This document shows, piece after piece, positions 1 to 64,000 of a stretch of 64,000 bases of DNA (the first letter of the stretch is position 1; every line of letters starts with the position of its first letter). Origin of the DNA: a plasmid; sequence record NZ_CP033968.1; one strand, given 5' to 3'. A program made the translations under genes and the position numbers. The notes under the pieces were generated by a model. That model saw only the letters and a list, made by a program, of their open reading frames with translations. It had not been told where the DNA came from and did no database searches.

Positions 1-114
1 CAGCCTATTGCGCCGAAGTATCGCGATCCTAAGACCGGCAAGACGTGGTCTGGCCGCGGGCGGCAACCGTCTTGGCTAGGTCGGAACCCAAATCGGTTCT
101 TGATCGCGGAGTAG
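1..114 (+). CDS. 3' end of an H-NS-family nucleoid protein gene (partial, runs off the window start)
   Basis: Frame 1 translates to ...PKYRDPKTGKTWSGRGRQPSWLGRNPNRFLIAE*. The TWSGRGR(x)P(x)W motif is the H-NS/MvaT C-terminal DNA-binding signature. Confidence 0.55.
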   Translation, partial: QPIAPKYRDPKTGKTWSGRGRQPSWLGRNPNRFLIAE

Positions 115-398
115 TCTGAGGGCCCGGCCACCGGCGGGGTTCTGCCGGTTGGCCCACCACTGCGCCGAAAGCACCGAATCGTGGCATTGATGCCAAAAGC
201 CATCCGAAGCTGTGGCGTACGTATGTTTGTCGACTCATTGAAGCACTAATCGCGGACCTTGCCAGGCAGCGCCCAGGGCGCTGAAGGATCGCTGATACCC
301 TGATCGGTAGTTTCCCCCGTTTTGCCCACGGCCAGTCCTGGAATTATGCCGTGGCGTTTTGCATACCTCTCCGCAAGTCAACCCGTTAGGAGAGCCCT

Positions 399-749
399 GT
401 GCAAACGTTCATTCATTTGGAAGATCCGGCTGTTCAAGCCGCGATCATCAGCGCCGTCGGAAGTATCCTGACAAGTGCGATCGCCGCACTGTGCGCGGCC
501 ATCATCGGCAGACAAATCAGTGGTAAGAAGCGACTCCAGGACAAGCTGCTCGTTGCTCAGGACGACATCGAGTTCCTCTTGCAAGTCGAGAAGGCGCACT
601 GCGTCATACACAAGGAGCGCGACCAAAGCTCGAATAAGCTCATAGTCCGGAATACCGTACGGGACAAAGGCTTCGAGTACTCAGGCAAGTTCTCGCCTGG
701 AAAAGTAGCCTACAACGATGGCCCAGGCCGTCGCTACAGCAAGGCTTAG
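399..749 (+). CDS. hypothetical protein with an N-terminal transmembrane helix (GTG start)
   Basis: ORF with AGGAGAG 6 nt upstream of GTG; hydrophobic stretch AIISAVGSILTSAIAALCAAIIG. Confidence 0.45.
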   Translation: MQTFIHLEDPAVQAAIISAVGSILTSAIAALCAAIIGRQISGKKRLQDKLLVAQDDIEFLLQVEKAHCVIHKERDQSSNKLIVRNTVRDKGFEYSGKFSPGKVAYNDGPGRRYSKA

Positions 750-931
750 AGCCGGCTCAGCCTCGACAAGGGGCGCGTCATCGACCATCGGTCCGACGCG
801 CCCCTTTTTTTCTTTTTGCTCTTCTCCTCTCCCCGCCAGGAATGGCATAGGCAGATCTTCCACTGCGCTGTGCGGCATAACAAGCCATCCACCAACGGCT
901 CCCACGCCACGCACTCGCAAGGAGACATCGA

Positions 932-1414
932 ATGCTGTCACTGGCCCTCAACTATCCGACGATCGAGTTCAACACCAACGCCTGCGGCGAACTGCATACC
1001 GGCGATGCTCCACAAGGCATCCTGGCTGCCGTTCCGTTCCAGGATGGCCCCGGGTATGTACTCCCGTACCTGACGACGATCAATGATCGCTTTTATGTTC
1101 TTGGCAACCTGGAAGTCGCCTTCAGTGATGAGAAGTTCTGGGGCAGGGATGCTGAGGATCTGCCGGACGAGGAGCTTGTCATGTCCGAGTGCACGCAAGC
1201 TGTCCTGGCTATGCGAGAACGGGCATCGGGCTCCATGATCGTCTTTCCGGTGGACTTCGATCCCATGCCGGCACGCTGCGTCATCTCCGTGGCCATTCCC
1301 GTGCAGGATGGCCAAACCCAACGGGAAATCAAGGATCAGCTGTCCCTTGTTTTCTCCGGCTACGAGCAGCTCGACGATAGGCTGATGAAGCTTGTCAGGG
1401 CTCGGTCGCATTGA
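932..1414 (+). CDS. hypothetical acidic protein
   Basis: ORF with AAGGAGA upstream; followed directly by a terminator. Confidence 0.5.
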   Translation: MLSLALNYPTIEFNTNACGELHTGDAPQGILAAVPFQDGPGYVLPYLTTINDRFYVLGNLEVAFSDEKFWGRDAEDLPDEELVMSECTQAVLAMRERASGSMIVFPVDFDPMPARCVISVAIPVQDGQTQREIKDQLSLVFSGYEQLDDRLMKLVRARSH

Positions 1415-1416
1415 CC

Positions 1417-1463
1417 GCTAACCCACCGCCCGCAGACACGATTCGTGCTGCGGGCTTTTTTCT
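1417..1463 (+). terminator. rho-independent terminator, copy 1 of a repeated element (GCTAACCCAnnGCCCGCAGACACGAnTTCGTGCnGCGGGCTTT)
   Basis: Hairpin CCCGCAGACACGATTCGTGCTGCGGG followed by TTTTTTCTT. Confidence 0.7.
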
Positions 1464-1649
1464 TATCCCCGCAAGTGTACGCCGGCGCCCGCCGGCGCCA
1501 CGCCGTCTCCCCTTGCTTGAACCTGTGGCGCATACCTTCAGCGTCAAGACATCGACTCTGGCTAGATCAGGTCAACACCTACTATTCACCCACGCGGGGA
1601 AGCGCCTCCCGCTTGGGGCGCACTTCGCACGCAAATCTGGAGAAGCGAA

Positions 1650-2213
1650 ATGAGCAATGGCATGAACCTACCGAAGATCGCGCGACGCACCGATGTGTTC
1701 GAGCTGCGCAACGCCGTTCGAGCCGTGATTGGAAGCTGCAAGGCAACGAACAAGGCGGCAGTGCTTGCCGTTGACGCCGCAGAGGAAGCGTTTCAGGCGA
1801 GCATCACAGACGACGAGAAGGCGTACATCGTATCTGCCGCCCGTGGGTGGAAAGCCGCCTGGCATAAGAGCCGGCCGGACGATCCTTTCCTTCGTGGCGT
1901 GGAGTTCAATGCCTACGATGACGTCCGGCACCATTTGGGGATGTCGATGGTGGTCAAGTTCCTCCAGGACGCCCAGAGCGAATCGTTGGCAGAGCCTGAC
2001 ACCCGTCGTATCGCTGGTCTCGTGCTGGAAGGGGGCGATGAATCCGTGCTCGATAGTGTGGTGCACGATGAGTGCTCTGCTCACGGCACGGGAATCAACA
2101 ATGACGGTACTGAAGCACAGGTGGCATATCTCCTGGCGAACGGATGGACCGAAGAGGCGATCCTGAAGGAAGCCGGTGTCGATCAGGCGCCGCGCAGCTC
2201 GTCGCAAACGTGA
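1650..2213 (+). CDS. hypothetical protein
   Basis: ORF with GGAGAAGCGAA upstream of ATG; terminator follows. Confidence 0.5.
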   Translation: MSNGMNLPKIARRTDVFELRNAVRAVIGSCKATNKAAVLAVDAAEEAFQASITDDEKAYIVSAARGWKAAWHKSRPDDPFLRGVEFNAYDDVRHHLGMSMVVKFLQDAQSESLAEPDTRRIAGLVLEGGDESVLDSVVHDECSAHGTGINNDGTEAQVAYLLANGWTEEAILKEAGVDQAPRSSSQT

Positions 2214-2257
2214 AACCCGCCCGTCGCGCTCCTCGAGAGCCGGCGGGTTTTTTCTTT
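2213..2257 (+). terminator. rho-independent terminator
   Basis: AAACCCGCC...GGCGGGTTTTTTCTTT. Confidence 0.7.
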
Positions 2258-2384
2258 GAGCTAAGCCTGCCCGCTGAACCGCCCGCGTGCACTCGTACTC
2301 GGCATGGCGCCCCCGTATCCCAAAAAGTTACTTGACGCTGTGCTGCATCCCTCCCAGGTCAAATCAACCTTGGAGTGCTGCGAT

Positions 2385-3356
2385 ATGAATGGAGAGACGA
2401 TGGGAATGCCGGTAGGGCAGGTGAATGCGATCCTGGAAGATGAGTTGGTCATGCGGATTGGCATCCCGCACCGCGGTGGCCGCCTGGCCTTCCACGCATT
2501 CGAGCAAGGCTACCCGGCGATGGTGAGCGCGAACGCGTTCTGGAACCCAACGAAGCGAGAGTTTGTGATGCCGGCGGCGACGGATCTGACTGAGATGGAT
2601 TTTGCCCTAGACTCAGCTGGTTACTCGGCGATCAGTCTTTGGCAGAAGAAGGGCCGACAAGACGGCATTGCTGGCGTCTATCCATGGTCCCTCGAGCAAT
2701 ACCTGGAGTTTGCAAATCTGTGTGGTGCTCGCTGGATGTCTAGTCCAGACCTTTGCTGCGAGCCGCAGGTTGCGGGCAACCAAGAGGAAGTGGACTACCG
2801 CGTGAACACAACGGCAACTTTGCTGGAGGCGTCGTTACGAGTGTTGTACGAGTGGCAGAACAGGCTCGCAAGGACGCTAACTGCGCGCGAAGTGGCGAAC
2901 ATGATCAAGCCAGTCGTTCCCGTGCTACAGGGTTGGAATTGTGACACGTATCTACGGAGTCTCGATCTAACAATGCAAGTATGGGAGCGCTGGCAACCGT
3001 GGCTGGCCCCACCCGCTCTAATCGGTGTCGGTTCAGTATGCCGGCGTTCGCTGAATCACCCTACTCACGGCCTGTACGCCATTCTCTCGGGATTGGAGGG
3101 ACGGTTGCCTAAGGGTGTTCGCGCTCACTTGTTCGGTGTCAAGGGGAGCTGTCTCGCGGAGCTCAAGATGATGGATTGGATCGCTTCCGCGGATTCCATG
3201 GCGTATGACTTCGGCGCCCGAGTGAAAGCTCGGGAGAGTGGAGTCTCGAACACGGTCAAGCATCGCTCTTCAGAGATGAGTCGATGGATGTCATCGGCCT
3301 CGTCTCGCCTCAAGCCTGCACCCGGTGACCAATTCCGATTGAGCCTGGCCCATTGA
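2385..3356 (+). CDS. tRNA-guanine transglycosylase (TGT)/DpdA-like protein; alternative upstream start at 2304
   Basis: LDSAGYSAISL resembles the TGT DSGGFQ motif, SSPDLCCEP resembles FDECTP, and ADSMAYD resembles DMFDCV. No C-terminal CxCxxC...H zinc site. GGAG sits 9 nt upstream of the ATG at 2385. Confidence 0.5.
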   Translation: MNGETMGMPVGQVNAILEDELVMRIGIPHRGGRLAFHAFEQGYPAMVSANAFWNPTKREFVMPAATDLTEMDFALDSAGYSAISLWQKKGRQDGIAGVYPWSLEQYLEFANLCGARWMSSPDLCCEPQVAGNQEEVDYRVNTTATLLEASLRVLYEWQNRLARTLTAREVANMIKPVVPVLQGWNCDTYLRSLDLTMQVWERWQPWLAPPALIGVGSVCRRSLNHPTHGLYAILSGLEGRLPKGVRAHLFGVKGSCLAELKMMDWIASADSMAYDFGARVKARESGVSNTVKHRSSEMSRWMSSASSRLKPAPGDQFRLSLAH

Positions 3357-3406
3357 TTACCAACCTACAGCCCGCAGACACGAATTTCGTGCTGCGGGCT
3401 TTCATT
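3355..3406 (+). terminator. terminator-like repeat copy 2
   Basis: CCCGCAGACACGAATTTCGTGCTGCGGGCTTTCATTT, near-identical to the copy at 1417. Confidence 0.6.
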
Positions 3407-3508
3407 TATGTGACGGCGGGCAAAGGGCAAAGGTGGCGCTCAGCCCCGCGCGTTTGCATGATTCTGTGCCGCATATCTCCCAAGTCAACACAACTATGGA
3501 GTAGCGCG

Positions 3509-3790
3509 ATGAACGAAAACGTATTGGGGAATCCGAAGGGACAGGCTACGCACAGAACTATGGAATCAAGCGAACAGAAGCTTCCGGAGGGTTGGACCGA
3601 GGCGAGGCCTGGTGGGTTGGCAACAAATCCTGATCCCCTTACCGGGGGAATCATCGATAGTGCGATAGTAGATGGAACATGGTTTGTAGTGTTCCACCGG
3701 GACGATCTGAAGGTCCTGGAGGGCTTGCCCTCTCGTGAGAGCGCCTTTGCTGCCTTCTTCGAAGCGATTCACGGAAACCAAATGGCGTGA
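3509..3790 (+). CDS. hypothetical protein (93 aa)
   Basis: GGAG 8 nt upstream of ATG; the longer ORF from 3353 overlaps the terminator repeat and is unlikely. Confidence 0.4.
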   Translation: MNENVLGNPKGQATHRTMESSEQKLPEGWTEARPGGLATNPDPLTGGIIDSAIVDGTWFVVFHRDDLKVLEGLPSRESAFAAFFEAIHGNQMA

Positions 3791-3909
3791 CGGTATGTAG
3801 CCGCGCAGCTATCTCGGCGGATGTGTTCACCCGCCTCGCGCCACAAGCCCGCAGGTTCCGGATGAGCTTGCTTGTGTACGCGGAGAAGAGTCAGTCGGCC
3901 GTACCGATC

Positions 3910-3966
3910 GCTAACCCAATCGCCCGCAGACACGATGTTTCGTGCCGCGGGCTTTGCCTTTTTTGG
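3910..3966 (+). terminator. terminator-like repeat copy 3
   Basis: GCTAACCCAATCGCCCGCAGACACGATGTTTCGTGCCGCGGGCTTTGCCTTTTTTGG. Confidence 0.6.
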
Positions 3967-4168
3967 GGCGCAAAAGGTCGGTGAACGGGCAGCAGCGCAT
4001 TTGAGCTCCACCTGGCCGGTGAAGTTGTGGTTGGCTGTGCTGCATACCTCCCGAGCAAGAGTAAACCGGCATGTTGACACCCGTTCAACTGAGCGCTTCC
4101 GACCTATGCGAGGTTGAGCGTTGCTGGGTTCCCAAATGGACTTAGGAGGATGTGATGGAGCAAGTGAA

Positions 4169-4888
4169 ATGAAAGTACAACAAACCTACCATATCGTATG
4201 TGCGATTCGGGGCGAACTCATCGACTACTCGAGCGGCCGATCCGGCCTTTGTGACTTCTATATGGGTACGGTGGATAGCGAAAGCGGGCGTCTCTCGCTC
4301 GATCGCACCGACAGGGAAGTATCTCTTTTCGTGAAAGATGGCACGCCGCTCTGTTGCATTCAGGTGGGCGATAGCTGGAAGAACTATCCCGTAACGGAGG
4401 AGGGGGTGGCGGTCCTGACGCGCGACGCTCTGAAGGCACTGATCGAAGCGACTTCTCCTAAAGGCCTGGCCGGTGAACCGCGGAAACTCTCCAACGGTAT
4501 GGTGTTGGTAAAAGTACAGGAGGCGTCTGAAGCTGTCTTGGATTGGGCCGTCGCGATGTGTGAAGGCATGGACCCCTCCGGCGGTGGAATCTACGATCCA
4601 GTGAACAACTTCATCGCGTGGCGCTCGATCAGCAGAAGGGCCGATTTCTCACGTAATGCGGCATTGGCTCTGCCCATCATCGAGCGTGAGGATATGTGGG
4701 TGGCCAGTGCTCGGTATATGGCACCCTCCGCCGTTCCTCGGCCTGAACGCGCATGGATGGCGAAGTCGTTGAATTCCGCGCCGCACGAACCGTCTTACGG
4801 GCCTACGCTCCTCATCGCGGCCATGCGCTGCTACGTAACAAGCAAGCTTGGGGAGCAGATCGAGGTTCCTGCCAAACTGCTGATGTAA
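4169..4888 (+). CDS. hypothetical protein
   Basis: GGAGCAAGTGAA upstream of ATG (MKVQQTYHIV...); no motif recognised. Confidence 0.45.
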   Translation: MKVQQTYHIVCAIRGELIDYSSGRSGLCDFYMGTVDSESGRLSLDRTDREVSLFVKDGTPLCCIQVGDSWKNYPVTEEGVAVLTRDALKALIEATSPKGLAGEPRKLSNGMVLVKVQEASEAVLDWAVAMCEGMDPSGGGIYDPVNNFIAWRSISRRADFSRNAALALPIIEREDMWVASARYMAPSAVPRPERAWMAKSLNSAPHEPSYGPTLLIAAMRCYVTSKLGEQIEVPAKLLM

Positions 4889-5078
4889 GTTGATGGTCCC
4901 AGCAGCCGCTGTGGCCGCTCTCGACACGCAGATTGAACTCGCCAAGTAGAGGCGTTCAGAGCTACCCCCCCCACACCCCATCATCCTGCCGAAGGTTGAT
5001 GGGGTTTCTATTTTTGCCGTGTCTGTATCGGGTGTCGCGCAATGGGAGGGGACAGGGCGATGTGAGGAAGGATCAGGG

Positions 5079-5645
5079 TTAGCCGAGGCAGATGCTGTCG
5101 CGGCGTACAAACACATCTTCATCGGCCGAGTAGACCCACTTCGCGCCTTGGTTGAATCGCTCCACGTCGTCGACTGCCCAGTGATCTTTCGCGGCCGTCT
5201 GCATGTCGAAGTCGGACATGGCTGCGGTGATCATTCGGCCGGCTTTCTTCATAATGTTCAGCAATTCATCCGGGAGCCCTGCGACTCGGAGCGAATGGAT
5301 GATGTTTGTGTTCGAGTCCACCAGAACGTACATCAGAGCATTTGATTCACTCACGATCCAGTTCTCAAGGAACGCTCGCGAAGGAAAGAGCGGGGCGGAA
5401 AAGAATCGAATATTGACGCCATCTGCGAGGTCCACGATGCTGGTCAACGAACCGATAGGGTTGGCTTCCGTCTGGCGCAGGCTGTACGCAAGGATAGTCG
5501 CCTTTACCGCGGCGACATCTTCCGCCGTGACATCCGGGAATTGCAGGATAAGTGCGATGCCGGCTTCGGAGAACTCAGCGCGGATGCCGGTCGCGCCATT
5601 GGCGCTCGGGAAGGGGGATTGCTCCCCGACTGTTAGTTTGATCAT
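5079..5645 (-). CDS. hypothetical protein
   Basis: 188-aa ORF, divergent from the gene at 5727; no motif recognised. Confidence 0.45.
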   Translation of the reverse strand: MIKLTVGEQSPFPSANGATGIRAEFSEAGIALILQFPDVTAEDVAAVKATILAYSLRQTEANPIGSLTSIVDLADGVNIRFFSAPLFPSRAFLENWIVSESNALMYVLVDSNTNIIHSLRVAGLPDELLNIMKKAGRMITAAMSDFDMQTAAKDHWAVDDVERFNQGAKWVYSADEDVFVRRDSICLG

Positions 5646-5726
5646 TCTGGCGTAGAATCCTCGAACGCAAAGTATGCGTATCTGTTAATGTTACAAAGAA
5701 TCACATGCACGTTATTGAGGGACGTG

Positions 5727-6266
5727 ATGAAAGTCAACCAAGGATTGATGCGCGGGCGGTTCAGGCGCATGAACCGCCGGCAGAAGAAGAAGGCGGACGC
5801 AAAGGCCGTGGAGCAGGAGAGGGCGATCGTCGAGGTTGGCGGCTATGCCCGCTGCGATTTTGTGGCGGAATCGACCTGTGACTGCGATCTCTGCCAGAAC
5901 GCTTCACCTGGTGCGCGGCTCTATGCAGCCATTTCGAGTGCCAGGGAAGGCGGGGAGGAAACGGACCACTATGCTTGTCCGTCGTGCGCGCTGGCGAAGA
6001 CAGAGCGGATTCGGGCCGACAACGAGTGGTGGAAAACGGCGGTGGAGTGCCCAGTCTGTTCCAACCTGTCAAAGCACCTTGCCTTTGACCTCATGGCGCC
6101 GCAATGCGAGCACTGCGCGCCTTATGGCCTTGTGAGTCCGGCGAAGGCAGCAGCTCTTCGAGGGATGATCGCCGCACAGACCGGTGCGGTAACACCTCAC
6201 GTGGCACTCAACACGAACCATTCAGGAAGCATCCATGGGAACGAAGCCGGAAGCGAAATCCGCTAA
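5727..6266 (+). CDS. Cys-rich zinc-finger protein of unknown function
   Basis: CDFVAESTCDCDLC, YACPSCA, ECPVCS and CEHC cysteine pairs; GAGGGA upstream of MKVNQ. Confidence 0.5.
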   Translation: MKVNQGLMRGRFRRMNRRQKKKADAKAVEQERAIVEVGGYARCDFVAESTCDCDLCQNASPGARLYAAISSAREGGEETDHYACPSCALAKTERIRADNEWWKTAVECPVCSNLSKHLAFDLMAPQCEHCAPYGLVSPAKAAALRGMIAAQTGAVTPHVALNTNHSGSIHGNEAGSEIR

Positions 6267-6672
6267 AAAAACTGGCGACCTCGCGACATTTGACGAGTTC
6301 CGGGCAGGTGTCAGCTATATCCTTGTCCACGATCACGGCATGCCGGAGATCGTCGCCAGGGACGTCCTCGAGGGGGAAGCGGAGTATCTGGAGCAGGCGT
6401 TTCAGGAAGGCGCTGATCGCAAATCGCTGCTGACGGAGGTTGCCGAAGAGTTGGCATTCAAGCCGCGCTCGGGCGGAGGCTGGATTCGAACGGATGAAGA
6501 CCATCTGCTCCTGGAGGTGAACGAAAGGGTACGGGTGCTACTCGACAGGATTGCGAAGACAGGCCTATACGGCGGGACTCCCGAGGAAGTTGCGCGGGCC
6601 TTGCTCTGCCGCGGGATCGAGACGGTTCTGCCAGTTGCACACAGCGTGGACGTGAACGGCCGCTTCGGCTAA
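6235..6672 (+). CDS. hypothetical acidic protein
   Basis: 145-aa ORF overlapping the previous gene's end by 32 nt. Confidence 0.45.
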   Translation: MGTKPEAKSAKKTGDLATFDEFRAGVSYILVHDHGMPEIVARDVLEGEAEYLEQAFQEGADRKSLLTEVAEELAFKPRSGGGWIRTDEDHLLLEVNERVRVLLDRIAKTGLYGGTPEEVARALLCRGIETVLPVAHSVDVNGRFG

Positions 6673-6682
6673 GGGGGCACGG

Positions 6683-7471
6683 ATGCCGGAAATCATTCCC
6701 CCTCTGGGGATCGCCTTTGACTCAACGCCGATTCCGCTGACTCCCGACTCCAGAGCAGTCGCGACGCGAAAAATCCAGGACATGATGTTTGCCTTGCAGA
6801 CCCTGGCCCGAGGCGTGGGCGAAGGGAAATCGCCAAGCGTTGGGCTTGCTGAAGCCACCCTGAGGGCCTGCGAGTTCAACCTGGCGGATCTCGCAGGTGT
6901 ATTGGGCGTAAAGATGGACAGCGCCGCCGACGTGGAGGCACGTCACGCAGCTCTACGCAAGGCAAACGCACGGATACGCGAGGTGGAGGCTCAACTCGGC
7001 AATCAGCAGGCGCCCGAGCACACGCAACTCAGCTTGCAGGTTCTGGAGGATCGCTTGTACACCTGGTGGAGCCTTGAGGGGTTTGGGACCGTCTCCGAGG
7101 TAGCGTTCCGCAGCAATGGATGCAAGGCGATACTCAGCTGCAACCCCAAGGGACGCTTCGGCTTCGGCCTGCTGGAGTCTGACACCCCTGTCTCCGACAA
7201 AGCAGCTGAGGCTGCTTGGCACGAGAGTCTCCAGGAAATGGGGTACGAACTGACGGACGACGGCGGGGACCTAGCGGTACTGGACTGCGACGCGAGTCGG
7301 AAGGCCTTGTTTGATCTGATTCGCACCCGACTCCCATCGGCACAGATCATGAAGACGGAGAACCTCAGTCGGCGCGGAAGGACTGAATGCGTCTTGCGCG
7401 GTGTTGAGATTTACATCTACAGGCTGCCAGAAATTCTGACGCTACCGCAACCGGTACCGACCGAAGGGTAG
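6683..7471 (+). CDS. hypothetical protein
   Basis: GGGGG upstream of ATG; 262 aa. Confidence 0.5.
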   Translation: MPEIIPPLGIAFDSTPIPLTPDSRAVATRKIQDMMFALQTLARGVGEGKSPSVGLAEATLRACEFNLADLAGVLGVKMDSAADVEARHAALRKANARIREVEAQLGNQQAPEHTQLSLQVLEDRLYTWWSLEGFGTVSEVAFRSNGCKAILSCNPKGRFGFGLLESDTPVSDKAAEAAWHESLQEMGYELTDDGGDLAVLDCDASRKALFDLIRTRLPSAQIMKTENLSRRGRTECVLRGVEIYIYRLPEILTLPQPVPTEG

Positions 7472-7537
7472 GTCATACTCGGGGTCCCATCCCATCCTGT
7501 CCGAGGTTGAGGAACGGGACCCCCGACCAAGCGCGGG

Positions 7538-8875
7538 CTACTGCGCAGTCACATGCAGGCGGCCTGTTCCTTCTTGCTTCACCTGCACGGTCGCAACGGG
7601 AATTGGCGAGTTGTCCCCCGAAGTGCCACGAGCCATTCCGACACCCACCGAGCGCGTCAGGAGCACCCCTTCGTCATAGGATGCAATCTGAACCGTCGCG
7701 GTTCGTCCGGTCGCGCCGGAGAAATTGTTCAATCCGATGGAATAGGTCCCAAGCGCGAGCTTGGTGGCGTCACACGTAGCGGTGTAGTGCTCCGGCCCGA
7801 ATCCCACGATATTGTCGACATCGAGCTCGCCGGACAATCCCTTCTTTGCTGCATAGAAAACGTGCCTGCCTGTCGGTTCGATCGAGTGAAGGTCGACGTC
7901 TCCAGCCCCATCCCACGTCAAGGTGACAGTGAAGAATCCGTCGGAGCCTGTCGACTGTGGAGCCTGCACGGCCGAGAGCGCATTGCCGAGGTGCTGCTTG
8001 ACCATGCCCCTAGGATTGAGCGGGCCAATCGGTGGGAGCCCTTCGTTCAGGTAGGTGCGGACGAGCTCGTGGCCGGAAGCATCCTCGCGCCCCGTTGCCG
8101 AGATCTTCACGTTGTTGGCAGGCACCGTACCGATCAGGCGTAGACCGTTGATCACGAGATCCAGATCGGCGAGCGTGTACTCGCCGTTCAGTGTCGGCGA
8201 CGCCGGCGCGATGTGAACGGCTTTCACCGCGGCTGCCCCAGCCTTCGATGTTGCATAGCGGTATGCCGCGTTCATGAACAGATTGCCCTGACTGTGCGCG
8301 ACCAGGACGACCTTCTTGTGGGCTGCAAGATGCCCGTCCACCCGTGCCTGGTGCTCCAGGTAGTTGGTCATCGTCGGCGGAGTACTTGCCCAGGAAGTGA
8401 GCGCAGCGACCGTCTTTGCGCGAATGTCGTCGTAGATGCCACCCAGCACGCCGCCAAAGGCCCCAACGGTCGACAGGACCCGGGTGAATGAGTTCTGCTG
8501 GGTATCCGAGGAGATGGCCTCCCAGAACAGTTCGAAACGGTTCTGCAAGACTGCGTCCTGTTCCGCCGCGCGTTGCTTGAAAGTCTCGATCAGATCCTCA
8601 GCGCCGGTGGCACCGTGTTCCGAGCCCGTCGTGTTGAAAAAATTGTCGTAACTGATCGGCTCGCCTGTTGGCGCGTATGTGTCGCCATACAGTTGAGCGA
8701 GGGCTTCCCGGGCACTCTGGGCCTGGCTGCGGGTGTTCCAAACCCCGTTGAAGAAGCCGACCGTGATGCCGCCGGGTGAGCAAAGGACTGTCTGGGACTG
8801 GGCCGTCACCACGCCTGGAGCAGCTGTCACCGCGATGAGGGTGACCAGCAGGAGGTTCCTGAGCTTATTGCGCAT
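7538..8875 (-). CDS. secreted alpha/beta-hydrolase (lipase/esterase-like) with a C-terminal beta-sandwich domain
   Basis: Signal peptide MRNKLRNLLLVTLIAVTAAPGVVTA; VLVAHSQGN resembles the GxSxG nucleophile elbow; GDVDLHSIEPTG resembles a pre-peptidase C-terminal domain; GAGGAGA upstream. Confidence 0.6.
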   Translation of the reverse strand: MRNKLRNLLLVTLIAVTAAPGVVTAQSQTVLCSPGGITVGFFNGVWNTRSQAQSAREALAQLYGDTYAPTGEPISYDNFFNTTGSEHGATGAEDLIETFKQRAAEQDAVLQNRFELFWEAISSDTQQNSFTRVLSTVGAFGGVLGGIYDDIRAKTVAALTSWASTPPTMTNYLEHQARVDGHLAAHKKVVLVAHSQGNLFMNAAYRYATSKAGAAAVKAVHIAPASPTLNGEYTLADLDLVINGLRLIGTVPANNVKISATGREDASGHELVRTYLNEGLPPIGPLNPRGMVKQHLGNALSAVQAPQSTGSDGFFTVTLTWDGAGDVDLHSIEPTGRHVFYAAKKGLSGELDVDNIVGFGPEHYTATCDATKLALGTYSIGLNNFSGATGRTATVQIASYDEGVLLTRSVGVGMARGTSGDNSPIPVATVQVKQEGTGRLHVTAQ

Positions 8876-9419
8876 CGCAGGTGTCTCCTCGAGGCTGGGA
8901 TGAAACGGTGCCGTCCAAGGCCTTGCTGTAGGCGAGGTACGCGCGGGCGCGGAATTCCGTGTTGGCCGTCAGCTTCTCGTACATGGTCACGGCGCCGGAA
9001 GCCGCTGCGGTAGTCGTGAAGCGACTCCAGATGCAGTGGATTGCGCGATTGGCCTGCTGATCGACTGCACGCAGCGCCTCATTGTTCGACACATCGACGA
9101 GCAGGGTCGCTTGCAGACTTTTCGCCAGCTGCTCGACGGCCGCCCGCTGGCCAGCGTCGTAGGGCTGTTTGCTGATGTAGGTCTCGATGTCGTCTCGGAT
9201 GCCGTTTCCATTGGCATCCGGACCTTTCACGTCTGGAGACCGGTCGAGGATCGGAAGCTGGCCGGTTTGCTCCAGGCGTTGCACCGCCTGCGCCGGCGTT
9301 TCAGTCGGGGGCGTTTGCGCCTGGGAGTCTGAACCCCCACCACATGCGGACAAGACGATCGCGCTGGCGATGATCGCGGTATGGCGAGCCAGTACACCTG
9401 ATTTTCGATTAGTTGTCAT
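8865..9419 (-). CDS. lipoprotein of unknown function (longer ORF reaches 9497)
   Basis: Lipobox IVLSAC-GGG; AAAGGAAA upstream of MTTNRK; overlaps the hydrolase start by 11 nt, suggesting translational coupling. Confidence 0.55.
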   Translation of the reverse strand: MTTNRKSGVLARHTAIIASAIVLSACGGGSDSQAQTPPTETPAQAVQRLEQTGQLPILDRSPDVKGPDANGNGIRDDIETYISKQPYDAGQRAAVEQLAKSLQATLLVDVSNNEALRAVDQQANRAIHCIWSRFTTTAAASGAVTMYEKLTANTEFRARAYLAYSKALDGTVSSQPRGDTCDAQ

Positions 9420-9622
9420 TTTCCTTTGATTTTTGAGTCGTTTCCGGGGTGGAACCGTATGGCTAACCCCTGCATCAGCCAGTTCCGCCGGCGGCATCGA
9501 AGATACACTACGACGCTATATCGATACATAACACGGAGGTAGTATCAGTGTGTGTCGGATTGATGTACTTCCCCATGTTCTGCATCCCTCGTCATTGATC
9601 AACCCGCAAGGAAGGAGAAGGA

Positions 9623-10174
9623 ATGCAGAATCAAGTAATGCAGGTGCGAGCAGGTGTTTCGTCGCGGCAACTGCGCGAGCAGTACCCAACCAAGGGGTCT
9701 ATGCCGCGCGAAGTGGTAGAGGTGCTGTACGCAACCCGGAAGCAGGAGGTGGAGGCGCTGACCGCGAAGCCCACGGTCGCAGCTGAGGATCTTCTTGATC
9801 TGGATCACGGGGCGCGAGCCATGGTTGCGCAGAAGCTCTTCTGGCAGTGTGACGACCAGGCGAGGAGCTTCTTGCTCAGCGACGCGCATCACTGGGTTCG
9901 GAGCTCAGCAGTGCTGGCGCAAGCCGAGATGTCTGTCGGCCCCGCGGAAACGCGGGCCGTCCGTGACTACCGAATGGTTGACGGCCAGTTCATGTGGCGC
10001 TGGTTTCCGATGGTTCCGGGTTTCCCCGGGCAATTCGTGCGGCCGGAGGCTTGGATTCAGTCTCATTGCCCCGATGGCTATGCCCAGCCCGAACAGGCTC
10101 ATGCCTCCGCGCATGAGTGCCTGACGGGGTGCAAGGACCAGGTGGCCACAAGTTTGGCGGCAAAGGCGGACTGA
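9623..10174 (+). CDS. hypothetical protein
   Basis: AAGGAAGGAGAAGGA upstream of ATG. Confidence 0.5.
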   Translation: MQNQVMQVRAGVSSRQLREQYPTKGSMPREVVEVLYATRKQEVEALTAKPTVAAEDLLDLDHGARAMVAQKLFWQCDDQARSFLLSDAHHWVRSSAVLAQAEMSVGPAETRAVRDYRMVDGQFMWRWFPMVPGFPGQFVRPEAWIQSHCPDGYAQPEQAHASAHECLTGCKDQVATSLAAKAD

Positions 10175-10177
10175 ACG

Positions 10178-10429
10178 ATGGCTAAGTCTCTAACGCGCAG
10201 CTGCGACACGGTGTATCGCGGATCGGATGTTGAGCGGAACCGGCGTTTCGGGGAGGTGACCTCGAATGGGGTCGTCTTTGACTACACCCTCGCAGGATCG
10301 AGCGGTGCCACGTTCACGCTGGTTCGGGAAGCGGGCCAGTCGGATGAGGACCTTGAGATTGCAGCGAAGGAGCTCTGCAGGGATCGAGACGTCATCGGCA
10401 AGATCCGGATCGCGCGGCGGGCTGACTAG
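10178..10429 (+). CDS. hypothetical small protein
   Basis: 83-aa ORF 3 nt after the previous stop. Confidence 0.4.
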   Translation: MAKSLTRSCDTVYRGSDVERNRRFGEVTSNGVVFDYTLAGSSGATFTLVREAGQSDEDLEIAAKELCRDRDVIGKIRIARRAD

Positions 10430-10438
10430 CAGGAGGGG

Positions 10439-10834
10439 ATGTTCGCCTTATACGTCCTTGGTCGGCATCTCCGATCGCAAGTCAACGCCACTCATCCTGG
10501 AGATATCACCATGAGCAACGCACAGAAGCACCCCGTCAAAGTCCTGGTAGCGTGCCTCGACAGCGCCTGGAATCCGTCGATTCACTCCTGTACGGTGGAA
10601 GTGACGCATGCAGAAGAACTGCTGGGCCAGCACCTCGAACTGGCCAAGGCGGATGCCGTCGCCAGCGGGTTTGAAGGTACGATGATAGCCCTCGACTCCG
10701 AAGCGATGCCGTCGACCAAGCTGCGAGAGATCGCGGATTGGATGGACGGTAGTCGTTGGCATCCCAATACGGTGATCGCTAGCCTGATCGGCCAGGGAGC
10801 AGCTGCGCCCGCATTGCTGGCGATGGAACGCTGA
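10439..10834 (+). CDS. hypothetical protein
   Basis: AGGAGGGG upstream of ATG; terminator at about 10866-10915. Confidence 0.45.
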   Translation: MFALYVLGRHLRSQVNATHPGDITMSNAQKHPVKVLVACLDSAWNPSIHSCTVEVTHAEELLGQHLELAKADAVASGFEGTMIALDSEAMPSTKLREIADWMDGSRWHPNTVIASLIGQGAAAPALLAMER

Positions 10835-10988
10835 AGCGACTACCTCGCCGTCACTCGATAACTCACACCACAGGCCGTCCGATGCTCTTCTTGGCTTGGA
10901 CGGCCTTTCTTCTTTTGCCTCAGACGAATAGGGACCAGTGTTCTTCATAACAGGGGGCAAGCCCAACCCACCCGTTCAGGAGAATCCC

Positions 10989-11210
10989 ATGGAAACCATT
11001 CCTGTGCAGCACCTACCCAACGCTTTTCGATGCGCGCTGGAGATGTTCGCGGCGTCTGGCGATCGAACCAAAGCGAGATTGATGGCCCTGATTGATCACT
11101 ATCTGAAGGCATGCGGCCTTGCGGAAGATCCGCATCGCTCAGTGTATGAAGAGTGCGCAGTCGCCCACGCCAAGAGGATGTATAGCCTTGGTGCAGCTCA
11201 AGGTTTCTAG
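10989..11210 (+). CDS. hypothetical small protein
   Basis: CAGGAGA upstream of METIPVQ. Confidence 0.4.
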   Translation: METIPVQHLPNAFRCALEMFAASGDRTKARLMALIDHYLKACGLAEDPHRSVYEECAVAHAKRMYSLGAAQGF

Positions 11211-11245
11211 TCGCTGGCAACTCTAACTCTGACGAAGGATCTCAA

Positions 11246-11695
11246 ATGAGCTCACAAATTGTGAATAGCGCGAGGGCAGTAATCGGTGCCAGTGGCACTA
11301 TCGACGGTTCCGAAGCTCCGACTTTCGCTGTGTTTGACATTGATCGCGCGTTCATAGCAACGGTCAGTCGTCTCATCAATCTATGCAACGAGCACAAGCT
11401 CACTGAAGCTCGTACGGTCCACTACCCAGCTTGGGGACCCGGCTGGATCGAGGAAGAGCTGAAGCTCCAGAACGGCGAACTGGTGGTGCAACCCAACGGA
11501 ATCTTCCGGTTCACGGACTATCCCAAGTATGGGGGCTACCTTATCCAGACGGCAGATGTCGACTTCAATCAATTGCGAAGCAAGTTCGGTTCCGCAGTTG
11601 ATGGCGAAGTTCTTTTCCTCGCCAAGGAACCCTATGTTCGCCAGTACTACGAACAGGAATACGAACAATCTGCGCGCGAGCTCGTTCCTTCTTGA
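11246..11695 (+). CDS. hypothetical protein
   Basis: AAGGAT upstream; terminator at 11701-11745. Confidence 0.45.
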   Translation: MSSQIVNSARAVIGASGTIDGSEAPTFAVFDIDRAFIATVSRLINLCNEHKLTEARTVHYPAWGPGWIEEELKLQNGELVVQPNGIFRFTDYPKYGGYLIQTADVDFNQLRSKFGSAVDGEVLFLAKEPYVRQYYEQEYEQSARELVPS

Positions 11696-11922
11696 GCAAG
11701 GCGTGATTTAGCCCATGGCCCGCTTCTCCCCTCGGAGGTTGCGGGCCTTTTGTTTTGCAGCTCTCGCTTAGTGCCACGCCTGCCTACAACAAACGGTGTC
11801 ATCCCCGGCGCCTGGTGATTTATCTCCCCCTGTTTTCCATAACAAGCCCGTAAGGCTCCAAACCGCCAATCCGGCGGGACACCTTTGTTATGCCCAACTC
11901 AACCGTTCAAGGAGATGTACTC

Positions 11923-12861
11923 ATGATGAAATCGACTCGTTCCTTTGCAATTCTGGCAGGCTTGGCAGCATCGTTGGCGCTCGCTGCTTGCGGCGGTGGT
12001 GGTGAGGATGCGGTAAAGCCGGATTCGGCGCCGATTATCTCGACTCCGCAGCCTGGTAACCCGTCGAACCCGACTCCGGCAGAGCCGGCGCAGCCGGCTG
12101 GTCCTACGACGCCGTCCAATCCGTCGGGTCCCACGACGCCTGGTCTGACGGTTACCGGCAGTGCATCGCTGGTTGGCTCGCAGAATGTTACCGTGCTGTT
12201 TGCCGGCACTGCACTGAAGCCGACGGGCTTAGCTGGGAACTTCCTTTCGGCTCTGACTGTCCCTGCGACCGCGCAGGCAGTTACCGCAGAAGGGGCGTAC
12301 ACCACGCTGGGAGCCAGCAATGGGGCAATGTCGGTGAAGCTGTCCGACGTCGCTGAAATCGATGATGTGGCCGGCAACGGTCAGTATGCGATCGGCCGCT
12401 GGAAGGTTGGCTCGTTCGACGTCACGACACCGACGGTCAACAACACCCAGACGCTCCGGGCCAACCAGGCTGCGCCGTATGCAGTGGGCATCCCCCTGGA
12501 TCTGTATTCGGGCCCGAGCACCGGCACGCTGGCATGCACCTACGAGGCATCGACGAAACCGACGAGCTTGGATGGTTCGATCGCCGCTGGCACCTTCAAT
12601 GGTGCGGGCAGCTCGGCGATCATCAACCTGGCAACGAAGGTGATCACGCTGAATCTGTCGCTCGATATCGGCGCAGACCATGGTGTGACTGTGTCGAAAG
12701 CCAACATCTTGGTGGACATGCCGACCACGGGCGGTGGTTCGTCCGTGATTGCAGAGACGGTTGGCTCGGACCTGAGCAAACCCTATCTTGTGATTGCGTA
12801 CGGTACCGTTACCCCGACCAGCGGAGACGTGGGAGGCCTTGCGGTCTTCCGTTGCCAGTAA
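11923..12861 (+). CDS. lipoprotein with a Pro-rich linker, unknown function
   Basis: AAGGAGA upstream; lipobox LALAAC-GGGG; linker PQPGNPSNPTPAEPAQPAGPTTPSNPSGPTTPG. Confidence 0.6.
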   Translation: MMKSTRSFAILAGLAASLALAACGGGGEDAVKPDSAPIISTPQPGNPSNPTPAEPAQPAGPTTPSNPSGPTTPGLTVTGSASLVGSQNVTVLFAGTALKPTGLAGNFLSALTVPATAQAVTAEGAYTTLGASNGAMSVKLSDVAEIDDVAGNGQYAIGRWKVGSFDVTTPTVNNTQTLRANQAAPYAVGIPLDLYSGPSTGTLACTYEASTKPTSLDGSIAAGTFNGAGSSAIINLATKVITLNLSLDIGADHGVTVSKANILVDMPTTGGGSSVIAETVGSDLSKPYLVIAYGTVTPTSGDVGGLAVFRCQ

Positions 12862-12874
12862 CTGTTGTTCAGCA

Positions 12875-12906
12875 CGCCGCGGAGCTTCTCCGCGGCGTTT
12901 TTTCCT
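12875..12906 (+). terminator. rho-independent terminator
   Basis: CGCCGCGGAGCTTCTCCGCGGCG followed by TTTTTTCC. Confidence 0.7.
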
Positions 12907-13227
12907 TTGCTGCCCGGGGCGTGGCGTTACCCCGGGGTAATGTTCCTTGCAAAGGGTGCCATCCTCATGTCTAATAGTCCCATACCGACACACATCGGTC
13001 TCAGATTCTCCTCTGAGGTTGGGAAGCGATCGAAAGGTCGCACTTGCAGTCGAAGGCCCGCACGATTGAAAGATCGTGCGGGCCTTTGGCTTTCTAGGCT
13101 CCGGCGATTGTCTGCGACAGTCCCGGCCTCCGCCGCACGCCGGGAGCTCTTCTTGGCAAATCTAAAGATGTCACGTATGATCCATAACGCGTAGCGATAC
13201 GTGGTACGTAAATATACTGGACCTGTC

Positions 13228-14514
13228 ATGCAGCAGCCGTTCATCAAATCTCTGTTGTCTTCCCTGGGCTTTAGGAGGGCAGTCGGCGATCAAAATCCTG
13301 AACCACTAGCCACGGATGTTGACCTGAGCGATCTGACAAAGGTTGTTTCTACCCTGATGTCTGATCTGGATTTGCGAGAGGCTGACGCTTCCAAGGATCT
13401 GCCCACTAGGCTCAAGGCTGGCCTGAGGGACTGCCGGAAGGCAGTCGCCTCTCTGCTTTCGGAGCTCAAGACGGCCAAGCGAGACCTATCGGAGAGCCGG
13501 GGAGAGATCAGGCGATTGCAAGCCGAGGCGAGAATGCGTCAGGACCGGCAGGATTGGTGCTCGCCCGCGCTAGTGGAATTTCCGCCTGAGACGCCAAAAG
13601 GAATCTACGAAACTACGCTGAAGGTTCTACGCGGACTTATTGGCGGTAGCGCATCGTTATCGGATGCAAGCAACGCGGACAGGTTTCCCGTGGCAGAGAT
13701 CTGGACGCTGTACTGGTGCTTGGTCCATGCCTCTCATGCCGCGGTGAAGGCCGCGACGGTCGCGAAAGACGAGAACGGAATCTCTAGGGATTTCTTGGCA
13801 AAGTTGGCATCTGAAACGAGAACGTCGCCAATCTTTACGGGAGACGGTGGGAAGCTCCAGGTCGCTTACAACGCCATCTTCGAGCAAAGCGAACCCGGAA
13901 TGAAAGAGGCCGCTGTCGGCGCCGATATTCTGCTGATTGTTGCTGGACAAGGACTGGTGCCAAATGGGTTTGCTCGCCTTTTCTGGATACAGGCAAAGAA
14001 GGCAAGATCGGGCCAAAGCCCGTTCACCCTTAACTATGCTCAGGAAAATGGCGATGGGTTGCAGGTTGAAGCGCTTTCCAAGGTGCACGAGCCTAGTAAA
14101 GGAGCATTCGGGTTGTACATGCAGTACTCGAAGGACCTACCGTATGTTCCTTCGGTGCTGGTAGGCCGGTTGCCTCGCGGGAAGCAACAGCCCCTCACAG
14201 CAAAACTGTCCGATCTCGGCATCCGTCTACCAGAACTGCTGGTGGGCCACGCCATCGTTGCCTCCGAGAAATTTGGGGCATTCGCGGATACAAGCGAGAT
14301 CCTGGCCTACCTTGATGGCGTTGCGGAAAAGAAGCCACTCTTCATTGTCTCGGTCACAGCGGAAAGAGCGATGGAGTTGAGTCAGGAGCTAGCCGGCAAT
14401 CAGTTGCTCTCGACGGTCACGGACCACTACCTCCAACGGTTCGGGCTTTCGCCGGAACCTGAGAATGACCGCGAAACTCCCTCGCAAGACCGTGGCATGG
14501 ACTTCGACAGGTGA
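13228..14514 (+). CDS. hypothetical protein with a coiled-coil segment (start uncertain, 13201-13228)
   Basis: Long ORF; SLLSELKTAKRDLSESRGEIRRLQAEARMRQ looks coiled-coil. Confidence 0.45.
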   Translation: MQQPFIKSLLSSLGFRRAVGDQNPEPLATDVDLSDLTKVVSTLMSDLDLREADASKDLPTRLKAGLRDCRKAVASLLSELKTAKRDLSESRGEIRRLQAEARMRQDRQDWCSPALVEFPPETPKGIYETTLKVLRGLIGGSASLSDASNADRFPVAEIWTLYWCLVHASHAAVKAATVAKDENGISRDFLAKLASETRTSPIFTGDGGKLQVAYNAIFEQSEPGMKEAAVGADILLIVAGQGLVPNGFARLFWIQAKKARSGQSPFTLNYAQENGDGLQVEALSKVHEPSKGAFGLYMQYSKDLPYVPSVLVGRLPRGKQQPLTAKLSDLGIRLPELLVGHAIVASEKFGAFADTSEILAYLDGVAEKKPLFIVSVTAERAMELSQELAGNQLLSTVTDHYLQRFGLSPEPENDRETPSQDRGMDFDR

Positions 14515-14561
14515 GTGCAGCCTTGCTGACTACGCTACCAGAGCAAACAGACTGAGTTGAA

Positions 14562-14921
14562 ATGAAGATATCCAGCGAGATCAAAGACCAGGCGAAGTAC
14601 CTCGAGTCCTATGTGGTCCTGGACACCGTAACCGCGGCGGGTAAGTTCGCGGTAGGCCTCGGCATTGGCAATGTCGCACGCGAAGGGCTGTATCTGACGC
14701 CCGTTGGGCAGGCGGCTTACGAGCGATTGAAGGAGCTCGGGAAGAACTCACCTCAGTTGGTCGATGTGGCATCCAAGTTCAAGGCAAAGGAGCTCGTTCG
14801 CCAGGCTTTCCTCAAGGCCGACGCCGGCGGCTCGATCTTCTTCGTTTGCAGGGAAGGCATCTACGACACGGTCTACGACCTTCTGAACGTCATAGGCTCC
14901 AGCGCTGCAGCAGCGGCGTAA
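14562..14921 (+). CDS. hypothetical protein
   Basis: 119-aa ORF. Confidence 0.4.
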   Translation: MKISSEIKDQAKYLESYVVLDTVTAAGKFAVGLGIGNVAREGLYLTPVGQAAYERLKELGKNSPQLVDVASKFKAKELVRQAFLKADAGGSIFFVCREGIYDTVYDLLNVIGSSAAAAA

Positions 14922-14933
14922 CGGACAATCGGA

Positions 14934-15455
14934 ATGGCTACACAGTGTCTTGATGACGTCGCCGCCGCCGGAGAGCCGACCGGGCGGTCTGAGCAGTACC
15001 TGGTCGGATGGCGCTTTGGCGACTGGTTTTTGCAGCAGGGCGGTGACCCTGATGGCCGACCGAGCGAGCTTTGGTCTGCCGAAAAGGCCAGTGGCTTCCT
15101 TGACCGGTTGGCCTTGGAGGCTGAGGTGCCAAAGAGCGGCGCCGCGGCCAGCGCAGCGCCTGCCGAGCGCGGCTGGGAGGATGCCGAAGTGTCCGCCTTC
15201 GAGGTCCGGACCTCCGCCCAGGGCGACACCGTTTGGGTCAACTGGGCCGATGGCAATTGTATTGCCCGCTTTAGCAAGCGATTCGGCATCGACGTTCACG
15301 CTAGCGGCGAAGCGCAGATGGCCGGCGCTCCCCAGTGTCTCTATTGCACTCACGGCGCTGCCGGGCCGGAGCAGTGGCGCACGTTCCAGCAGAAGGTGCG
15401 TGAGCACCATGGCATCGATGTCCCAAATGACGCGATCGCCTTCGCCGGCGAATGA
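14934..15455 (+). CDS. hypothetical protein
   Basis: 173-aa ORF 12 nt after the previous gene. Confidence 0.45.
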   Translation: MATQCLDDVAAAGEPTGRSEQYLVGWRFGDWFLQQGGDPDGRPSELWSAEKASGFLDRLALEAEVPKSGAAASAAPAERGWEDAEVSAFEVRTSAQGDTVWVNWADGNCIARFSKRFGIDVHASGEAQMAGAPQCLYCTHGAAGPEQWRTFQQKVREHHGIDVPNDAIAFAGE

Positions 15456-15508
15456 GCTGAGCGCACATCATTCGATTCTCACACCGTCTTCTCGAAGCAT
15501 CCCCACCA

Positions 15509-16135
15509 ATGCCGTTCCTCGCAGCCACCACGTTCTTGCTGTATGCCCACATGATCGCAACGTTCCGCGCGCTTTCGAACCGCGACGGACCGCAACGCCT
15601 AACTGCCGTGCTGCATTGGCTGGCCGCAACCGTTGGCGCCTGCGCGGTGATCTTCGGCTTCGGCCTTGAGGCAGTTTTCACCGGGGCGCAGCGACCAGGC
15701 ACTAACCTGAGCGTGCCGCTGTTTTTCGCCTTAGGCGTGCTAACCGTCATCGTGTTCGGCAAGAAGCTGCTCGCGGCTAGGCACCAGGCCGCGGAAGGGC
15801 CCGCATTTCGGGTCGGCATGATCGTCTGGGCCGTGCTCGCCGGCATCTACCTGACGGGGACGGCGATCGATCACTGGGTCTTCTTCAGCGACCGGGACAA
15901 GTCCGGAATTGGAGACGCTCGAGCTCTGGGCGTCGATGATGTTCAATGCGATGGCATCTCTCTCGTGCGAATCGACAGCGAGACGGCGCGGTACCGCTGC
16001 CCGACTTCGCTGGTTTGGGGCGGGGTACTGTCGGAGTGGCCGTTCGCGCCGTGGCCCAGCTACCAGGCAGGGGAGAGCGAGAAGCTGAAGCGCGGTATCG
16101 AGGCGCTCCACCGTAACGCCGTTCAGGTTCGATAG
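15509..16135 (+). CDS. polytopic membrane protein with a C-terminal soluble domain
   Basis: Four hydrophobic helices (FLAATTFLLYAHMIATF..., LHWLAATVGACAVIFGF..., FFALGVLTVIVFG..., IVWAVLAGIYLTG...). Confidence 0.5.
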   Translation: MPFLAATTFLLYAHMIATFRALSNRDGPQRLTAVLHWLAATVGACAVIFGFGLEAVFTGAQRPGTNLSVPLFFALGVLTVIVFGKKLLAARHQAAEGPAFRVGMIVWAVLAGIYLTGTAIDHWVFFSDRDKSGIGDARALGVDDVQCDGISLVRIDSETARYRCPTSLVWGGVLSEWPFAPWPSYQAGESEKLKRGIEALHRNAVQVR

Positions 16136-16184
16136 CCTCTGGTGCTCTGCACATGGTGTGTTGCACGCGCCTAAAATTCGCTGT

Positions 16185-16213
16185 TGACGTATCGATACGT
16201 GTTATGTAGCATA
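16185..16213 (+). promoter_or_regulatory. sigma70-like promoter (TTGACG, 17 nt, TAGCAT) overlapping the palindrome ACGTATCGATACGT
   Basis: Read from sequence upstream of the gene at 16238; the motif recurs in other island promoters. Confidence 0.4.
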
Positions 16214-16237
16214 AGAACCGTTGAGTAACCGAAAAGG

Positions 16238-16498
16238 TTGATGCCCACCATGACTGCCCTTGTTGCTGCCCGTGTTGCCCTCGTGATCTGTGCCTTCATC
16301 TTCCTGATCGCTTTTCAGCGCCGGAAGCGCCTTTTCACCGTGAAAACGGGCAACGCCTCCTCCGTGCCCCCGGACTTCGACGCGTTTGTGACGGATCTGC
16401 TGGCCGAAAATCGACTGACTCTCGTCCTGAGCGGCTTTTTCGCCACTCTGTGCCTCGTGTACGTCGTCTATACGCTGTTCGTGCCCGGCGCCGCCTGA
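16238..16498 (+). CDS. small membrane protein
   Basis: Two hydrophobic segments; terminator GCCCGCGTTATGCGGGCTTTTTTT follows. Confidence 0.45.
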   Translation: MMPTMTALVAARVALVICAFIFLIAFQRRKRLFTVKTGNASSVPPDFDAFVTDLLAENRLTLVLSGFFATLCLVYVVYTLFVPGAA

Positions 16499-16523
16499 CC
16501 CCTTTCTCCTCGTATCACCGCTT

Positions 16524-16547
16524 GCCCGCGTTATGCGGGCTTTTTTT
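16524..16547 (+). terminator. rho-independent terminator
   Basis: GCCCGCGTTATGCGGGC followed by TTTTTTT. Confidence 0.75.
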
Positions 16548-16608
16548 CGCTCGAACATCGTGAGCCTTCCACTGAGCGTGTATTGCTACGCGATATGAAG
16601 CGAGATAG

Positions 16609-17445
16609 GTGGGAATGTGCTTGCCCAGGAGAGAAAAGTTGAAGTCAGTTCGCAGCCTGATCAAGGCAAAGGATGGGGCGGTGCGCTTTTGCGGCGTGGA
16701 GATGCCGCCGGAGACCGTTGATGGCCTGCGTGCAGTGCGCCGAGCCGCGTTTGCCGCGTCACAGTTGACCGAGGAATCCTGTCGATCGTTGCGGATGTTG
16801 GGTCTCGTGGAGCCGGCTCCAGGCGCAATTAGCGGCGAGGGTGCCGATGCCATGCGTGATGGCGCCTCGCTGAAGCTCACCGTGTTGGGCGCTCTGCTGT
16901 TGCGCGTACTAGAACGGCCAGAGGCCATTCGAGAAAATGCAAACACGACTGTGACTGTGTTTCCAGCAGATCCGGCCGTCTACGCGCTGGAGGCGAGCGC
17001 GGCGATCGCGCTCAGCAGGCTGTTTGCCGACAGGCGCGAAGAAACTCTGGCCATCGAGCTCGCGTTCCAGGCTGGCTATGCCAGCTACCCAAACCCTGAA
17101 CCATCTCCGTTCGTCGCCGGCGATATCGCACTGGCAAAGAACTGGAAGGCCGGCTGGGGCCAACGCGAGTATGAGTTGCGACCGCTCACGCGAGAGGACC
17201 TTCAAGCCACGATCCGCGAGATGTCGGCGCAGGCCAACCAGGGATGTGGCCAGTTCTACGAGCTCTACGAGCAGCGATTCACCGGCATGGTGGATGGATG
17301 GCTCCCAGATCTGCGAGACGGCGAAAGGGCGGTTGCTCTTGAACTGTTGAAAGGAGAGGCGTATTCACCTGATGCCGATGGACACTGGGCCTATGACGCC
17401 GAGGAAAACGACATTCACTTCCTGCCCAAGGACGGGGCTCGATGA
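16609..17445 (+). CDS. hypothetical protein
   Basis: GGTGGG upstream; 278 aa. Confidence 0.5.
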   Translation: MGMCLPRREKLKSVRSLIKAKDGAVRFCGVEMPPETVDGLRAVRRAAFAASQLTEESCRSLRMLGLVEPAPGAISGEGADAMRDGASLKLTVLGALLLRVLERPEAIRENANTTVTVFPADPAVYALEASAAIALSRLFADRREETLAIELAFQAGYASYPNPEPSPFVAGDIALAKNWKAGWGQREYELRPLTREDLQATIREMSAQANQGCGQFYELYEQRFTGMVDGWLPDLRDGERAVALELLKGEAYSPDADGHWAYDAEENDIHFLPKDGAR

Positions 17446-18149
17446 TGGGCGGCTTCCAGCCTTTGAGAGTTCTCTGGTGCTGCATCCGCAGGTTGACTGG
17501 CCGGCCATCGAACGAGTCGTCTGGTGATGTCCACCTTGAGATGCTCGCCGAGCAGCGGCAGATCCTGGTTCCGTCCCGCTTACGCGTTGTCGGGCCATTC
17601 GATCTGCAGTTCCACCAACTGCCCTACCATCAGCTCAGGCTTTCCGCCAGCTCGCAGGCGCAGCTGCAGGCAGTCAGCACAGTTGTCAGCCAGGGCACCT
17701 TGGTGATCGAGGTCGATCCCGGTGCCCACCACGCGTTCGAACATCAGGGACGCGTAGTCGTCGGTATTGCCGCGCCCCAGATCGCCGGCGTTGCCGCGGG
17801 CGGCGACGCGATCGTCAGCATCGCCGATATCGACGTAGATGCGCTCGAGATCCAAGGGGCCGACTCCAGTGAAGTATCGGCAGGCGGACGCTGCCGGCAC
17901 CTCACAGTCTCCGCCGGCGGGATGAGCTCGATTGACTGCGAGGCACTGGTCACTTCTCAGGCCGATTGTCACATCACAAAGAACGCTTCCTGCAGAACCT
18001 TCGCTCTCGATTCCATTTGCGCGCAGGTATCAGGCCGTGCGTCCTTGGCAATTGGTGGGCGTCCATGGAGGGAAGAAATCGCGATCGCGGACGACGGCTA
18101 CGTCAGCCGGTTGTGGGGTGCCGCCGCCGAGGGACTTGACTCGCGCTAA
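17442..18149 (+). CDS. hypothetical protein (weak call)
   Basis: ATGA stop/start overlap with the previous gene; third-position GC is higher in this frame than in the competing minus-strand ORF 17580-17972. Confidence 0.3.
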   Translation: MMGGFQPLRVLWCCIRRLTGRPSNESSGDVHLEMLAEQRQILVPSRLRVVGPFDLQFHQLPYHQLRLSASSQAQLQAVSTVVSQGTLVIEVDPGAHHAFEHQGRVVVGIAAPQIAGVAAGGDAIVSIADIDVDALEIQGADSSEVSAGGRCRHLTVSAGGMSSIDCEALVTSQADCHITKNASCRTFALDSICAQVSGRASLAIGGRPWREEIAIADDGYVSRLWGAAAEGLDSR

Positions 18150-18204
18150 AGAGTATGAATGGGGCGAAGCCAAGTCGCCTCTGTTGCAAACAGGAGAAGG
18201 TGTC

Positions 18205-18492
18205 ATGAACAAAGCAGAGTTGGTGGCGAAAGTCGCCCAAGGTTGCGGTCTCACGAAGGTCGCCGCAGAGCGTGCACTTCAGACGGTCTTGTCGGCGATT
18301 GAGAACGAGGTCGCCGCGGGTGGCGAGGTGACCATTGTTGGATTTGGCGCATTCCGTGGGGTCACCCGCGCCGCCCGCGCCGCGCGAAACCCTCGCACTG
18401 GGGCCTTCGTCGAGATCCCCTCCAGGACGGTCCCGACCTTCGCGCCCGGCAAGGGCTTCAAGGACAAGGTTGTTGGCTGGAAGCGCAACTAG
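18205..18492 (+). CDS. hup: HU/IHF-family histone-like DNA-binding protein
   Basis: MNKAELVAKVAQGCGLTKVAAERALQTVLSAIENEVAAGGEVTIVGFGAFRGVTRAARAARNPRTGAFVEIPSRTVPTFAPGKGFKD is the canonical HU fold sequence (95 aa); AGGAGAAGG upstream. Confidence 0.9.
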   Translation: MNKAELVAKVAQGCGLTKVAAERALQTVLSAIENEVAAGGEVTIVGFGAFRGVTRAARAARNPRTGAFVEIPSRTVPTFAPGKGFKDKVVGWKRN

Positions 18493-18512
18493 GCCGCGGC
18501 ATTGAACCGCAG

Positions 18513-19301
18513 TTGTGGCCCATCAACGGAGACATCGTGACTGCTAAAAAATCCACCACCGCCTTGGAACTGGGTTGGCCGCGGCGCCGGCAAGAGAGCG
18601 GCTACTTCAGCGAAGTCGAGGCGTTGACTGACGGAATCCGCCTTGACGCCGAGTTTGCCGAGGAGCCGTGGCTTGTCCTCTGCCAGGTGTCCGACAGCTT
18701 TCTCTCGGAAGACTCCGGCGTGGATGCCAGGGGCGTGCATGCGCAGGCGTTCAGGCAAGGCGAGTCTTTTCCACGTGCGTATGCTGAGTTCGACTTGTTG
18801 TCGCCATGCGCCGGCCAGGCGCTGGAGGAGTGGCAGTTTCTAGACGCTTGCGATAGCGCTAGCAGTGCGCTGAGCTCAATGGCGATCGCACTGTCGCAAT
18901 CGGCCGTGCAGGACGTCGGCGGTTTGCTCGGGTCGGCTCCGATCCTGCACCTCTCCCGCATTGAGGTGAGGGCTGACCAGCAAGGTCAAGGGTTGGGCGA
19001 GTGGCTGGGCCAGTTCATGCTGAGGTGGCTGTGCTCCTCGTTTGCCCCCGGGCTACTGATCGTGCAGCCGTTCCCTCTCCAGTTCGAAAGCTGTTCGCCC
19101 TGTGAAGGTACGCCTTCACATGCGGCGTTCCGAGACGAGTTCGAAGCCGCCGCCGCCACGCTCGCCGGCTACTACTCCCGAACGCTGAACGTCAACGCAG
19201 TGCGAGAAGGCGACTCCCATCTAATTGGCGCACTTGCCGGTTGGCGGCTGCTCGTCGACGAGTTCGGGTGGTCGCTGGCACCCCAGAAGGAATCAGAATG
19301 A
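18513..19301 (+). CDS. hypothetical protein, possible GNAT-type acyltransferase
   Basis: IEVRADQQGQGLGEWLGQFML resembles GNAT motif A (R/QxxGxG/A); weak. Confidence 0.35.
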   Translation: MWPINGDIVTAKKSTTALELGWPRRRQESGYFSEVEALTDGIRLDAEFAEEPWLVLCQVSDSFLSEDSGVDARGVHAQAFRQGESFPRAYAEFDLLSPCAGQALEEWQFLDACDSASSALSSMAIALSQSAVQDVGGLLGSAPILHLSRIEVRADQQGQGLGEWLGQFMLRWLCSSFAPGLLIVQPFPLQFESCSPCEGTPSHAAFRDEFEAAAATLAGYYSRTLNVNAVREGDSHLIGALAGWRLLVDEFGWSLAPQKESE

Positions 19302-19573
19302 ACGTACGGACCATCATCGTGAACTGGTGGCAGAGCTTTCGCCCATATCTGCTGCTCACAATCGCTTTCAACGTCCTTGTGATTGCATTCCTGCTCGCGT
19401 CGGTCGCGATCGCTGCCAGGGACCTACTCCACAGCAGCACCTGGTACGTGCGTTTGTGGGCCGCCGCAGAGACCGTCGGCTGGGTGTCCGGTGGGCTGGC
19501 TGTGCTGTCTGCAGCATGGCTGATTTGCAAACTCGTGCGTCACAAACGACCAAGCAATGGAGGTGTCGCATGA
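19298..19573 (+). CDS. small two-helix membrane protein
   Basis: MNVRTIIVNWWQSFRPYLLLTIAFNVLVIAFLLASVAIAA...; GGAATCAGA upstream; ATGA overlap with the signal peptidase start. Confidence 0.5.
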   Translation: MNVRTIIVNWWQSFRPYLLLTIAFNVLVIAFLLASVAIAARDLLHSSTWYVRLWAAAETVGWVSGGLAVLSAAWLICKLVRHKRPSNGGVA

Positions 19574-20526
19574 GCCTCTTCCTGTCGGGTCTGGCGCTGA
19601 CCGCCGCTGGGCCGGCCATGGTGGCTTACGGCCGCCGGCGGGGGGAGACAGACGAGGTCAACAGCAGGCTTCTGTCCCTTGGCTACTCATGTGCGATCTT
19701 CGGCCCGTTTTTGTTATTGGTCTACGTGGCCACTTTGCCCTCAGCACTGCTGGTAGCAGCAGCGGTGAGTGGCCTTCTATGGGGGGCGGACTGGTTGGCC
19801 AAGCGCACGCGTGGGCGCCGCTGGACGTCCGGGGCGGCGCGTTACGGGAGCGACGCGTTCCTCATGGTGCTGGGCGTATGCGTAGTGAGGTTCTTCGTTG
19901 TGGAGCCGTTCGTCGTCCCGTCGTCATCCATGCGGCCGACGCTATCAGTTGGCGACGTGATCATCGTGGACAAGTTCTCCTATGGCATCCGCCTGCCAGT
20001 GCTCAACCTCCCGCTGATCCCAACCGGCCAGCCCGCTAGAGGACAGATGATCGTTTTCGAGTACCCGCCCGATCGGAGCCGTGCGTTCGTGAAACGAGTC
20101 ATCGGAATCCCGGGGGATACCGTCCGCGTCGATGATTCAGGTATCGAGATCAACGGTGAAAGGCTTCCTCAGGCCCCCGCCGGCAGCTACACCTACACGA
20201 GCGATGCTGGCCATCCCGTGGCGGCCGACCAGTTCGTCGAGCGGCTCGGATCGACGAGCTACCAGTCACTCCACCGGCCCGGAACCCCTTGGGCGGATCT
20301 GGCCGCCGTCGAGGCGTTGCACCCCAAGAATGGTTGCGCCTTCGGCAGAGCGGGAATGCAGTGCATCGTGCCCGCAGGGCACTATTTCGTGATCGGGGAC
20401 AACCGAAGCGATAGCCTGGACGGCCGATACTGGGGCTTCGTGCCGGACAGCCATCTCCTAGGGAGGGTCGATGCCGTTCTCGGGAACACCAGTGGGCCCC
20501 GTTACACAGGGGCTTGGTTGCGCTGA
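19570..20526 (+). CDS. lepB: signal peptidase I (S26, LepB-type) with an N-terminal membrane extension
   Basis: The SSM in PSSSMRPTL is the Ser nucleophile; VKRVIGIPGD and GDNRSDSLDGRYWGFVP are conserved S26 boxes; GGAGGT upstream. The annotated ORF start at 19225 was rejected. Confidence 0.85.
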   Translation: MSLFLSGLALTAAGPAMVAYGRRRGETDEVNSRLLSLGYSCAIFGPFLLLVYVATLPSALLVAAAVSGLLWGADWLAKRTRGRRWTSGAARYGSDAFLMVLGVCVVRFFVVEPFVVPSSSMRPTLSVGDVIIVDKFSYGIRLPVLNLPLIPTGQPARGQMIVFEYPPDRSRAFVKRVIGIPGDTVRVDDSGIEINGERLPQAPAGSYTYTSDAGHPVAADQFVERLGSTSYQSLHRPGTPWADLAAVEALHPKNGCAFGRAGMQCIVPAGHYFVIGDNRSDSLDGRYWGFVPDSHLLGRVDAVLGNTSGPRYTGAWLR

Positions 20527-20614
20527 AAGAACATGTTCGCGGCAAAACGATACCTAACAGGTACAAACACGACTAGAATAGCGATCTGATACAACGGCCA
20601 CACAGGAATTCCCC

Positions 20615-20851
20615 ATGGAACACGTTCGCGCAAACTGGCGCTCCTACTTGCTTGCCCTGATCCTGATCGCGGCGCTGACGATCCTGTTCTGCGTTGTCCT
20701 GGGCCCGATGCTGGGCATTGCGCTGAGCGTGATCTCGCCTCTCAAGGTCGTTGTGGTGCTGCTTGTCACCGGGGCGCTTCTGCGATATCTCCTGCACTCC
20801 GTGGACAAGGTTGATCGGACGCACGTCGAGACGTCCGCGCACGGTCGATAA
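20615..20851 (+). CDS. small membrane protein
   Basis: Two hydrophobic helices; terminator GGCCTGCCGAACCGGCAGGCCTTTTT follows. Confidence 0.45.
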   Translation: MEHVRANWRSYLLALILIAALTILFCVVLGPMLGIALSVISPLKVVVVLLVTGALLRYLLHSVDKVDRTHVETSAHGR

Positions 20852-20984
20852 CTACCTGGAAGCCCGATCGTTGCCCATAAGGCCTGCCGAACCGGCAGGC
20901 CTTTTTCATATAGTCGTGTGGAGGACATATCAGTCCACAAGGCCCATGGATCGGGTTTGATCACCCATGCTCAAGGAGATACTC

Positions 20985-21335
20985 ATGAATGAAGCAATCA
21001 CCACGCAAGTAATGGTCTTCACGAACGGTCGGATCGCCATTCAACTCTGGGCTGATGAGGGTCCATACGCCAGGCTGAACGTGAACCTGCCCGATGAAGC
21101 CTTCGCAGACGATGAGATCGCCATCAACTGGGATCTCGACGACAGCGTCCTGAAGTCGATTCTTGACCTCAACAAGTTCCAGGAAACCGATCGCGTCGTT
21201 CGCTCCGGACACGCCGTTTGTGCGGTCTGGAAAGTGGTCTGCCCGGAGATGCTTCAGGAGGCCGCGCAACTGCGCAAGCAGATCAGGCGCCATACGAGCC
21301 GCCGGACGTCGATGAGTAAGGCTGCCATGCACTGA
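20985..21335 (+). CDS. hypothetical acidic protein
   Basis: AAGGAGATACTC upstream of MNEAITTQ. Confidence 0.5.
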   Translation: MNEAITTQVMVFTNGRIAIQLWADEGPYARLNVNLPDEAFADDEIAINWDLDDSVLKSILDLNKFQETDRVVRSGHAVCAVWKVVCPEMLQEAAQLRKQIRRHTSRRTSMSKAAMH

Positions 21336-21362
21336 CAGCTCACTGCACTTAACCCTGCACCA

Positions 21363-21403
21363 CCCCCGCTACGCGTTATCGCGAGCGGGGGTTTTTTCTT
21401 TTG
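21363..21403 (+). terminator. rho-independent terminator
   Basis: CCCCCGCTACGCGTTATCGCGAGCGGGGG followed by TTTTTTCTTTT. Confidence 0.75.
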
Positions 21404-21421
21404 GTCTTTCCATTTTTCGGC

Positions 21422-21450
21422 TTGACCAAAATAACAGTAACACGTAACAA
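21422..21450 (+). promoter_or_regulatory. candidate sigma70 promoter of the MTase gene (TTGACC, 17 nt, TAACAA) in an AT-rich stretch
   Basis: Read from sequence. Confidence 0.35.
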
Positions 21451-21480
21451 TACGGCAACTGAAGCCGTCAACTAAACAAG

Positions 21481-22365
21481 ATGAACGACCAGGACAAGAT
21501 TCGCCAATTGGGGCAGTACCCGACGCCCGCGTTGAACGACCAGGACAAGATTCGCCAATTGGGGCAGTACCCGACGCCCGCGTGGGCGGCGGAGCAGCTT
21601 GTCGAGCGGTACTTCGGCGACCTCGGGCGAGACGACCTTGTTATCGAGCCGGCCTGCGGCCCTGGCGCTTTCCTTGGGGCAATTCCGACTGATGTGCCGG
21701 CGATCGGCGTTGAGATTGATCCACTGGCGGCCGAGTGCGCGCGAGTCGCGACCGGACGCGAGGTAATCACTGGTGACTTCTGCACGGTTGACTTGGAGGC
21801 GAGGCCCACGGCAATCATCGGCAACCCTCCGTTCAAGCTGGCGCTGGTGGACAAGTTCCTTGCTCGCGCACATGCATTGCTGCCGGAAGGGGGGAGGGTT
21901 GGATTCCTTCTGCCGGCCTACGCGTTCCAGACCGCGAGCCGCGTAGTGGACTACAACCAGCGTTGGACCATCGCGCAGGAGCTCGTGCCGCGGAATGTGT
22001 TCGATGGCTTGCGGCTCCCCTTGGTGTTCGCGCTCTTTCACAAAGAGCGCCATCGCAGGCTTCTGGGATTTGCCTTGTTTCACGAGACCGTTGCTGTGCA
22101 CCGCATGCAGGACGACTACCAGTTCGTTCTGAAGCAGGGGAGCGGCCCCATTTGGCGCAAGGTTATCGAGCTTGCGCTACGCCGCCTGGGAGGTGAGGCT
22201 AGCTTGGCTGATATTTATGAAGAGCTGCAGCGCAACCGTCCAACTGACACCCGTTGGTGGAGAGAGAAGATCCGTCAAACCTTACGGCGTTATGCCGAGG
22301 TATTTGTTGTAAAGGGGGAGGGAAGATATGCGCTGTCCGCCTCGCCCAACTGTACAGGCGCGTAG
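21481..22365 (+). CDS. gamma-class N6-adenine DNA methyltransferase
   Basis: Motif X GQYPTP, motif I IEPACGPGAFLG, motif IV IIGNPPF, in gamma order (X, I, IV); 294 aa. Confidence 0.8.
   Translation: MNDQDKIRQLGQYPTPALNDQDKIRQLGQYPTPAWAAEQLVERYFGDLGRDDLVIEPACGPGAFLGAIPTDVPAIGVEIDPLAAECARVATGREVITGDFCTVDLEARPTAIIGNPPFKLALVDKFLARAHALLPEGGRVGFLLPAYAFQTASRVVDYNQRWTIAQELVPRNVFDGLRLPLVFALFHKERHRRLLGFALFHETVAVHRMQDDYQFVLKQGSGPIWRKVIELALRRLGGEASLADIYEELQRNRPTDTRWWREKIRQTLRRYAEVFVVKGEGRYALSASPNCTGA
21482..21583 (+). repeat. perfect 51-bp tandem duplication (2 copies) inside the MTase 5' end
   Basis: TGAACGACCAGGACAAGATTCGCCAATTGGGGCAGTACCCGACGCCCGCGT repeated head-to-tail; encodes NDQDKIRQLGQYPTPA twice, in frame. 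Confidence 0.95.
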
Positions 22366-22429
22366 GCGGTTCCGCAATCAGCCGGTTGCGGCGACCGTCG
22401 TGGTCGTCTCGGTAATCAAGGAGTGGGTG

Positions 22430-22684
22430 ATGTCGAAGTCGTTGTTGGTGCGGATTGCATTCTGTGCGTCCATCTTTGTGCTGCTCGTGGGAATCGTCGG
22501 CCTAGCGCTTTGGCTCGGCGCTGCCTTGCCGATGAACGGGTTATCAGGTGGGTCAAGGCTTACCAATGGGCTAATGTGGTTGGCTAGCTTCCTCGCTCTA
22601 TGCCTGCTTGTCGCCCAGATTCCTTCGTGGTTCCGGGGAAAGCGTCGGAGCGAGCCGCTCGAAGGTCGTCAATGTGGAGAATAG
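22430..22684 (+). CDS. small membrane protein
   Basis: AAGGAGTGGGTG upstream of MSKSLLVRIAFCASIFVLLVGIVGLALWL. Confidence 0.45.
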   Translation: MSKSLLVRIAFCASIFVLLVGIVGLALWLGAALPMNGLSGGSRLTNGLMWLASFLALCLLVAQIPSWFRGKRRSEPLEGRQCGE

Positions 22685-22685
22685 T

Positions 22686-23111
22686 ATGGGTACTTACCTG
22701 AGGCTGATCTTGAAGAATGCTCTCAAATGCGCGTTGGCCGCAACGCTCCTCGGCCTGACGCAGGCCGCCAACGCGATTGAAATGAATCTGGCGTCAACAG
22801 ACGCGGTCGTGGACAAGGCCAAGTTCACGGAGGTAGTGACCCAGTTCCTTCCCGCCAAGGTCCAGGCCCTTGATTCGAACTACAGGCTGATTGGAGTCAT
22901 GGAGACCGCATCCTATCGGGACGGAGAGCGGTTCTTCTACTACAGCCTGATGCTCCACAAGAAGGTGATCGACCGCGACAGTGGCAAGACGTACTGGGCC
23001 GTTACCGGCGGCATCCGTGCGCATGGCATCACCGCCGGCGGCGAAGAGTTGATCAAGCATGTACGTGAAGACCTGGTGCTGGGCGCCAACTCATTCCCCA
23101 TGGATCAATAA
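22686..23111 (+). CDS. secreted protein of unknown function
   Basis: Signal peptide [30 protein letters not shown]. Confidence 0.5.
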
Positions 23112-23131
23112 GACGCCGCTGGATTGCTCGG

Positions 23132-23521
23132 ATGAACATGAATCGAAAGTTCCTTGTGGTTGACGACTTCGCCACGATGCGTCGCATCGTTCGAAACTTG
23201 CTCAAGGACATTGGCCACGCGAATGTGGAGGAGGCGGAGGACGGCGTCGATGCATTGGAGAAGCTGGAGGCTGGATCGTTTGACGTTGTCCTGACGGATT
23301 GGAACATGCCTCGCATGGACGGGTTGACCTTGCTCCAAACGCTTCGCCAATCTGAGAAGTACTCCGGCGTGCGCGTGTTGATGGTCACCGCTGAGGGCAA
23401 GAAGGACAACATCATCGCAGCGGCTCACGCCGGCGCCGACGGCTACATCGTTAAGCCCTTCACCGCGGCGACGTTGGGTGAGAAGCTCGACCGGATCTTC
23501 AGTCGGCTCGGCGAGGCATAA
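23132..23521 (+). CDS. CheY-like single-domain response regulator
   Basis: [29 protein letters not shown]; 129 aa as in CheY. Confidence 0.9.
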
Positions 23522-23634
23522 GAAGCGGGCGGGGCTACTCGTTTGTCTTGGAATCCAATACTGGGACGTGTTGTGTAGCGAAACGTCCGTCGAATGAATC
23601 CAGAATGGTCGACGGCATCGCATTACAGGAGTGA

Positions 23635-24366
23635 ATGATGAACTATCACCGCTGGATCTGCTCGCTATTGCTGGCTCTTGCCGTATTCGGAGTCGCTGGA
23701 TGCACCCAAAGTGCACCGGTGGAGCAAGTGTCTGTCATCGATCGGGCAAAGGCCGAATCTGATGGAAACAAGGCCCTTGAAATTCTGGAGGCCGAGTTGG
23801 GCAGGACTGATCCTGACACCACGAGCATTTGCGGCTTCCCGAGGATTTGCGGGGAGGCCTTTCGTGCATACCGACGGGATCTGTATGTAGCACTGGATGC
23901 GCGGGCTGCAGAGCTGGCGCCTGTGTTGGCGACGGATCAACTCCTGAGGTACGTACGGACCTATGAGATGAAAGCCAGCCGCGAAGCCGTTGCTGAGCAG
24001 ATTGTCGAGCGGGCCAAGACGGCAGAAGGGAAACCTGGTGACGTTCCGCTGTTGGATGATGCTGCATCGCTTATGGCTGAAGGAAGGTCCGTGCTGCGGA
24101 ATCGCGATGTCGCCGTGGCATTCTTCGAACGGTCCTGGTTGGCTGGATCGACGTACGCGGCCAAAGGACTTGCCGATCTCTACCTAAAATCGGGGGACTT
24201 AGACAACGCTTATCTCTGGTCGGTCAGGAACAAGACGCCTGGCGTGGTCTGGACTAGCCGCATTGAGGGTTTGTCGCCGGAAGCGATCCATAACGCCGAG
24301 GCCGTAGCGTCGAACAAGTCGATCTTGTCTATGCGTGCCGACAAGGCAGGAGGGCCACGTACGTGA
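23635..24366 (+). CDS. lipoprotein with a Sel1/TPR-like repeat
   Basis: Lipobox VAGC-TQ; CAGGAGTGA upstream; AKGLADLYLKSGDLDNAYLW is Sel1-like. Confidence 0.5.
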   Translation: MMNYHRWICSLLLALAVFGVAGCTQSAPVEQVSVIDRAKAESDGNKALEILEAELGRTDPDTTSICGFPRICGEAFRAYRRDLYVALDARAAELAPVLATDQLLRYVRTYEMKASREAVAEQIVERAKTAEGKPGDVPLLDDAASLMAEGRSVLRNRDVAVAFFERSWLAGSTYAAKGLADLYLKSGDLDNAYLWSVRNKTPGVVWTSRIEGLSPEAIHNAEAVASNKSILSMRADKAGGPRT

Positions 24367-25493
24367 GGGCGAATGCGAAGAACCTCTGCGTGGTCGTTGC
24401 TCTTCTGGTGATGTCCGCGGTGGCACTTGCGATGCCGTCGCCAGCCGATGTGGCCAGCGCAGTGAGATCAGAGGACTGGTCCAAAGCTGAGTCGCTTCTC
24501 GGGGAGGTTCTGCGGGAGCGCGAATCTCCGAAAGCGCACTACCAACTCGGCCAGGTCTATGCACACCAGTTCCGGCACGCTGAGGCGCTAGCAGAGTATC
24601 GCAGGGCGAAGGAGCTTGATCCGTCGCTCAAGTTTGCATCATCGCCGAAGCTGTTCGAGGCCATGGTCACCCGAGAGGAAGCGCTTGTCGAAGGCAACCT
24701 CGACGCCGGCACATCGCGATCCCAAAGCGCGGACGTCGCCCAAGAGACTCCGGCCATAGAGGGCGCGTCGAGTGCTGCCCAGCTACAGGCTACCGACACG
24801 CTTTCCAGCCAGCAGCAAGTGGTGACCGTGCTTGAGGACTGGGCGGGCCGGATGCTGTGGCTCATCGTTCCAGCGGCATTTTTGATGGGGGTCGCCGTGC
24901 TAATGGGGATCTTCCGAGTCCAGACGAGCGATCGGCCACGAAGCATCGCCCGGCTGCCAGACGAACTGGAGGCCTTGTTGAAGCGTCTGGACTCTGCGGA
25001 GGGTGTGTGCAAGGCGGCTTCGTACCCAACCGGAAAGAAGGATCTGATCCTGGAGTCCATCTGGAAGCTGCGCGAAGACGTGGAGCGAACAGTGTCGCAA
25101 TGGCGGCACGGCACATCGATTGAGGGAGTGATGCCGGCGCTCGTGGCCAGGGCCTCACGCTTAGAGACGGCCGCGGAAACCGGGGTCGTGACTACTCCCC
25201 CTGTGGCGGACCCTGGTGATCATCGCCGAGTCGGGCCGGCAGTGGTGACAAGTCGACCTATTGCGCAGGCGATCGCTCCTCGAGCGGCAGTGCACAACAC
25301 CGAAACGCATCGCGAATCGTCGGGCGGCGGCTTCCTTACCGGTGTGGTGGTCGGCGCAATGTTGAGCGGCTCCTCCCCCGCCAGAAGCGCGGAAAGCCGC
25401 GATGAATCCAGCGGATGGTATGGCGGGAGCGGAAATGGCGGCGGCGGAAATGGAGGGCCGACTTTCGATGGCGGAACCGGAGGAGATTGGTAA
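24363..25493 (+). CDS. TPR-containing membrane protein with a Gly-rich C-terminus
   Basis: Signal-like N-terminus; HYQLGQVYAHQFRHAEALAEYRRAKELDPS TPR unit; TM helix LWLIVPAAFLMGVAVLMGIF; GGSGNGGGGNGGPTFDGGTGG tail; 4-nt overlap with the upstream gene. Confidence 0.5.
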   Translation: MRANAKNLCVVVALLVMSAVALAMPSPADVASAVRSEDWSKAESLLGEVLRERESPKAHYQLGQVYAHQFRHAEALAEYRRAKELDPSLKFASSPKLFEAMVTREEALVEGNLDAGTSRSQSADVAQETPAIEGASSAAQLQATDTLSSQQQVVTVLEDWAGRMLWLIVPAAFLMGVAVLMGIFRVQTSDRPRSIARLPDELEALLKRLDSAEGVCKAASYPTGKKDLILESIWKLREDVERTVSQWRHGTSIEGVMPALVARASRLETAAETGVVTTPPVADPGDHRRVGPAVVTSRPIAQAIAPRAAVHNTETHRESSGGGFLTGVVVGAMLSGSSPARSAESRDESSGWYGGSGNGGGGNGGPTFDGGTGGDW

Positions 25494-25520
25494 CCCGGAT
25501 CAGCTCTGCCAGGTGTCCAA

Positions 25521-26279
25521 ATGCTTGAAGAACGAGTGAAGATGCAATCGCGAACGATCGATCCAGGCAGCGTGTCGCTGCAACCGCCCACAACTACGCA
25601 CCGAGCAGCAACGGGAGCCCGTAGGCTGGCCGAACCAGCTATGCAAGGAATTTCCCGAGATGAACGTCCGGCCAACCCAGCAGATGCCGGCTGGCGTGTG
25701 CGGCTGTTCAAAAGCGGGAAGTATGTCGCCAATCGCCACTTCAGAGACGCCGCCTATCATGGCAAGGACGGATCGCTGTACGCCGCACAACGGTTCCGGG
25801 ACGACATGGCCGCAGAGTTCGGCGTCCGTCGTCGCGATCGCGAGGTTACTGCTTTGGCGGGCTTCCGTGTTTCCGCAGGCATATCGCAATCGACGCTCGC
25901 AAGTTGGCTGCATGTCTCGACGCCGCTGGTGACCCGCTGGGAACATGAGGGCGCACCGGAGCCTGTTCTGATACTGGCAACCGCGTTGTTCGGAGGTATC
26001 TTGAAGCCGCAGAAAACGCTGCCATCGCCCGACCTGGTTGCCTTGCGGCTGAAGCTCGGGCTGCGGCAAGAGGATATGGCGAAGAAGTTCGGGCGGCGCC
26101 TGGCGGCATATGGCGAGTGGGAGAGGGGAAAGCGGCAGATGCCCGGATGGGTCGCGGTCTACGTGGAAGCTATGCTATGTGGCTGGGATGAAAAGGGTGG
26201 TGCTATGCTTGCGAGCGCAGACCAGCCAACGCAAATTGCTTCCCCGACCAGTGAATCCACAAGCAGTCAACTCAACTAG
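25521..26279 (+). CDS. transcriptional regulator with two XRE-type HTH motifs
   Basis: ISQSTLASWLHVSTPLVTRWEHEG and LGLRQEDMAKKFGRRLAAYGEWERGK resemble Cro/C1 HTH units. Confidence 0.55.
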   Translation: MLEERVKMQSRTIDPGSVSLQPPTTTHRAATGARRLAEPAMQGISRDERPANPADAGWRVRLFKSGKYVANRHFRDAAYHGKDGSLYAAQRFRDDMAAEFGVRRRDREVTALAGFRVSAGISQSTLASWLHVSTPLVTRWEHEGAPEPVLILATALFGGILKPQKTLPSPDLVALRLKLGLRQEDMAKKFGRRLAAYGEWERGKRQMPGWVAVYVEAMLCGWDEKGGAMLASADQPTQIASPTSESTSSQLN

Positions 26280-26301
26280 CGAGTGGGAAGAGACGCCTGC
26301 A

Positions 26302-26616
26302 TTGTCCGCGTCTCTGCCGATCCAATTTTCAGACGGCGCCGTACTTCCCGAGATCCGTATCTCGTGCGAGGGGTGCGGCAAGCCGCTGGCCACCCGGCTG
26401 CAGAGAGGCCGTGTGGTCAACCTTCTTCCGGACGTCTATCGCCTGACGGGGCTTGCGGCGTGCTTTCACTGCGAAGGCCTGACGCGATTCGACTATCGAG
26501 TCCGCAGCGAGGGTGCCCGTATGTCAATGGAACATCGCAAAGATGGGGCATGGCGGTCAATTTGCATTTCCAGGCCCCGCGTCTGGGGACGTGTCTTTGG
26601 CTTGCTGCGGCGGTAG
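26302..26616 (+). CDS. possible small zinc-ribbon protein (TTG start, weak)
   Basis: ISCEGCGKPLA...CFHCEGL is a C4 pattern; start ambiguous because the ATG at 26188 overlaps the previous gene. Confidence 0.25.
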   Translation: MSASLPIQFSDGAVLPEIRISCEGCGKPLATRLQRGRVVNLLPDVYRLTGLAACFHCEGLTRFDYRVRSEGARMSMEHRKDGAWRSICISRPRVWGRVFGLLRR

Positions 26617-26719
26617 CCAGGGCTACATGCCAGCCCCATGCCCCGCGCACAGCGCGGGTTTCTTTTTTCTGCGCCACAAAAGAAAGAGGCCCACAGAAAG
26701 ATCTGCGGGCCGTGGTTGA

Positions 26720-27727
26720 TTAAGCTGCAACGGATTCCTGCTTCCCAGCAGTTTCCGTAGCGGGCGTCTCGCCGTTGTCGCTCGGGGCGCCGGCGGCAGT
26801 GCTGAGGAGGGATTCCTCGTCCTCTGCCTTTTTCAGGGCCTCGAAGATGGTGTCGATTCTTGCCTTGGTGTCAGGCGCGAGCATGGTGAAAGCGGGGTCA
26901 GCCTTGATGTCGTGGATGGCCACGCGCATGTCGGGTGCCGCTTTCGTCACTGCCTTCCTGAGCAGGGCGCCAGGTGTGTGCCTCGCAGATACCTTTGTGC
27001 TTCCGGTTACCTTTGCTCGGTCGATCGTCCGCTGAATAACATCTGCGGCTTGGTCGGCATGCTTCTTCAGCATGTCGATGGCGAAACTCGCCGTGATGAC
27101 TTCGTCACGCACCCAGCTCGTAATGGCAAACGGCCCTTCAATTAGCAAAAGGAGATCTTCGACATACCCCGGTTCGAGTTCCATGCCTTTCGCGATCGTC
27201 TTGACATCAGGAGCATAGATCGACGCCGTCTTGCAGAGTTTGGCGAGCTCGAAAGTCGATAGTTTGTCACTATTGTTTCCGAGGTGCATATCGCAGGTAC
27301 GCTCGAACTCAGTCAAATTCTGCTGTGTAGCGACTGCATATACTTGCTTGAAGTTGGCACCGTCCCGGATGGCACGCTTTGCTGCCTCAAGTCGACGATG
27401 GCCACGCTTGAGGATGACAACGTCCTTGCCGTTCCGCTTGGCTCCGATCACGGACAGAGGGCTGTCGCGCATGAAGCCAATCTCGGGGTTCATCATCGAT
27501 TGATAGAGGCTTTCGACTTTGTCGTAGTAGGCCTTGTTCTTCTCCCGGACGTTGTACTCCTCGTCGACGATGATCTCAAAAGGGTCGAGTGTCCACAGAT
27601 CTCCGGAGCTGGCTCCGATGATTTTCATGCCTGTCTTAATGTTTCCCTTTACGATCGGTGGAATCAAGGGAAGCTGGAGGTTCATTCCCACGGTCTTCTT
27701 GGTCTTGCTCATGATGTTCATCTCCAT
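26720..27727 (-). CDS. ParB/Srx-like nuclease-domain protein
   Basis: VVILKRGHRRLEAAKRA matches the ParB N-terminal box GHRRxxAAkxaG; 335 aa; bidirectional terminators at 26641-26700. Confidence 0.65.
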   Translation of the reverse strand: MEMNIMSKTKKTVGMNLQLPLIPPIVKGNIKTGMKIIGASSGDLWTLDPFEIIVDEEYNVREKNKAYYDKVESLYQSMMNPEIGFMRDSPLSVIGAKRNGKDVVILKRGHRRLEAAKRAIRDGANFKQVYAVATQQNLTEFERTCDMHLGNNSDKLSTFELAKLCKTASIYAPDVKTIAKGMELEPGYVEDLLLLIEGPFAITSWVRDEVITASFAIDMLKKHADQAADVIQRTIDRAKVTGSTKVSARHTPGALLRKAVTKAAPDMRVAIHDIKADPAFTMLAPDTKARIDTIFEALKKAEDEESLLSTAAGAPSDNGETPATETAGKQESVAA

Positions 27728-27874
27728 AGAGGTTGGTCTTGCAACCTCGTGATGCTGGACAGCGACGAGTAAGTTCGTGTGCGAGGCCTTTGTCGCTGTC
27801 AGCGGCAGCAGGCTGGAGAAGGCGCGGGCACCAAATGAAACGCCGCCCCACGAAAGTAGGGCGGCGTGTGTCGG

Positions 27875-28204
27875 TTAAGGCAATGTCTCTCCGGCGATGC
27901 GAGCACGCTGCACACCGGCATGGGAGACGACGTCCATCAGCCACTTGGGTTCATGGAAGCACTCCGCAAGCTCGCCCTGGTTCAACCGCATGACAGTGCC
28001 GACATCGGTGACAGCGACCGCAAAAGTCTTCTCGCCGCGCGTCTCGAACCCGGCAACCACTGCGTTCCCCATCCTGCGGCCGTCGCGCGTGCAAAGTTGG
28101 GCTCCGCGTTGCATGTAGCCTTCAGCCAATCCGATTGCCCAATGCGGGCGTAGGGCCAATTCGGTGAGCTCCTCGAGGTTATCGAGCGTCGTTTCTTCGT
28201 TCAT
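27875..28204 (-). CDS. hypothetical protein (109 aa)
   Basis: AAGGATGAA upstream of MNEETTLDN; co-directional just upstream of the ParB-like gene. Confidence 0.45.
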   Translation of the reverse strand: MNEETTLDNLEELTELALRPHWAIGLAEGYMQRGAQLCTRDGRRMGNAVVAGFETRGEKTFAVAVTDVGTVMRLNQGELAECFHEPKWLMDVVSHAGVQRARIAGETLP

Positions 28205-28276
28205 GGATTCATCCTTGTAAGGTTGTCTCGGCACCCTGAAATGAGTTACACGCAACGCGAAGCCTGTTCGATCGAT

Positions 28277-29056
28277 TCAGGGATTGAGCCATGACCAGGA
28301 CTGCTGCTCTTTGTCCAGTCGAGTTGTGTCCCAGTGCAAATCGCGGCTGGTCGGTCGAACATCGATGGCCGCCGCCAGGGCGACGGTGTCCAAGAGTTCG
28401 GCATCGGAAGTCCGAGGGGAACCGGGCGCAGTCGCGATTGAGATCTGTCCGGCGACCCGAATGAACCGTCCGCCTGGCCCGGAGGGCTCTTCGTCTATGG
28501 TGAGGTGCGACACCTCGCCATCGAAAATGGCCAGCCCACGCCGCATGGCGTCCTGGGCGAGGGGATTCGTCTGCACAAAGAAGCGACCGAGCAAGTCCGC
28601 CGCCCCGACGCATGTACCCACGATAGGTACATATTTGGCAAAGCATGCCTCTCGAACATGCCAGTCGCGAAGAGTTGGTGCCTCTCCGGTCTTCGACGAC
28701 CAGATGAGATGGCAACTGCGCAGGAGGGTTGGCGGCAGGCCTTGGTCCCGTTCTGGGTAGTGCCAATGTCCGTCTGACGGCGACTTGGCTCGCGGCACCT
28801 CCCTGTCCACGCGGAACGCCAAGAGCTCGAGCGAGGAGGTGCTGGAGATGTCGTAGATACGGCAAAGTCGTTGGCCTTCATCGCGAACATCCTCCAGCAC
28901 AGTCTCATTTGGCCATTGGAACTTCGGACCATCCAGCAGCAGCTTGCCACCGTGCCAGTAGGAGAAGCTGACTTCCAGGTCGTGGAACCAGCCGAGCTCT
29001 AGGGCGCGCTCCTGTACCTGGATGATTGACTGGGTCCGCAAAGGAGTGTTCGACAT
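28277..29056 (-). CDS. hypothetical protein (259 aa)
   Basis: First gene of a three-gene minus-strand unit with 27875-28204 and the ParB-like gene. Confidence 0.45.
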   Translation of the reverse strand: MSNTPLRTQSIIQVQERALELGWFHDLEVSFSYWHGGKLLLDGPKFQWPNETVLEDVRDEGQRLCRIYDISSTSSLELLAFRVDREVPRAKSPSDGHWHYPERDQGLPPTLLRSCHLIWSSKTGEAPTLRDWHVREACFAKYVPIVGTCVGAADLLGRFFVQTNPLAQDAMRRGLAIFDGEVSHLTIDEEPSGPGGRFIRVAGQISIATAPGSPRTSDAELLDTVALAAAIDVRPTSRDLHWDTTRLDKEQQSWSWLNP

Positions 29057-29214
29057 TTCTGATCCTGGACGTTTGCCGATTCTTTACGGCAACTTTGGAA
29101 AACATAACAGGTAGGTATAATACACATGCGTCGATCAGGATGCACTTGTCTCGGCGAAACAACAGCGAGCGTGGAGCTCGTGCCGGCCACGAAACCTACG
29201 GAAGGAAACGCGAA

Positions 29215-30084
29215 ATGGAGATTGAAAAGGGAACGTTCGAGGACATCGTGAGGAAGATGATGGCGAATCTCGATGGACAGCATCAGCCAGAGCTCGCCGG
29301 GACGAGCGGGACCACGCGGCCCGCCTGCGGCCAATTCACCGATTCGATGGCAGCGTCGGCTCTTGCAGCGGCGCTGTCGGAGCATGGTTTTACCATCAAC
29401 GAGGGCTCACCTGAGGATGGCCAGGTGCTCGGGGATGAGGACTTCAAGGACATCGAAGAAGACCTGCGACGCGAGGAAGCGAGGATCTATCGGATCACGC
29501 ACACGTATGACATCGGCAACCAGGACGTCTATGTTGAGCACCCGACGGGTGACGTCGACGGTAAGCGGGTGGCGCTGTACTGCTGGTTCAAGGCGTCAGA
29601 GTGGTTCGGGAGCGCGGCAATTGTGTCAAACCTTGGCATCGCCGCCGCCATGGTAAGCCTGTACGGCTTCAGACACTGTGCGACCCGTCATTTCTGCACA
29701 ACGGTCGATCTATACGCAGACGCTGAGGGGTACCCCGACTACCAGTCTCTGATGGCGGACGCGTCTCTGCATCGTGAGGGTTTGCGCCATGCCTTGGCTC
29801 CGCATCTTGATGGCGTTCGCCCCGAGTGCACGATTGAGAATGCCGCCGTGCTCGATTCCGCCCAGTATCGGGAGATGCCCGATGAAATGCTGACCGCTCA
29901 GGACTTAGTGCAACAAGGAGCGGTTCACGCTGTCAGTTTTCTCCTGCAGCACGGTTGCAACAAAGCGACCGCAAATCAGATGCTGGAGTCACTGCGGGCC
30001 AACGCGGGGCACATCCGCGAGGAAGCTGCCCGAAGAGGAAAGGCCCTCTTCAAGCAGGACCAGGTGGCTTCACTGGAGAACTAA
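29215..30084 (+). CDS. hypothetical acidic protein
   Basis: GGAAGGA upstream of MEIEKG; divergent from 28277-29056. Confidence 0.5.
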   Translation: MEIEKGTFEDIVRKMMANLDGQHQPELAGTSGTTRPACGQFTDSMAASALAAALSEHGFTINEGSPEDGQVLGDEDFKDIEEDLRREEARIYRITHTYDIGNQDVYVEHPTGDVDGKRVALYCWFKASEWFGSAAIVSNLGIAAAMVSLYGFRHCATRHFCTTVDLYADAEGYPDYQSLMADASLHREGLRHALAPHLDGVRPECTIENAAVLDSAQYREMPDEMLTAQDLVQQGAVHAVSFLLQHGCNKATANQMLESLRANAGHIREEAARRGKALFKQDQVASLEN

Positions 30085-30128
30085 GAATCCTTGCCCGCGC
30101 GGGAATCTTGGCACGATGACTGGTGCGA

Positions 30129-30656
30129 CTACACCAGCAGGGCTACTAGCGCGATCGCCACAAAGCCGGCGCACAAGAGGTACTGCCGGCTTTTTGGGCT
30201 GATTTTGATCCCGCGTCGTACGATGAAATGCTCAATGATGGTCCATCCGTCCAGGGGCGGCAGCGGGATCAGATTTGTCGCCAGGAGAACGAAAGAACCC
30301 TTGGCGCAGAGCCCCACCAGCCATAGCGGGTATATGGCGTCGACAAGATAGAACGCTATGCCGGTTACCAGGGACATCGCCGGGCCAGCCGCAGCGACGA
30401 TCGCGCGCTTGTCGGAGGGCGACTGCTCATAGTGTTTGCTCGCCACAAAGGCCCACAGGGGCACAAGGCCGAACTCGATCGGAACTTTCTTGATGGTGAT
30501 TGTGAACAGCTTCACGCCACCAATTACAACCTTGTCGGGGCGAATGCCGACCCTCTTCATGGCCAGGAGATGGCCGTACTCGTGGATACCCAGCAGCACG
30601 ACCAGCAAGTGCCACATGATGTACGCGGCGAGGAAGAGTAGGAACGCGGTCTGCAT
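30129..30656 (-). CDS. minimal M50-family (site-2 protease-like) membrane metalloprotease
   Basis: HEYGH zinc motif inside a TM helix plus NLIPLPPLDG (the LDG motif); four TM helices; 175 aa. Confidence 0.65.
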   Translation of the reverse strand: MQTAFLLFLAAYIMWHLLVVLLGIHEYGHLLAMKRVGIRPDKVVIGGVKLFTITIKKVPIEFGLVPLWAFVASKHYEQSPSDKRAIVAAAGPAMSLVTGIAFYLVDAIYPLWLVGLCAKGSFVLLATNLIPLPPLDGWTIIEHFIVRRGIKISPKSRQYLLCAGFVAIALVALLV

Positions 30657-30798
30657 GAGTCAATAGGTAGTTGGTGGCCCGGTGGGTCCTAGCGTTGGAC
30701 CCGATTATATCCGACTGATACGCGGTTCGTATCTATACGTGTTAATCGTTGGATGTGCGACATAACGGTAGGGCCAAGCCAACGCATCGTGCGAAGGC

Positions 30799-31077
30799 GT
30801 GCTTTTTCTCAAAGGCGCCACTGCCGGTGCCGAGCCCCTTGGAGATGACCCCATGATCCTATCTGCATACACCGTCGATACCACCCCCGTCGGCTTCACG
30901 CCATGCTGGTGGCCGGCCACTTCTTTGGGAGCAGCAACGACTGTGGCGAAATCGCTCTCTGAACGGTTGGGTGAGGATGAAAGGTACCCGAATCCCTTCT
31001 GGGTCATCGACGCTGACAACGCCCCCGTGTGCAAGTTCTACCGTGGTAAGAAGTACGCACCGAGCGAATCTGTTTAA
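30799..31077 (+). CDS. hypothetical small protein
   Basis: 92-aa ORF; terminator CCGTCGGCATCTCTGATGCCGACGGTTTTTGC follows. Confidence 0.4.
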   Translation: MLFLKGATAGAEPLGDDPMILSAYTVDTTPVGFTPCWWPATSLGAATTVAKSLSERLGEDERYPNPFWVIDADNAPVCKFYRGKKYAPSESV

Positions 31078-31259
31078 CCTCATCGTCCGTCGGCATCTCT
31101 GATGCCGACGGTTTTTGCTTTCTTGGGCTTGGGCGTTGCCTGGCGCCAACGCTCAATGGGTTCCGGGCGTGTGCCTTCTGGCTGAAGAACTCATGGCGGT
31201 TGAATGTCAGGCCGCATACAATTAGTATCTGATCATCACATAACGCGTATGCATACCCT

Positions 31260-32468
31260 ATGACGTACAGAACAAACGCTACCCGGATGCTGGCCGGCGC
31301 CGGCGCTGCGATACTCCTGCTTGCTTCAGGTGCGGCGGGCGCGGACCCTCATTCCGATGGATTGGCCTTTGGCAAGGGGCAACTGGGCGGTTTGAACGAC
31401 AAGGTGAACCCCCAGAATGCACAGGACCTGCCGTTCTACACTAACAATCCTCCGCAGGCAGGTGGGTTTGGGGGGCCATCGCTGTTCAGCCTGGGGGTGG
31501 GGCGGATTACAACCTGCAAAACGGCCGAACATGGACCGGATTCGGTCGCCAATCAGGAATGCGACGCGGTGAACTTTCTGGCGAAGAATCCCCAGGACCG
31601 GGTCAAGATCCCTGTCAACCCGAACGACCCAATCATCAAGGGCATCGGGGATACGATCAACAACGCCAAGCCCGGCAATGTTACGGACAGTGGTTGCTAC
31701 CCGAAGACCACCACCACGCCGGCGCAGCATGAGACGGAAGTCTGCAACGAGTACCTCGTAACCGAGGATAAGCAGTGCACGATGGGGCAGGTGGTGGAAG
31801 TGGATGCGAAGTCGAACTACCAGTGCAACATCACGAAGAATTCGACATACCTGACCAACTGCGACAAGGTCCTGATCGTCCAATGCGGCGGGGGCTACTG
31901 CGACACCGGTGGTATTTTGCCGCTGACGGTTTCGGCGACGACGGGTAGTGCAAACATTCGGTACGAGGCGCCGTACTTGTGGATCACCCATAACTATCAG
32001 ACGCAGTATTGGGTAGAGTCATCCACGTTCGCCTTCAATATTCGGAATGTTAGCGAGGTTAAAACCTTTCTGTGGGAGTACACCTACGTCGATAATTGGA
32101 TCTGGATTGCGATCAACGGGCAAAAGGTCGGCGTCCGAGCGAACAACGGAACACCCGCACAAGCTCAGTATGCCGATAAATTTGAACTCGGCTACTATAT
32201 AAACGACCAAAACAACGCGCAATATCCCGACGGGACTATCGATCTTGGGGCGGGTGGAGTATGGGGCGTTGAGCGACCGAACAACTTTGAGATTGCGGAG
32301 AACGTTGATTTGAAGCCATATCTCCGAAACGGCACCAATGTGATTGAGTTCAAGTTGGCCAACGGCGCAGGACCAGGCAACGGGAATATCCGAATTAATG
32401 CGCAGCAATATTGCCCATGCACAGAGTATTGGGAAAATCAATGCACTTTGCTTGAGCAAAAATCATAA
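31260..32468 (+). CDS. secreted Cys-rich protein of unknown function
   Basis: Signal peptide MLAGAGAAILLLASGAAGA; about 16 Cys residues; 402 aa. Confidence 0.55.
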   Translation: MTYRTNATRMLAGAGAAILLLASGAAGADPHSDGLAFGKGQLGGLNDKVNPQNAQDLPFYTNNPPQAGGFGGPSLFSLGVGRITTCKTAEHGPDSVANQECDAVNFLAKNPQDRVKIPVNPNDPIIKGIGDTINNAKPGNVTDSGCYPKTTTTPAQHETEVCNEYLVTEDKQCTMGQVVEVDAKSNYQCNITKNSTYLTNCDKVLIVQCGGGYCDTGGILPLTVSATTGSANIRYEAPYLWITHNYQTQYWVESSTFAFNIRNVSEVKTFLWEYTYVDNWIWIAINGQKVGVRANNGTPAQAQYADKFELGYYINDQNNAQYPDGTIDLGAGGVWGVERPNNFEIAENVDLKPYLRNGTNVIEFKLANGAGPGNGNIRINAQQYCPCTEYWENQCTLLEQKS

Positions 32469-32485
32469 TAAATTTGTGTTTTGTG

Positions 32486-32529
32486 TCGCGCCATTAAGGT
32501 CGGTACGTCGCGCCATTAAGGTCGGTACG
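32486..32529 (+). repeat. 22-bp direct tandem repeat (2 copies) with an inverted partner at 32569-32582
   Basis: TCGCGCCATTAAGGTCGGTACG twice; CGTACCGACCTTAT downstream is its reverse complement. Confidence 0.9.
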
Positions 32530-32835
32530 CGGGGCTTTCAATCGCCCGCAAAGCCTTGCTGGAGGCGGCCGTACCGACCTTATCCATTTGTTGTTGCCGA
32601 TTATTTGCCACGGATAACGACAAAAATATCATGAATTCTAATTGTCATTGTTGGTACAGATTGGCGCATTCGAGTGCTGACATCATCAAAACCTGATGTG
32701 GGCCGTTTGCCGTTCGCTGACTAGTCCCTGCGCGGTGCTTTTGGCGCTTCCAGACAAATGTGCTGCATAACGTGAGGGCCAAGCTGATTGGACAACCGGC
32801 GCTTGGCGATCAAGGCAAATAGAGGAGAGCAAGCT

Positions 32836-33048
32836 ATGATTGGAACACCGGTACTGCAGCGCAAGCCGATCATCATTCAACGATGGGCGGACGAATCCAC
32901 CGCAAGCAGCATCCCCAGGAAGGACGCGGCATACATCCTTCGCGCGAACCGGAAGCAGCTCGGCAGGGCGCGTGTCGTGCGAACCCGGCTTAACGGGCGA
33001 ATCGAGATCCGTGGCTATGGGCGCACCATGATTCTGTGTCGGCTCTAG
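32836..33048 (+). CDS. hypothetical small basic protein
   Basis: GGAGAG upstream of MIGTPVLQRK; 70 aa. Confidence 0.35.
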   Translation: MIGTPVLQRKPIIIQRWADESTASSIPRKDAAYILRANRKQLGRARVVRTRLNGRIEIRGYGRTMILCRL

Positions 33049-33245
33049 CGCAGGGGGCAGATCTCTCGGTGCAATTGCGATCGAGCGTTTCCCTGAGAAC
33101 GAGTATCAAGGCCCTCCGAGTACTTCGGATGGCCTTTTTTGTTGTCTGTGGTTGAACCGAGAGGGCTTGCGCTTCCCGTTGGGCGTTGCGCATATCTCCA
33201 TGTCCGGCCAATCCAATGGCTTTCCTCAGACTGGAGAACCCACTC

Positions 33246-33833
33246 ATGAACAACGCACGAAGCGAACTTGCACAAGCCGTCTCGCTGTACCACCTTGCAG
33301 ATCGAGCCCTGCACCTGCACTGTCGGTCCTGGCTGGCCTTGTCATCCTCCTTGCTGCCGGCGATCGAGCGGTTCTGGGCCGCGGAGCGCGTAGCTTTGCG
33401 TCCGGACTGGATTCCGGTTCAGGTGCGGGAGGAGGGTGAGTCAGCTCTTCGGCTTTGCAATGCTGCACAAGACCGGAAGGAGCGCCTAGCGGCAGTGCGA
33501 TTGGAGCGCCTCAGGGAGGTGTTCCGCGCCCTAGGGAGCTACTACGGTGCGATGATGGCTCGAGATGCAACAGGCAGCCTTGTCAGCCGATTCCAGCGGC
33601 ACCTGCGAGATGCATTGCGGGAGCGGCAGGAGAACGCCGATCGCGTGAAGGTCCGCCTTCGCGCAGTGACTGACGTCGAGCCGTTCGAAATGATGATCAC
33701 TTGGTCCCGCGCGCTTGGCTATCGCTCGCCGCGGGATTTCTTCGTGGATCTTCGGATCGAACTGGACATCCGCAGCGGCATCGAGCCGGTCGCTCTTGAA
33801 CAGGCAGCTCGCCTCGGGGTAATCGCGGCATAA
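33246..33833 (+). CDS. hypothetical protein
   Basis: ORF from MNNARSEL. Confidence 0.4.
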   Translation: MNNARSELAQAVSLYHLADRALHLHCRSWLALSSSLLPAIERFWAAERVALRPDWIPVQVREEGESALRLCNAAQDRKERLAAVRLERLREVFRALGSYYGAMMARDATGSLVSRFQRHLRDALRERQENADRVKVRLRAVTDVEPFEMMITWSRALGYRSPRDFFVDLRIELDIRSGIEPVALEQAARLGVIAA

Positions 33834-33942
33834 GCCCATCCCCATTCAACCGTCCGTGCCGCCCCACATCCATATGGGGCGGCATTCTTATTTGCACCGG
33901 TTCGTCATCTCCCAGTCATCAATGACAACGGGAGATGATCCT

Positions 33943-34692
33943 ATGGCTGGTGTTGTATCTCGACGAGCGTCCAAATCTGTGAAAGCGATCGCGGACGAGC
34001 TCGATGATGGCTATCGCCACCGAATGGCAGAAATGCTGAGGTTCATGCTGAGCGAAATCATGGTTATCTGGGGCTTCCCTGCGTGGGACCCGGTTCCGGA
34101 AGTTGTCCGCGGCAAGATCACCAACGCGATATCGGCCTACGATACGGCGGTTGCAGAAGAAGAGCCGTTCCTCGATCTCCTCGGCCCGCTCTACCAGGAG
34201 CTCTCGAGCCGTGGTGGCAAGCAGCAGCTCGGGCAGTTCTTCACGCCGTGGAACCTTGCAAAGCTGATGGCTCATTTGACTATTCCACCCGATCCCCAGG
34301 AGGACACAAGCGGCAGGCTTATCGCAACCTGTGATCCCACCTGTGGCAGCGGGGTGCTGATGCTCGCGGCAGCGAGTGCTGTCCTCGAGAAGGAAGGCGC
34401 CGCGGCTCTCCGGAAGTGGAGTTTCCATGGGTGCGACGTTGATCCGATCTGCGCGCGGATGATGGCCATTCAGTTCCTCGCGAACTGTGCGAGCCATCGC
34501 ATCGAGGTTGGTGAGGTGGTCGTGTTCCGGGGGGATAGTTTGAACCTCCAAGTGAAAAAGGAGCTGATCACGCACGCGAGTGCCCCGGGTCTGGCCGTCA
34601 TGCCAGCGAATGCACCAGGGCGACAAAAGCTGCTCGCGGACACCGCCCGCGGCGCCGGCGTGACGCCTGTCACCGCGGATTCCATGGAGTAA
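33943..34692 (+). CDS. SAM-dependent MTase-like protein, with N6-MTase motifs X and I but no motif IV
   Basis: GQFFTP (motif X) and ATCDPTCGSGVLM (motif I) present; no NPPF/NPPY anywhere downstream in any frame; GGGAGA upstream. Confidence 0.45.
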   Translation: MAGVVSRRASKSVKAIADELDDGYRHRMAEMLRFMLSEIMVIWGFPAWDPVPEVVRGKITNAISAYDTAVAEEEPFLDLLGPLYQELSSRGGKQQLGQFFTPWNLAKLMAHLTIPPDPQEDTSGRLIATCDPTCGSGVLMLAAASAVLEKEGAAALRKWSFHGCDVDPICARMMAIQFLANCASHRIEVGEVVVFRGDSLNLQVKKELITHASAPGLAVMPANAPGRQKLLADTARGAGVTPVTADSME

Positions 34693-34696
34693 TGCA

Positions 34697-34945
34697 ATGG
34701 AGCTGCATCCAACGGTACGAGACGGCCTGACCAACGCAGCGCAAGGTTGGCGGGAACAAGAGGAGCTGTACAGGCAGAAGAGTGCCAATGAAGGTGGCAA
34801 TCCCGCGGCACTGGCCATGGCCAAGGTCTGCGCGGACGCTGCCACAAGTCTGGAAATGCAAGCACAGGACGGAGTTCCCAGGTGCGCATGCTGTCTGAAG
34901 CCGATATGGACGGATCTCGATCTCCGCCCATACTGGAAACGATAG
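34697..34945 (+). CDS. hypothetical small protein
   Basis: 82-aa ORF 5 nt after the previous gene; CACCLKPIW. Confidence 0.35.
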   Translation: MELHPTVRDGLTNAAQGWREQEELYRQKSANEGGNPAALAMAKVCADAATSLEMQAQDGVPRCACCLKPIWTDLDLRPYWKR

Positions 34946-35111
34946 CTGATCTGCAACCCTCACGACCACCTCTAGAGGTGGTCGTTTCTTTTTGGGGTGT
35001 CGCCGTGCTTCCGTGTCTTGCTTCTCGCCTTGAACGGTATCCCCCAAAGCCGCTGTACACCTTCCTGTGCCACATCTCAGGCGTGATAGACAACCTCACA
35101 GGAGAGAACTC

Positions 35112-36197
35112 ATGGAAACAGTTTCGGAAGTCAGTGTGTTCGGAGTACTGCTGGCACTGCCGGGCTGGCTGCAGGAACGACTGTCCCAGGTCGAACGGCT
35201 GGAGGGCCGTGGCAACGCTTTGAGCTCCTCGGAGCCCAAAGCGGTTTGGCACCAGTTGAGTATGGACGGCGTGGCCCTGCTGGAAGGGGGCGCAGTAATC
35301 AGAGCCGTCGTGCTGGGTGCCGATCCCGCCAGTTTTGAGGGTGTGGCCATCGTGTTCATTGAAGGCGGCGCGGTGGATCGGATCGTCGTGCGGGGGAACT
35401 CCATCCAGGGCGTGCACTTTGAGGAGGCTGCCTATGTGGCGTTGGCCGAGTACCAAAAGTACTTGCCGAAGGCCCGCGCAGTCCCGATCATCAGCACGCT
35501 GTCCCAGCCTCGTGCTTCGACGCCGACGGCCGTCGCTGCATCGCCTGCCTATGTGGCTGAACTGGCGCCCCTGGCGCTGGGTGACTCAGCAGTTGACGCG
35601 AGCATCCGTGCGGCCATGTCAGCCGGCGTTGTCCTGAACTCAGTCGATGCTGACGAGATCAGGACGGCAATGGCCAAGTGCGATGATCTGACCAGGCGAG
35701 CGACGCGGCTGTTGCGCCTAGCGTCGGACCCGATGAGGAAGGGAAACGCGTTCCCCATGGGGGTCGGGTTCACGAAAATGACGAAGCGGGCATCCCAGCG
35801 TATCGACGCCTCTGTCCGACGTGCCGGCGAAGCGAGCGAGTTGCTTCGTCGAGCTGACAGCGCCCGCCGCTACGCGGAAGGCCTGCTGGCCGGGGAGAAC
35901 ACCTTTGCCGCTCGGCAGCGAGCGACCGCGGCGCAGGAAGAACTGCAGCGTCGGGTCGTTGGCGAACTTCTTCGGTGGGCCAAAGGGCGATCCATACTGA
36001 AGTTGGGCGTATTGCGCGTGAACCGCGATGGGGCGGGGTATCCCGTATCCTTTACGGTTTCTGGTGGCAATGTCTCGGCCGGCTTTGGCGACAAAGTTGA
36101 CGTCGTTCGCGCGTTCTTTCGCGGTAACAAAGAGGCGTTTTGCACTCTGGTTGACCAGTTGCGCGGGTCTGAGTTGGCTGGCGTAGGTCCGACCTAA
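35112..36197 (+). CDS. hypothetical protein
   Basis: GGAGAGA upstream of METVSEV; 361 aa; terminator follows. Confidence 0.5.
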   Translation: METVSEVSVFGVLLALPGWLQERLSQVERLEGRGNALSSSEPKAVWHQLSMDGVALLEGGAVIRAVVLGADPASFEGVAIVFIEGGAVDRIVVRGNSIQGVHFEEAAYVALAEYQKYLPKARAVPIISTLSQPRASTPTAVAASPAYVAELAPLALGDSAVDASIRAAMSAGVVLNSVDADEIRTAMAKCDDLTRRATRLLRLASDPMRKGNAFPMGVGFTKMTKRASQRIDASVRRAGEASELLRRADSARRYAEGLLAGENTFAARQRATAAQEELQRRVVGELLRWAKGRSILKLGVLRVNRDGAGYPVSFTVSGGNVSAGFGDKVDVVRAFFRGNKEAFCTLVDQLRGSELAGVGPT

Positions 36198-36346
36198 CTA
36201 CCTGATGGCCACCGTATCCTCTCGATACGGTGCTTCTTTCTTCAAGGTTCGTGCTGTGCGTGCCGTGAACTTGACCAAAGATACAAGTGACATTTGATCA
36301 CGGCTGATTGCCATTACCTTGTACCAAGACAACGTGGAGCACCATC

Positions 36347-36823
36347 GTGAGGAAGATTCTGATTCTGGCAGTTAAGCTTGCAGGAGTACTTCTGTGCGGC
36401 CAGGCATTCGGAGCGTCGATCGACGAAACCGTAGGCATGGTTGCGCAGACTCGCCAGACGACGGTCGCGACCATCAACGGACGCGACGCCGAGATCATCT
36501 ATGTCGGTCGGTTCGGGGACTGTGACTCCGTGGCGGTGCGCTCGGGAAAGCACTATCAGCATTTTCGGGTGTGCAGCGGTAGAGTCCAGGCCCGTAATAC
36601 CGTGGCGCCAAGTTGGGCCGACGATCAGGGCAGCCAGCGAGTTTTGGCTGCAGTGGTTCGGAACGCGATCTTCTACGGCCAGTCTGCGCAAGTGGACGAG
36701 AACGGTTACCTCATTACCGCAAGGACGCTAGGGGCGGTAGAGGCCTCCTGCAAAAACGTTGAGGTCGTCATCAGTTATGATGGAGACCTGGTCGACAGAG
36801 GCCTCAAGCGGATCTGCGGCTGA
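36347..36823 (+). CDS. secreted protein (GTG start)
   Basis: GGAG upstream of GTG; MRKILILAVKLAGVLLCGQAFGA signal peptide; terminator at 36852-36890. Confidence 0.5.
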   Translation: MRKILILAVKLAGVLLCGQAFGASIDETVGMVAQTRQTTVATINGRDAEIIYVGRFGDCDSVAVRSGKHYQHFRVCSGRVQARNTVAPSWADDQGSQRVLAAVVRNAIFYGQSAQVDENGYLITARTLGAVEASCKNVEVVISYDGDLVDRGLKRICG

Positions 36824-36979
36824 TATCCGCTAATTCCAAACCTGGAGTGCCCCTCACCACAACGGTTGAGGGGCATTTTCTTTTTTCCCTCCTCTAGAAC
36901 CCCTTGAGGGCCAGTCAATCTACGCACTCATGTCGAGCATCTCCTCCCTGCAAGAACAACCCTTACAGGAGCAGGCGTT

Positions 36980-37345
36980 ATGGCACAAAAAATTGTACGT
37001 TGGCGTTCCAACTATCGCGGCGAGGCCCGGTTCGACGTCGTTGCTGGACCTCTGGCCGGCGAGACGGTAGCGGTGCGGTTCCTGAAACCGGACTACTACG
37101 AAAAGGACTTCCGTGACAACGCTGGCGGCGTCTTCCTGCCGGACTGGGGGGTCTACACTCGAGAAGTGATGTCATCCGTTGGTATTGTCCGCAGCACGCT
37201 GCATCCCGCGGGTTTGCCGACTGATATCGTGGAAGCCGTGAACGCCGATTTCGACGATCTCCGGGCGTCTTCTGATCCCGGGATCTTCTTCGGCTCCTTC
37301 TTGAACGGTCGCTACGACCCGCAGGTTGGCTGGGTCGCTCACTGA
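36980..37345 (+). CDS. hypothetical protein
   Basis: 121-aa ORF; terminator CCCACCAGGTGACTGCTGTCAACTGGTGGGGTTTTTC follows. Confidence 0.45.
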   Translation: MAQKIVRWRSNYRGEARFDVVAGPLAGETVAVRFLKPDYYEKDFRDNAGGVFLPDWGVYTREVMSSVGIVRSTLHPAGLPTDIVEAVNADFDDLRASSDPGIFFGSFLNGRYDPQVGWVAH

Positions 37346-37700
37346 TCCCGCCTTCGTAACCCCATCGACCCACCAGGTGACTGCTGTCAACTGGTGGGGT
37401 TTTTCATTCGGCCGGCCACAGTGCGGCCGGGATCTTACTGCTGCTGTTCCACATCGCCGGACACTATCCAACCCGTCCATTCCCATCGCGTTCCGACTCA
37501 GGAACCGGTGGGCATTTTTTTATCTGTCGCGCACGACGCCCGCGAGCGCCTCGGCGCCGGGCGGATGGCTGGGCTCCCCGTCGCGGGGGGGGCGGCGGGC
37601 GGTGGTGGTCAACAATCAACGCGGGGGGCGGTGTTCAAGACTTAGTCGCGCCTGTTCCTCATCACTCCGGGCAAGTCCAACTTCCACCCGGAGATCCCAA

Positions 37701-38354
37701 ATGCAAGACCAGTTCTATGTTCTTTACTCGCCCACCGAAGCCGCGGCTCTGACCGATGCTACGCCTGGTGAGCACGGGGCCGGCTTCTGGTCGGCAGAGG
37801 ATGGCTGGTCGAGCTTTGACAAGGCGACCCGTTACGCTGCCGGCCTGCGCGAGATTCTTCCGTTCCCGAAGAGCCTTGGCGACGATGCAGGCTGGGTGCT
37901 CGTCGACAGCATCCTGTTCCTGGCGCTGGCGAAGCGCTACTCGGAAGATCCGCAGCTTTCCGAGCAGCTTGATCGCCTTGCCGATCGTTATGCCGACGAG
38001 GTTATCGGCGGTCACCCGGAGCGTTTCAACTCCGTGGAAATCCAAGGCGTACGCAATGAGCACTCTCCGCGAGATGCCGGCGGCGGCATCGTCGAGCTCG
38101 ACAACGTCGATCCCCAGTTCTATTCCGTCTATCTGCACTACAAGCCGGAAGAAGAATGTGGGAGCGATTGCGTCGGCGACTTCGCCACGTACGAAGGCGC
38201 GGTTGAGTATGCCAACGAACTCGCCGAAGAGAATGGATGGGCAATCCTTGATCTCGTCACCGAGGACGGCAGGACGCCGCGGTGGGAGCCAAGCCATTCC
38301 GTTCCGCGCGTGCTTCCTGTGCGCGGTCGTCATGACCTCTCCGTTCAAATCTAA
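37701..38354 (+). CDS. hypothetical acidic protein
   Basis: GGAGA upstream of MQDQFYV; preceded by a G8 tract. Confidence 0.5.
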   Translation: MQDQFYVLYSPTEAAALTDATPGEHGAGFWSAEDGWSSFDKATRYAAGLREILPFPKSLGDDAGWVLVDSILFLALAKRYSEDPQLSEQLDRLADRYADEVIGGHPERFNSVEIQGVRNEHSPRDAGGGIVELDNVDPQFYSVYLHYKPEEECGSDCVGDFATYEGAVEYANELAEENGWAILDLVTEDGRTPRWEPSHSVPRVLPVRGRHDLSVQI

Positions 38355-38392
38355 CCACCACACTCTTCCCAATCCTACATAGGAGCTTCATC

Positions 38393-39223
38393 ATGGCAAA
38401 CACCTACAGCACTTCCACGGGCGTTCTGATCCTCGACAAAGTCACGCCGATGATCATGGCACTCTTTGGCGCATTCGCACTGGACCCGATCACACCGGGG
38501 AATGGTGAGGTCTACATAGCCTCGACTCCCGAGGATGAACCGCACTGGGGGAAAGTCAACGATCGGGTGGCGGCGCTGAGGTCAGATCTGGGAGTCGAAC
38601 TCCCGGATGACACCAGTGAGGGCATCGCAATGGAGTTGTTCGCGCTGGCGGAGCACTTCGGCATCAACGACCCGGAGCTCTTCCAGCTTCTCGATCACCA
38701 TGAGTTCACGGAGGACGAAGATGCTGATCTGCAGGTTCTTTTCGATCTTGCGCAGTGGTTCGACGACGGCCACGGTCTGAAGGCGATCAAGTTCGAGGGG
38801 AGCTGGCGGTGCGACAAGCCACAGTTGTTCGAGTTCGGTGGCGCCGGCGACTTCATCGGTCGGCACATCTCGGTAAGGTCCAGCTCGGCCACGGCGATCG
38901 TGCTTGGCGCGGAACTGGATGCAGCGATCGAGATCGGCAACCTGGACGGCGTAGCTACCCGCTTCGTCACCCAGATCAACGGCATCCTCGCTGGCCTCAC
39001 GGACGGGGCGATCGCAGATCGCGTGCGCGTAAAGCTCGGTCGCTCCCTGGTCGACGCGTACGGAAAGCTCGAGGAGGGCTCCCCAGCCTGGCTGCGAGCG
39101 ACCTTCGACACTGAACACCCAGATCATCCCAGGTCGGCGTGGCGATCAGAGGTAGCAAACGATGACACCCTGCTCGGATATTGGGAATGGGTGTTCCACA
39201 GCATCGAAGGCGCAGCAGTCTGA
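38393..39223 (+). CDS. hypothetical acidic protein
   Basis: 276-aa ORF; terminator at 39302-39340. Confidence 0.5.
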   Translation: MANTYSTSTGVLILDKVTPMIMALFGAFALDPITPGNGEVYIASTPEDEPHWGKVNDRVAALRSDLGVELPDDTSEGIAMELFALAEHFGINDPELFQLLDHHEFTEDEDADLQVLFDLAQWFDDGHGLKAIKFEGSWRCDKPQLFEFGGAGDFIGRHISVRSSSATAIVLGAELDAAIEIGNLDGVATRFVTQINGILAGLTDGAIADRVRVKLGRSLVDAYGKLEEGSPAWLRATFDTEHPDHPRSAWRSEVANDDTLLGYWEWVFHSIEGAAV

Positions 39224-39434
39224 GTCCGGGGCAAGCAGCCTGGAACCGCGGCTGAGGCACCCACCCGCAACATAACCACGTGCTGGCTACCAGCACACAC
39301 GGCCGCTCACTATGTGAGCGGCTATTTCTTTGCGCGTTCCTGATCTGCATTCCCTTCTGCAAGGGTTTCCCACTTAACCGCCAAATGCCTCCCACCCCGT
39401 GCGGGGCGAGCGGCTGGCTATCAGGAGCAAAGAA

Positions 39435-41228
39435 ATGGTTGACACAAAGACGATCGAGCTGTTCAGGCGTGACGAAATGGTCTTCACCGTGCAGGAACTG
39501 ATCGAGAAGGCCTTGGCAGCGATCGGGGCCCTGTTCGCCGGCGGCCATCCGATTATTGTGGCCTACAGCGGAGGGAAGGACAGTTCTGTGGTGGCTGCCT
39601 TGGTTCTCCACGCGGCAGTTTTGGCAAAGGCGTCTGGGGGCAATCCACTGGTCATCGTGACGACAGGGGATACTGGCGTCGAGTCACCTGAGTCCCAGTC
39701 CTTGTACCAAGCTGAGACGGCGAAGATGCGGCGGTTTGCGAAGGAACACGGCGTGCGGCTTCTTACGAAGACGGTTCAGCCCACGCTGCTCTCGACCTGG
39801 CAGTTGAAGATTCTGAGCGGCCGAGGCCTTCCAAGCTTCCCGGGCTCTCAAAGTGACTGTTCTGTCGATCTCAAGATCCATCCTCAGCGCATGTTCCGAC
39901 GCAAGCTGTTCAGAAAGCTTGCTCAGGAGAAGCTCCCCGAGCCCGTAACGTGTCTGGGCACCCGCCTGGACGAGGGCCAACGCCGCGCCGCTGCCATGCT
40001 TGTCCGCGGTGACCGCTCGGACGTGCCGGTTCGCAACAAGGACGGAGAGCTGATCCTCAGTCCGGTTCGGGTGTGGAGCACCGATGATATATGGGAGGCC
40101 ATCGCAATCTACGGCGGTCAGCAGTACCCATCGTTCTCGGACTTCGAAGAGACGAAACGTGTGTATGCACATTCCTCAGGCACATCGTGTGCCGTTGTCG
40201 CTGACGCAATCTATGAGGGCGGCGAGAAGCGAGGGAAGGGCGGCTGTGGTGCTCGGCTCGGGTGCCACGTGTGCCAAGTTGCGGAGGACAAATCGCTCGC
40301 CAACATGATCGAGTACGACGCGCGCTATGCTTACGCCAAAGGGCTGAACCAGCTGAACCGTTTCATCCGCAATACTCGGTATGACTGGCAGAAGCGGCAT
40401 TGGGTGGGGCGGACGATCAAAGAGGGTTGGGTCACGATCCAGCCGGATACGTACCATCCTTCAATGATTCGTGCGCTCACGCGATACATGCTGCAGTTGG
40501 ACTACGACGAAGAGTTGCGCGCAGCGAATGCTGGTGAGCGGCCGAAGTTCAGGCTGCTTCCGCTGGATGTCATGATCGCTGTGGACGCAATGCAATCTCT
40601 GAACGGCGTGGCTATGCCATTTTCGGTCTGGGCAGACCATCGGGACATCAGGCAACGAGGAGTCCGCTACGATGTGCCAGATGTGCCGACAGTCAAGCAA
40701 AGCCCGATACCTGTTGCGCGGTTCCTGCACGTTGGCAAGGAGTGGGATTCGACGGCTAGCAATGCAACATGGACTGGCCTGCGTGATCCGTACTTTGAGG
40801 CTCTCACCGAGAGAAGTGGGTGTGCGCCGGAGCTGACGACCCTAAAGGACGGAAAGCTGGCGTGGGCAGTGGAAACGGAGCCTACTTTCTCGGTGGACCT
40901 CGAGAGCGCCTGCTTTATCGAGGACTTCGAGGTGGACCGATTGCTCCAAATGCATGATCAGGGAGTGATGCCGGGCGGAGTTACCACAGGGTACCTTTGG
41001 TACTTGTCTTACGGGTGTCTCTCCCTGTCACACGCGCAGCAGAACGAACACGATGCGATCTGCCGTCGTACCGCACACAAGGATCGTCTCGGTATTACCT
41101 GTGAGTACGACATAGACGCACTCATTGGTCGGTCGGTCGGGTTTGCCGATTTACCGCCTGAAGCCCGGGTTGCATGGGGCGGGAAGGCGACAACGGCATC
41201 GGCACAAGTCGATCTCTTGTTCAATTAA
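39435..41228 (+). CDS. PP-loop ATP-pyrophosphatase of the PAPS-reductase superfamily (DndC/IbrA-like)
   Basis: IVAYSGGKDSSVVAAL is the PP-loop SGGxDS; GGCGARLGCHVC matches the Cys cluster of DndC-type PAPS-reductase-like proteins; AGGAGCAAAGAA upstream; 597 aa. Confidence 0.75.
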   Translation: MVDTKTIELFRRDEMVFTVQELIEKALAAIGALFAGGHPIIVAYSGGKDSSVVAALVLHAAVLAKASGGNPLVIVTTGDTGVESPESQSLYQAETAKMRRFAKEHGVRLLTKTVQPTLLSTWQLKILSGRGLPSFPGSQSDCSVDLKIHPQRMFRRKLFRKLAQEKLPEPVTCLGTRLDEGQRRAAAMLVRGDRSDVPVRNKDGELILSPVRVWSTDDIWEAIAIYGGQQYPSFSDFEETKRVYAHSSGTSCAVVADAIYEGGEKRGKGGCGARLGCHVCQVAEDKSLANMIEYDARYAYAKGLNQLNRFIRNTRYDWQKRHWVGRTIKEGWVTIQPDTYHPSMIRALTRYMLQLDYDEELRAANAGERPKFRLLPLDVMIAVDAMQSLNGVAMPFSVWADHRDIRQRGVRYDVPDVPTVKQSPIPVARFLHVGKEWDSTASNATWTGLRDPYFEALTERSGCAPELTTLKDGKLAWAVETEPTFSVDLESACFIEDFEVDRLLQMHDQGVMPGGVTTGYLWYLSYGCLSLSHAQQNEHDAICRRTAHKDRLGITCEYDIDALIGRSVGFADLPPEARVAWGGKATTASAQVDLLFN

Positions 41229-41233
41229 ACACT

Positions 41234-41274
41234 CCCCGGGGGCGTATCCACGCTGCCCGGGGATTTTTCTTTTC
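41234..41274 (+). terminator. rho-independent terminator
   Basis: CCCCGGGGGCGTATCCACGCTGCCCGGGG followed by ATTTTTCTTTT. Confidence 0.75.
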
Positions 41275-41689
41275 CGGTACGCTGTGGCGCGCATGGTGAT
41301 CGGGCAGCGGGCCGCCGCAGAGGAGGGTTACGGCAAGTTGGCGTCCCCTTTCTGTTCTCCTGGTGTACATCTCTTCTCGCAAGGACTTTCCAACAACCCC
41401 CAGGGCGTTCCTGCGTATTTCGGGGCGCGTGATCAGCGATTTCGGGGGAACGTGATCACCTGTTTCGGGCGGATGCTGATCGCTGGTTTCGGCGGAACGT
41501 GATCACTTCGGCGATGCCGCCGAAATCGGTGATCAGCTTCCCGAAACGAGTGATCACGTTGCCGAAATAGGTGATCAAGCAGCCGAAATGGGTGATCACG
41601 CACCGCAATGGGGCCGGGGTTAGGGGTGGGACTGCGCATGGACTAGAACGCCGGCGATACGCTGCTTCCTTTTTCAAGGAAGCAAGCTG

Positions 41690-43243
41690 ATGCCGGCCAA
41701 CCGGATGACCATGCGCAAAATCAAGGAAGTGCTTCGCCTGAAGTGGGCGTGTGGCCTTTCGCACCGGCAGATCGCTAGGGCGACGGGTGTGAGTGTTGGC
41801 GCCGTTTCGCAGTACGCGGCAATGGCGAAGGCAGCGGGGCTGGATTGGCCGCAGGCGGACAGCCTGAACGAAGATACGCTGGAGCAGCGGCTGTTCGGCG
41901 CGCAGAAGCCGGCCAACAGCCCGGGCGGGCGGGTGATGCCGGACTTCCCCTATCTGCATCGCGAGTTGCGCCGCAAGGGCGTGACACTGCAGTTGCTGTG
42001 GGAGGAATACCTGGAGGCGAATCCAAACGTCCCCATTTACCAATACACGCAGTTCTGCTGCCGTTACCGGGACTGGGCAGCGACGCTCAAGCGGTCCATG
42101 CGCCAGCAGCACCGCGCCGGCGAGAAGCTGTTTGCTGACTTCGCCGGTCAGATGGTGCCGATTCTGGATGCGGAGGGCGGCATTGCCTTCGAAGCCAGCA
42201 TCTTCGTCGCTGTGCTCGGCGCTTCAAATTACACGTACGCGTGCGCCACCCGGGGGCAGACCACTGCCGACTGGATCGGGGGAATGGTCTGCGCGATGGA
42301 ATTCGCCGGCGGCGTGCCCGAGCTGCTTGTTCCGGACAACCCGCGCGCGCTGGTGGCTCGCCCTGACCGATACGAGCCAGTGCTGTCCCGAACTGCAGAA
42401 GACTTCGTTCATCACTACGGCACGGCCATGCTGCCAGCACGGCCACGCAAGCCGCAAGACAAGGCCAAGGTCGAGACTGGCGTACTGATCGTCGAGCGGT
42501 GGATCCTAGCGCGGCTGCGCAATCACCGCTTCTACAGCTTGGGCGAGCTCAACAAGGCTATCAAGAAGCTCGTCGCCGACCTGAACGACCGACCGTTCAA
42601 GAAGCTGCCTGGCACGCGCCGGGAGTGGTTCGAGCGGTTGGACCGGCCAGTGCTGCGACCGCTGCCGCCGCGGCGCTACGAAGTTGCAACGTTCAAACAG
42701 TGCCGCGTCAACGTCGACTACCACGTCGAGATCGACGGCCACTACTACAGCGTGCCGCATGCCCTGGTGCGCAAGGCGGTGGAGGCTCGCGTAACTCGCC
42801 ACACCATCGAGATCCTGTACGGCGGCAAACGGGTGGCGCTGCACGCGCGCAATACCCGCAAGGGCAGCCACAGCACGGTCAAGGAACACATGCCGGTGGC
42901 CCACCGCGCGCACCTCGAATGGACGCCCGGCCGGCTGCTCAACTGGGCAGCCTCGATTGGGCCCAACGTCGCCGTCATCGTCGAATACCAGCTCACCCAC
43001 AAGAGCCATCCCGAGATGGGCTATCGCGCCTGCCTGGGTCTGCTGAGTCTGGCCAAGAAGTACAGCAAGGAGCGGCTCGAAGCCGCTTGCGCCCGCGCCG
43101 TCGCCATTGGCTCGCTCACGCGTAAGTCTGTGGTCTCCATCCTTGAAAACCATCTGGACCGGCAAGCCACTCTGCCGGTATCGCAAACCGAGTGGCATTC
43201 CCCCATGCACGACAACGTGCGCGGACCCGACTACTACCATTAG
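41690..43243 (+). CDS. istA: IS21-family transposase IstA
   Basis: N-terminal HTH ([17 protein letters not shown]) and a DDE integrase core; 517 aa. Confidence 0.9.
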
Positions 43244-43250
43244 GAAAACT

Positions 43251-44006
43251 ATGCTGATGCAACACACCGTCGGCCAGCTCAAGGCCCTGAAGCTCGACGG
43301 GATGGCGCGGGCCTTCGAGGAACAGTCTGCCCTGACCGCCAGCTCCAGCCTGCCGTTCGAAGAACGCTTCTCCATGCTGGTCGACCGGGAGATTGCTTGG
43401 CGTGACACCAGGCGCCTGGAGCGGCTGCTGCGCTCGGCCAAGCTCAAGCACGCCCAGGCATGCCTCGAGGATGTGGTCTATGACGGCAGCCGCGGTCTTG
43501 ACCAGCGGCTGGTCGCCAGCCTGGCCAGTTGCGACTGGATCCGCAATGCTCAGAGTCTCATCCTTACCGGGGCGACCGGTGCCGGCAAGTCCTGGCTGGC
43601 CTGTGCGTTTGCTCAGCAGGCCTGTCGGCAGGGATTCTCTGCGCTCTACCTGCGGGTGCCGCGACTGTTCGAGGAACTGCAGATCGCCCACGGCGACGGG
43701 AGCTTCACCCGCCGCCTGGCACAGCTCGCGCGCATCGATGTCCTGGTGCTGGACGACTGGGGCCTACAGGAGCCTTCTAAAAGCGCACGCGGCGATCTGC
43801 TGGAAGTTCTGGACGATCGCGTCGGCACCCGCTCGACCATCGTGACCAGCCAGCTCCCGATCGAGCATTGGCACCAGTGGTTGGATGATCCGACGCTGGC
43901 TGACGCCATTCTGGACCGGCTGGTCCACCAGGCGCACAAGGTATCGCTCAAAGGCGAATCCATGCGCAAGCGCTCGGCTACCGACGTCAAGAAACGGGCA
44001 TCGTGA
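43251..44006 (+). CDS. istB: IS21-family helper ATPase IstB
   Basis: Walker [16 protein letters not shown], Walker [10 protein letters not shown]; 251 aa. Confidence 0.9.
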
Positions 44007-44147
44007 TCACCTACGCTACAATCTCCTGACCGCGCAGTACCACCTTCCTTCCCTGATCACGTTCGCCGAAACCGCTGATCACCTTCACCGAAATCCGCAG
44101 CGTTCCGTGCCTTTGGGGCGCGGGCGACTGGATATCAGGAGCATATT

Positions 44148-44576
44148 GTGCTGAATGCAATCTCGAACGAAACGACAGCTGGACTTGAACTGGCGGTTGC
44201 ACTGGAGCTGTTCTGTGTAACTCTGGACTGGCAGCCTGGCGACGACGAGCAAGGCGACTACTCGGTATCCGTCTGGGCAGTCGACGAGGACGATGCCATT
44301 CGTCAGGTGGCAGAAGAAATGGCTGACTCCGGCGAGAAGAGCTTCGAGACCGAGGCAGAACGTGTGGCGTACATCCAGTGCGTCATCGACGGAGCTGGAC
44401 AGTATGCCGCGGAACATGTCAAGAACAGGTTGCTCAGTGATCTCGACAATCTGCTGAGGAACGATCGTCCGGAAGCACTGAAGGCAATCAAGGCCATCTT
44501 GGATGGTGCAGATCCAGCTGGCAGCACGACGCCGGCGGCCGACGATGCAAAGCGGAGCGATCCGCCTGCGCAGTAG
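44148..44576 (+). CDS. hypothetical acidic protein (GTG start)
   Basis: AGGAGCA upstream of GTG. Confidence 0.45.
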   Translation: MLNAISNETTAGLELAVALELFCVTLDWQPGDDEQGDYSVSVWAVDEDDAIRQVAEEMADSGEKSFETEAERVAYIQCVIDGAGQYAAEHVKNRLLSDLDNLLRNDRPEALKAIKAILDGADPAGSTTPAADDAKRSDPPAQ

Positions 44577-44768
44577 GCACTGCGCATTTCAAAACTCGTC
44601 GCATCGACTAGCACTCTAGTAGTGCAACTCAGAACCCCGTTCATCCGAAAGATGAGCGGGGCTTTTTGTTTTTGGCCGGAGCTTCTGGTTGTGGACGTGT
44701 GTGACTCATTCCCATTGGCAAGGACAAGGGGGAATGCCCCTACCAACCCTACCAATGGAGTAAACAGC

Positions 44769-45224
44769 ATGATCGAATCCGCAAACACCGAAGTGAATGG
44801 CTTTTCGTCAACAAAGCTGCCGGTCGACCGTGACCTGATCAAATCGCAGCGCCTTCTCAACATGATTGAGGTTGTGGAAGTCCTCCATGCCCCGGACGGT
44901 GAGCGAACGCTCTGGCAGATGCTGGTTGACGCCGGCGCTGACATCGATCGAATCATTTTCCGAGATGTCGATGACCTCCAGGCCGAACGGGCGCCTGCCC
45001 TGCAGTTTCGCGTGGATACCTCGAAACTGAAGGGTTTTTTGGTCCTCGAGCATGCCCCTGGTCAGCACGGACTCCGTATTTTGGTCCAGACTGAGGGAAC
45101 GATGGTGCTGAAGGTGGTCCATGCGGGGGTTCTCCTGCGCGACCTCGCGACGAAAATCGCTCACCTGATCGACGACGGTACCCGCCGGAACGAGCCCGCT
45201 AGCCGCGTGATCGTAAAGGAGTAA
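44769..45224 (+). CDS. hypothetical protein
   Basis: GGAG upstream of MIESANTEV; terminator follows. Confidence 0.45.
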   Translation: MIESANTEVNGFSSTKLPVDRDLIKSQRLLNMIEVVEVLHAPDGERTLWQMLVDAGADIDRIIFRDVDDLQAERAPALQFRVDTSKLKGFLVLEHAPGQHGLRILVQTEGTMVLKVVHAGVLLRDLATKIAHLIDDGTRRNEPASRVIVKE

Positions 45225-45397
45225 CCCATGGCCCCGGCGCACATAGTGCCCGGGGTTTTTCTTTGTCTGGAGCCATCGCGGCGGGGCGGCGGCTCCCTCC
45301 TGCGGCAACTCGTGCGTGCTGCCGGGTATGCCGCGATGTTGATCATCCCGGCATCTCAGGCCAGATCCGAGGCCTCAATTCTTCAGAAGGAACAAGA

Positions 45398-45877
45398 ATG
45401 TCTACCTCCAGGCAAGTCGATTTTCAGGAGCTTTGTCCTCATTGTGGGCAGGATTGCCTTGCAACGTTGTATGAGGACAATTTTGGGTACGAGTCCTCGG
45501 CGGCGCATTGTCACGGCTGCGGCTACCGAGTCGCGGTCGATATCGGAGATGGTGGCGGCGTAGACGCAAGTATCCAGACGAACAAGCTTGGCGGCATGAT
45601 CGTCTCAGGCTGCATCGTGGACGGAGAGTCATGCTGCTCGATGACGCTTGGGAGCCTGATCGGAGGACAGACAATGCGTGATCGCGAGATCATCAATGGC
45701 AGTCCCCCTGCCTGGTTCGCCTTTGTCGACGATGTTGGCGTAACGGTCCTTCGTGGCGCTCCCGCGGACGATCCGGCCTTTGCCGATATTGTCTTGGATG
45801 CGCGGAAACGGCTTGACGAGTTGGAAGTCGTCTCCGACGAGCAGCTCCAGGACATTCCTGAGCCTATAGCACTTTAA
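45398..45877 (+). CDS. hypothetical protein with an N-terminal zinc ribbon
   Basis: CPHCGQDC...HCHGCG; AGAAGGAACAAGA upstream; terminator at 45888-45925. Confidence 0.45.
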   Translation: MSTSRQVDFQELCPHCGQDCLATLYEDNFGYESSAAHCHGCGYRVAVDIGDGGGVDASIQTNKLGGMIVSGCIVDGESCCSMTLGSLIGGQTMRDREIINGSPPAWFAFVDDVGVTVLRGAPADDPAFADIVLDARKRLDELEVVSDEQLQDIPEPIAL

Positions 45878-46020
45878 CCATCGACGGCCCGTCACACACT
45901 CGCGTGTAACGGGCCAGTTTCTTGTGATGACCGGTCGGCTTGTTTGCACCTGCGGTTCATATCAAGAGGCAAGGAATAGAGCCTGCACCAGGCTAGAATT
46001 TCTCGAACTGGAGATTGGAC

Positions 46021-46341
46021 ATGGATCACACCTTTAAAACCGGCGCCGAGATCGACGGCTTTCTTCGATCGGAGGGCCTTACGGAAGCCTCAACCGGGGG
46101 AGGGTACTCGGGCTGGTTCCTCGAGCTCCAAGGCAAATCGGGCCCCTGGCAGGTCATGATCTCTGACTGGACTACCGATAGCACCAGCATGCAGCCGGGC
46201 AAACCCATTGGAATCGCGCTCTACGCGCCTGGTGGTGCCGAAACACAAGCGGAGGTGCTGCCGAATGCCGATGGCCTGCGGGATGCACTGAAGCGGTTCC
46301 GGGATGCCGGCGCGCAGCTGTTCGGTACCGCGCCGGGCTGA
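46021..46341 (+). CDS. hypothetical protein
   Basis: GGAGATTGGAC upstream of ATG. Confidence 0.45.
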   Translation: MDHTFKTGAEIDGFLRSEGLTEASTGGGYSGWFLELQGKSGPWQVMISDWTTDSTSMQPGKPIGIALYAPGGAETQAEVLPNADGLRDALKRFRDAGAQLFGTAPG

Positions 46342-46350
46342 GGAGAAATG

Positions 46351-46470
46351 TATGGGCATCCGAGCTAAGGCCGGCATGATGTTTGTCTACGAACTCAACG
46401 GCTGCCGCCTGACCGACCATCTGGTCAACGGAACGTGGGTCACCGTCAAGGTTGAACCGCTACCGGCATA
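46351..46470 (+). CDS. possible small ORF (39 aa), not in the ORF track
   Basis: GAGGAGAAATGT upstream of ATG; MGIRAKAGMMFVYELNGCRLTDHLVNGTWVTVKVEPLPA; terminator follows. Confidence 0.25.
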
Positions 46471-46491
46471 ACCTGATCGCACCGCGATCGC

Positions 46492-46530
46492 AGCCTCCAG
46501 CTCACGATGTGTGACTGGAGGCTTTTCTTT
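46492..46530 (+). terminator. rho-independent terminator
   Basis: GCCTCCAGCTCACGATGTGTGACTGGAGGC followed by TTTTCTTT. Confidence 0.75.
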
Positions 46531-46603
46531 GAGTACCGCTGCGTGTGAAACATCTCCTACCTGTCAGGCCATCGCAAGTGGCCTCTTACCCAGGAGATCG
46601 ATC

Positions 46604-47443
46604 ATGAGCCATTTTTCCAAAGCAGTAGACCGCCGTTCCCGCCCTGCGATGACGGAATTCTTGTCCTCGCACTTCCGCTACCACACCGCTGGCAGCCACA
46701 ACCGCAGTACTTCCTATGCCCACTGCATCAAGGTCGACCGAATTGGCCTGAACCGCGAGCAAACCGCTGCTGCGTACGACATGCTGGGGGCGGAGACGTA
46801 CTGGGATCGCATCAATGATCCCATTTGCGAGTTCACCCGCTCCATGCACGGGTTGTACACGATTGGGACGAACGGGCGATCCGGTGGCTATTTGGTCCTC
46901 TATCGCAGTGAGTACCAGAGCACGAAGCATCTGTCTTTTTGCCGGTCGTGCGGCCAGCGGAACTTCAGGCGAGTTGCTCCTACCTTGGAGGGCGCGGAGG
47001 GTATCATCGGCGCCGAGATCCTTCGCAATGGGGGCCTCTGGCACGACGACGTCTACCTCGATCAATCGGCAATCCAGGCGATCGCGCTCTCGGACACGGA
47101 AAAGCTGGCTATCGTTAGCAAGCTCAAACCGCTGTTGAAGGACTGTTCCGCGGACAACCGTTGTGGCGTCTGTTCGGCCACCGGCGATCGCGGGCGCGTG
47201 AACTACGAAAAGTCCCCGGTCACGCTTTCGCCCTGGCCGATGCGTCCCATCGATCAGGATATTGATTTCAGTGACATGAGCATGGACGAACTGCGCTCGC
47301 GCGTCGACGTCGTCACGGCGTTCGATGCTGCGTGCGATGAAATTCGCGAGAACTTCATTGAGTTGCTTTCCGACTTCGCGCCGGTTGAACGAACCATCAT
47401 GGTTCCCAAAACCGTCACCGTCCTCGAACGACGCGCGGTTTAA
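46604..47443 (+). CDS. hypothetical protein
   Basis: CAGGAGATCGATC upstream of MSHFSKA; 279 aa; terminators at 47452-47487 and 47640-47680. Confidence 0.5.
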   Translation: MSHFSKAVDRRSRPAMTEFLSSHFRYHTAGSHNRSTSYAHCIKVDRIGLNREQTAAAYDMLGAETYWDRINDPICEFTRSMHGLYTIGTNGRSGGYLVLYRSEYQSTKHLSFCRSCGQRNFRRVAPTLEGAEGIIGAEILRNGGLWHDDVYLDQSAIQAIALSDTEKLAIVSKLKPLLKDCSADNRCGVCSATGDRGRVNYEKSPVTLSPWPMRPIDQDIDFSDMSMDELRSRVDVVTAFDAACDEIRENFIELLSDFAPVERTIMVPKTVTVLERRAV

Positions 47444-47685
47444 TCGCCCAGCCCACCGGACCGATGTCTGGTGGGCTTTTTCTTTCTGATCGGTGCAAGG
47501 CCCGGCGCCAAGCACGTAACCGGTAAGCATTTATGCGAAATGCGCGTGCAATGCGGCTTCGTGGGCATGACCGAGCGACAAGAGGGGGGGGCGCCCCTGG
47601 CTGCAGCAGGCCTGACCCGCTGTCTGATCCAAACCAACCCCGGGTGCTCTCGCGAGCTGCCGGGGTTTTTCTTTTCCGACTAGCC

Positions 47686-48203
47686 CTACTTCGAGCCGCC
47701 TCGGTGCCCCTGAAAACTGCCGAGCCAGTTTGGGGTGAAGATCCTGGCAGATGGTGCGCGGCGGTAGACATGTGCGCGGTGCCAGGCCAGGTACCTTTGC
47801 ATAAATTTGTTCGGCTTCGGCCTGAGGTGTCCCGTGGCTAGGAAAGGGAGTTCACGCAGCTGGCAGTAGTCCCGAAACTCTGACGAGACTAACAGGGAGC
47901 CGTCATCATCGAACGAGACAAACCCGGGGCCGAACGCTTCGTCGATGTGTGCAGTGAGTACTAGGACGTTGGACAAATCCATCCTTTCCGCGTCCGAGGA
48001 GGCGGCCCACGACTTGATGTGTGTGACCCGAAGATGCGCTTGCTCCTGGAGCCCCGTCAATTGGCAGGATACGGCGTGCCGCCTCGAGAGCGCCCTCCAG
48101 AGCAAGTCTAGTCCGATCCGTTGTCTCGCATGCTGGTCGGCTACGGTGGCGTGGGTGATGCCTGCGGTTGCCTCCCGGTATTGATCCAGCAGCGATCTCG
48201 TGC
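47686..48203 (-). pseudogene. HNH endonuclease-domain coding segment, apparently the 3' half of a gene split by the IS3 element
   Basis: HIKSWAASSD...NVLVLTAHIDEAFGPGFVSFDDDG is an HNH (HxxxxW...N...H...FD) pattern. The minus-strand frame stays open from the first start-capable codon at 48105 up to the IS boundary at 48203. Confidence 0.45.
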
Positions 48204-48243
48204 TGACCTTGCCCCTGTTCCACGAATCCCATAACCGAGGGAA

Positions 48244-49137
48244 TTAGGCAGCCCGGTGTTGCTGAGCTGCGGACCAGTTTTTCTCGAACGTCATGGGGCT
48301 GACGTAGCCCAGCGTCGAGTGGAGTCGGCTGGCATTATAAAAGCCAAGCCAGTCAATTACCTCGTCCATTGCGGCGCGGCGGGTAGCGAACTGGCGACCG
48401 TGCAGGCGAGCGACCTTCAACGACCCCCACAGACTCTCAGTCGGCGCGTTGTCCCAGCAATCGCCCCTGCGGCTCATTGACGAGCGCATGCCATACGCCT
48501 TCAGGGCGTCTTGAAACAGATGGCTGCAATACTGGCTTCCCCGGTCGGTGTGCACAATCACACCGGCTTCCGGGCGGCGCCGGAACCAGGCCATGCGCAG
48601 CGCGTCCGTGACCAATTCGGCCTTCATGTGTGGTTGCATCGACCAGCCAACCACCTGCCGGCTGAACAGGTCGATGATGACCACCAGGTAGAGCCAGCCT
48701 TCGGCGGTCGCCACATAGGTTATGTCGCTCGTCCAGACTTGATTGGGTGCTGCTGGGCTAAAGTCGCGTTGCAGCAGATTGGGGGCCACCGGCAAATCGT
48801 GGTTCGAGTTGGTTGTCGCGATGTACTTGCGCTTGTGGCGGGCACGGATGCCGTGCAGCGCCATCAGCTTGCGAACACGCTCCTTGCCCACCCGCACCCC
48901 ACGCGCCAGCAGTTCCTTCCACATGCGCGGCCAGCCGTACTCCCCCTTGACCCCGGCGTGAATCGCCTTGATGTGGGCCAACAAGGCATCGTCACTGAGT
49001 CGGCCTCTATCTGGCCTGTCGGTGCTTACTGTGCGTTGCTTGCGCTGGTGATAGCCGCTGGGGCTGACCCCTAACAGCTCACACAGGACCGAGACCGGCC
49101 AGTAACGTCGGTTTCGCTCGATGAACGCATACCTCAC
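48244..49137 (-). CDS. IS3-family transposase OrfB (DDE integrase core), made as an OrfAB fusion by -1 frameshift
   Basis: DDE core (WTSDITYV, HTDRGSQY); the TTAAAAAAAG slippery site in the OrfA frame at about 49163-49172 leads into the OrfB frame. Confidence 0.9.
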   Translation of the reverse strand: MRYAFIERNRRYWPVSVLCELLGVSPSGYHQRKQRTVSTDRPDRGRLSDDALLAHIKAIHAGVKGEYGWPRMWKELLARGVRVGKERVRKLMALHGIRARHKRKYIATTNSNHDLPVAPNLLQRDFSPAAPNQVWTSDITYVATAEGWLYLVVIIDLFSRQVVGWSMQPHMKAELVTDALRMAWFRRRPEAGVIVHTDRGSQYCSHLFQDALKAYGMRSSMSRRGDCWDNAPTESLWGSLKVARLHGRQFATRRAAMDEVIDWLGFYNASRLHSTLGYVSPMTFEKNWSAAQQHRAA

Positions 49138-49430
49138 ACCGACTCCTTCGCAAAGTATGCTGCGGCTTTTTTTAAAATATCGCGCTCCATCTTCAAGCGC
49201 GCCACCTCCGCCCGAAGCCGGGCCAGCTCCATCTGCTCCGGGCTGACCGGCTTCATACCCGCACCAGTCAGCTTGCCTTCCCGCTCCGCCTTGACCCAGT
49301 TATGCAGCGTCTGCGCTCTGATGCCCAGGGTCGCGCTAACCACTGCCATGCTCTGCCCGCTCTTCACCAGCCGTACCGCTTCCAGCTTGAATTCCAGCGT
49401 GTACTGCGCCCGCTTTGTCTTGCTTGTCAT
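49134..49430 (-). CDS. IS3-family transposase OrfA (HTH)
   Basis: MTSKTKRAQYTLEFKLEAVRLV... is a typical IS3 OrfA with leucine zipper; AAGGAGAG upstream. Confidence 0.9.
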   Translation of the reverse strand: MTSKTKRAQYTLEFKLEAVRLVKSGQSMAVVSATLGIRAQTLHNWVKAEREGKLTGAGMKPVSPEQMELARLRAEVARLKMERDILKKAAAYFAKESV

Positions 49431-49490
49431 CACATCTCTCCTTGCTTCAGTTTAACCTCAGCAAGGGATTCGTTTTGCGGGGGCAAGCTC

Positions 49491-49996
49491 ATGCCGTTAT
49501 CGGTCGGTTGGCCAAACGTAGCTGCGATATCACCCTCATCCAACCGAATCGTGGATCGCGACGGCACTAGCAATGCGCTCACTTCGGCCGGAGAGTGCGA
49601 CACGACTGGGCTAAGAACATCCGGATTGATCAGCCCTACGCGAACATCGTGGTAAAGCCTGAAGAAGTCCTGCGCCTCGCTCAATCCGGCAAAACCAATA
49701 TCGAGCCAGGTTGAGCCGTGCCTGTCATAGCGCCTGGCTGGAGCAAACTGCCGCCACACCCAGCCAATGATGCGCGGCTGTGGCATGGCCGAAGACTCGA
49801 TCCGATCGGAGCAAATGGCCACGTCGATGCCGTTCCCAGGCCGGGTATCTGGCCAGTCGATCGTGCATACGATTTTCCAGTCTCGGACCAAGCCAACCCC
49901 GCTTGGCCGCGCGCTTTTCGCCGCGGCCAAGAATGCGCGCTCGGCTCCCGCAACCGTGGCCTGCAGTCGGAGGGGGACGACGGGAGGAGAAGGCAT
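49491..49996 (-). pseudogene. 5' part of a gene truncated by the IS3 insertion (possibly the N-terminal half of the HNH nuclease gene)
   Basis: The ORF runs into the IS inverted repeat; the C-terminal 12 residues are encoded by IS sequence. Confidence 0.4.
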
Positions 49997-50254
49997 TTGA
50001 CACCTTGTTCGGTCAGCTTACGTGTGCCGGCGCCGGCGATTGTTTCGGCCAATTCAGCGTATGGCTACAACCTATAGGCTGCAGAACAACCGACACCGGC
50101 CCACGAAAGCGTTGCAGATCTCCATCAATGCCGCGGACAAATAGGCAGATTTTGGCGGGGGAAAGGTCGAATATATGCCGTTATTCGCACCCCAATATAT
50201 AATGTAGCTAACAGTCAAGCGTGAAGGCCCCCTCCACATCTCCCGCGAGCGCAC

Positions 50255-51430
50255 ATGGCCAACAAGGAAATCTTCGAGCCGAAAGCCGTCGACTGGCAGA
50301 ACAACCCCGAACAAGCCTTTGACGGCTGGCTCTCAACGCTGAAGGGCCGCCGAAAGGATGCACCACAGCTGAAAGTCTCCTCAGTCGAGATCTACAAGCT
50401 GCAGTGGGGGAAATTCCTCTCATTCCTGCAAGAGCGGAAGGTCCGGGTCACCGAGACAACGGCGAAGGATGTCTCAGACTTTCTGTCGACGCTCGCGGAG
50501 ACAAACTCGTCAAGCCAGCGGGAACGATATCGTGCGCTCCTGGAACGGGTATTCAAGCACCTGCTTGGCGCCGATGCAACCACCAACGAGCGGCTCAATC
50601 CCGCTAGCTGTTCGGCCCAAGGGATAGAGCCGGGTAGAAAGAATTTATTGAATACATCGCTGCAAATGGGCTTCCTGCGCCGGTCTGAGTACGACGGGCT
50701 GGTCTCCCATCTGAACAGCGCACTCAAGCCAGCAAGCGACATCACCACGCACCGCAAACAGCTACGTGACCGAGCCATGGTGGCGGTGTTTCTCGGGGCC
50801 GGCCTGAAGGTTCACCAGGCACTGAGCTTGACTGTTAGCTGCATCGAGACAAAACGTGCCGTACAAATCACCGTTCAGGAGGAGGATTCGAAGTTCTTCC
50901 ACCAGGTGCGCGTCATGCCGTTCGCGGCGGATCTGCTCAAACGATGGTTGGCGCAGCGACGGAAGTGGGAGCGTGAATGTCTGAGGAAGGGCCGCAAGGT
51001 GGGCGATCTGGTCTTCCCGGCGGAGATTGTTGATCCCGACAGGCTGCAGGCCCTCGAGGAAGGTTCACCGGTGGCTATGCCCAGCTCCGGTTCATGGATC
51101 GACCTCCTCGAAGCAGGGAGCGCTGCAGGGATCTCCCGGCGTGGCCGCAATGGCACCGGTACCCGGTTGGTTGGGCGTGCGATGAACTCGGTCATGGCAC
51201 TGCGCGTCTGTGAGGCGGTCATGCAGGAGTCGGGGGTGTACACGAGCCGGGAGGGCGCCGCTGCCGAGAGCATCAGCCCCCAAATACTCCGGAACAGCTT
51301 TGCCGCGACTCTTTTTGCGTCAGGCGAAACGACGTTGGGCGTGCAGAACCAGCTGGGGTTTGCGGAAGAAATCTCCGCTGCGCGAGTGAAAGCCGCGTGG
51401 GATTCCTGGCGCAGCTTTGGCAATGACTAG
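50255..51430 (+). CDS. tyrosine-type site-specific recombinase/integrase
   Basis: C-terminal catalytic region ...ILRNSFAATLFASGETTLGVQNQLGF (the HxLR...LGH...Y-type box); 391 aa. Confidence 0.8.
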   Translation: MANKEIFEPKAVDWQNNPEQAFDGWLSTLKGRRKDAPQLKVSSVEIYKLQWGKFLSFLQERKVRVTETTAKDVSDFLSTLAETNSSSQRERYRALLERVFKHLLGADATTNERLNPASCSAQGIEPGRKNLLNTSLQMGFLRRSEYDGLVSHLNSALKPASDITTHRKQLRDRAMVAVFLGAGLKVHQALSLTVSCIETKRAVQITVQEEDSKFFHQVRVMPFAADLLKRWLAQRRKWERECLRKGRKVGDLVFPAEIVDPDRLQALEEGSPVAMPSSGSWIDLLEAGSAAGISRRGRNGTGTRLVGRAMNSVMALRVCEAVMQESGVYTSREGAAAESISPQILRNSFAATLFASGETTLGVQNQLGFAEEISAARVKAAWDSWRSFGND

Positions 51431-51547
51431 TGACTCGCCGGCAAGTCGCCGCCCCCCGTCCGGCGATCGCGGCAGCCACGACGCCACGTCATGCACACGA
51501 AATAGGCCAGCCGAGCGGATCAAAGCCGCGTGGGATAGCTGGCGCAG
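51389..51547 (+). repeat. 26-bp imperfect direct repeat of the integrase 3' end (51389-51414 and 51522-51547)
   Basis: AAAGCCGCGTGGGATTCCTGGCGCAG and AAAGCCGCGTGGGATAGCTGGCGCAG; the second copy still encodes KAAWDSWR. Confidence 0.85.
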
Positions 51548-52092
51548 ATTCTCGCCGGCCCGATTCTTCAGGGGTTGACGGCCGCCGGCGCGATCCCCCG
51601 TGCCAGTTCGGCGACGAGGGCGGCCATCCTGGAGCAATGCCCGCGCTTTTCTGGCGCAATATGAGGGTTGGCCGGGATTCGTGTATTTCTCGCCAGAATG
51701 ATCCTAAGGCGATGATTCAAAAGGGAATTTCCGATCAAGATCGGATTTTGCGGCGTCATGCAGCACGAATCCGTATCAGATCGCCAAGCGCATCGGCGTC
51801 GCCCATTACAGGGCAGGAACGCTACTGAATCAGCAAAGGTGGCTGGTTGGTGCGCTGAGAGGCAGCTGGAGTTGACGAGACAGTCTTTCTGAGAGAGCTA
51901 ACGGAACACGTTGAATCCCATCTACCGGGCTTGCAGAAACGTGGCAACCGAAAAAAATGGAGAGGGGCTATAGAGGGGAGCTCTTCACGGATAGGTTCGG
52001 TTGCCTCGTGGGTCAAAGGTGCGTTTGCCGTTCGCCCCCACATGGAGAACCTTCAACGGCAACAAGTCCTCCAGGTCTTCTGGCGTCATGAA

Positions 52093-52122
52093 TTGTGTCC
52101 ATCAAAATAGTGATGGACACAA
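52093..52122 (+). promoter_or_regulatory. perfect palindrome (12-bp arms, 6-bp spacer) upstream of the metal-efflux operon; candidate operator
   Basis: TTGTGTCCATCA-AAATAG-TGATGGACACAA. Confidence 0.4.
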
Positions 52123-52254
52123 TCATCTGCCGCCTCCCGACTGGGGGCTACGTTTGGCTAAATTCGCGCTTACGTTGTACGTTTGCGTACGCCTTAGTAC
52201 GGCAGCATCTCCCATCAGTACATTCAACGCGATGCCATGCGCTACAATGCGCGC

Positions 52255-52725
52255 ATGTCACGTGCAACCCTAAGCATCTCGCTTCGGGCTGTGTTGCTGC
52301 TTCTTATCGTGTTGCTGCAGCTGCTGAGCCCACTTCTGCACGGCCATTTCGGAATTCCGAAACAGACTGGCCTGCACGTGCACACCGCGCTTTCTGGCGC
52401 GGTTGATTCTCATTTTCAATCCCTCGGATCTTCCCATCATCGAGCCTCCGCGCATGAGGGGTATGCTCTTGATCGCGAGCTGGCTCTGACGAGCAGGGAA
52501 CCCTTTGAGGTTGATGTAGAGCCCTCGATCGGTCCATCGGATCTCGCCGGATTTCTTTGGGCTGCTGCGGGGCCTGGGTTATCGGCACTCACCTTTCTTC
52601 TGCTGGCAGCGCTTGCCTGTTCAGCCATATCACGCCCAGTCTTTCGGCCAGCACCAATTCGCGCGCGCTGGCGCGATCGCATCAATCGAACGCCTCCAGC
52701 GCAGGCTCCCCCACCGGCCTGCTGA
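52255..52725 (+). CDS. small secreted His-containing protein upstream of the efflux operon (start uncertain, 52237 or 52255)
   Basis: Hydrophobic N-terminus LRAVLLLLIVLLQLL; HGHFGIP, HVHT, SSHHRASAHEG. Confidence 0.4.
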   Translation: MSRATLSISLRAVLLLLIVLLQLLSPLLHGHFGIPKQTGLHVHTALSGAVDSHFQSLGSSHHRASAHEGYALDRELALTSREPFEVDVEPSIGPSDLAGFLWAAAGPGLSALTFLLLAALACSAISRPVFRPAPIRARWRDRINRTPPAQAPPPAC

Positions 52726-53033
52726 TCCTAAGCAGGCGGACGGCACGCGCGTCACGGTGCAGCAGAACACTCGTTGAGTTGATCTGCAACAGCCCCATCA
52801 CGCCCACCGTAGCGATCATGAATTCGTTAGGAGCATTGGCTTCTGACCCATCACGTTCGCTCGACGCCACAAGGCGGTAGCTGCATTGCTATCCGCTGGC
52901 CATCCACTGTTCCTACATTCTTGTTCGCGTCGCCTCGAAGCGCCACGCCGCAGTCGGTGTTCGTGCCGCTTCGGGAGGCGACGCAGTTGGAGGATGACGC
53001 CGACAGCGTTGCCTTCGTGGATTGGAGTCAGGC

Positions 53034-54119
53034 ATGTTTCTCAAACGAATTGTGGTGGTTGGCGCATCGATTGCACTGACCGCATTTCCTGTGCGTTGGG
53101 CTACTGCTCAACCGGCGGCACAGGCAGTGTCTCTGTCGGCCGAACAGGCGCGCGCACTGGGTGTGCGCTTTAGCTCGGTCGCAGCTTCTGGGGGCTTGGA
53201 AGTCGGCACCCACGCACGTGTCGTGTTCAAGCCGGATGCGCAATATGTGGTGGCGGCTCCGTACGCGGGCGTGGTGCCTCGCGCGCTGGTGTCACTGGGG
53301 CAGACCGTCCGCCCGAGTCAACCGCTGGCGAGTTTCCTGAGCCCGCAGCTCTTTGAAGCGAGCCGCGCGCTCACGGAGGCCAACTCGCAGGCGCGTTTGG
53401 CGCAGCAATCGCTCGCCCGCGATAAGGCGCTCTTTGATGACGGCATCATCGCCGGAAGCCGCTGGCAGGCAACGCAGGCGCGGGCCGCTGAGGCCAACGC
53501 CATGGCCATGGCGCGCCGGGCCGAACTGGCTTCCGCAGGTATCGCATTCGCTGGCGCGGGCGGCGAAGCGCAACTGATCGCGAATCATGGCGGCGTGGTG
53601 TCGGAGGTCAACGCTGTTCCGGGGGCGCGAGTTGAAGCGGCCGCGCCGCTTTTCCGGATCGTTGACCCGGCTGCGCTGGAGCTGGACCTGCTGGTTGGCC
53701 GCGATGTGCCCGTGCCAACCATAGGCGACCGCATCGAGATCGTGCCGCGCGGTGCAAGCGGTACGGTCATTGGCGTTGCGCCTTCGGGTGACGGTACGGC
53801 AGGGGTGCGTGTGCGGGCGTCGCTGGAGCGCCGTGGCGATCTGCGCGCCGGCGAGAGCGTCAACGTCACGCTCAAGCTGCGCGGCTCTAACGGCGCGGGC
53901 GCCTCGGGGCTGGTGCGGGTTCCGGCGGCCGCCTTGGCCTACGTGTCCGGCGTTCCGGGCGTGTTTGTCGCCACCGACAAAGGCTTCCGCTTCCAGGAGG
54001 TCGCCGTTGCCAGTACGGATGACGCCGTCGCTGTCCTGCGCGCCAATCTGCCTACAGGGACACGCGTAGCGGTTGCGGGCGTCGGTGCACTCAAGGGCTT
54101 GCTGGCGGGAGAACAGTGA
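53034..54119 (+). CDS. RND efflux membrane fusion (periplasmic adaptor) protein, CzcB/CusB-like
   Basis: GGAGTCAGGC upstream; signal/TM N-terminus; HlyD-type lipoyl and beta-barrel segments; 4-nt overlap with the RND gene. Confidence 0.85.
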   Translation: MFLKRIVVVGASIALTAFPVRWATAQPAAQAVSLSAEQARALGVRFSSVAASGGLEVGTHARVVFKPDAQYVVAAPYAGVVPRALVSLGQTVRPSQPLASFLSPQLFEASRALTEANSQARLAQQSLARDKALFDDGIIAGSRWQATQARAAEANAMAMARRAELASAGIAFAGAGGEAQLIANHGGVVSEVNAVPGARVEAAAPLFRIVDPAALELDLLVGRDVPVPTIGDRIEIVPRGASGTVIGVAPSGDGTAGVRVRASLERRGDLRAGESVNVTLKLRGSNGAGASGLVRVPAAALAYVSGVPGVFVATDKGFRFQEVAVASTDDAVAVLRANLPTGTRVAVAGVGALKGLLAGEQ

Positions 54120-57100
54120 TGCTGCCCCGCCTGATTGAGTTTTCTTTGCGCCAGCGTGTACTGGTGCTGATCGCGGCCGGCGTGCTTGCTGCCGCTGGCG
54201 TCTGGGCTTACCTGAACCTGCCGATTGATGCGTTTCCCGATATCTCGCCGACGCAGGTCAAGGTCGTGCTCAAGGTGCCGGGCATGACGCCGGAAGAAGT
54301 CGAGCAGCGTGTCTCGACACCCATCGAGCAGGAACTGCTCGGCCTTCCGCATAAGACGATCGTGCGCTCGGTGTCCAAATACGGCATCAGCGACGTGACG
54401 GTCGATTTTGAAGAGGGTGTGGACGTCTACTGGGCACGCCAGCAAGTGTCGGAGCGCCTGGCAGGTCTTGCCCGCGACCTGCCGTCGACAGCCGTGGGCG
54501 GCCTAGCGCCGATCACCACGCCGCTGGGCGAGATGTTCATGTTCACCGTGGAGGGCGACGGCTACTCGCTGGCGGAGCGGCGCCGAGTGCTGGACTGGGT
54601 CATCCGGCCGGCGTTGCGCACCGTTCCTGGCGTGGCCGATGTAAACGCATTGGGTGGCGAGGTCCGCAGCTATGAGGTAACGCCCGATCCGGCACGCCTG
54701 CGTGCACGGGGGGTGACGCTGGAGCAGCTGCGCCAGGCGCTGGATGCCAACAATCGCAACGATGGTGCGGGCCGGCTTGATCGCGGTGACGAGCACTGGG
54801 TGGTCCGCGTGGAAGGCGGCGTGCGCGGGCTCGACGATCTGCGAGCGATTGTCGTGGTGCCAGCGCAGAGTCCGGCGTCCAACCCTGCCGTCACCGTGGG
54901 CGATGTGGCCACCGTGCAGCTGGGTGAGGCGACCCGCAACGGCGCTGTCAGCAAGGATGGCAACGGTGAGGTAGTCGAAGGGCTGGTGCTGGGCCTGCGC
55001 GGCAGCGATGCCCGCAAGCTGGTCGAGGCGGTACAGGAACGGTTGGACACGCTTGGCCCTCAACTGCCCAAGGGCATGTCGGCACACGTGTTCTACAACC
55101 GTGGCGAGCTGGTGACACGCGCAGCCAACACGGTGGTGCGTGCGCTGATTGAAGCCAGCGTGTTGGTGGTCATCACGCTGTACCTGTTCCTGGGCGGTGT
55201 GCGGGCGGCGCTGGTGGTGGCGGCCACGCTGCCGCTGTCGATGCTGGCGACCTTCCTGCTGATGCGCTACGTGGGCCTGACCGCCAACCTGATGAGCCTG
55301 GGTGGACTGGCCATTGCTCTGGGCATGCTGGTGGATGCGGCGGTCGTTGTGGTGGAGAACATCGAGACTGCCATGGCGCGTGCCCAAGACCACAAGACCG
55401 ATCCAGCGCTGCGCGGGGCCGTGATCCGTCACGCAGTGGCTACCGTTGCAGTGCCGATGCTCTCCGGCGTTTCCATCATCGCCATCGTGTTCCTGCCGCT
55501 GTTGTCATTGCAGGGGCTGGAGGGCAAGTTGTTCGGGCCGGTGGCGCTGACCATCGTGCTGGCACTGGCCTCGTCTGTGGTGATCGCCTTTACGGTCGTG
55601 CCGGCGTTGGCCTCCATGCTGCTGCTCGCGCATGCGGATGAGGCGCCTTGGCTGATGCGCAAGGTGGCGGGTGGCTTTGCCCGCCTACAGGCCTGGACCA
55701 CGGCGCGCCGCCGCATCGTGTTTGGCGTGGCGGGGGCGGCGCTGGTCGTGGCGGTGGTGCTGTACATGTCAGTCGGCAAGACGTTCATGCCGACCATGGA
55801 CGAAGGCGATCTGATTGTGCAGTTGCAAAAGGCGCCGTCTGTTTCCCTGGCAGCATCGCTGGACCTGGACCAACGCGTGCAGCAAGCGCTGCTCAAAGAG
55901 GTGCCCGAGATCCGCTCCATCGTGGCGCGCTCCGGCTCCGACGACCTGGGCCTGGACCCGATGGGTCTGAATGAGACCGACACCTTCCTGGTGCTCAAGC
56001 CCAAGGACCAGTGGCGCGGCAGCAAGGAGGACATCGCGACAGCCATTCGTCACGTGATGGAGCGCTTCCCCGGCGTGATCTATGGCTTCACGCAGCCGAT
56101 CGAGATGCGCGTGTCGGAGATGCTGACCGGTACGCGCGGGGATATCGCCATCAAGCTCTTCGGCAGCGATCTCGCCGCTATTGACGCGGCCGCACAGGCC
56201 ATTGCTGCCAAGGTGCGCTCCATCCGTGGCGCCGCCGAGGTGATCGCGCCCAGCAACAGTGGTGTGCAGTACCTGAAGGTCTCGCTGGATCGCGCGGCAG
56301 TCGGCCACGCTGGCTTTACCGGAGATGCCCTGCAAACGCAGTTGCGAGCCCTGATCGAAGGTGACCGGATTGGCGTAGTGCCCGAAGGCATTGTGCGTAC
56401 ACCGCTGATTCTGCGCGGCGGAGCGGGCCTGCGCCAAGCGCCGGAGAACCTCACCGGCCTCCTGGTGACGGCGCCAGATGGCAAAACTTGGCCGCTCTCG
56501 TCTCTTGCCCGCATCGAACGCGTGGACGGGCCGGTGCGCATCAACCATGAAGACGGAGCCCGGTTTGCTGTGATCCAGGCCAACGTTGAAGGCCGGGATC
56601 TGGCCGGCTTTGTGCAGGAAGCACAGGGTGCGGTTGGCAGCATCAGCACGCTGCCGAAAGGACTGCGTGTTGTCTGGGGCGGCCAGTTCGAGAATCAGCA
56701 ACGTGCGGCGGCGCGTCTAGCACTGGTCGTGCCGCTGGCCTTGGGCGCCATCTTTCTGCTGCTGATGCTCACGTTCCGCTCGGTGCGGCAGGCGGTGCTG
56801 GTCGTCGCCAACATTCCGTTTGCACTCGTAGGCGGCATCGCCGCGCTGCGGATATCGGGCGAGTACCTGTCGGTGCCGGCCTCCGTCGGCTTTATCGCGC
56901 TGCTCGGGATCGCGGTGCTCAATGGTGTGGTGCTGGTCTCGCACTTCAACACCTTGCTGGAGTCGGGCTCGAGCATGGCGGAAACCGTGCGTGTGGGCGT
57001 GCAAGACCGCCTGCGGCCGGTGCTGATGACAGCCTGCATTACCGCACTGGGGATGATTCCGCTGCTATTGGCGAGCGGGCCAGGGTCGGAGATTCAACGC

Positions 57101-57232
57101 CCGCTGGCGATCGTAGTGTCGGGCGGGTTGCTTTCTTCGACGGCACTGACGCTGCTCCTGCTCCCCTTGCTGTTTGAACGCTTTGGTATGCCCCGGGCCC
57201 GGACGGCCGACGGGCAGGGAGATTTGCAATGA
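54116..57232 (+). CDS. heavy-metal efflux RND transporter (CusA/CzcA family)
   Basis: 1038 aa; N-terminus MMLPRLIEFSLRQRVLVLIAAGVLAAAGVWAYLNLPIDAFPDISPTQVKV is characteristic of the HME-RND family; 12 TM segments. Confidence 0.9.
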   Translation: MMLPRLIEFSLRQRVLVLIAAGVLAAAGVWAYLNLPIDAFPDISPTQVKVVLKVPGMTPEEVEQRVSTPIEQELLGLPHKTIVRSVSKYGISDVTVDFEEGVDVYWARQQVSERLAGLARDLPSTAVGGLAPITTPLGEMFMFTVEGDGYSLAERRRVLDWVIRPALRTVPGVADVNALGGEVRSYEVTPDPARLRARGVTLEQLRQALDANNRNDGAGRLDRGDEHWVVRVEGGVRGLDDLRAIVVVPAQSPASNPAVTVGDVATVQLGEATRNGAVSKDGNGEVVEGLVLGLRGSDARKLVEAVQERLDTLGPQLPKGMSAHVFYNRGELVTRAANTVVRALIEASVLVVITLYLFLGGVRAALVVAATLPLSMLATFLLMRYVGLTANLMSLGGLAIALGMLVDAAVVVVENIETAMARAQDHKTDPALRGAVIRHAVATVAVPMLSGVSIIAIVFLPLLSLQGLEGKLFGPVALTIVLALASSVVIAFTVVPALASMLLLAHADEAPWLMRKVAGGFARLQAWTTARRRIVFGVAGAALVVAVVLYMSVGKTFMPTMDEGDLIVQLQKAPSVSLAASLDLDQRVQQALLKEVPEIRSIVARSGSDDLGLDPMGLNETDTFLVLKPKDQWRGSKEDIATAIRHVMERFPGVIYGFTQPIEMRVSEMLTGTRGDIAIKLFGSDLAAIDAAAQAIAAKVRSIRGAAEVIAPSNSGVQYLKVSLDRAAVGHAGFTGDALQTQLRALIEGDRIGVVPEGIVRTPLILRGGAGLRQAPENLTGLLVTAPDGKTWPLSSLARIERVDGPVRINHEDGARFAVIQANVEGRDLAGFVQEAQGAVGSISTLPKGLRVVWGGQFENQQRAAARLALVVPLALGAIFLLLMLTFRSVRQAVLVVANIPFALVGGIAALRISGEYLSVPASVGFIALLGIAVLNGVVLVSHFNTLLESGSSMAETVRVGVQDRLRPVLMTACITALGMIPLLLASGPGSEIQRPLAIVVSGGLLSSTALTLLLLPLLFERFGMPRARTADGQGDLQ

Positions 57233-58485
57233 GGTTGAACATGTTTCGCTTCGCATTGGCCGGAGCCGGCGTGATGCTGCTTTGCGGCGCCACCGCCCAA
57301 GCGCAGAACACGCCGGGCTACCTACCCGCTGAGAGCTCGGTGCGTGAAGCGGTTGCGCAATCGCCCGAGGTGATGACGGCCGAAGCCCGGCGCGATGCCA
57401 CGCTGGCCCGTGCCGAAGGCATTCGAGCGGGGACGGCCGAGACTGTGGTGAGAGCGATCGGACAGGGGCGTCAGGTCCGAGATCCGTCTGAGCGACATGC
57501 GGAAGGGCAGATCGCCGTGGAGCGGCCGTTGAGGCTGTGGGGCAAGGCTCAAGCCGATGGCCAGCTTGCTGATGCGGCGGCCGAGGCTGGCCAACTTGCG
57601 GTGAAGGACGCACGCCACGAAGCATCGCGGCAGATCCTCTCGCTGTGGTTTGCTGCTGTGCGGGCTGGGCAAGCACGCCAGGCCGCTCAGGAGAATGCCC
57701 GGGCTGCGGCCGAGTTGGCGACGCTGACGGCCCGCCGGGTCCAGTTGGGTGACGCTTCGCGCTTGGACGGTGAACTGGCAGCAGCGGATCAGGCTCGCAT
57801 GCAAGCCGCACTGGCGACGGCCACTGCAGCCGAACAGGCCGCGCAGGCGGAACTGCAGGCCCGTTTTCCGGGGTTGCCCCGGCCCATGATGGCCGCTGAC
57901 ACCGCGCTGCCCGTGTTGCCGCAGGACCCACCGGAACGATTGCGCACGCAGTACATACAGGACAGCCACGAGTATCGGCTTGCCATGGCGGAAGAGGTGC
58001 AGGCACAGCAGATGGCCAAGCGGGCAGATCTGGAGCGCCGGCCCGATCCCACCGTCGGCATGTTCGTATCGGTGGAGCGTGGTGGTGCGGAACGCATCAT
58101 GGGAGTGAGCGTGGCGATGCCGCTCGGCTCGGCGCATCGCCGTACTGCCGCAGCAGCGGCCGCGGCCGATGCGGAAGCTGCAGCTCGCCGCAGACTCGGT
58201 GCAGAACGACGCCTGGGTGCGGAATTCGACGTGCTCTATCGTGACCTGCAAGGCAAAGGGGGAGCCGCGCAAGCACAGATCGAAGCGACTACGTTACAGA
58301 GACGCGCAGCCGACCGCGCCACCCGCGCGTTTCGCGCCGGCGAGTCCGGCTTGACCGAGCTGTTGGTGGCACGCCGCGGCCTTGCCGACGCAGTGTTGGC
58401 CGAGCGGCTCGCTCGGGTGAACGTACTGGAGGCGGACAGCCGGCTCCAGCTGGATCTGCATCGCATGTGGGATTTCGATGACTGA
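57229..58485 (+). CDS. outer-membrane efflux factor (TolC/CzcC family)
   Basis: Signal peptide; two repeated coiled-coil halves; 4-nt overlap with the RND gene. Confidence 0.85.
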   Translation: MRLNMFRFALAGAGVMLLCGATAQAQNTPGYLPAESSVREAVAQSPEVMTAEARRDATLARAEGIRAGTAETVVRAIGQGRQVRDPSERHAEGQIAVERPLRLWGKAQADGQLADAAAEAGQLAVKDARHEASRQILSLWFAAVRAGQARQAAQENARAAAELATLTARRVQLGDASRLDGELAAADQARMQAALATATAAEQAAQAELQARFPGLPRPMMAADTALPVLPQDPPERLRTQYIQDSHEYRLAMAEEVQAQQMAKRADLERRPDPTVGMFVSVERGGAERIMGVSVAMPLGSAHRRTAAAAAAADAEAAARRRLGAERRLGAEFDVLYRDLQGKGGAAQAQIEATTLQRRAADRATRAFRAGESGLTELLVARRGLADAVLAERLARVNVLEADSRLQLDLHRMWDFDD

Positions 58486-58598
58486 TCTTGAGCAACGCCT
58501 GACATGCCCCATGAATAGATAGCGATAACCATCAACGTGGGTGCGTTCGCAACGACCGAAGCAGCGGCGTACTCCACGTGTCCTAACGTAGATGAATC

Positions 58599-59525
58599 AT
58601 GCGACATCCCGAAGACCTCGATCTCAAAATCGACCTGGATACCGAAGACAGTGCGACCAAGCAGGCAGCCGCACGGCGCAGCACGCTGGTGAGCGTGGGC
58701 GTCAACCTGAGCTTGACCGTTGCACAAGTCGTGGCGGGCATCCTGGCCGGCTCCCAGGCGTTGGTGGCCGATGCCATCCACTCGTTGTCCGATTTGATCT
58801 CGGACTTCGTTGTGCTGTTTGCCAGCCACCACAGCCAGAAAGGGCCGGATGCAACTCACCACTATGGCCATCAGCGCTTCGAGAACGCCGCGTCGCTAGT
58901 GCTCGGATTGCTGTTGCTGGCCGTCGGCGTCGGCATGCTTTGGAATGCAGTAGTGAAGCTGGAGCACCCCGAGGCCATTCAGCCAGTCAAGCTCATCGGC
59001 CTGTGGGTCGCTCTCGGGGCGCTGGCGGCAAAGGAGCTGCTGTTCCGCTACATGCTGGCCGTTGCCGAGCGTGTGCGCTCCAGCATGCTGGTCGCCAACG
59101 CATGGCATGCACGCTCGGACGCCGCCTCGTCGCTGGTGGTGGCGCTCGGCATTGTGGGCAATGTGTTCGGCTACCGCCTGCTTGATCCTGTAGCGGCTCT
59201 GATCGTCGGCCTGATGGTGACGCGCATGGGTTGGCAGTTCGGGTGGGAGGCGCTGCACGATCTCATGGACCGTGCCGTCGACCAGGAAACCGTTGAGGCG
59301 ATCCACCAAACGATGCTGGAAACGCCCGGCGTGCACGGCGTACACGACGTCAAGACCCGCCGCATGGGCGACATGATCCTGGTCGATGTCCACCTGGAAG
59401 TCGATGCGCGTGCCAACGTGAGACAAGGCCACGACATTGCATTGGAAGCGCGGCGCCGCGTCATGCTGCGCCGCGATGTGCTCAACGTAATGACCCACGT
59501 GGACCCTGTGGAGGCGCCAACCTAA
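58599..59525 (+). CDS. cation diffusion facilitator (CDF) family metal efflux protein
   Basis: Six TM helices; ADAIHSLSDLISD and HHYGHQRFENAASL motifs; C-terminal cytoplasmic domain. Confidence 0.9.
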   Translation: MRHPEDLDLKIDLDTEDSATKQAAARRSTLVSVGVNLSLTVAQVVAGILAGSQALVADAIHSLSDLISDFVVLFASHHSQKGPDATHHYGHQRFENAASLVLGLLLLAVGVGMLWNAVVKLEHPEAIQPVKLIGLWVALGALAAKELLFRYMLAVAERVRSSMLVANAWHARSDAASSLVVALGIVGNVFGYRLLDPVAALIVGLMVTRMGWQFGWEALHDLMDRAVDQETVEAIHQTMLETPGVHGVHDVKTRRMGDMILVDVHLEVDARANVRQGHDIALEARRRVMLRRDVLNVMTHVDPVEAPT

Positions 59526-59679
59526 ACGCGAGGGAGGGCAGTTTTTTGATCTGCGACAACTGTTTTCCGTATCGCGGCGGCGATCGATCAGAAGTCGCTG
59601 CTCCGTAACGGGGCATGCGAGTACATAGATGTTGTACTGCGCAGCCATGATTCACACACTCCAATTTCTAGGTGGTTTT

Positions 59680-60204
59680 ATGCGCTCTGAACAGAAGTAC
59701 TCCCTTGCCATGCGATCCCTGCATTGGCTGGTATTCCTGGCCGTCACGATTGCCGTGGTGGCGATCGAGATCCACGACTTTTTTCCCAAAGGCAGCACCG
59801 CGCGCACCGCGGCATTTGCGGTTCATCAGACCGCGGGGCTGTCCGTGCTCGCGTTGATGGTGCTGCGTTTATTTGTCCGCTGGGGAACCCAGCCGCCGGC
59901 ACCGGTCCCTGGCCCACAACTGCTGCAGCGTGCAGCATGCCTCACGCATGGCGTGCTCTACCTGTTGATGGTCGGGATGCCCATTCTTGGCGTGCTGGCG
60001 CTGGCCTGGGGTGGTAAGCCGATTCAGCCGTTCGGGCTGACTTTGACGCTCCCCCTTTTGCAGGACAAGAGCTTGGCGAGCCTCAGCAAGGAGGTGCATG
60101 AGTCAGGTGCCACGCTCGTGTACATCTTTGTTGGGCTGCATGCGGCCGCAGCGCTCTGGCATGAGTTCATGCTGAAAGACCGATTGTTGCGTCGCATGAT
60201 CTAG
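59680..60204 (+). CDS. cytochrome b561 family protein
   Basis: LHWLVFLAV..., HQTAGL..., LHAAAALWHEF heme-ligand His pattern; 174 aa; GGTGG upstream. Confidence 0.7.
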   Translation: MRSEQKYSLAMRSLHWLVFLAVTIAVVAIEIHDFFPKGSTARTAAFAVHQTAGLSVLALMVLRLFVRWGTQPPAPVPGPQLLQRAACLTHGVLYLLMVGMPILGVLALAWGGKPIQPFGLTLTLPLLQDKSLASLSKEVHESGATLVYIFVGLHAAAALWHEFMLKDRLLRRMI

Positions 60205-60424
60205 CGCAGCAAACGGTTCTTCCAGGTCGCTATTCGTGCAGGCCCATCGTTCATGGAATCCGGCTTCCGTCATCTCAATATAGCGCTGCTCGCTGTCTCG
60301 GCCGCGACGCTGGCGGCCGGATTGTTGGCGCGCTACCTGCGGGCCGACCAAGATAAGCCGACCCGCTATCATAAGCCTCTCGGTGATGAAGGCGGCGCTT
60401 GTTATTTCGTTTGGTAATTAGGCG

Positions 60425-60670
60425 TCAGGCCGGTTTTGGCCGCTGGCCAGCGCGTCCAACTGGCGCTTTCTTCAACACATCTACCAACCGGCGCGTCGTT
60501 GCCGCCTCGGTCTCGGCGCGCTCAGCGCGTCGCAGCGCTTCCTGCAGCTGCAACTGAGTCTGCGCCAGTTGATCGGCCGCCGCGCGCAGCTGAGCCACGG
60601 CGGCGTCTGCCTGCTGCTGCGCCCCGCCCAGTTCCGCGCGCAAGGCGCCGATCGCGTTGGCGTGCTGAAC
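60425..60670 (-). pseudogene. 3' fragment of a coiled-coil protein gene truncated by the IS1071-like element
   Basis: The minus-strand frame is open up to the IS boundary at 60670; Ala/Gln-rich coiled-coil. Confidence 0.3.
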
Positions 60671-63600
60671 GGGGTCTCCTCGTTTTCAGTGCAATAAGTG
60701 ACGGTACGAAAAGCTAGCACTGGCGCGGAGGTGGTGTTGGTAGATCGTTGATTTCATTGACTTTCCTGTTCACTTTCAAATCTGCGATTCGTGGCGTCAA
60801 ACCGTGGTCGGTTTCATCCATTGGTGCCAGTTATCGATGCATTTGGCCGCGAAGGCAGGATTTGGTCAGCATAGCGGTCAACCGGGAAGCGAAACACACC
60901 CCGCAAGTTGATGCTCTCCAGCCTGGTGGGCGCAATCTTCCCGATCAGTTCCGGTGGAATGACCTGGCGGCGGTTCGACCAGCGATCCAGGACCGCCTGC
61001 ATCTGTGAGGTATTCCACGCCATCACGATGTTGGCCATCAGGCTCAACGCATCGGCCACAGCCTGCATTTCATCGACACGTTTGGCCTGCGCCGGGCTGA
61101 TCCGGCCGGTATAAATGGCGCGCTTGAGGGCGTTAACAGCCTCGCCCCGATTGAGCACCCGGCGCAACTCGTTCCTGAAAGCGTCCTTGACAAAGTAGTC
61201 AGCCAAAAACGCCGTACGCAGCAACCGCCCCAATTGCACGCCAGCCTCATAGATTGGATCGCCCTGGGCGGCAGAACCGAACCGCGCAAGAGCTGCCACC
61301 GCACTGGCATGTCCGCTCATGACCGAGGCTGCCAGGTGCACCAGACTATCCCAATGCTTTTCGATCAAAGCGACGTCGACATTGGCTTCGCACACCGCAG
61401 CGATTTCTGCGGGCACTTTGGTGCCGCGTGGCACAAAGAGGTGGCGCTGTTTGAGTTCCTTCAACCGCGGGCAAAGATCAAAACCAAGCAAACGGGCATG
61501 TGACATGGCAAAGTCGGTGTAGCCATGGGTATCCACAGCAAGCTGGCTGGTCTCCAGCTTTTCTTGGCGGATGACACCTTCAATGGCCACGCCCGCCTGG
61601 CGCTCATTGAGCACAAAGGGCTGCGCATGGAAGATGCCCCACCGGTCTTTTACATGGGAGTAGATTCCAATGGAAGGTGTGTTGCGCCGAGGATCAAGCC
61701 GGGCTTGCCACACCCGTTTGGTGGTCTCCATGCTCATCATGTCAGAAGATGCCAAATCGGACCGCCCCCAGGTGGCGGCAATCGGGTGTCGCTGCATGAA
61801 TTCCAGCACAGCCTGGCAGGCCTGGCTCAGACGCCGTTCGTCCCGCGCCCAGCGCATGGCCTGGCGAATGCTGGTGGCAGACAATTGCGGAATCATGCGC
61901 GCGCATTCGACCGCAGTCAGACTGGTGCCGTGGGCCATGATGCCGGCATAGACCATCAGCAGCTCGTCGGTAGAGCGCGGCTCACGTCCGAGCATGATCC
62001 AGCTAAAGCGCACCTGGGCGTCAACGGCCAGAATCACTTCCGGCAATTGAACCTCACCGATGCGGTGATCCAAAGCCGCGCGCAGCTTGGTCACTTCTGG
62101 GTCTTCGTCCTCTGCGGGCAATGGCGACAAATGGAGTTCATCATCCACGCGCAGTACGCCACTGCGGGCTGCAGCGGCCACCGCATCGACACCGGCAGTT
62201 ACTCTGGCCAGCAAAGGCTTCAAGAAAGTGGCAGCCTTGCTGGGTAACGATAGACGGGCATAGTGTTTCTTGGACTCTGCCTGCCAACGCTCGTCCGTGA
62301 AGAACAAGCGCGCACGACCCCGAAAGCTCAGGCTGTGCTCAATCCAGACCGAGCCATTGCGCACCGCGCGGCGCAGGGCAAACAGGGTGGCCACCTCCAA
62401 CGCCTGAAACGCCCGTTCCCGGTCTGGGCTGGAGATCGAAACCTGCCAGATCATTCCCAGACTTGGTGCCACCACTTCAACTGGCAGCTTTCTGGATCCT
62501 TTGAGATATAAAGCTTGCAGCTTGGCAAGGTACTCGATGGCAGGATGCTCGCCGGTGGCCTGCCAGGGCAGCTTTGCAATGGCGACGAGCAACGACCGCA
62601 CGGGGCGAATTCCATCAATCAATCCCTCGCGGACCAGGGAGGCCCTGCTCGGTGGTTTGCGTTTCTGGGTTTCGGTGATCAAGGCTTCAAGACGGGCACG
62701 CAACTCAGCATCTGGCACCGCACCTTGCGCGCTCAAGGCAACAAGTTCGCCGAGCAGCGTTTTGTACATTGCGGCCCAATTGACGGTAGCGGGGACATCG
62801 GCGGCAGCCTGACGCCACAGATCGGCGATCCGGCGCTGCACCATAAGGATCAACTGGTCTGTGGTGGTGAACAGGCAATACCGAAGAAAGCATGCGACCT
62901 CCACGGTGCGCGCTGGCTCTTTGATCTTGGCTCCGGCTGAGGGCGGCCTGGAGACAAGTCGGCGCGCGTAGCGGCGCAAGATGAGATCGGGGATGTCTGC
63001 CAGGTGCTTATGAACGTCCAGCGTGTAAAGCAGGTCGATGCGCTCCAGTACCTCGCTGATTTGGCGGGTTGAGTGTTTCGCCGGTGCAGCCCATAGCCAA
63101 CTCTGCTGGGTTTGTCCATCTGGGCGCAGCTCTGAAACTGAGGCTCGCCAGCGATCAAGTGTTGCTGGATCAACGCTGGCGGCGATGGCGGTGCCTGTTT
63201 CAACTTCAAGCTGGGCAAGTGCCGCCGCAATCAGTGTCCGAATTGCCCGCTCGTGCACGATCACCAGCTTGTTCTTGTACAGCCATTGACGCGCCCGCAC
63301 GAGTAGCTGATCGCGGTCGGCGCAGCGCGCCACTTCGTCGCGCAGTTCACGTACCAGTGAGCGGCGCTGGTGCTCGCTCATCCACTGGAATCCAAGGACC
63401 GTGCAGGCTACTTGTTGGTGATCGAATAGCGTGCGCCCGCGTTCATACATGGCTCTCAGCGAGGCGACTTCTGGTGCTGCAATGCCAAGCTCGTTGCCAA
63501 GGTGGCGCCACAAGGCTACTGGAATTACCCGAAAGGCACCGAGCAAACGCCCACTCATGCGCAGGAAACCAATATGGAGCGCCAGACCAAGCTTGTGGGA

Positions 63601-63874
63601 ATCACCTCGGCGTGCATTGATTGCGTCGCGCTCGGCACCATCGAAGGTGAAAAATGCCTTCATCTCGAAGTCGCTGATATCGCGGGGGAGCCCACGCATC
63701 CCCAAAAACGTTGTGTGCCAACCCTGCATCGTGAACCTCAAAAGTGGGAGGCCACCATACCCGTTTACAAAGCGAACAGGAAAGTCAATGAAATCAACGG
63801 TCTACCCAGACCACCCCCGCGCCAGTGCTAGCTTTGCGTACCGTCACTTATTGCACTGAAAACGAGGAGACCCC
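60671..63874 (-). mobile_element. IS1071-like Tn3-family element (3204 bp, about 110-bp terminal inverted repeats, no TSD)
   Basis: Left inverted repeat GGGGTCTCCTCGTTTTCAGTGCAATAAGTGACGGTACG...; the right end is its reverse complement with only a few mismatches over about 105 bp; contains only tnpA. Confidence 0.85.
60814..63741 (-). CDS. tnpA: Tn3-family DDE transposase TnpA
   Basis: 975-aa ORF with the Tn3-transposase C-terminal DDE region (DTHGYTDFAMSHARLLGF...). Confidence 0.9.
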   Translation of the reverse strand: MRFTMQGWHTTFLGMRGLPRDISDFEMKAFFTFDGAERDAINARRGDSHKLGLALHIGFLRMSGRLLGAFRVIPVALWRHLGNELGIAAPEVASLRAMYERGRTLFDHQQVACTVLGFQWMSEHQRRSLVRELRDEVARCADRDQLLVRARQWLYKNKLVIVHERAIRTLIAAALAQLEVETGTAIAASVDPATLDRWRASVSELRPDGQTQQSWLWAAPAKHSTRQISEVLERIDLLYTLDVHKHLADIPDLILRRYARRLVSRPPSAGAKIKEPARTVEVACFLRYCLFTTTDQLILMVQRRIADLWRQAAADVPATVNWAAMYKTLLGELVALSAQGAVPDAELRARLEALITETQKRKPPSRASLVREGLIDGIRPVRSLLVAIAKLPWQATGEHPAIEYLAKLQALYLKGSRKLPVEVVAPSLGMIWQVSISSPDRERAFQALEVATLFALRRAVRNGSVWIEHSLSFRGRARLFFTDERWQAESKKHYARLSLPSKAATFLKPLLARVTAGVDAVAAAARSGVLRVDDELHLSPLPAEDEDPEVTKLRAALDHRIGEVQLPEVILAVDAQVRFSWIMLGREPRSTDELLMVYAGIMAHGTSLTAVECARMIPQLSATSIRQAMRWARDERRLSQACQAVLEFMQRHPIAATWGRSDLASSDMMSMETTKRVWQARLDPRRNTPSIGIYSHVKDRWGIFHAQPFVLNERQAGVAIEGVIRQEKLETSQLAVDTHGYTDFAMSHARLLGFDLCPRLKELKQRHLFVPRGTKVPAEIAAVCEANVDVALIEKHWDSLVHLAASVMSGHASAVAALARFGSAAQGDPIYEAGVQLGRLLRTAFLADYFVKDAFRNELRRVLNRGEAVNALKRAIYTGRISPAQAKRVDEMQAVADALSLMANIVMAWNTSQMQAVLDRWSNRRQVIPPELIGKIAPTRLESINLRGVFRFPVDRYADQILPSRPNASITGTNG

Positions 63875-64000
63875 CAATCCGACAAGGCGATCAACTCGTT
63901 CAGTTCGTCGTCTGGGATCGAGAGCAACCAGGCACGTAGCTCATCCTCATTCATCTCGACCGGGTTCTTGTCGAGGTCTACGATGCGCCAACGCAACCGC

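Follow-up and report, generated by a model that had tools for sequence, protein, structure and literature searches.

The window (the whole stretch of plasmid DNA analysed, 64,000 nucleotides) holds a methyltransferase (MTase) gene whose first codons are duplicated perfectly, in tandem and in frame, and the encoded protein opens with two copies of the conserved motif X. The reading we prefer, at a probability of roughly two in three, is that of a single, recent and stably inherited duplication that gives the enzyme a near-neutral N-terminal tail and does not act as a switch. The duplication allele is ordinary in kind and previously undescribed, yet it is already in RefSeq; a striking repeat in a catalytic motif would thus be an ordinary lineage-marking structural polymorphism, with little import for biology at large. 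The stretch searched (window 20900-22700) is 100% identical to plasmid p1 of Cupriavidus metallidurans BS1 (pBS1, NZ_CP037902.1), which has 364 kb and is typed as conjugative (MOBP, MPF_F).

TRF (period 51, 2.0 copies, 100% matches, 0 indels, score 204) identifies a perfect tandem repeat of 2 x 51 bp at 21482-21583 and a second repeat search returns the same two copies (Table 1). The repeat begins at nucleotide 2 of the open reading frame, which starts with ATG 21481; the translation opens MNDQDKIRQLGQYPTPALNDQDKIRQLGQYPTPAW, the N-terminus being MNDQDKIRQLGQYPTPAL-NDQDKIRQLGQYPTPAW. The head-to-tail arrangement of two identical units that the earlier note described is therefore borne out by both searches and by the translation. 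The chance expectation for a perfect adjacent 51-nt repeat in the window is ~5e-23. An in-frame stop codon lies at 21460-21462 and no other start codon is found between it and ATG 21481, which makes this ATG the unambiguous start of the unduplicated gene. The unit length (51 = 3 x 17) corresponds to 17 codons and the reading frame is intact in one-copy and two-copy alleles. Copy 2 joins the rest of the protein as single-copy alleles do (PTPAW-AAEQLVERYF); copy 1 is missing in all one-copy loci (L007-L016, L018, L038 and L039). The 25-mer spanning the junction of the two copies is CGACGCCCGCGTTGAACGACCAGGA.

Table 1. Positions of the features in and around the MTase gene (window numbering).
Feature	Position (nt)	Strand	Remarks
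Terminator-like hairpin ACCCCCGCT/AGCGGGGGT with T-run	21362-21399	+	End of upstream 122-aa gene
Sigma-70-like promoter TTGACC-18-AACAAT	21422-21451	+	Conserved in both upstream contexts; untouched by the duplication
MTase ORF, 294 aa (WP_017510886.1)	21481-22365	+	RefSeq: 'class I SAM-dependent methyltransferase'
Copy 1 of 51-bp unit (TGAACGACC...CCCGCGT)	21482-21532	+	Residues 1 (part)-18; extra motif-X-like LGQYPTP, L10-P16, nt 21508-21528
TTG formed where copy 1 meets copy 2	21532-21534	+	
Copy 2 of 51-bp unit	21533-21583	+	Native-position motif X, L27-P33, nt 21559-21579
Motif I EPACGPG	21646-21666	+	E56-G62; alignment to M.TaqI
Motif IV NPPF	21823-21834	+	N115-F118; alignment to M.TaqI
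C-terminal three-helix + hairpin, winged-helix-like domain	~22150-22335	+	Residues ~224-285; AF2 model

A target-site duplication or the remnant of an att site was considered as the source of the repeat and dropped, since no sequence lies between the copies; we know of no transposable element with 51-bp target duplications. The palindrome CCAATTGG inside the unit was discounted as a site of regulation or recognition; it is the coding sequence for Q-L-G of motif X, and the residue before these varies in the family. The minus-strand open reading frames that cross the repeat were set aside as unsupported, typical spurious antisense frames of high-GC DNA.

The protein resembles M.TaqI. A phmmer search of the PDB sequences finds M.TaqI (E 1.7e-4), with LGRVETP of TaqI aligned to the second LGQYPTP (residues 27-33), and the motifs follow one another in the order X-I-IV, their columns being invariant or nearly so in 62 family members. 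Pfam gives no family above its cut-off (the best, Eco57I, reaches 13.2 vs 25.3 bits) and the NCBIfam matches are all far under their cut-offs; the PADLOC profiles MTase_II and mad2, which are models without a curated cut-off, match with E values of 1e-10 to 1e-15, the alignments of both beginning at residues 16-26. The AF2 model, calculated from an alignment of the 62 family sequences, has a mean pLDDT of 89.2, with ~49 over residues 1-20 (a low value that is partly expected over copy 1, where the alignment holds no homologous residues) and >=95 from residue 31. Foldseek matches the model to M.BseCI (E 2.7e-10), M.TaqI (E about 1e-9) and CamA with an r.m.s.d. of 3-4 Å over ~200 columns and, at similar scores, to the Erm/KsgA/Dim1 rRNA adenine-N6 MTases and the tRNA MTase Trm11. 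Taken together, motif order and fold matches make the predicted catalytic class, an exocyclic amino-methyltransferase of gamma motif order with a Rossmann fold, well supported. RNA amino-MTases score equally by fold, and the substrate, likely to be DNA, cannot be read from the fold by itself. The earlier note had described the duplicated QYPTP as motif X of an N6-adenine MTase; motif X and an M.TaqI-like amino-MTase stand, but the N6-adenine DNA substrate is only likely. The protein shares with the gamma class of M.TaqI and M.BseCI the motif order X (LGxxxTP)-I (EPxCGxG)-IV (NPPF/Y) and the class I Rossmann fold. Unlike M.TaqI, it is much smaller (277 aa in its native form), lacks a TaqI-type target-recognition domain and bears, in the modelled fold, a winged-helix-like C-terminal domain of ~60 aa. 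The family to which it belongs, with 878 relatives at E <= 1e-3, is widespread, uncharacterised and small in protein size, with this winged-helix-like C-terminal domain.

Among the 120 best homologues (53-98% identity) motif X is always single, and an N-terminal duplication occurs in none. One copy is likewise present on two finished plasmids, those of C. campinensis MJ1 and Cupriavidus sp. EM10; in MJ1 the gene order is the same (HU ... lepB, 78 aa, 116 aa, MTase ... cheY, TPR), at 91% identity. The related loci in species-representative genomes comprise one close relative only, with one copy. Residues 18-294 of the two-copy product recur unchanged as a 277-aa protein (P0124), which is encoded by one-copy DNA in L009 (ENA) and L016 (an NCBI MAG), where a C5 cytosine methylase gene stands upstream of the MTase instead; the parental allele therefore still circulates. 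One-copy homologues, sister plasmids and parental allele together mark the two-copy state as the derived one by sequence comparison. With copies that match at 100% and relatives that have one copy, the duplication is perfect and evolutionarily recent, as had been proposed. Compared with the window, the two-copy loci carry 0 substitutions in their flanks over distances of up to 3.0 kb on the upstream and 3.8 kb on the downstream side, with the exception of L006, which has 1 in 1,288 nt downstream; the backbone of L002, also a two-copy locus, diverges ~1.8 kb upstream.

Exact look-up among ~15 billion proteins returned no 3-copy (311-aa) protein and, for the two other common allele backgrounds (P0001, P0123), no protein with 2 copies. 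Pattern searches of contigs gave no match for the A-type flank pattern in metagenome contigs and none for the junction pattern in genome contigs; the unit-internal pattern hit one metagenome contig, an already-known one-copy sequence. Reconstruction of the one-copy sequence gives 0 bp of microhomology between the breakpoints, and slippage between short direct repeats was ruled out as the origin on this ground. It follows that the duplication would be an illegitimate, rare event and that a contracted allele would lack a template for re-expansion; we infer an origin by illegitimate, microhomology-free duplication. With one allele background, no 3-copy allele and no microhomology at the junction, the two-copy allele looks like the product of one event, and its distribution over lineages agrees with inheritance from a single event and not with switching. 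The earlier note had taken uniform two-copy reads, together with two copies in the orthologues, as the sign of a fixed repeat. The consensus is two-copy in all inspected carriers, but the orthologues are not fixed at two: relatives have one copy and the repeat is polymorphic between lineages.

Records of the exact 294-aa protein come from 14 contigs, and the DNA of all six loci inspected (pBS1 and L002-L006) contains two exact 51-bp units. L003 is a draft genome (GCA_000335695.1), which may be Cupriavidus sp. HMR-1; L004 belongs to GCA_977007475.1 and L002, L005 and L006 to ENA metagenome assemblies. The pBS1 sequence was assembled from PacBio RS II reads with Illumina polishing (PMC7019866; BioSample SAMN08974431). 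Assemblers can introduce or collapse short tandem duplications and the data are consensus sequences throughout; however, at least six records, which differ in project and platform, contain identical two-copy DNA and leave an assembly or polishing artefact hardly any chance, and short-read assemblers tend to collapse such repeats and not to create them. The agreement of separate projects and platforms (pBS1, the draft genome, another NCBI assembly and the ENA metagenomes) excludes mis-assembly for practical purposes and answers the suspicion of an artefact that had been voiced earlier. On these assemblies, several of them independent, the two-copy repeat is real and sits on one allele background. 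The gene of this Cupriavidus plasmid was also seen in a MAG labelled Cutibacterium sp. (L016, GCA_020254085.1) and in several metagenome assemblies, an occurrence that could reflect contamination or mis-binning.

One further locus, L008, gives the only hint of contraction. Over 6.8 kb it differs from the window by nothing but the 51-bp indel, and it is the sole one-copy locus on the identical upstream backbone. Both L007 (SRR9003212) and L008 (SRR35124194) are Logan assemblies, and Logan uses k=31; at the repeat, 21 k-mers are repeated at k=31 and none at k=55. The 294-aa protein is missing from the Logan sources, though present in NCBI and ENA assemblies. L008 may thus be a two-copy allele collapsed at k=31, in which case it cannot show whether contraction has occurred, and collapse of short tandem duplications such as this one may be systematic in Logan contigs. 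Assemblies at k=31 may in general lose the 51-bp duplication silently.

Perfect tandem repeats are prone to slippage, and the earlier note had envisaged a phase-variation-like mechanism in which slippage changes the copy number and so turns the MTase on or off or alters its activity. On that reading the number of repeats would shift at high frequency, toggling or tuning the MTase within a population. Phase variation is high-frequency reversible switching, usually via simple sequence repeats, and the REBASE survey required at least 3 units where the unit is >= 3 bp (PMC7383803). In favour of such switching, one-copy and two-copy alleles of an otherwise identical protein are both in public data, and L008 matches the window over the length given above except for the indel; L008 may, however, be the product of k=31 collapse. 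Against it, 51 bp are 17 codons, so that a change in copy number cannot shift the frame and an on/off frameshift is impossible. Two copies are fewer than the usual minimum of three units (PMC7383803), and with 0 bp of microhomology one copy cannot regenerate two. The consensus shows two copies in 6/6 two-copy loci inspected; no 3-copy and no independent 2-copy allele occurs among the ~15 billion proteins, copy numbers in consensus sequences being 1 and 2 only, with two copies on a single allele background. The protein, too, is predicted to change little. We consider a phase-variable switch very unlikely, and this part of the earlier proposal is not supported.

Set beside known systems, the repeat is no tract of the phasevarion type. 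Phasevarions (Type III mod, Type I hsdM/hsdS) resemble the locus in that a repeat lies inside an MTase gene and its copy number could change by slippage. They differ in having many 1-7-bp units that shift the frame reversibly and at a high rate (PMC7383803), whereas here two 51-bp copies are in frame, the open reading frame is intact, the promoter and initiation region are unchanged, and neither a route from one copy to two nor a range of copy numbers is observed. Among modification enzymes, the closest parallel to such an in-frame repeat difference comes from hsdS of EcoR124I/EcoR124II: its TAEL repeat exists as alternative plasmid alleles with 2 vs 3 in-frame 12-bp units that change the recognition spacer from N6 to N7 (PMC7383803). 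The TAEL repeat lies between two target-recognition domains and its effect on specificity is demonstrated, whereas the repeat described here forms an N-terminal extension before the catalytic core and has no evident geometric role.

A terminator-like hairpin ends the upstream gene, so the MTase gene would have its own promoter; a consensus terminator scan did not call this hairpin, which has a 13-nt loop. The promoter is followed by a leader of ~22 nt with no Shine-Dalgarno motif. The two-copy allele keeps promoter, leader and ATG as they were, together with the first 52 nt of coding sequence. Opening the mRNA from -20 to +20, with an assumed transcription start, is predicted to cost 8.7 kcal/mol as against 9.4 kcal/mol in the one-copy allele. 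Initiation at ATG 21481 should therefore be unaffected by the duplication, and this ATG is probably the start used.

The databases differ on this point. RefSeq starts the protein at ATG 21481 (294 aa), and the 277-aa P0124 (AZG12218.1/QBP14621.1) is also recorded, on a contig that matches pBS1 in length (364,407 bp). The MTase gene has a single locus on pBS1, with none elsewhere in the window; this rules out a second, single-copy paralogue as the source of the 277-aa protein, which can arise only from calling the junction TTG 21532 as start. The two matching places given by the search that identified pBS1 probably stem from alignment of the repeat with itself. GenBank (TTG 21532, 277 aa) and RefSeq (ATG 21481, 294 aa) evidently annotate the same DNA with different starts, an inconsistency that the duplication itself brings about. 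If TTG 21532 were the functional start, the normal 277-aa enzyme would be made and copy 1 would be an extra 5' leader. TTG is a legitimate bacterial start codon and the GenBank entry QBP14621.1 (277 aa) on pBS1 matches such a call; but ATG 21481 retains its full native promoter, leader and downstream 51 nt, the ATG is the start in every one-copy relative and the one called by RefSeq, no Shine-Dalgarno-like sequence precedes the TTG, and ribosomes coming from the ATG would read through it in frame. We hold initiation at the TTG to be improbable.

In the course of events that we favour, one illegitimate event would have duplicated the 51 bp that follow the A of the start codon on a pBS1-type Cupriavidus megaplasmid, and translation would proceed from the unchanged ATG with unchanged promoter and leader. 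The resulting protein would be the usual enzyme, lengthened at its N-terminus by a 17-residue tail that repeats motif X; it would fold around copy 2, with the native junction to the helix AWAAEQLVERYF kept and copy 1 as a flexible extension. Such an allele would be near-neutral and would have spread together with the plasmid. Slippage or single-strand annealing can reduce a perfect repeat of 51 bp to one copy, and with no template back to two copies the allele would be unstable in one direction only. The lead before motif X in 119 homologues is 5-40 aa long (median 9) and reaches >=27 in 6/119, and that of the two-copy allele is 27. From the model and these lengths we infer that activity is retained and the allele is near-neutral. 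The duplication is a clean marker of one sub-lineage of pBS1-type Cupriavidus megaplasmids, in isolates and in low-biomass metagenomes.

Motif X lines the cofactor pocket in MTases of gamma order, a role with which the M.TaqI alignment agrees, and the earlier note had argued that its duplication could alter or abolish activity. The extra motif X, or the tail as such, could perturb AdoMet binding or folding, the allele being fixed by drift or by an advantage of lost methylation; competition between copy 1 and copy 2 for the cofactor pocket is also conceivable. None of the 120 homologues carries such a duplication (0/120), and perfect copies and identical flanks mark the allele as young, leaving little time for purifying selection. 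On the other hand, copy 2 is in its native context and the model is confident from residue ~25-31, N-terminal leads of 27-40 aa are natural in the family, apart from the duplication the open reading frame is intact and matches the parental P0124 exactly, and the allele has spread to several hosts and samples. A loss or change of function is thus unlikely; of the earlier argument an altered activity stays conceivable but is not favoured, given the native junction of copy 2 and a tail within the range of family lead lengths. A more speculative variant, which we think highly improbable, makes the 17-aa tail a cis decoy for the cofactor or the N-terminal docking site that damps the MTase, one-way contraction restoring full activity in a subpopulation of plasmids; were it true, the conjugative megaplasmid would carry a 'spring-loaded' allele for epigenetic bet-hedging. 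Should the tail modulate activity, the two natural alleles are a ready pair for studying the N-terminal motif X region. Retained activity with a near-neutral tail is still the reading that we prefer.

Among the neighbours within ~4 kb Pfam and PADLOC gave no nuclease or defence hit, nor does the annotation name a restriction endonuclease, several of these neighbours being uncharacterised small proteins; the recognised ones are a CheY-like receiver, a TPR protein and an HTH regulator, and the rest are small proteins without assigned function. As far as a partner is detectable nearby by these means, the MTase is apparently an orphan (solitary) enzyme, in keeping with the earlier designation. It lies in a long co-oriented run of small uncharacterised genes together with HU, H-NS and a second N6 MTase. 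This second N6_Mtase-domain protein has 237 aa (window ~33979-34692; L001 25080-25793), is encoded 11.6 kb downstream of the MTase and matches PF02384 (E 3e-11) over profile positions 21-121 of 311 only; it may be a truncated or minimal MTase.

Upstream of the MTase, synteny with other carriers breaks sharply ~75 bp before the ATG (window ~21405), just 5' of the conserved MTase promoter. The upstream genes in the window are lepB, a 78-aa gene and the 122-aa gene; in most other carriers (P0001 contexts; L007, L009-L016) a 645-aa C5 cytosine methylase (PF00145) and a 257-aa uncharacterised protein take this position. The module from MTase to TPR downstream is common to the window and the other carriers. 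Compared with orphan MTases of conjugative plasmids (anti-restriction/establishment genes such as leading-region MTases; PMC11541004), the likenesses are a solitary MTase with its own promoter on a MOBP/MPF_F megaplasmid, a second N6 MTase nearby and, in sister elements, a C5 MTase directly upstream. In its gene content the plasmid context resembles the establishment/anti-restriction regions of conjugative plasmids.

Other features of the window were noted in passing. A perfect tandem duplication of 22 bp x 2 (GTCGCGCCATTAAGGTCGGTAC) lies at 32485-32529, apparently between genes, with an inverted partner GTACCGACCTTA ~40 nt downstream (32571-32582); the ~300 bp around it are ~89% conserved in pMOL30 of CH34 and other Cupriavidus replicons, and nothing is annotated there. 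Two opposed sets, each of about four units of ~21-23 bp, occupy 41417-41612 (also 44053-44098); the units at 41417-41612 read TTTCGG(N)...TGATCA and then CCGAAA(N)GGTGATCA, each holding the palindrome TGATCA. Judged by its sequence, this array, which adjoins a gene of the PAPS-reductase family, looks like iterons or a centromere. At ~54400-64000 (record 103191-113607) a VgrG/DUF4123/DUF3304/DUF2235 cluster, putatively of the type VI secretion spike/effector kind, stands beside Tn3-family transposases, integrases and an IS6 transposase; the whole is an accessory island of the plasmid.
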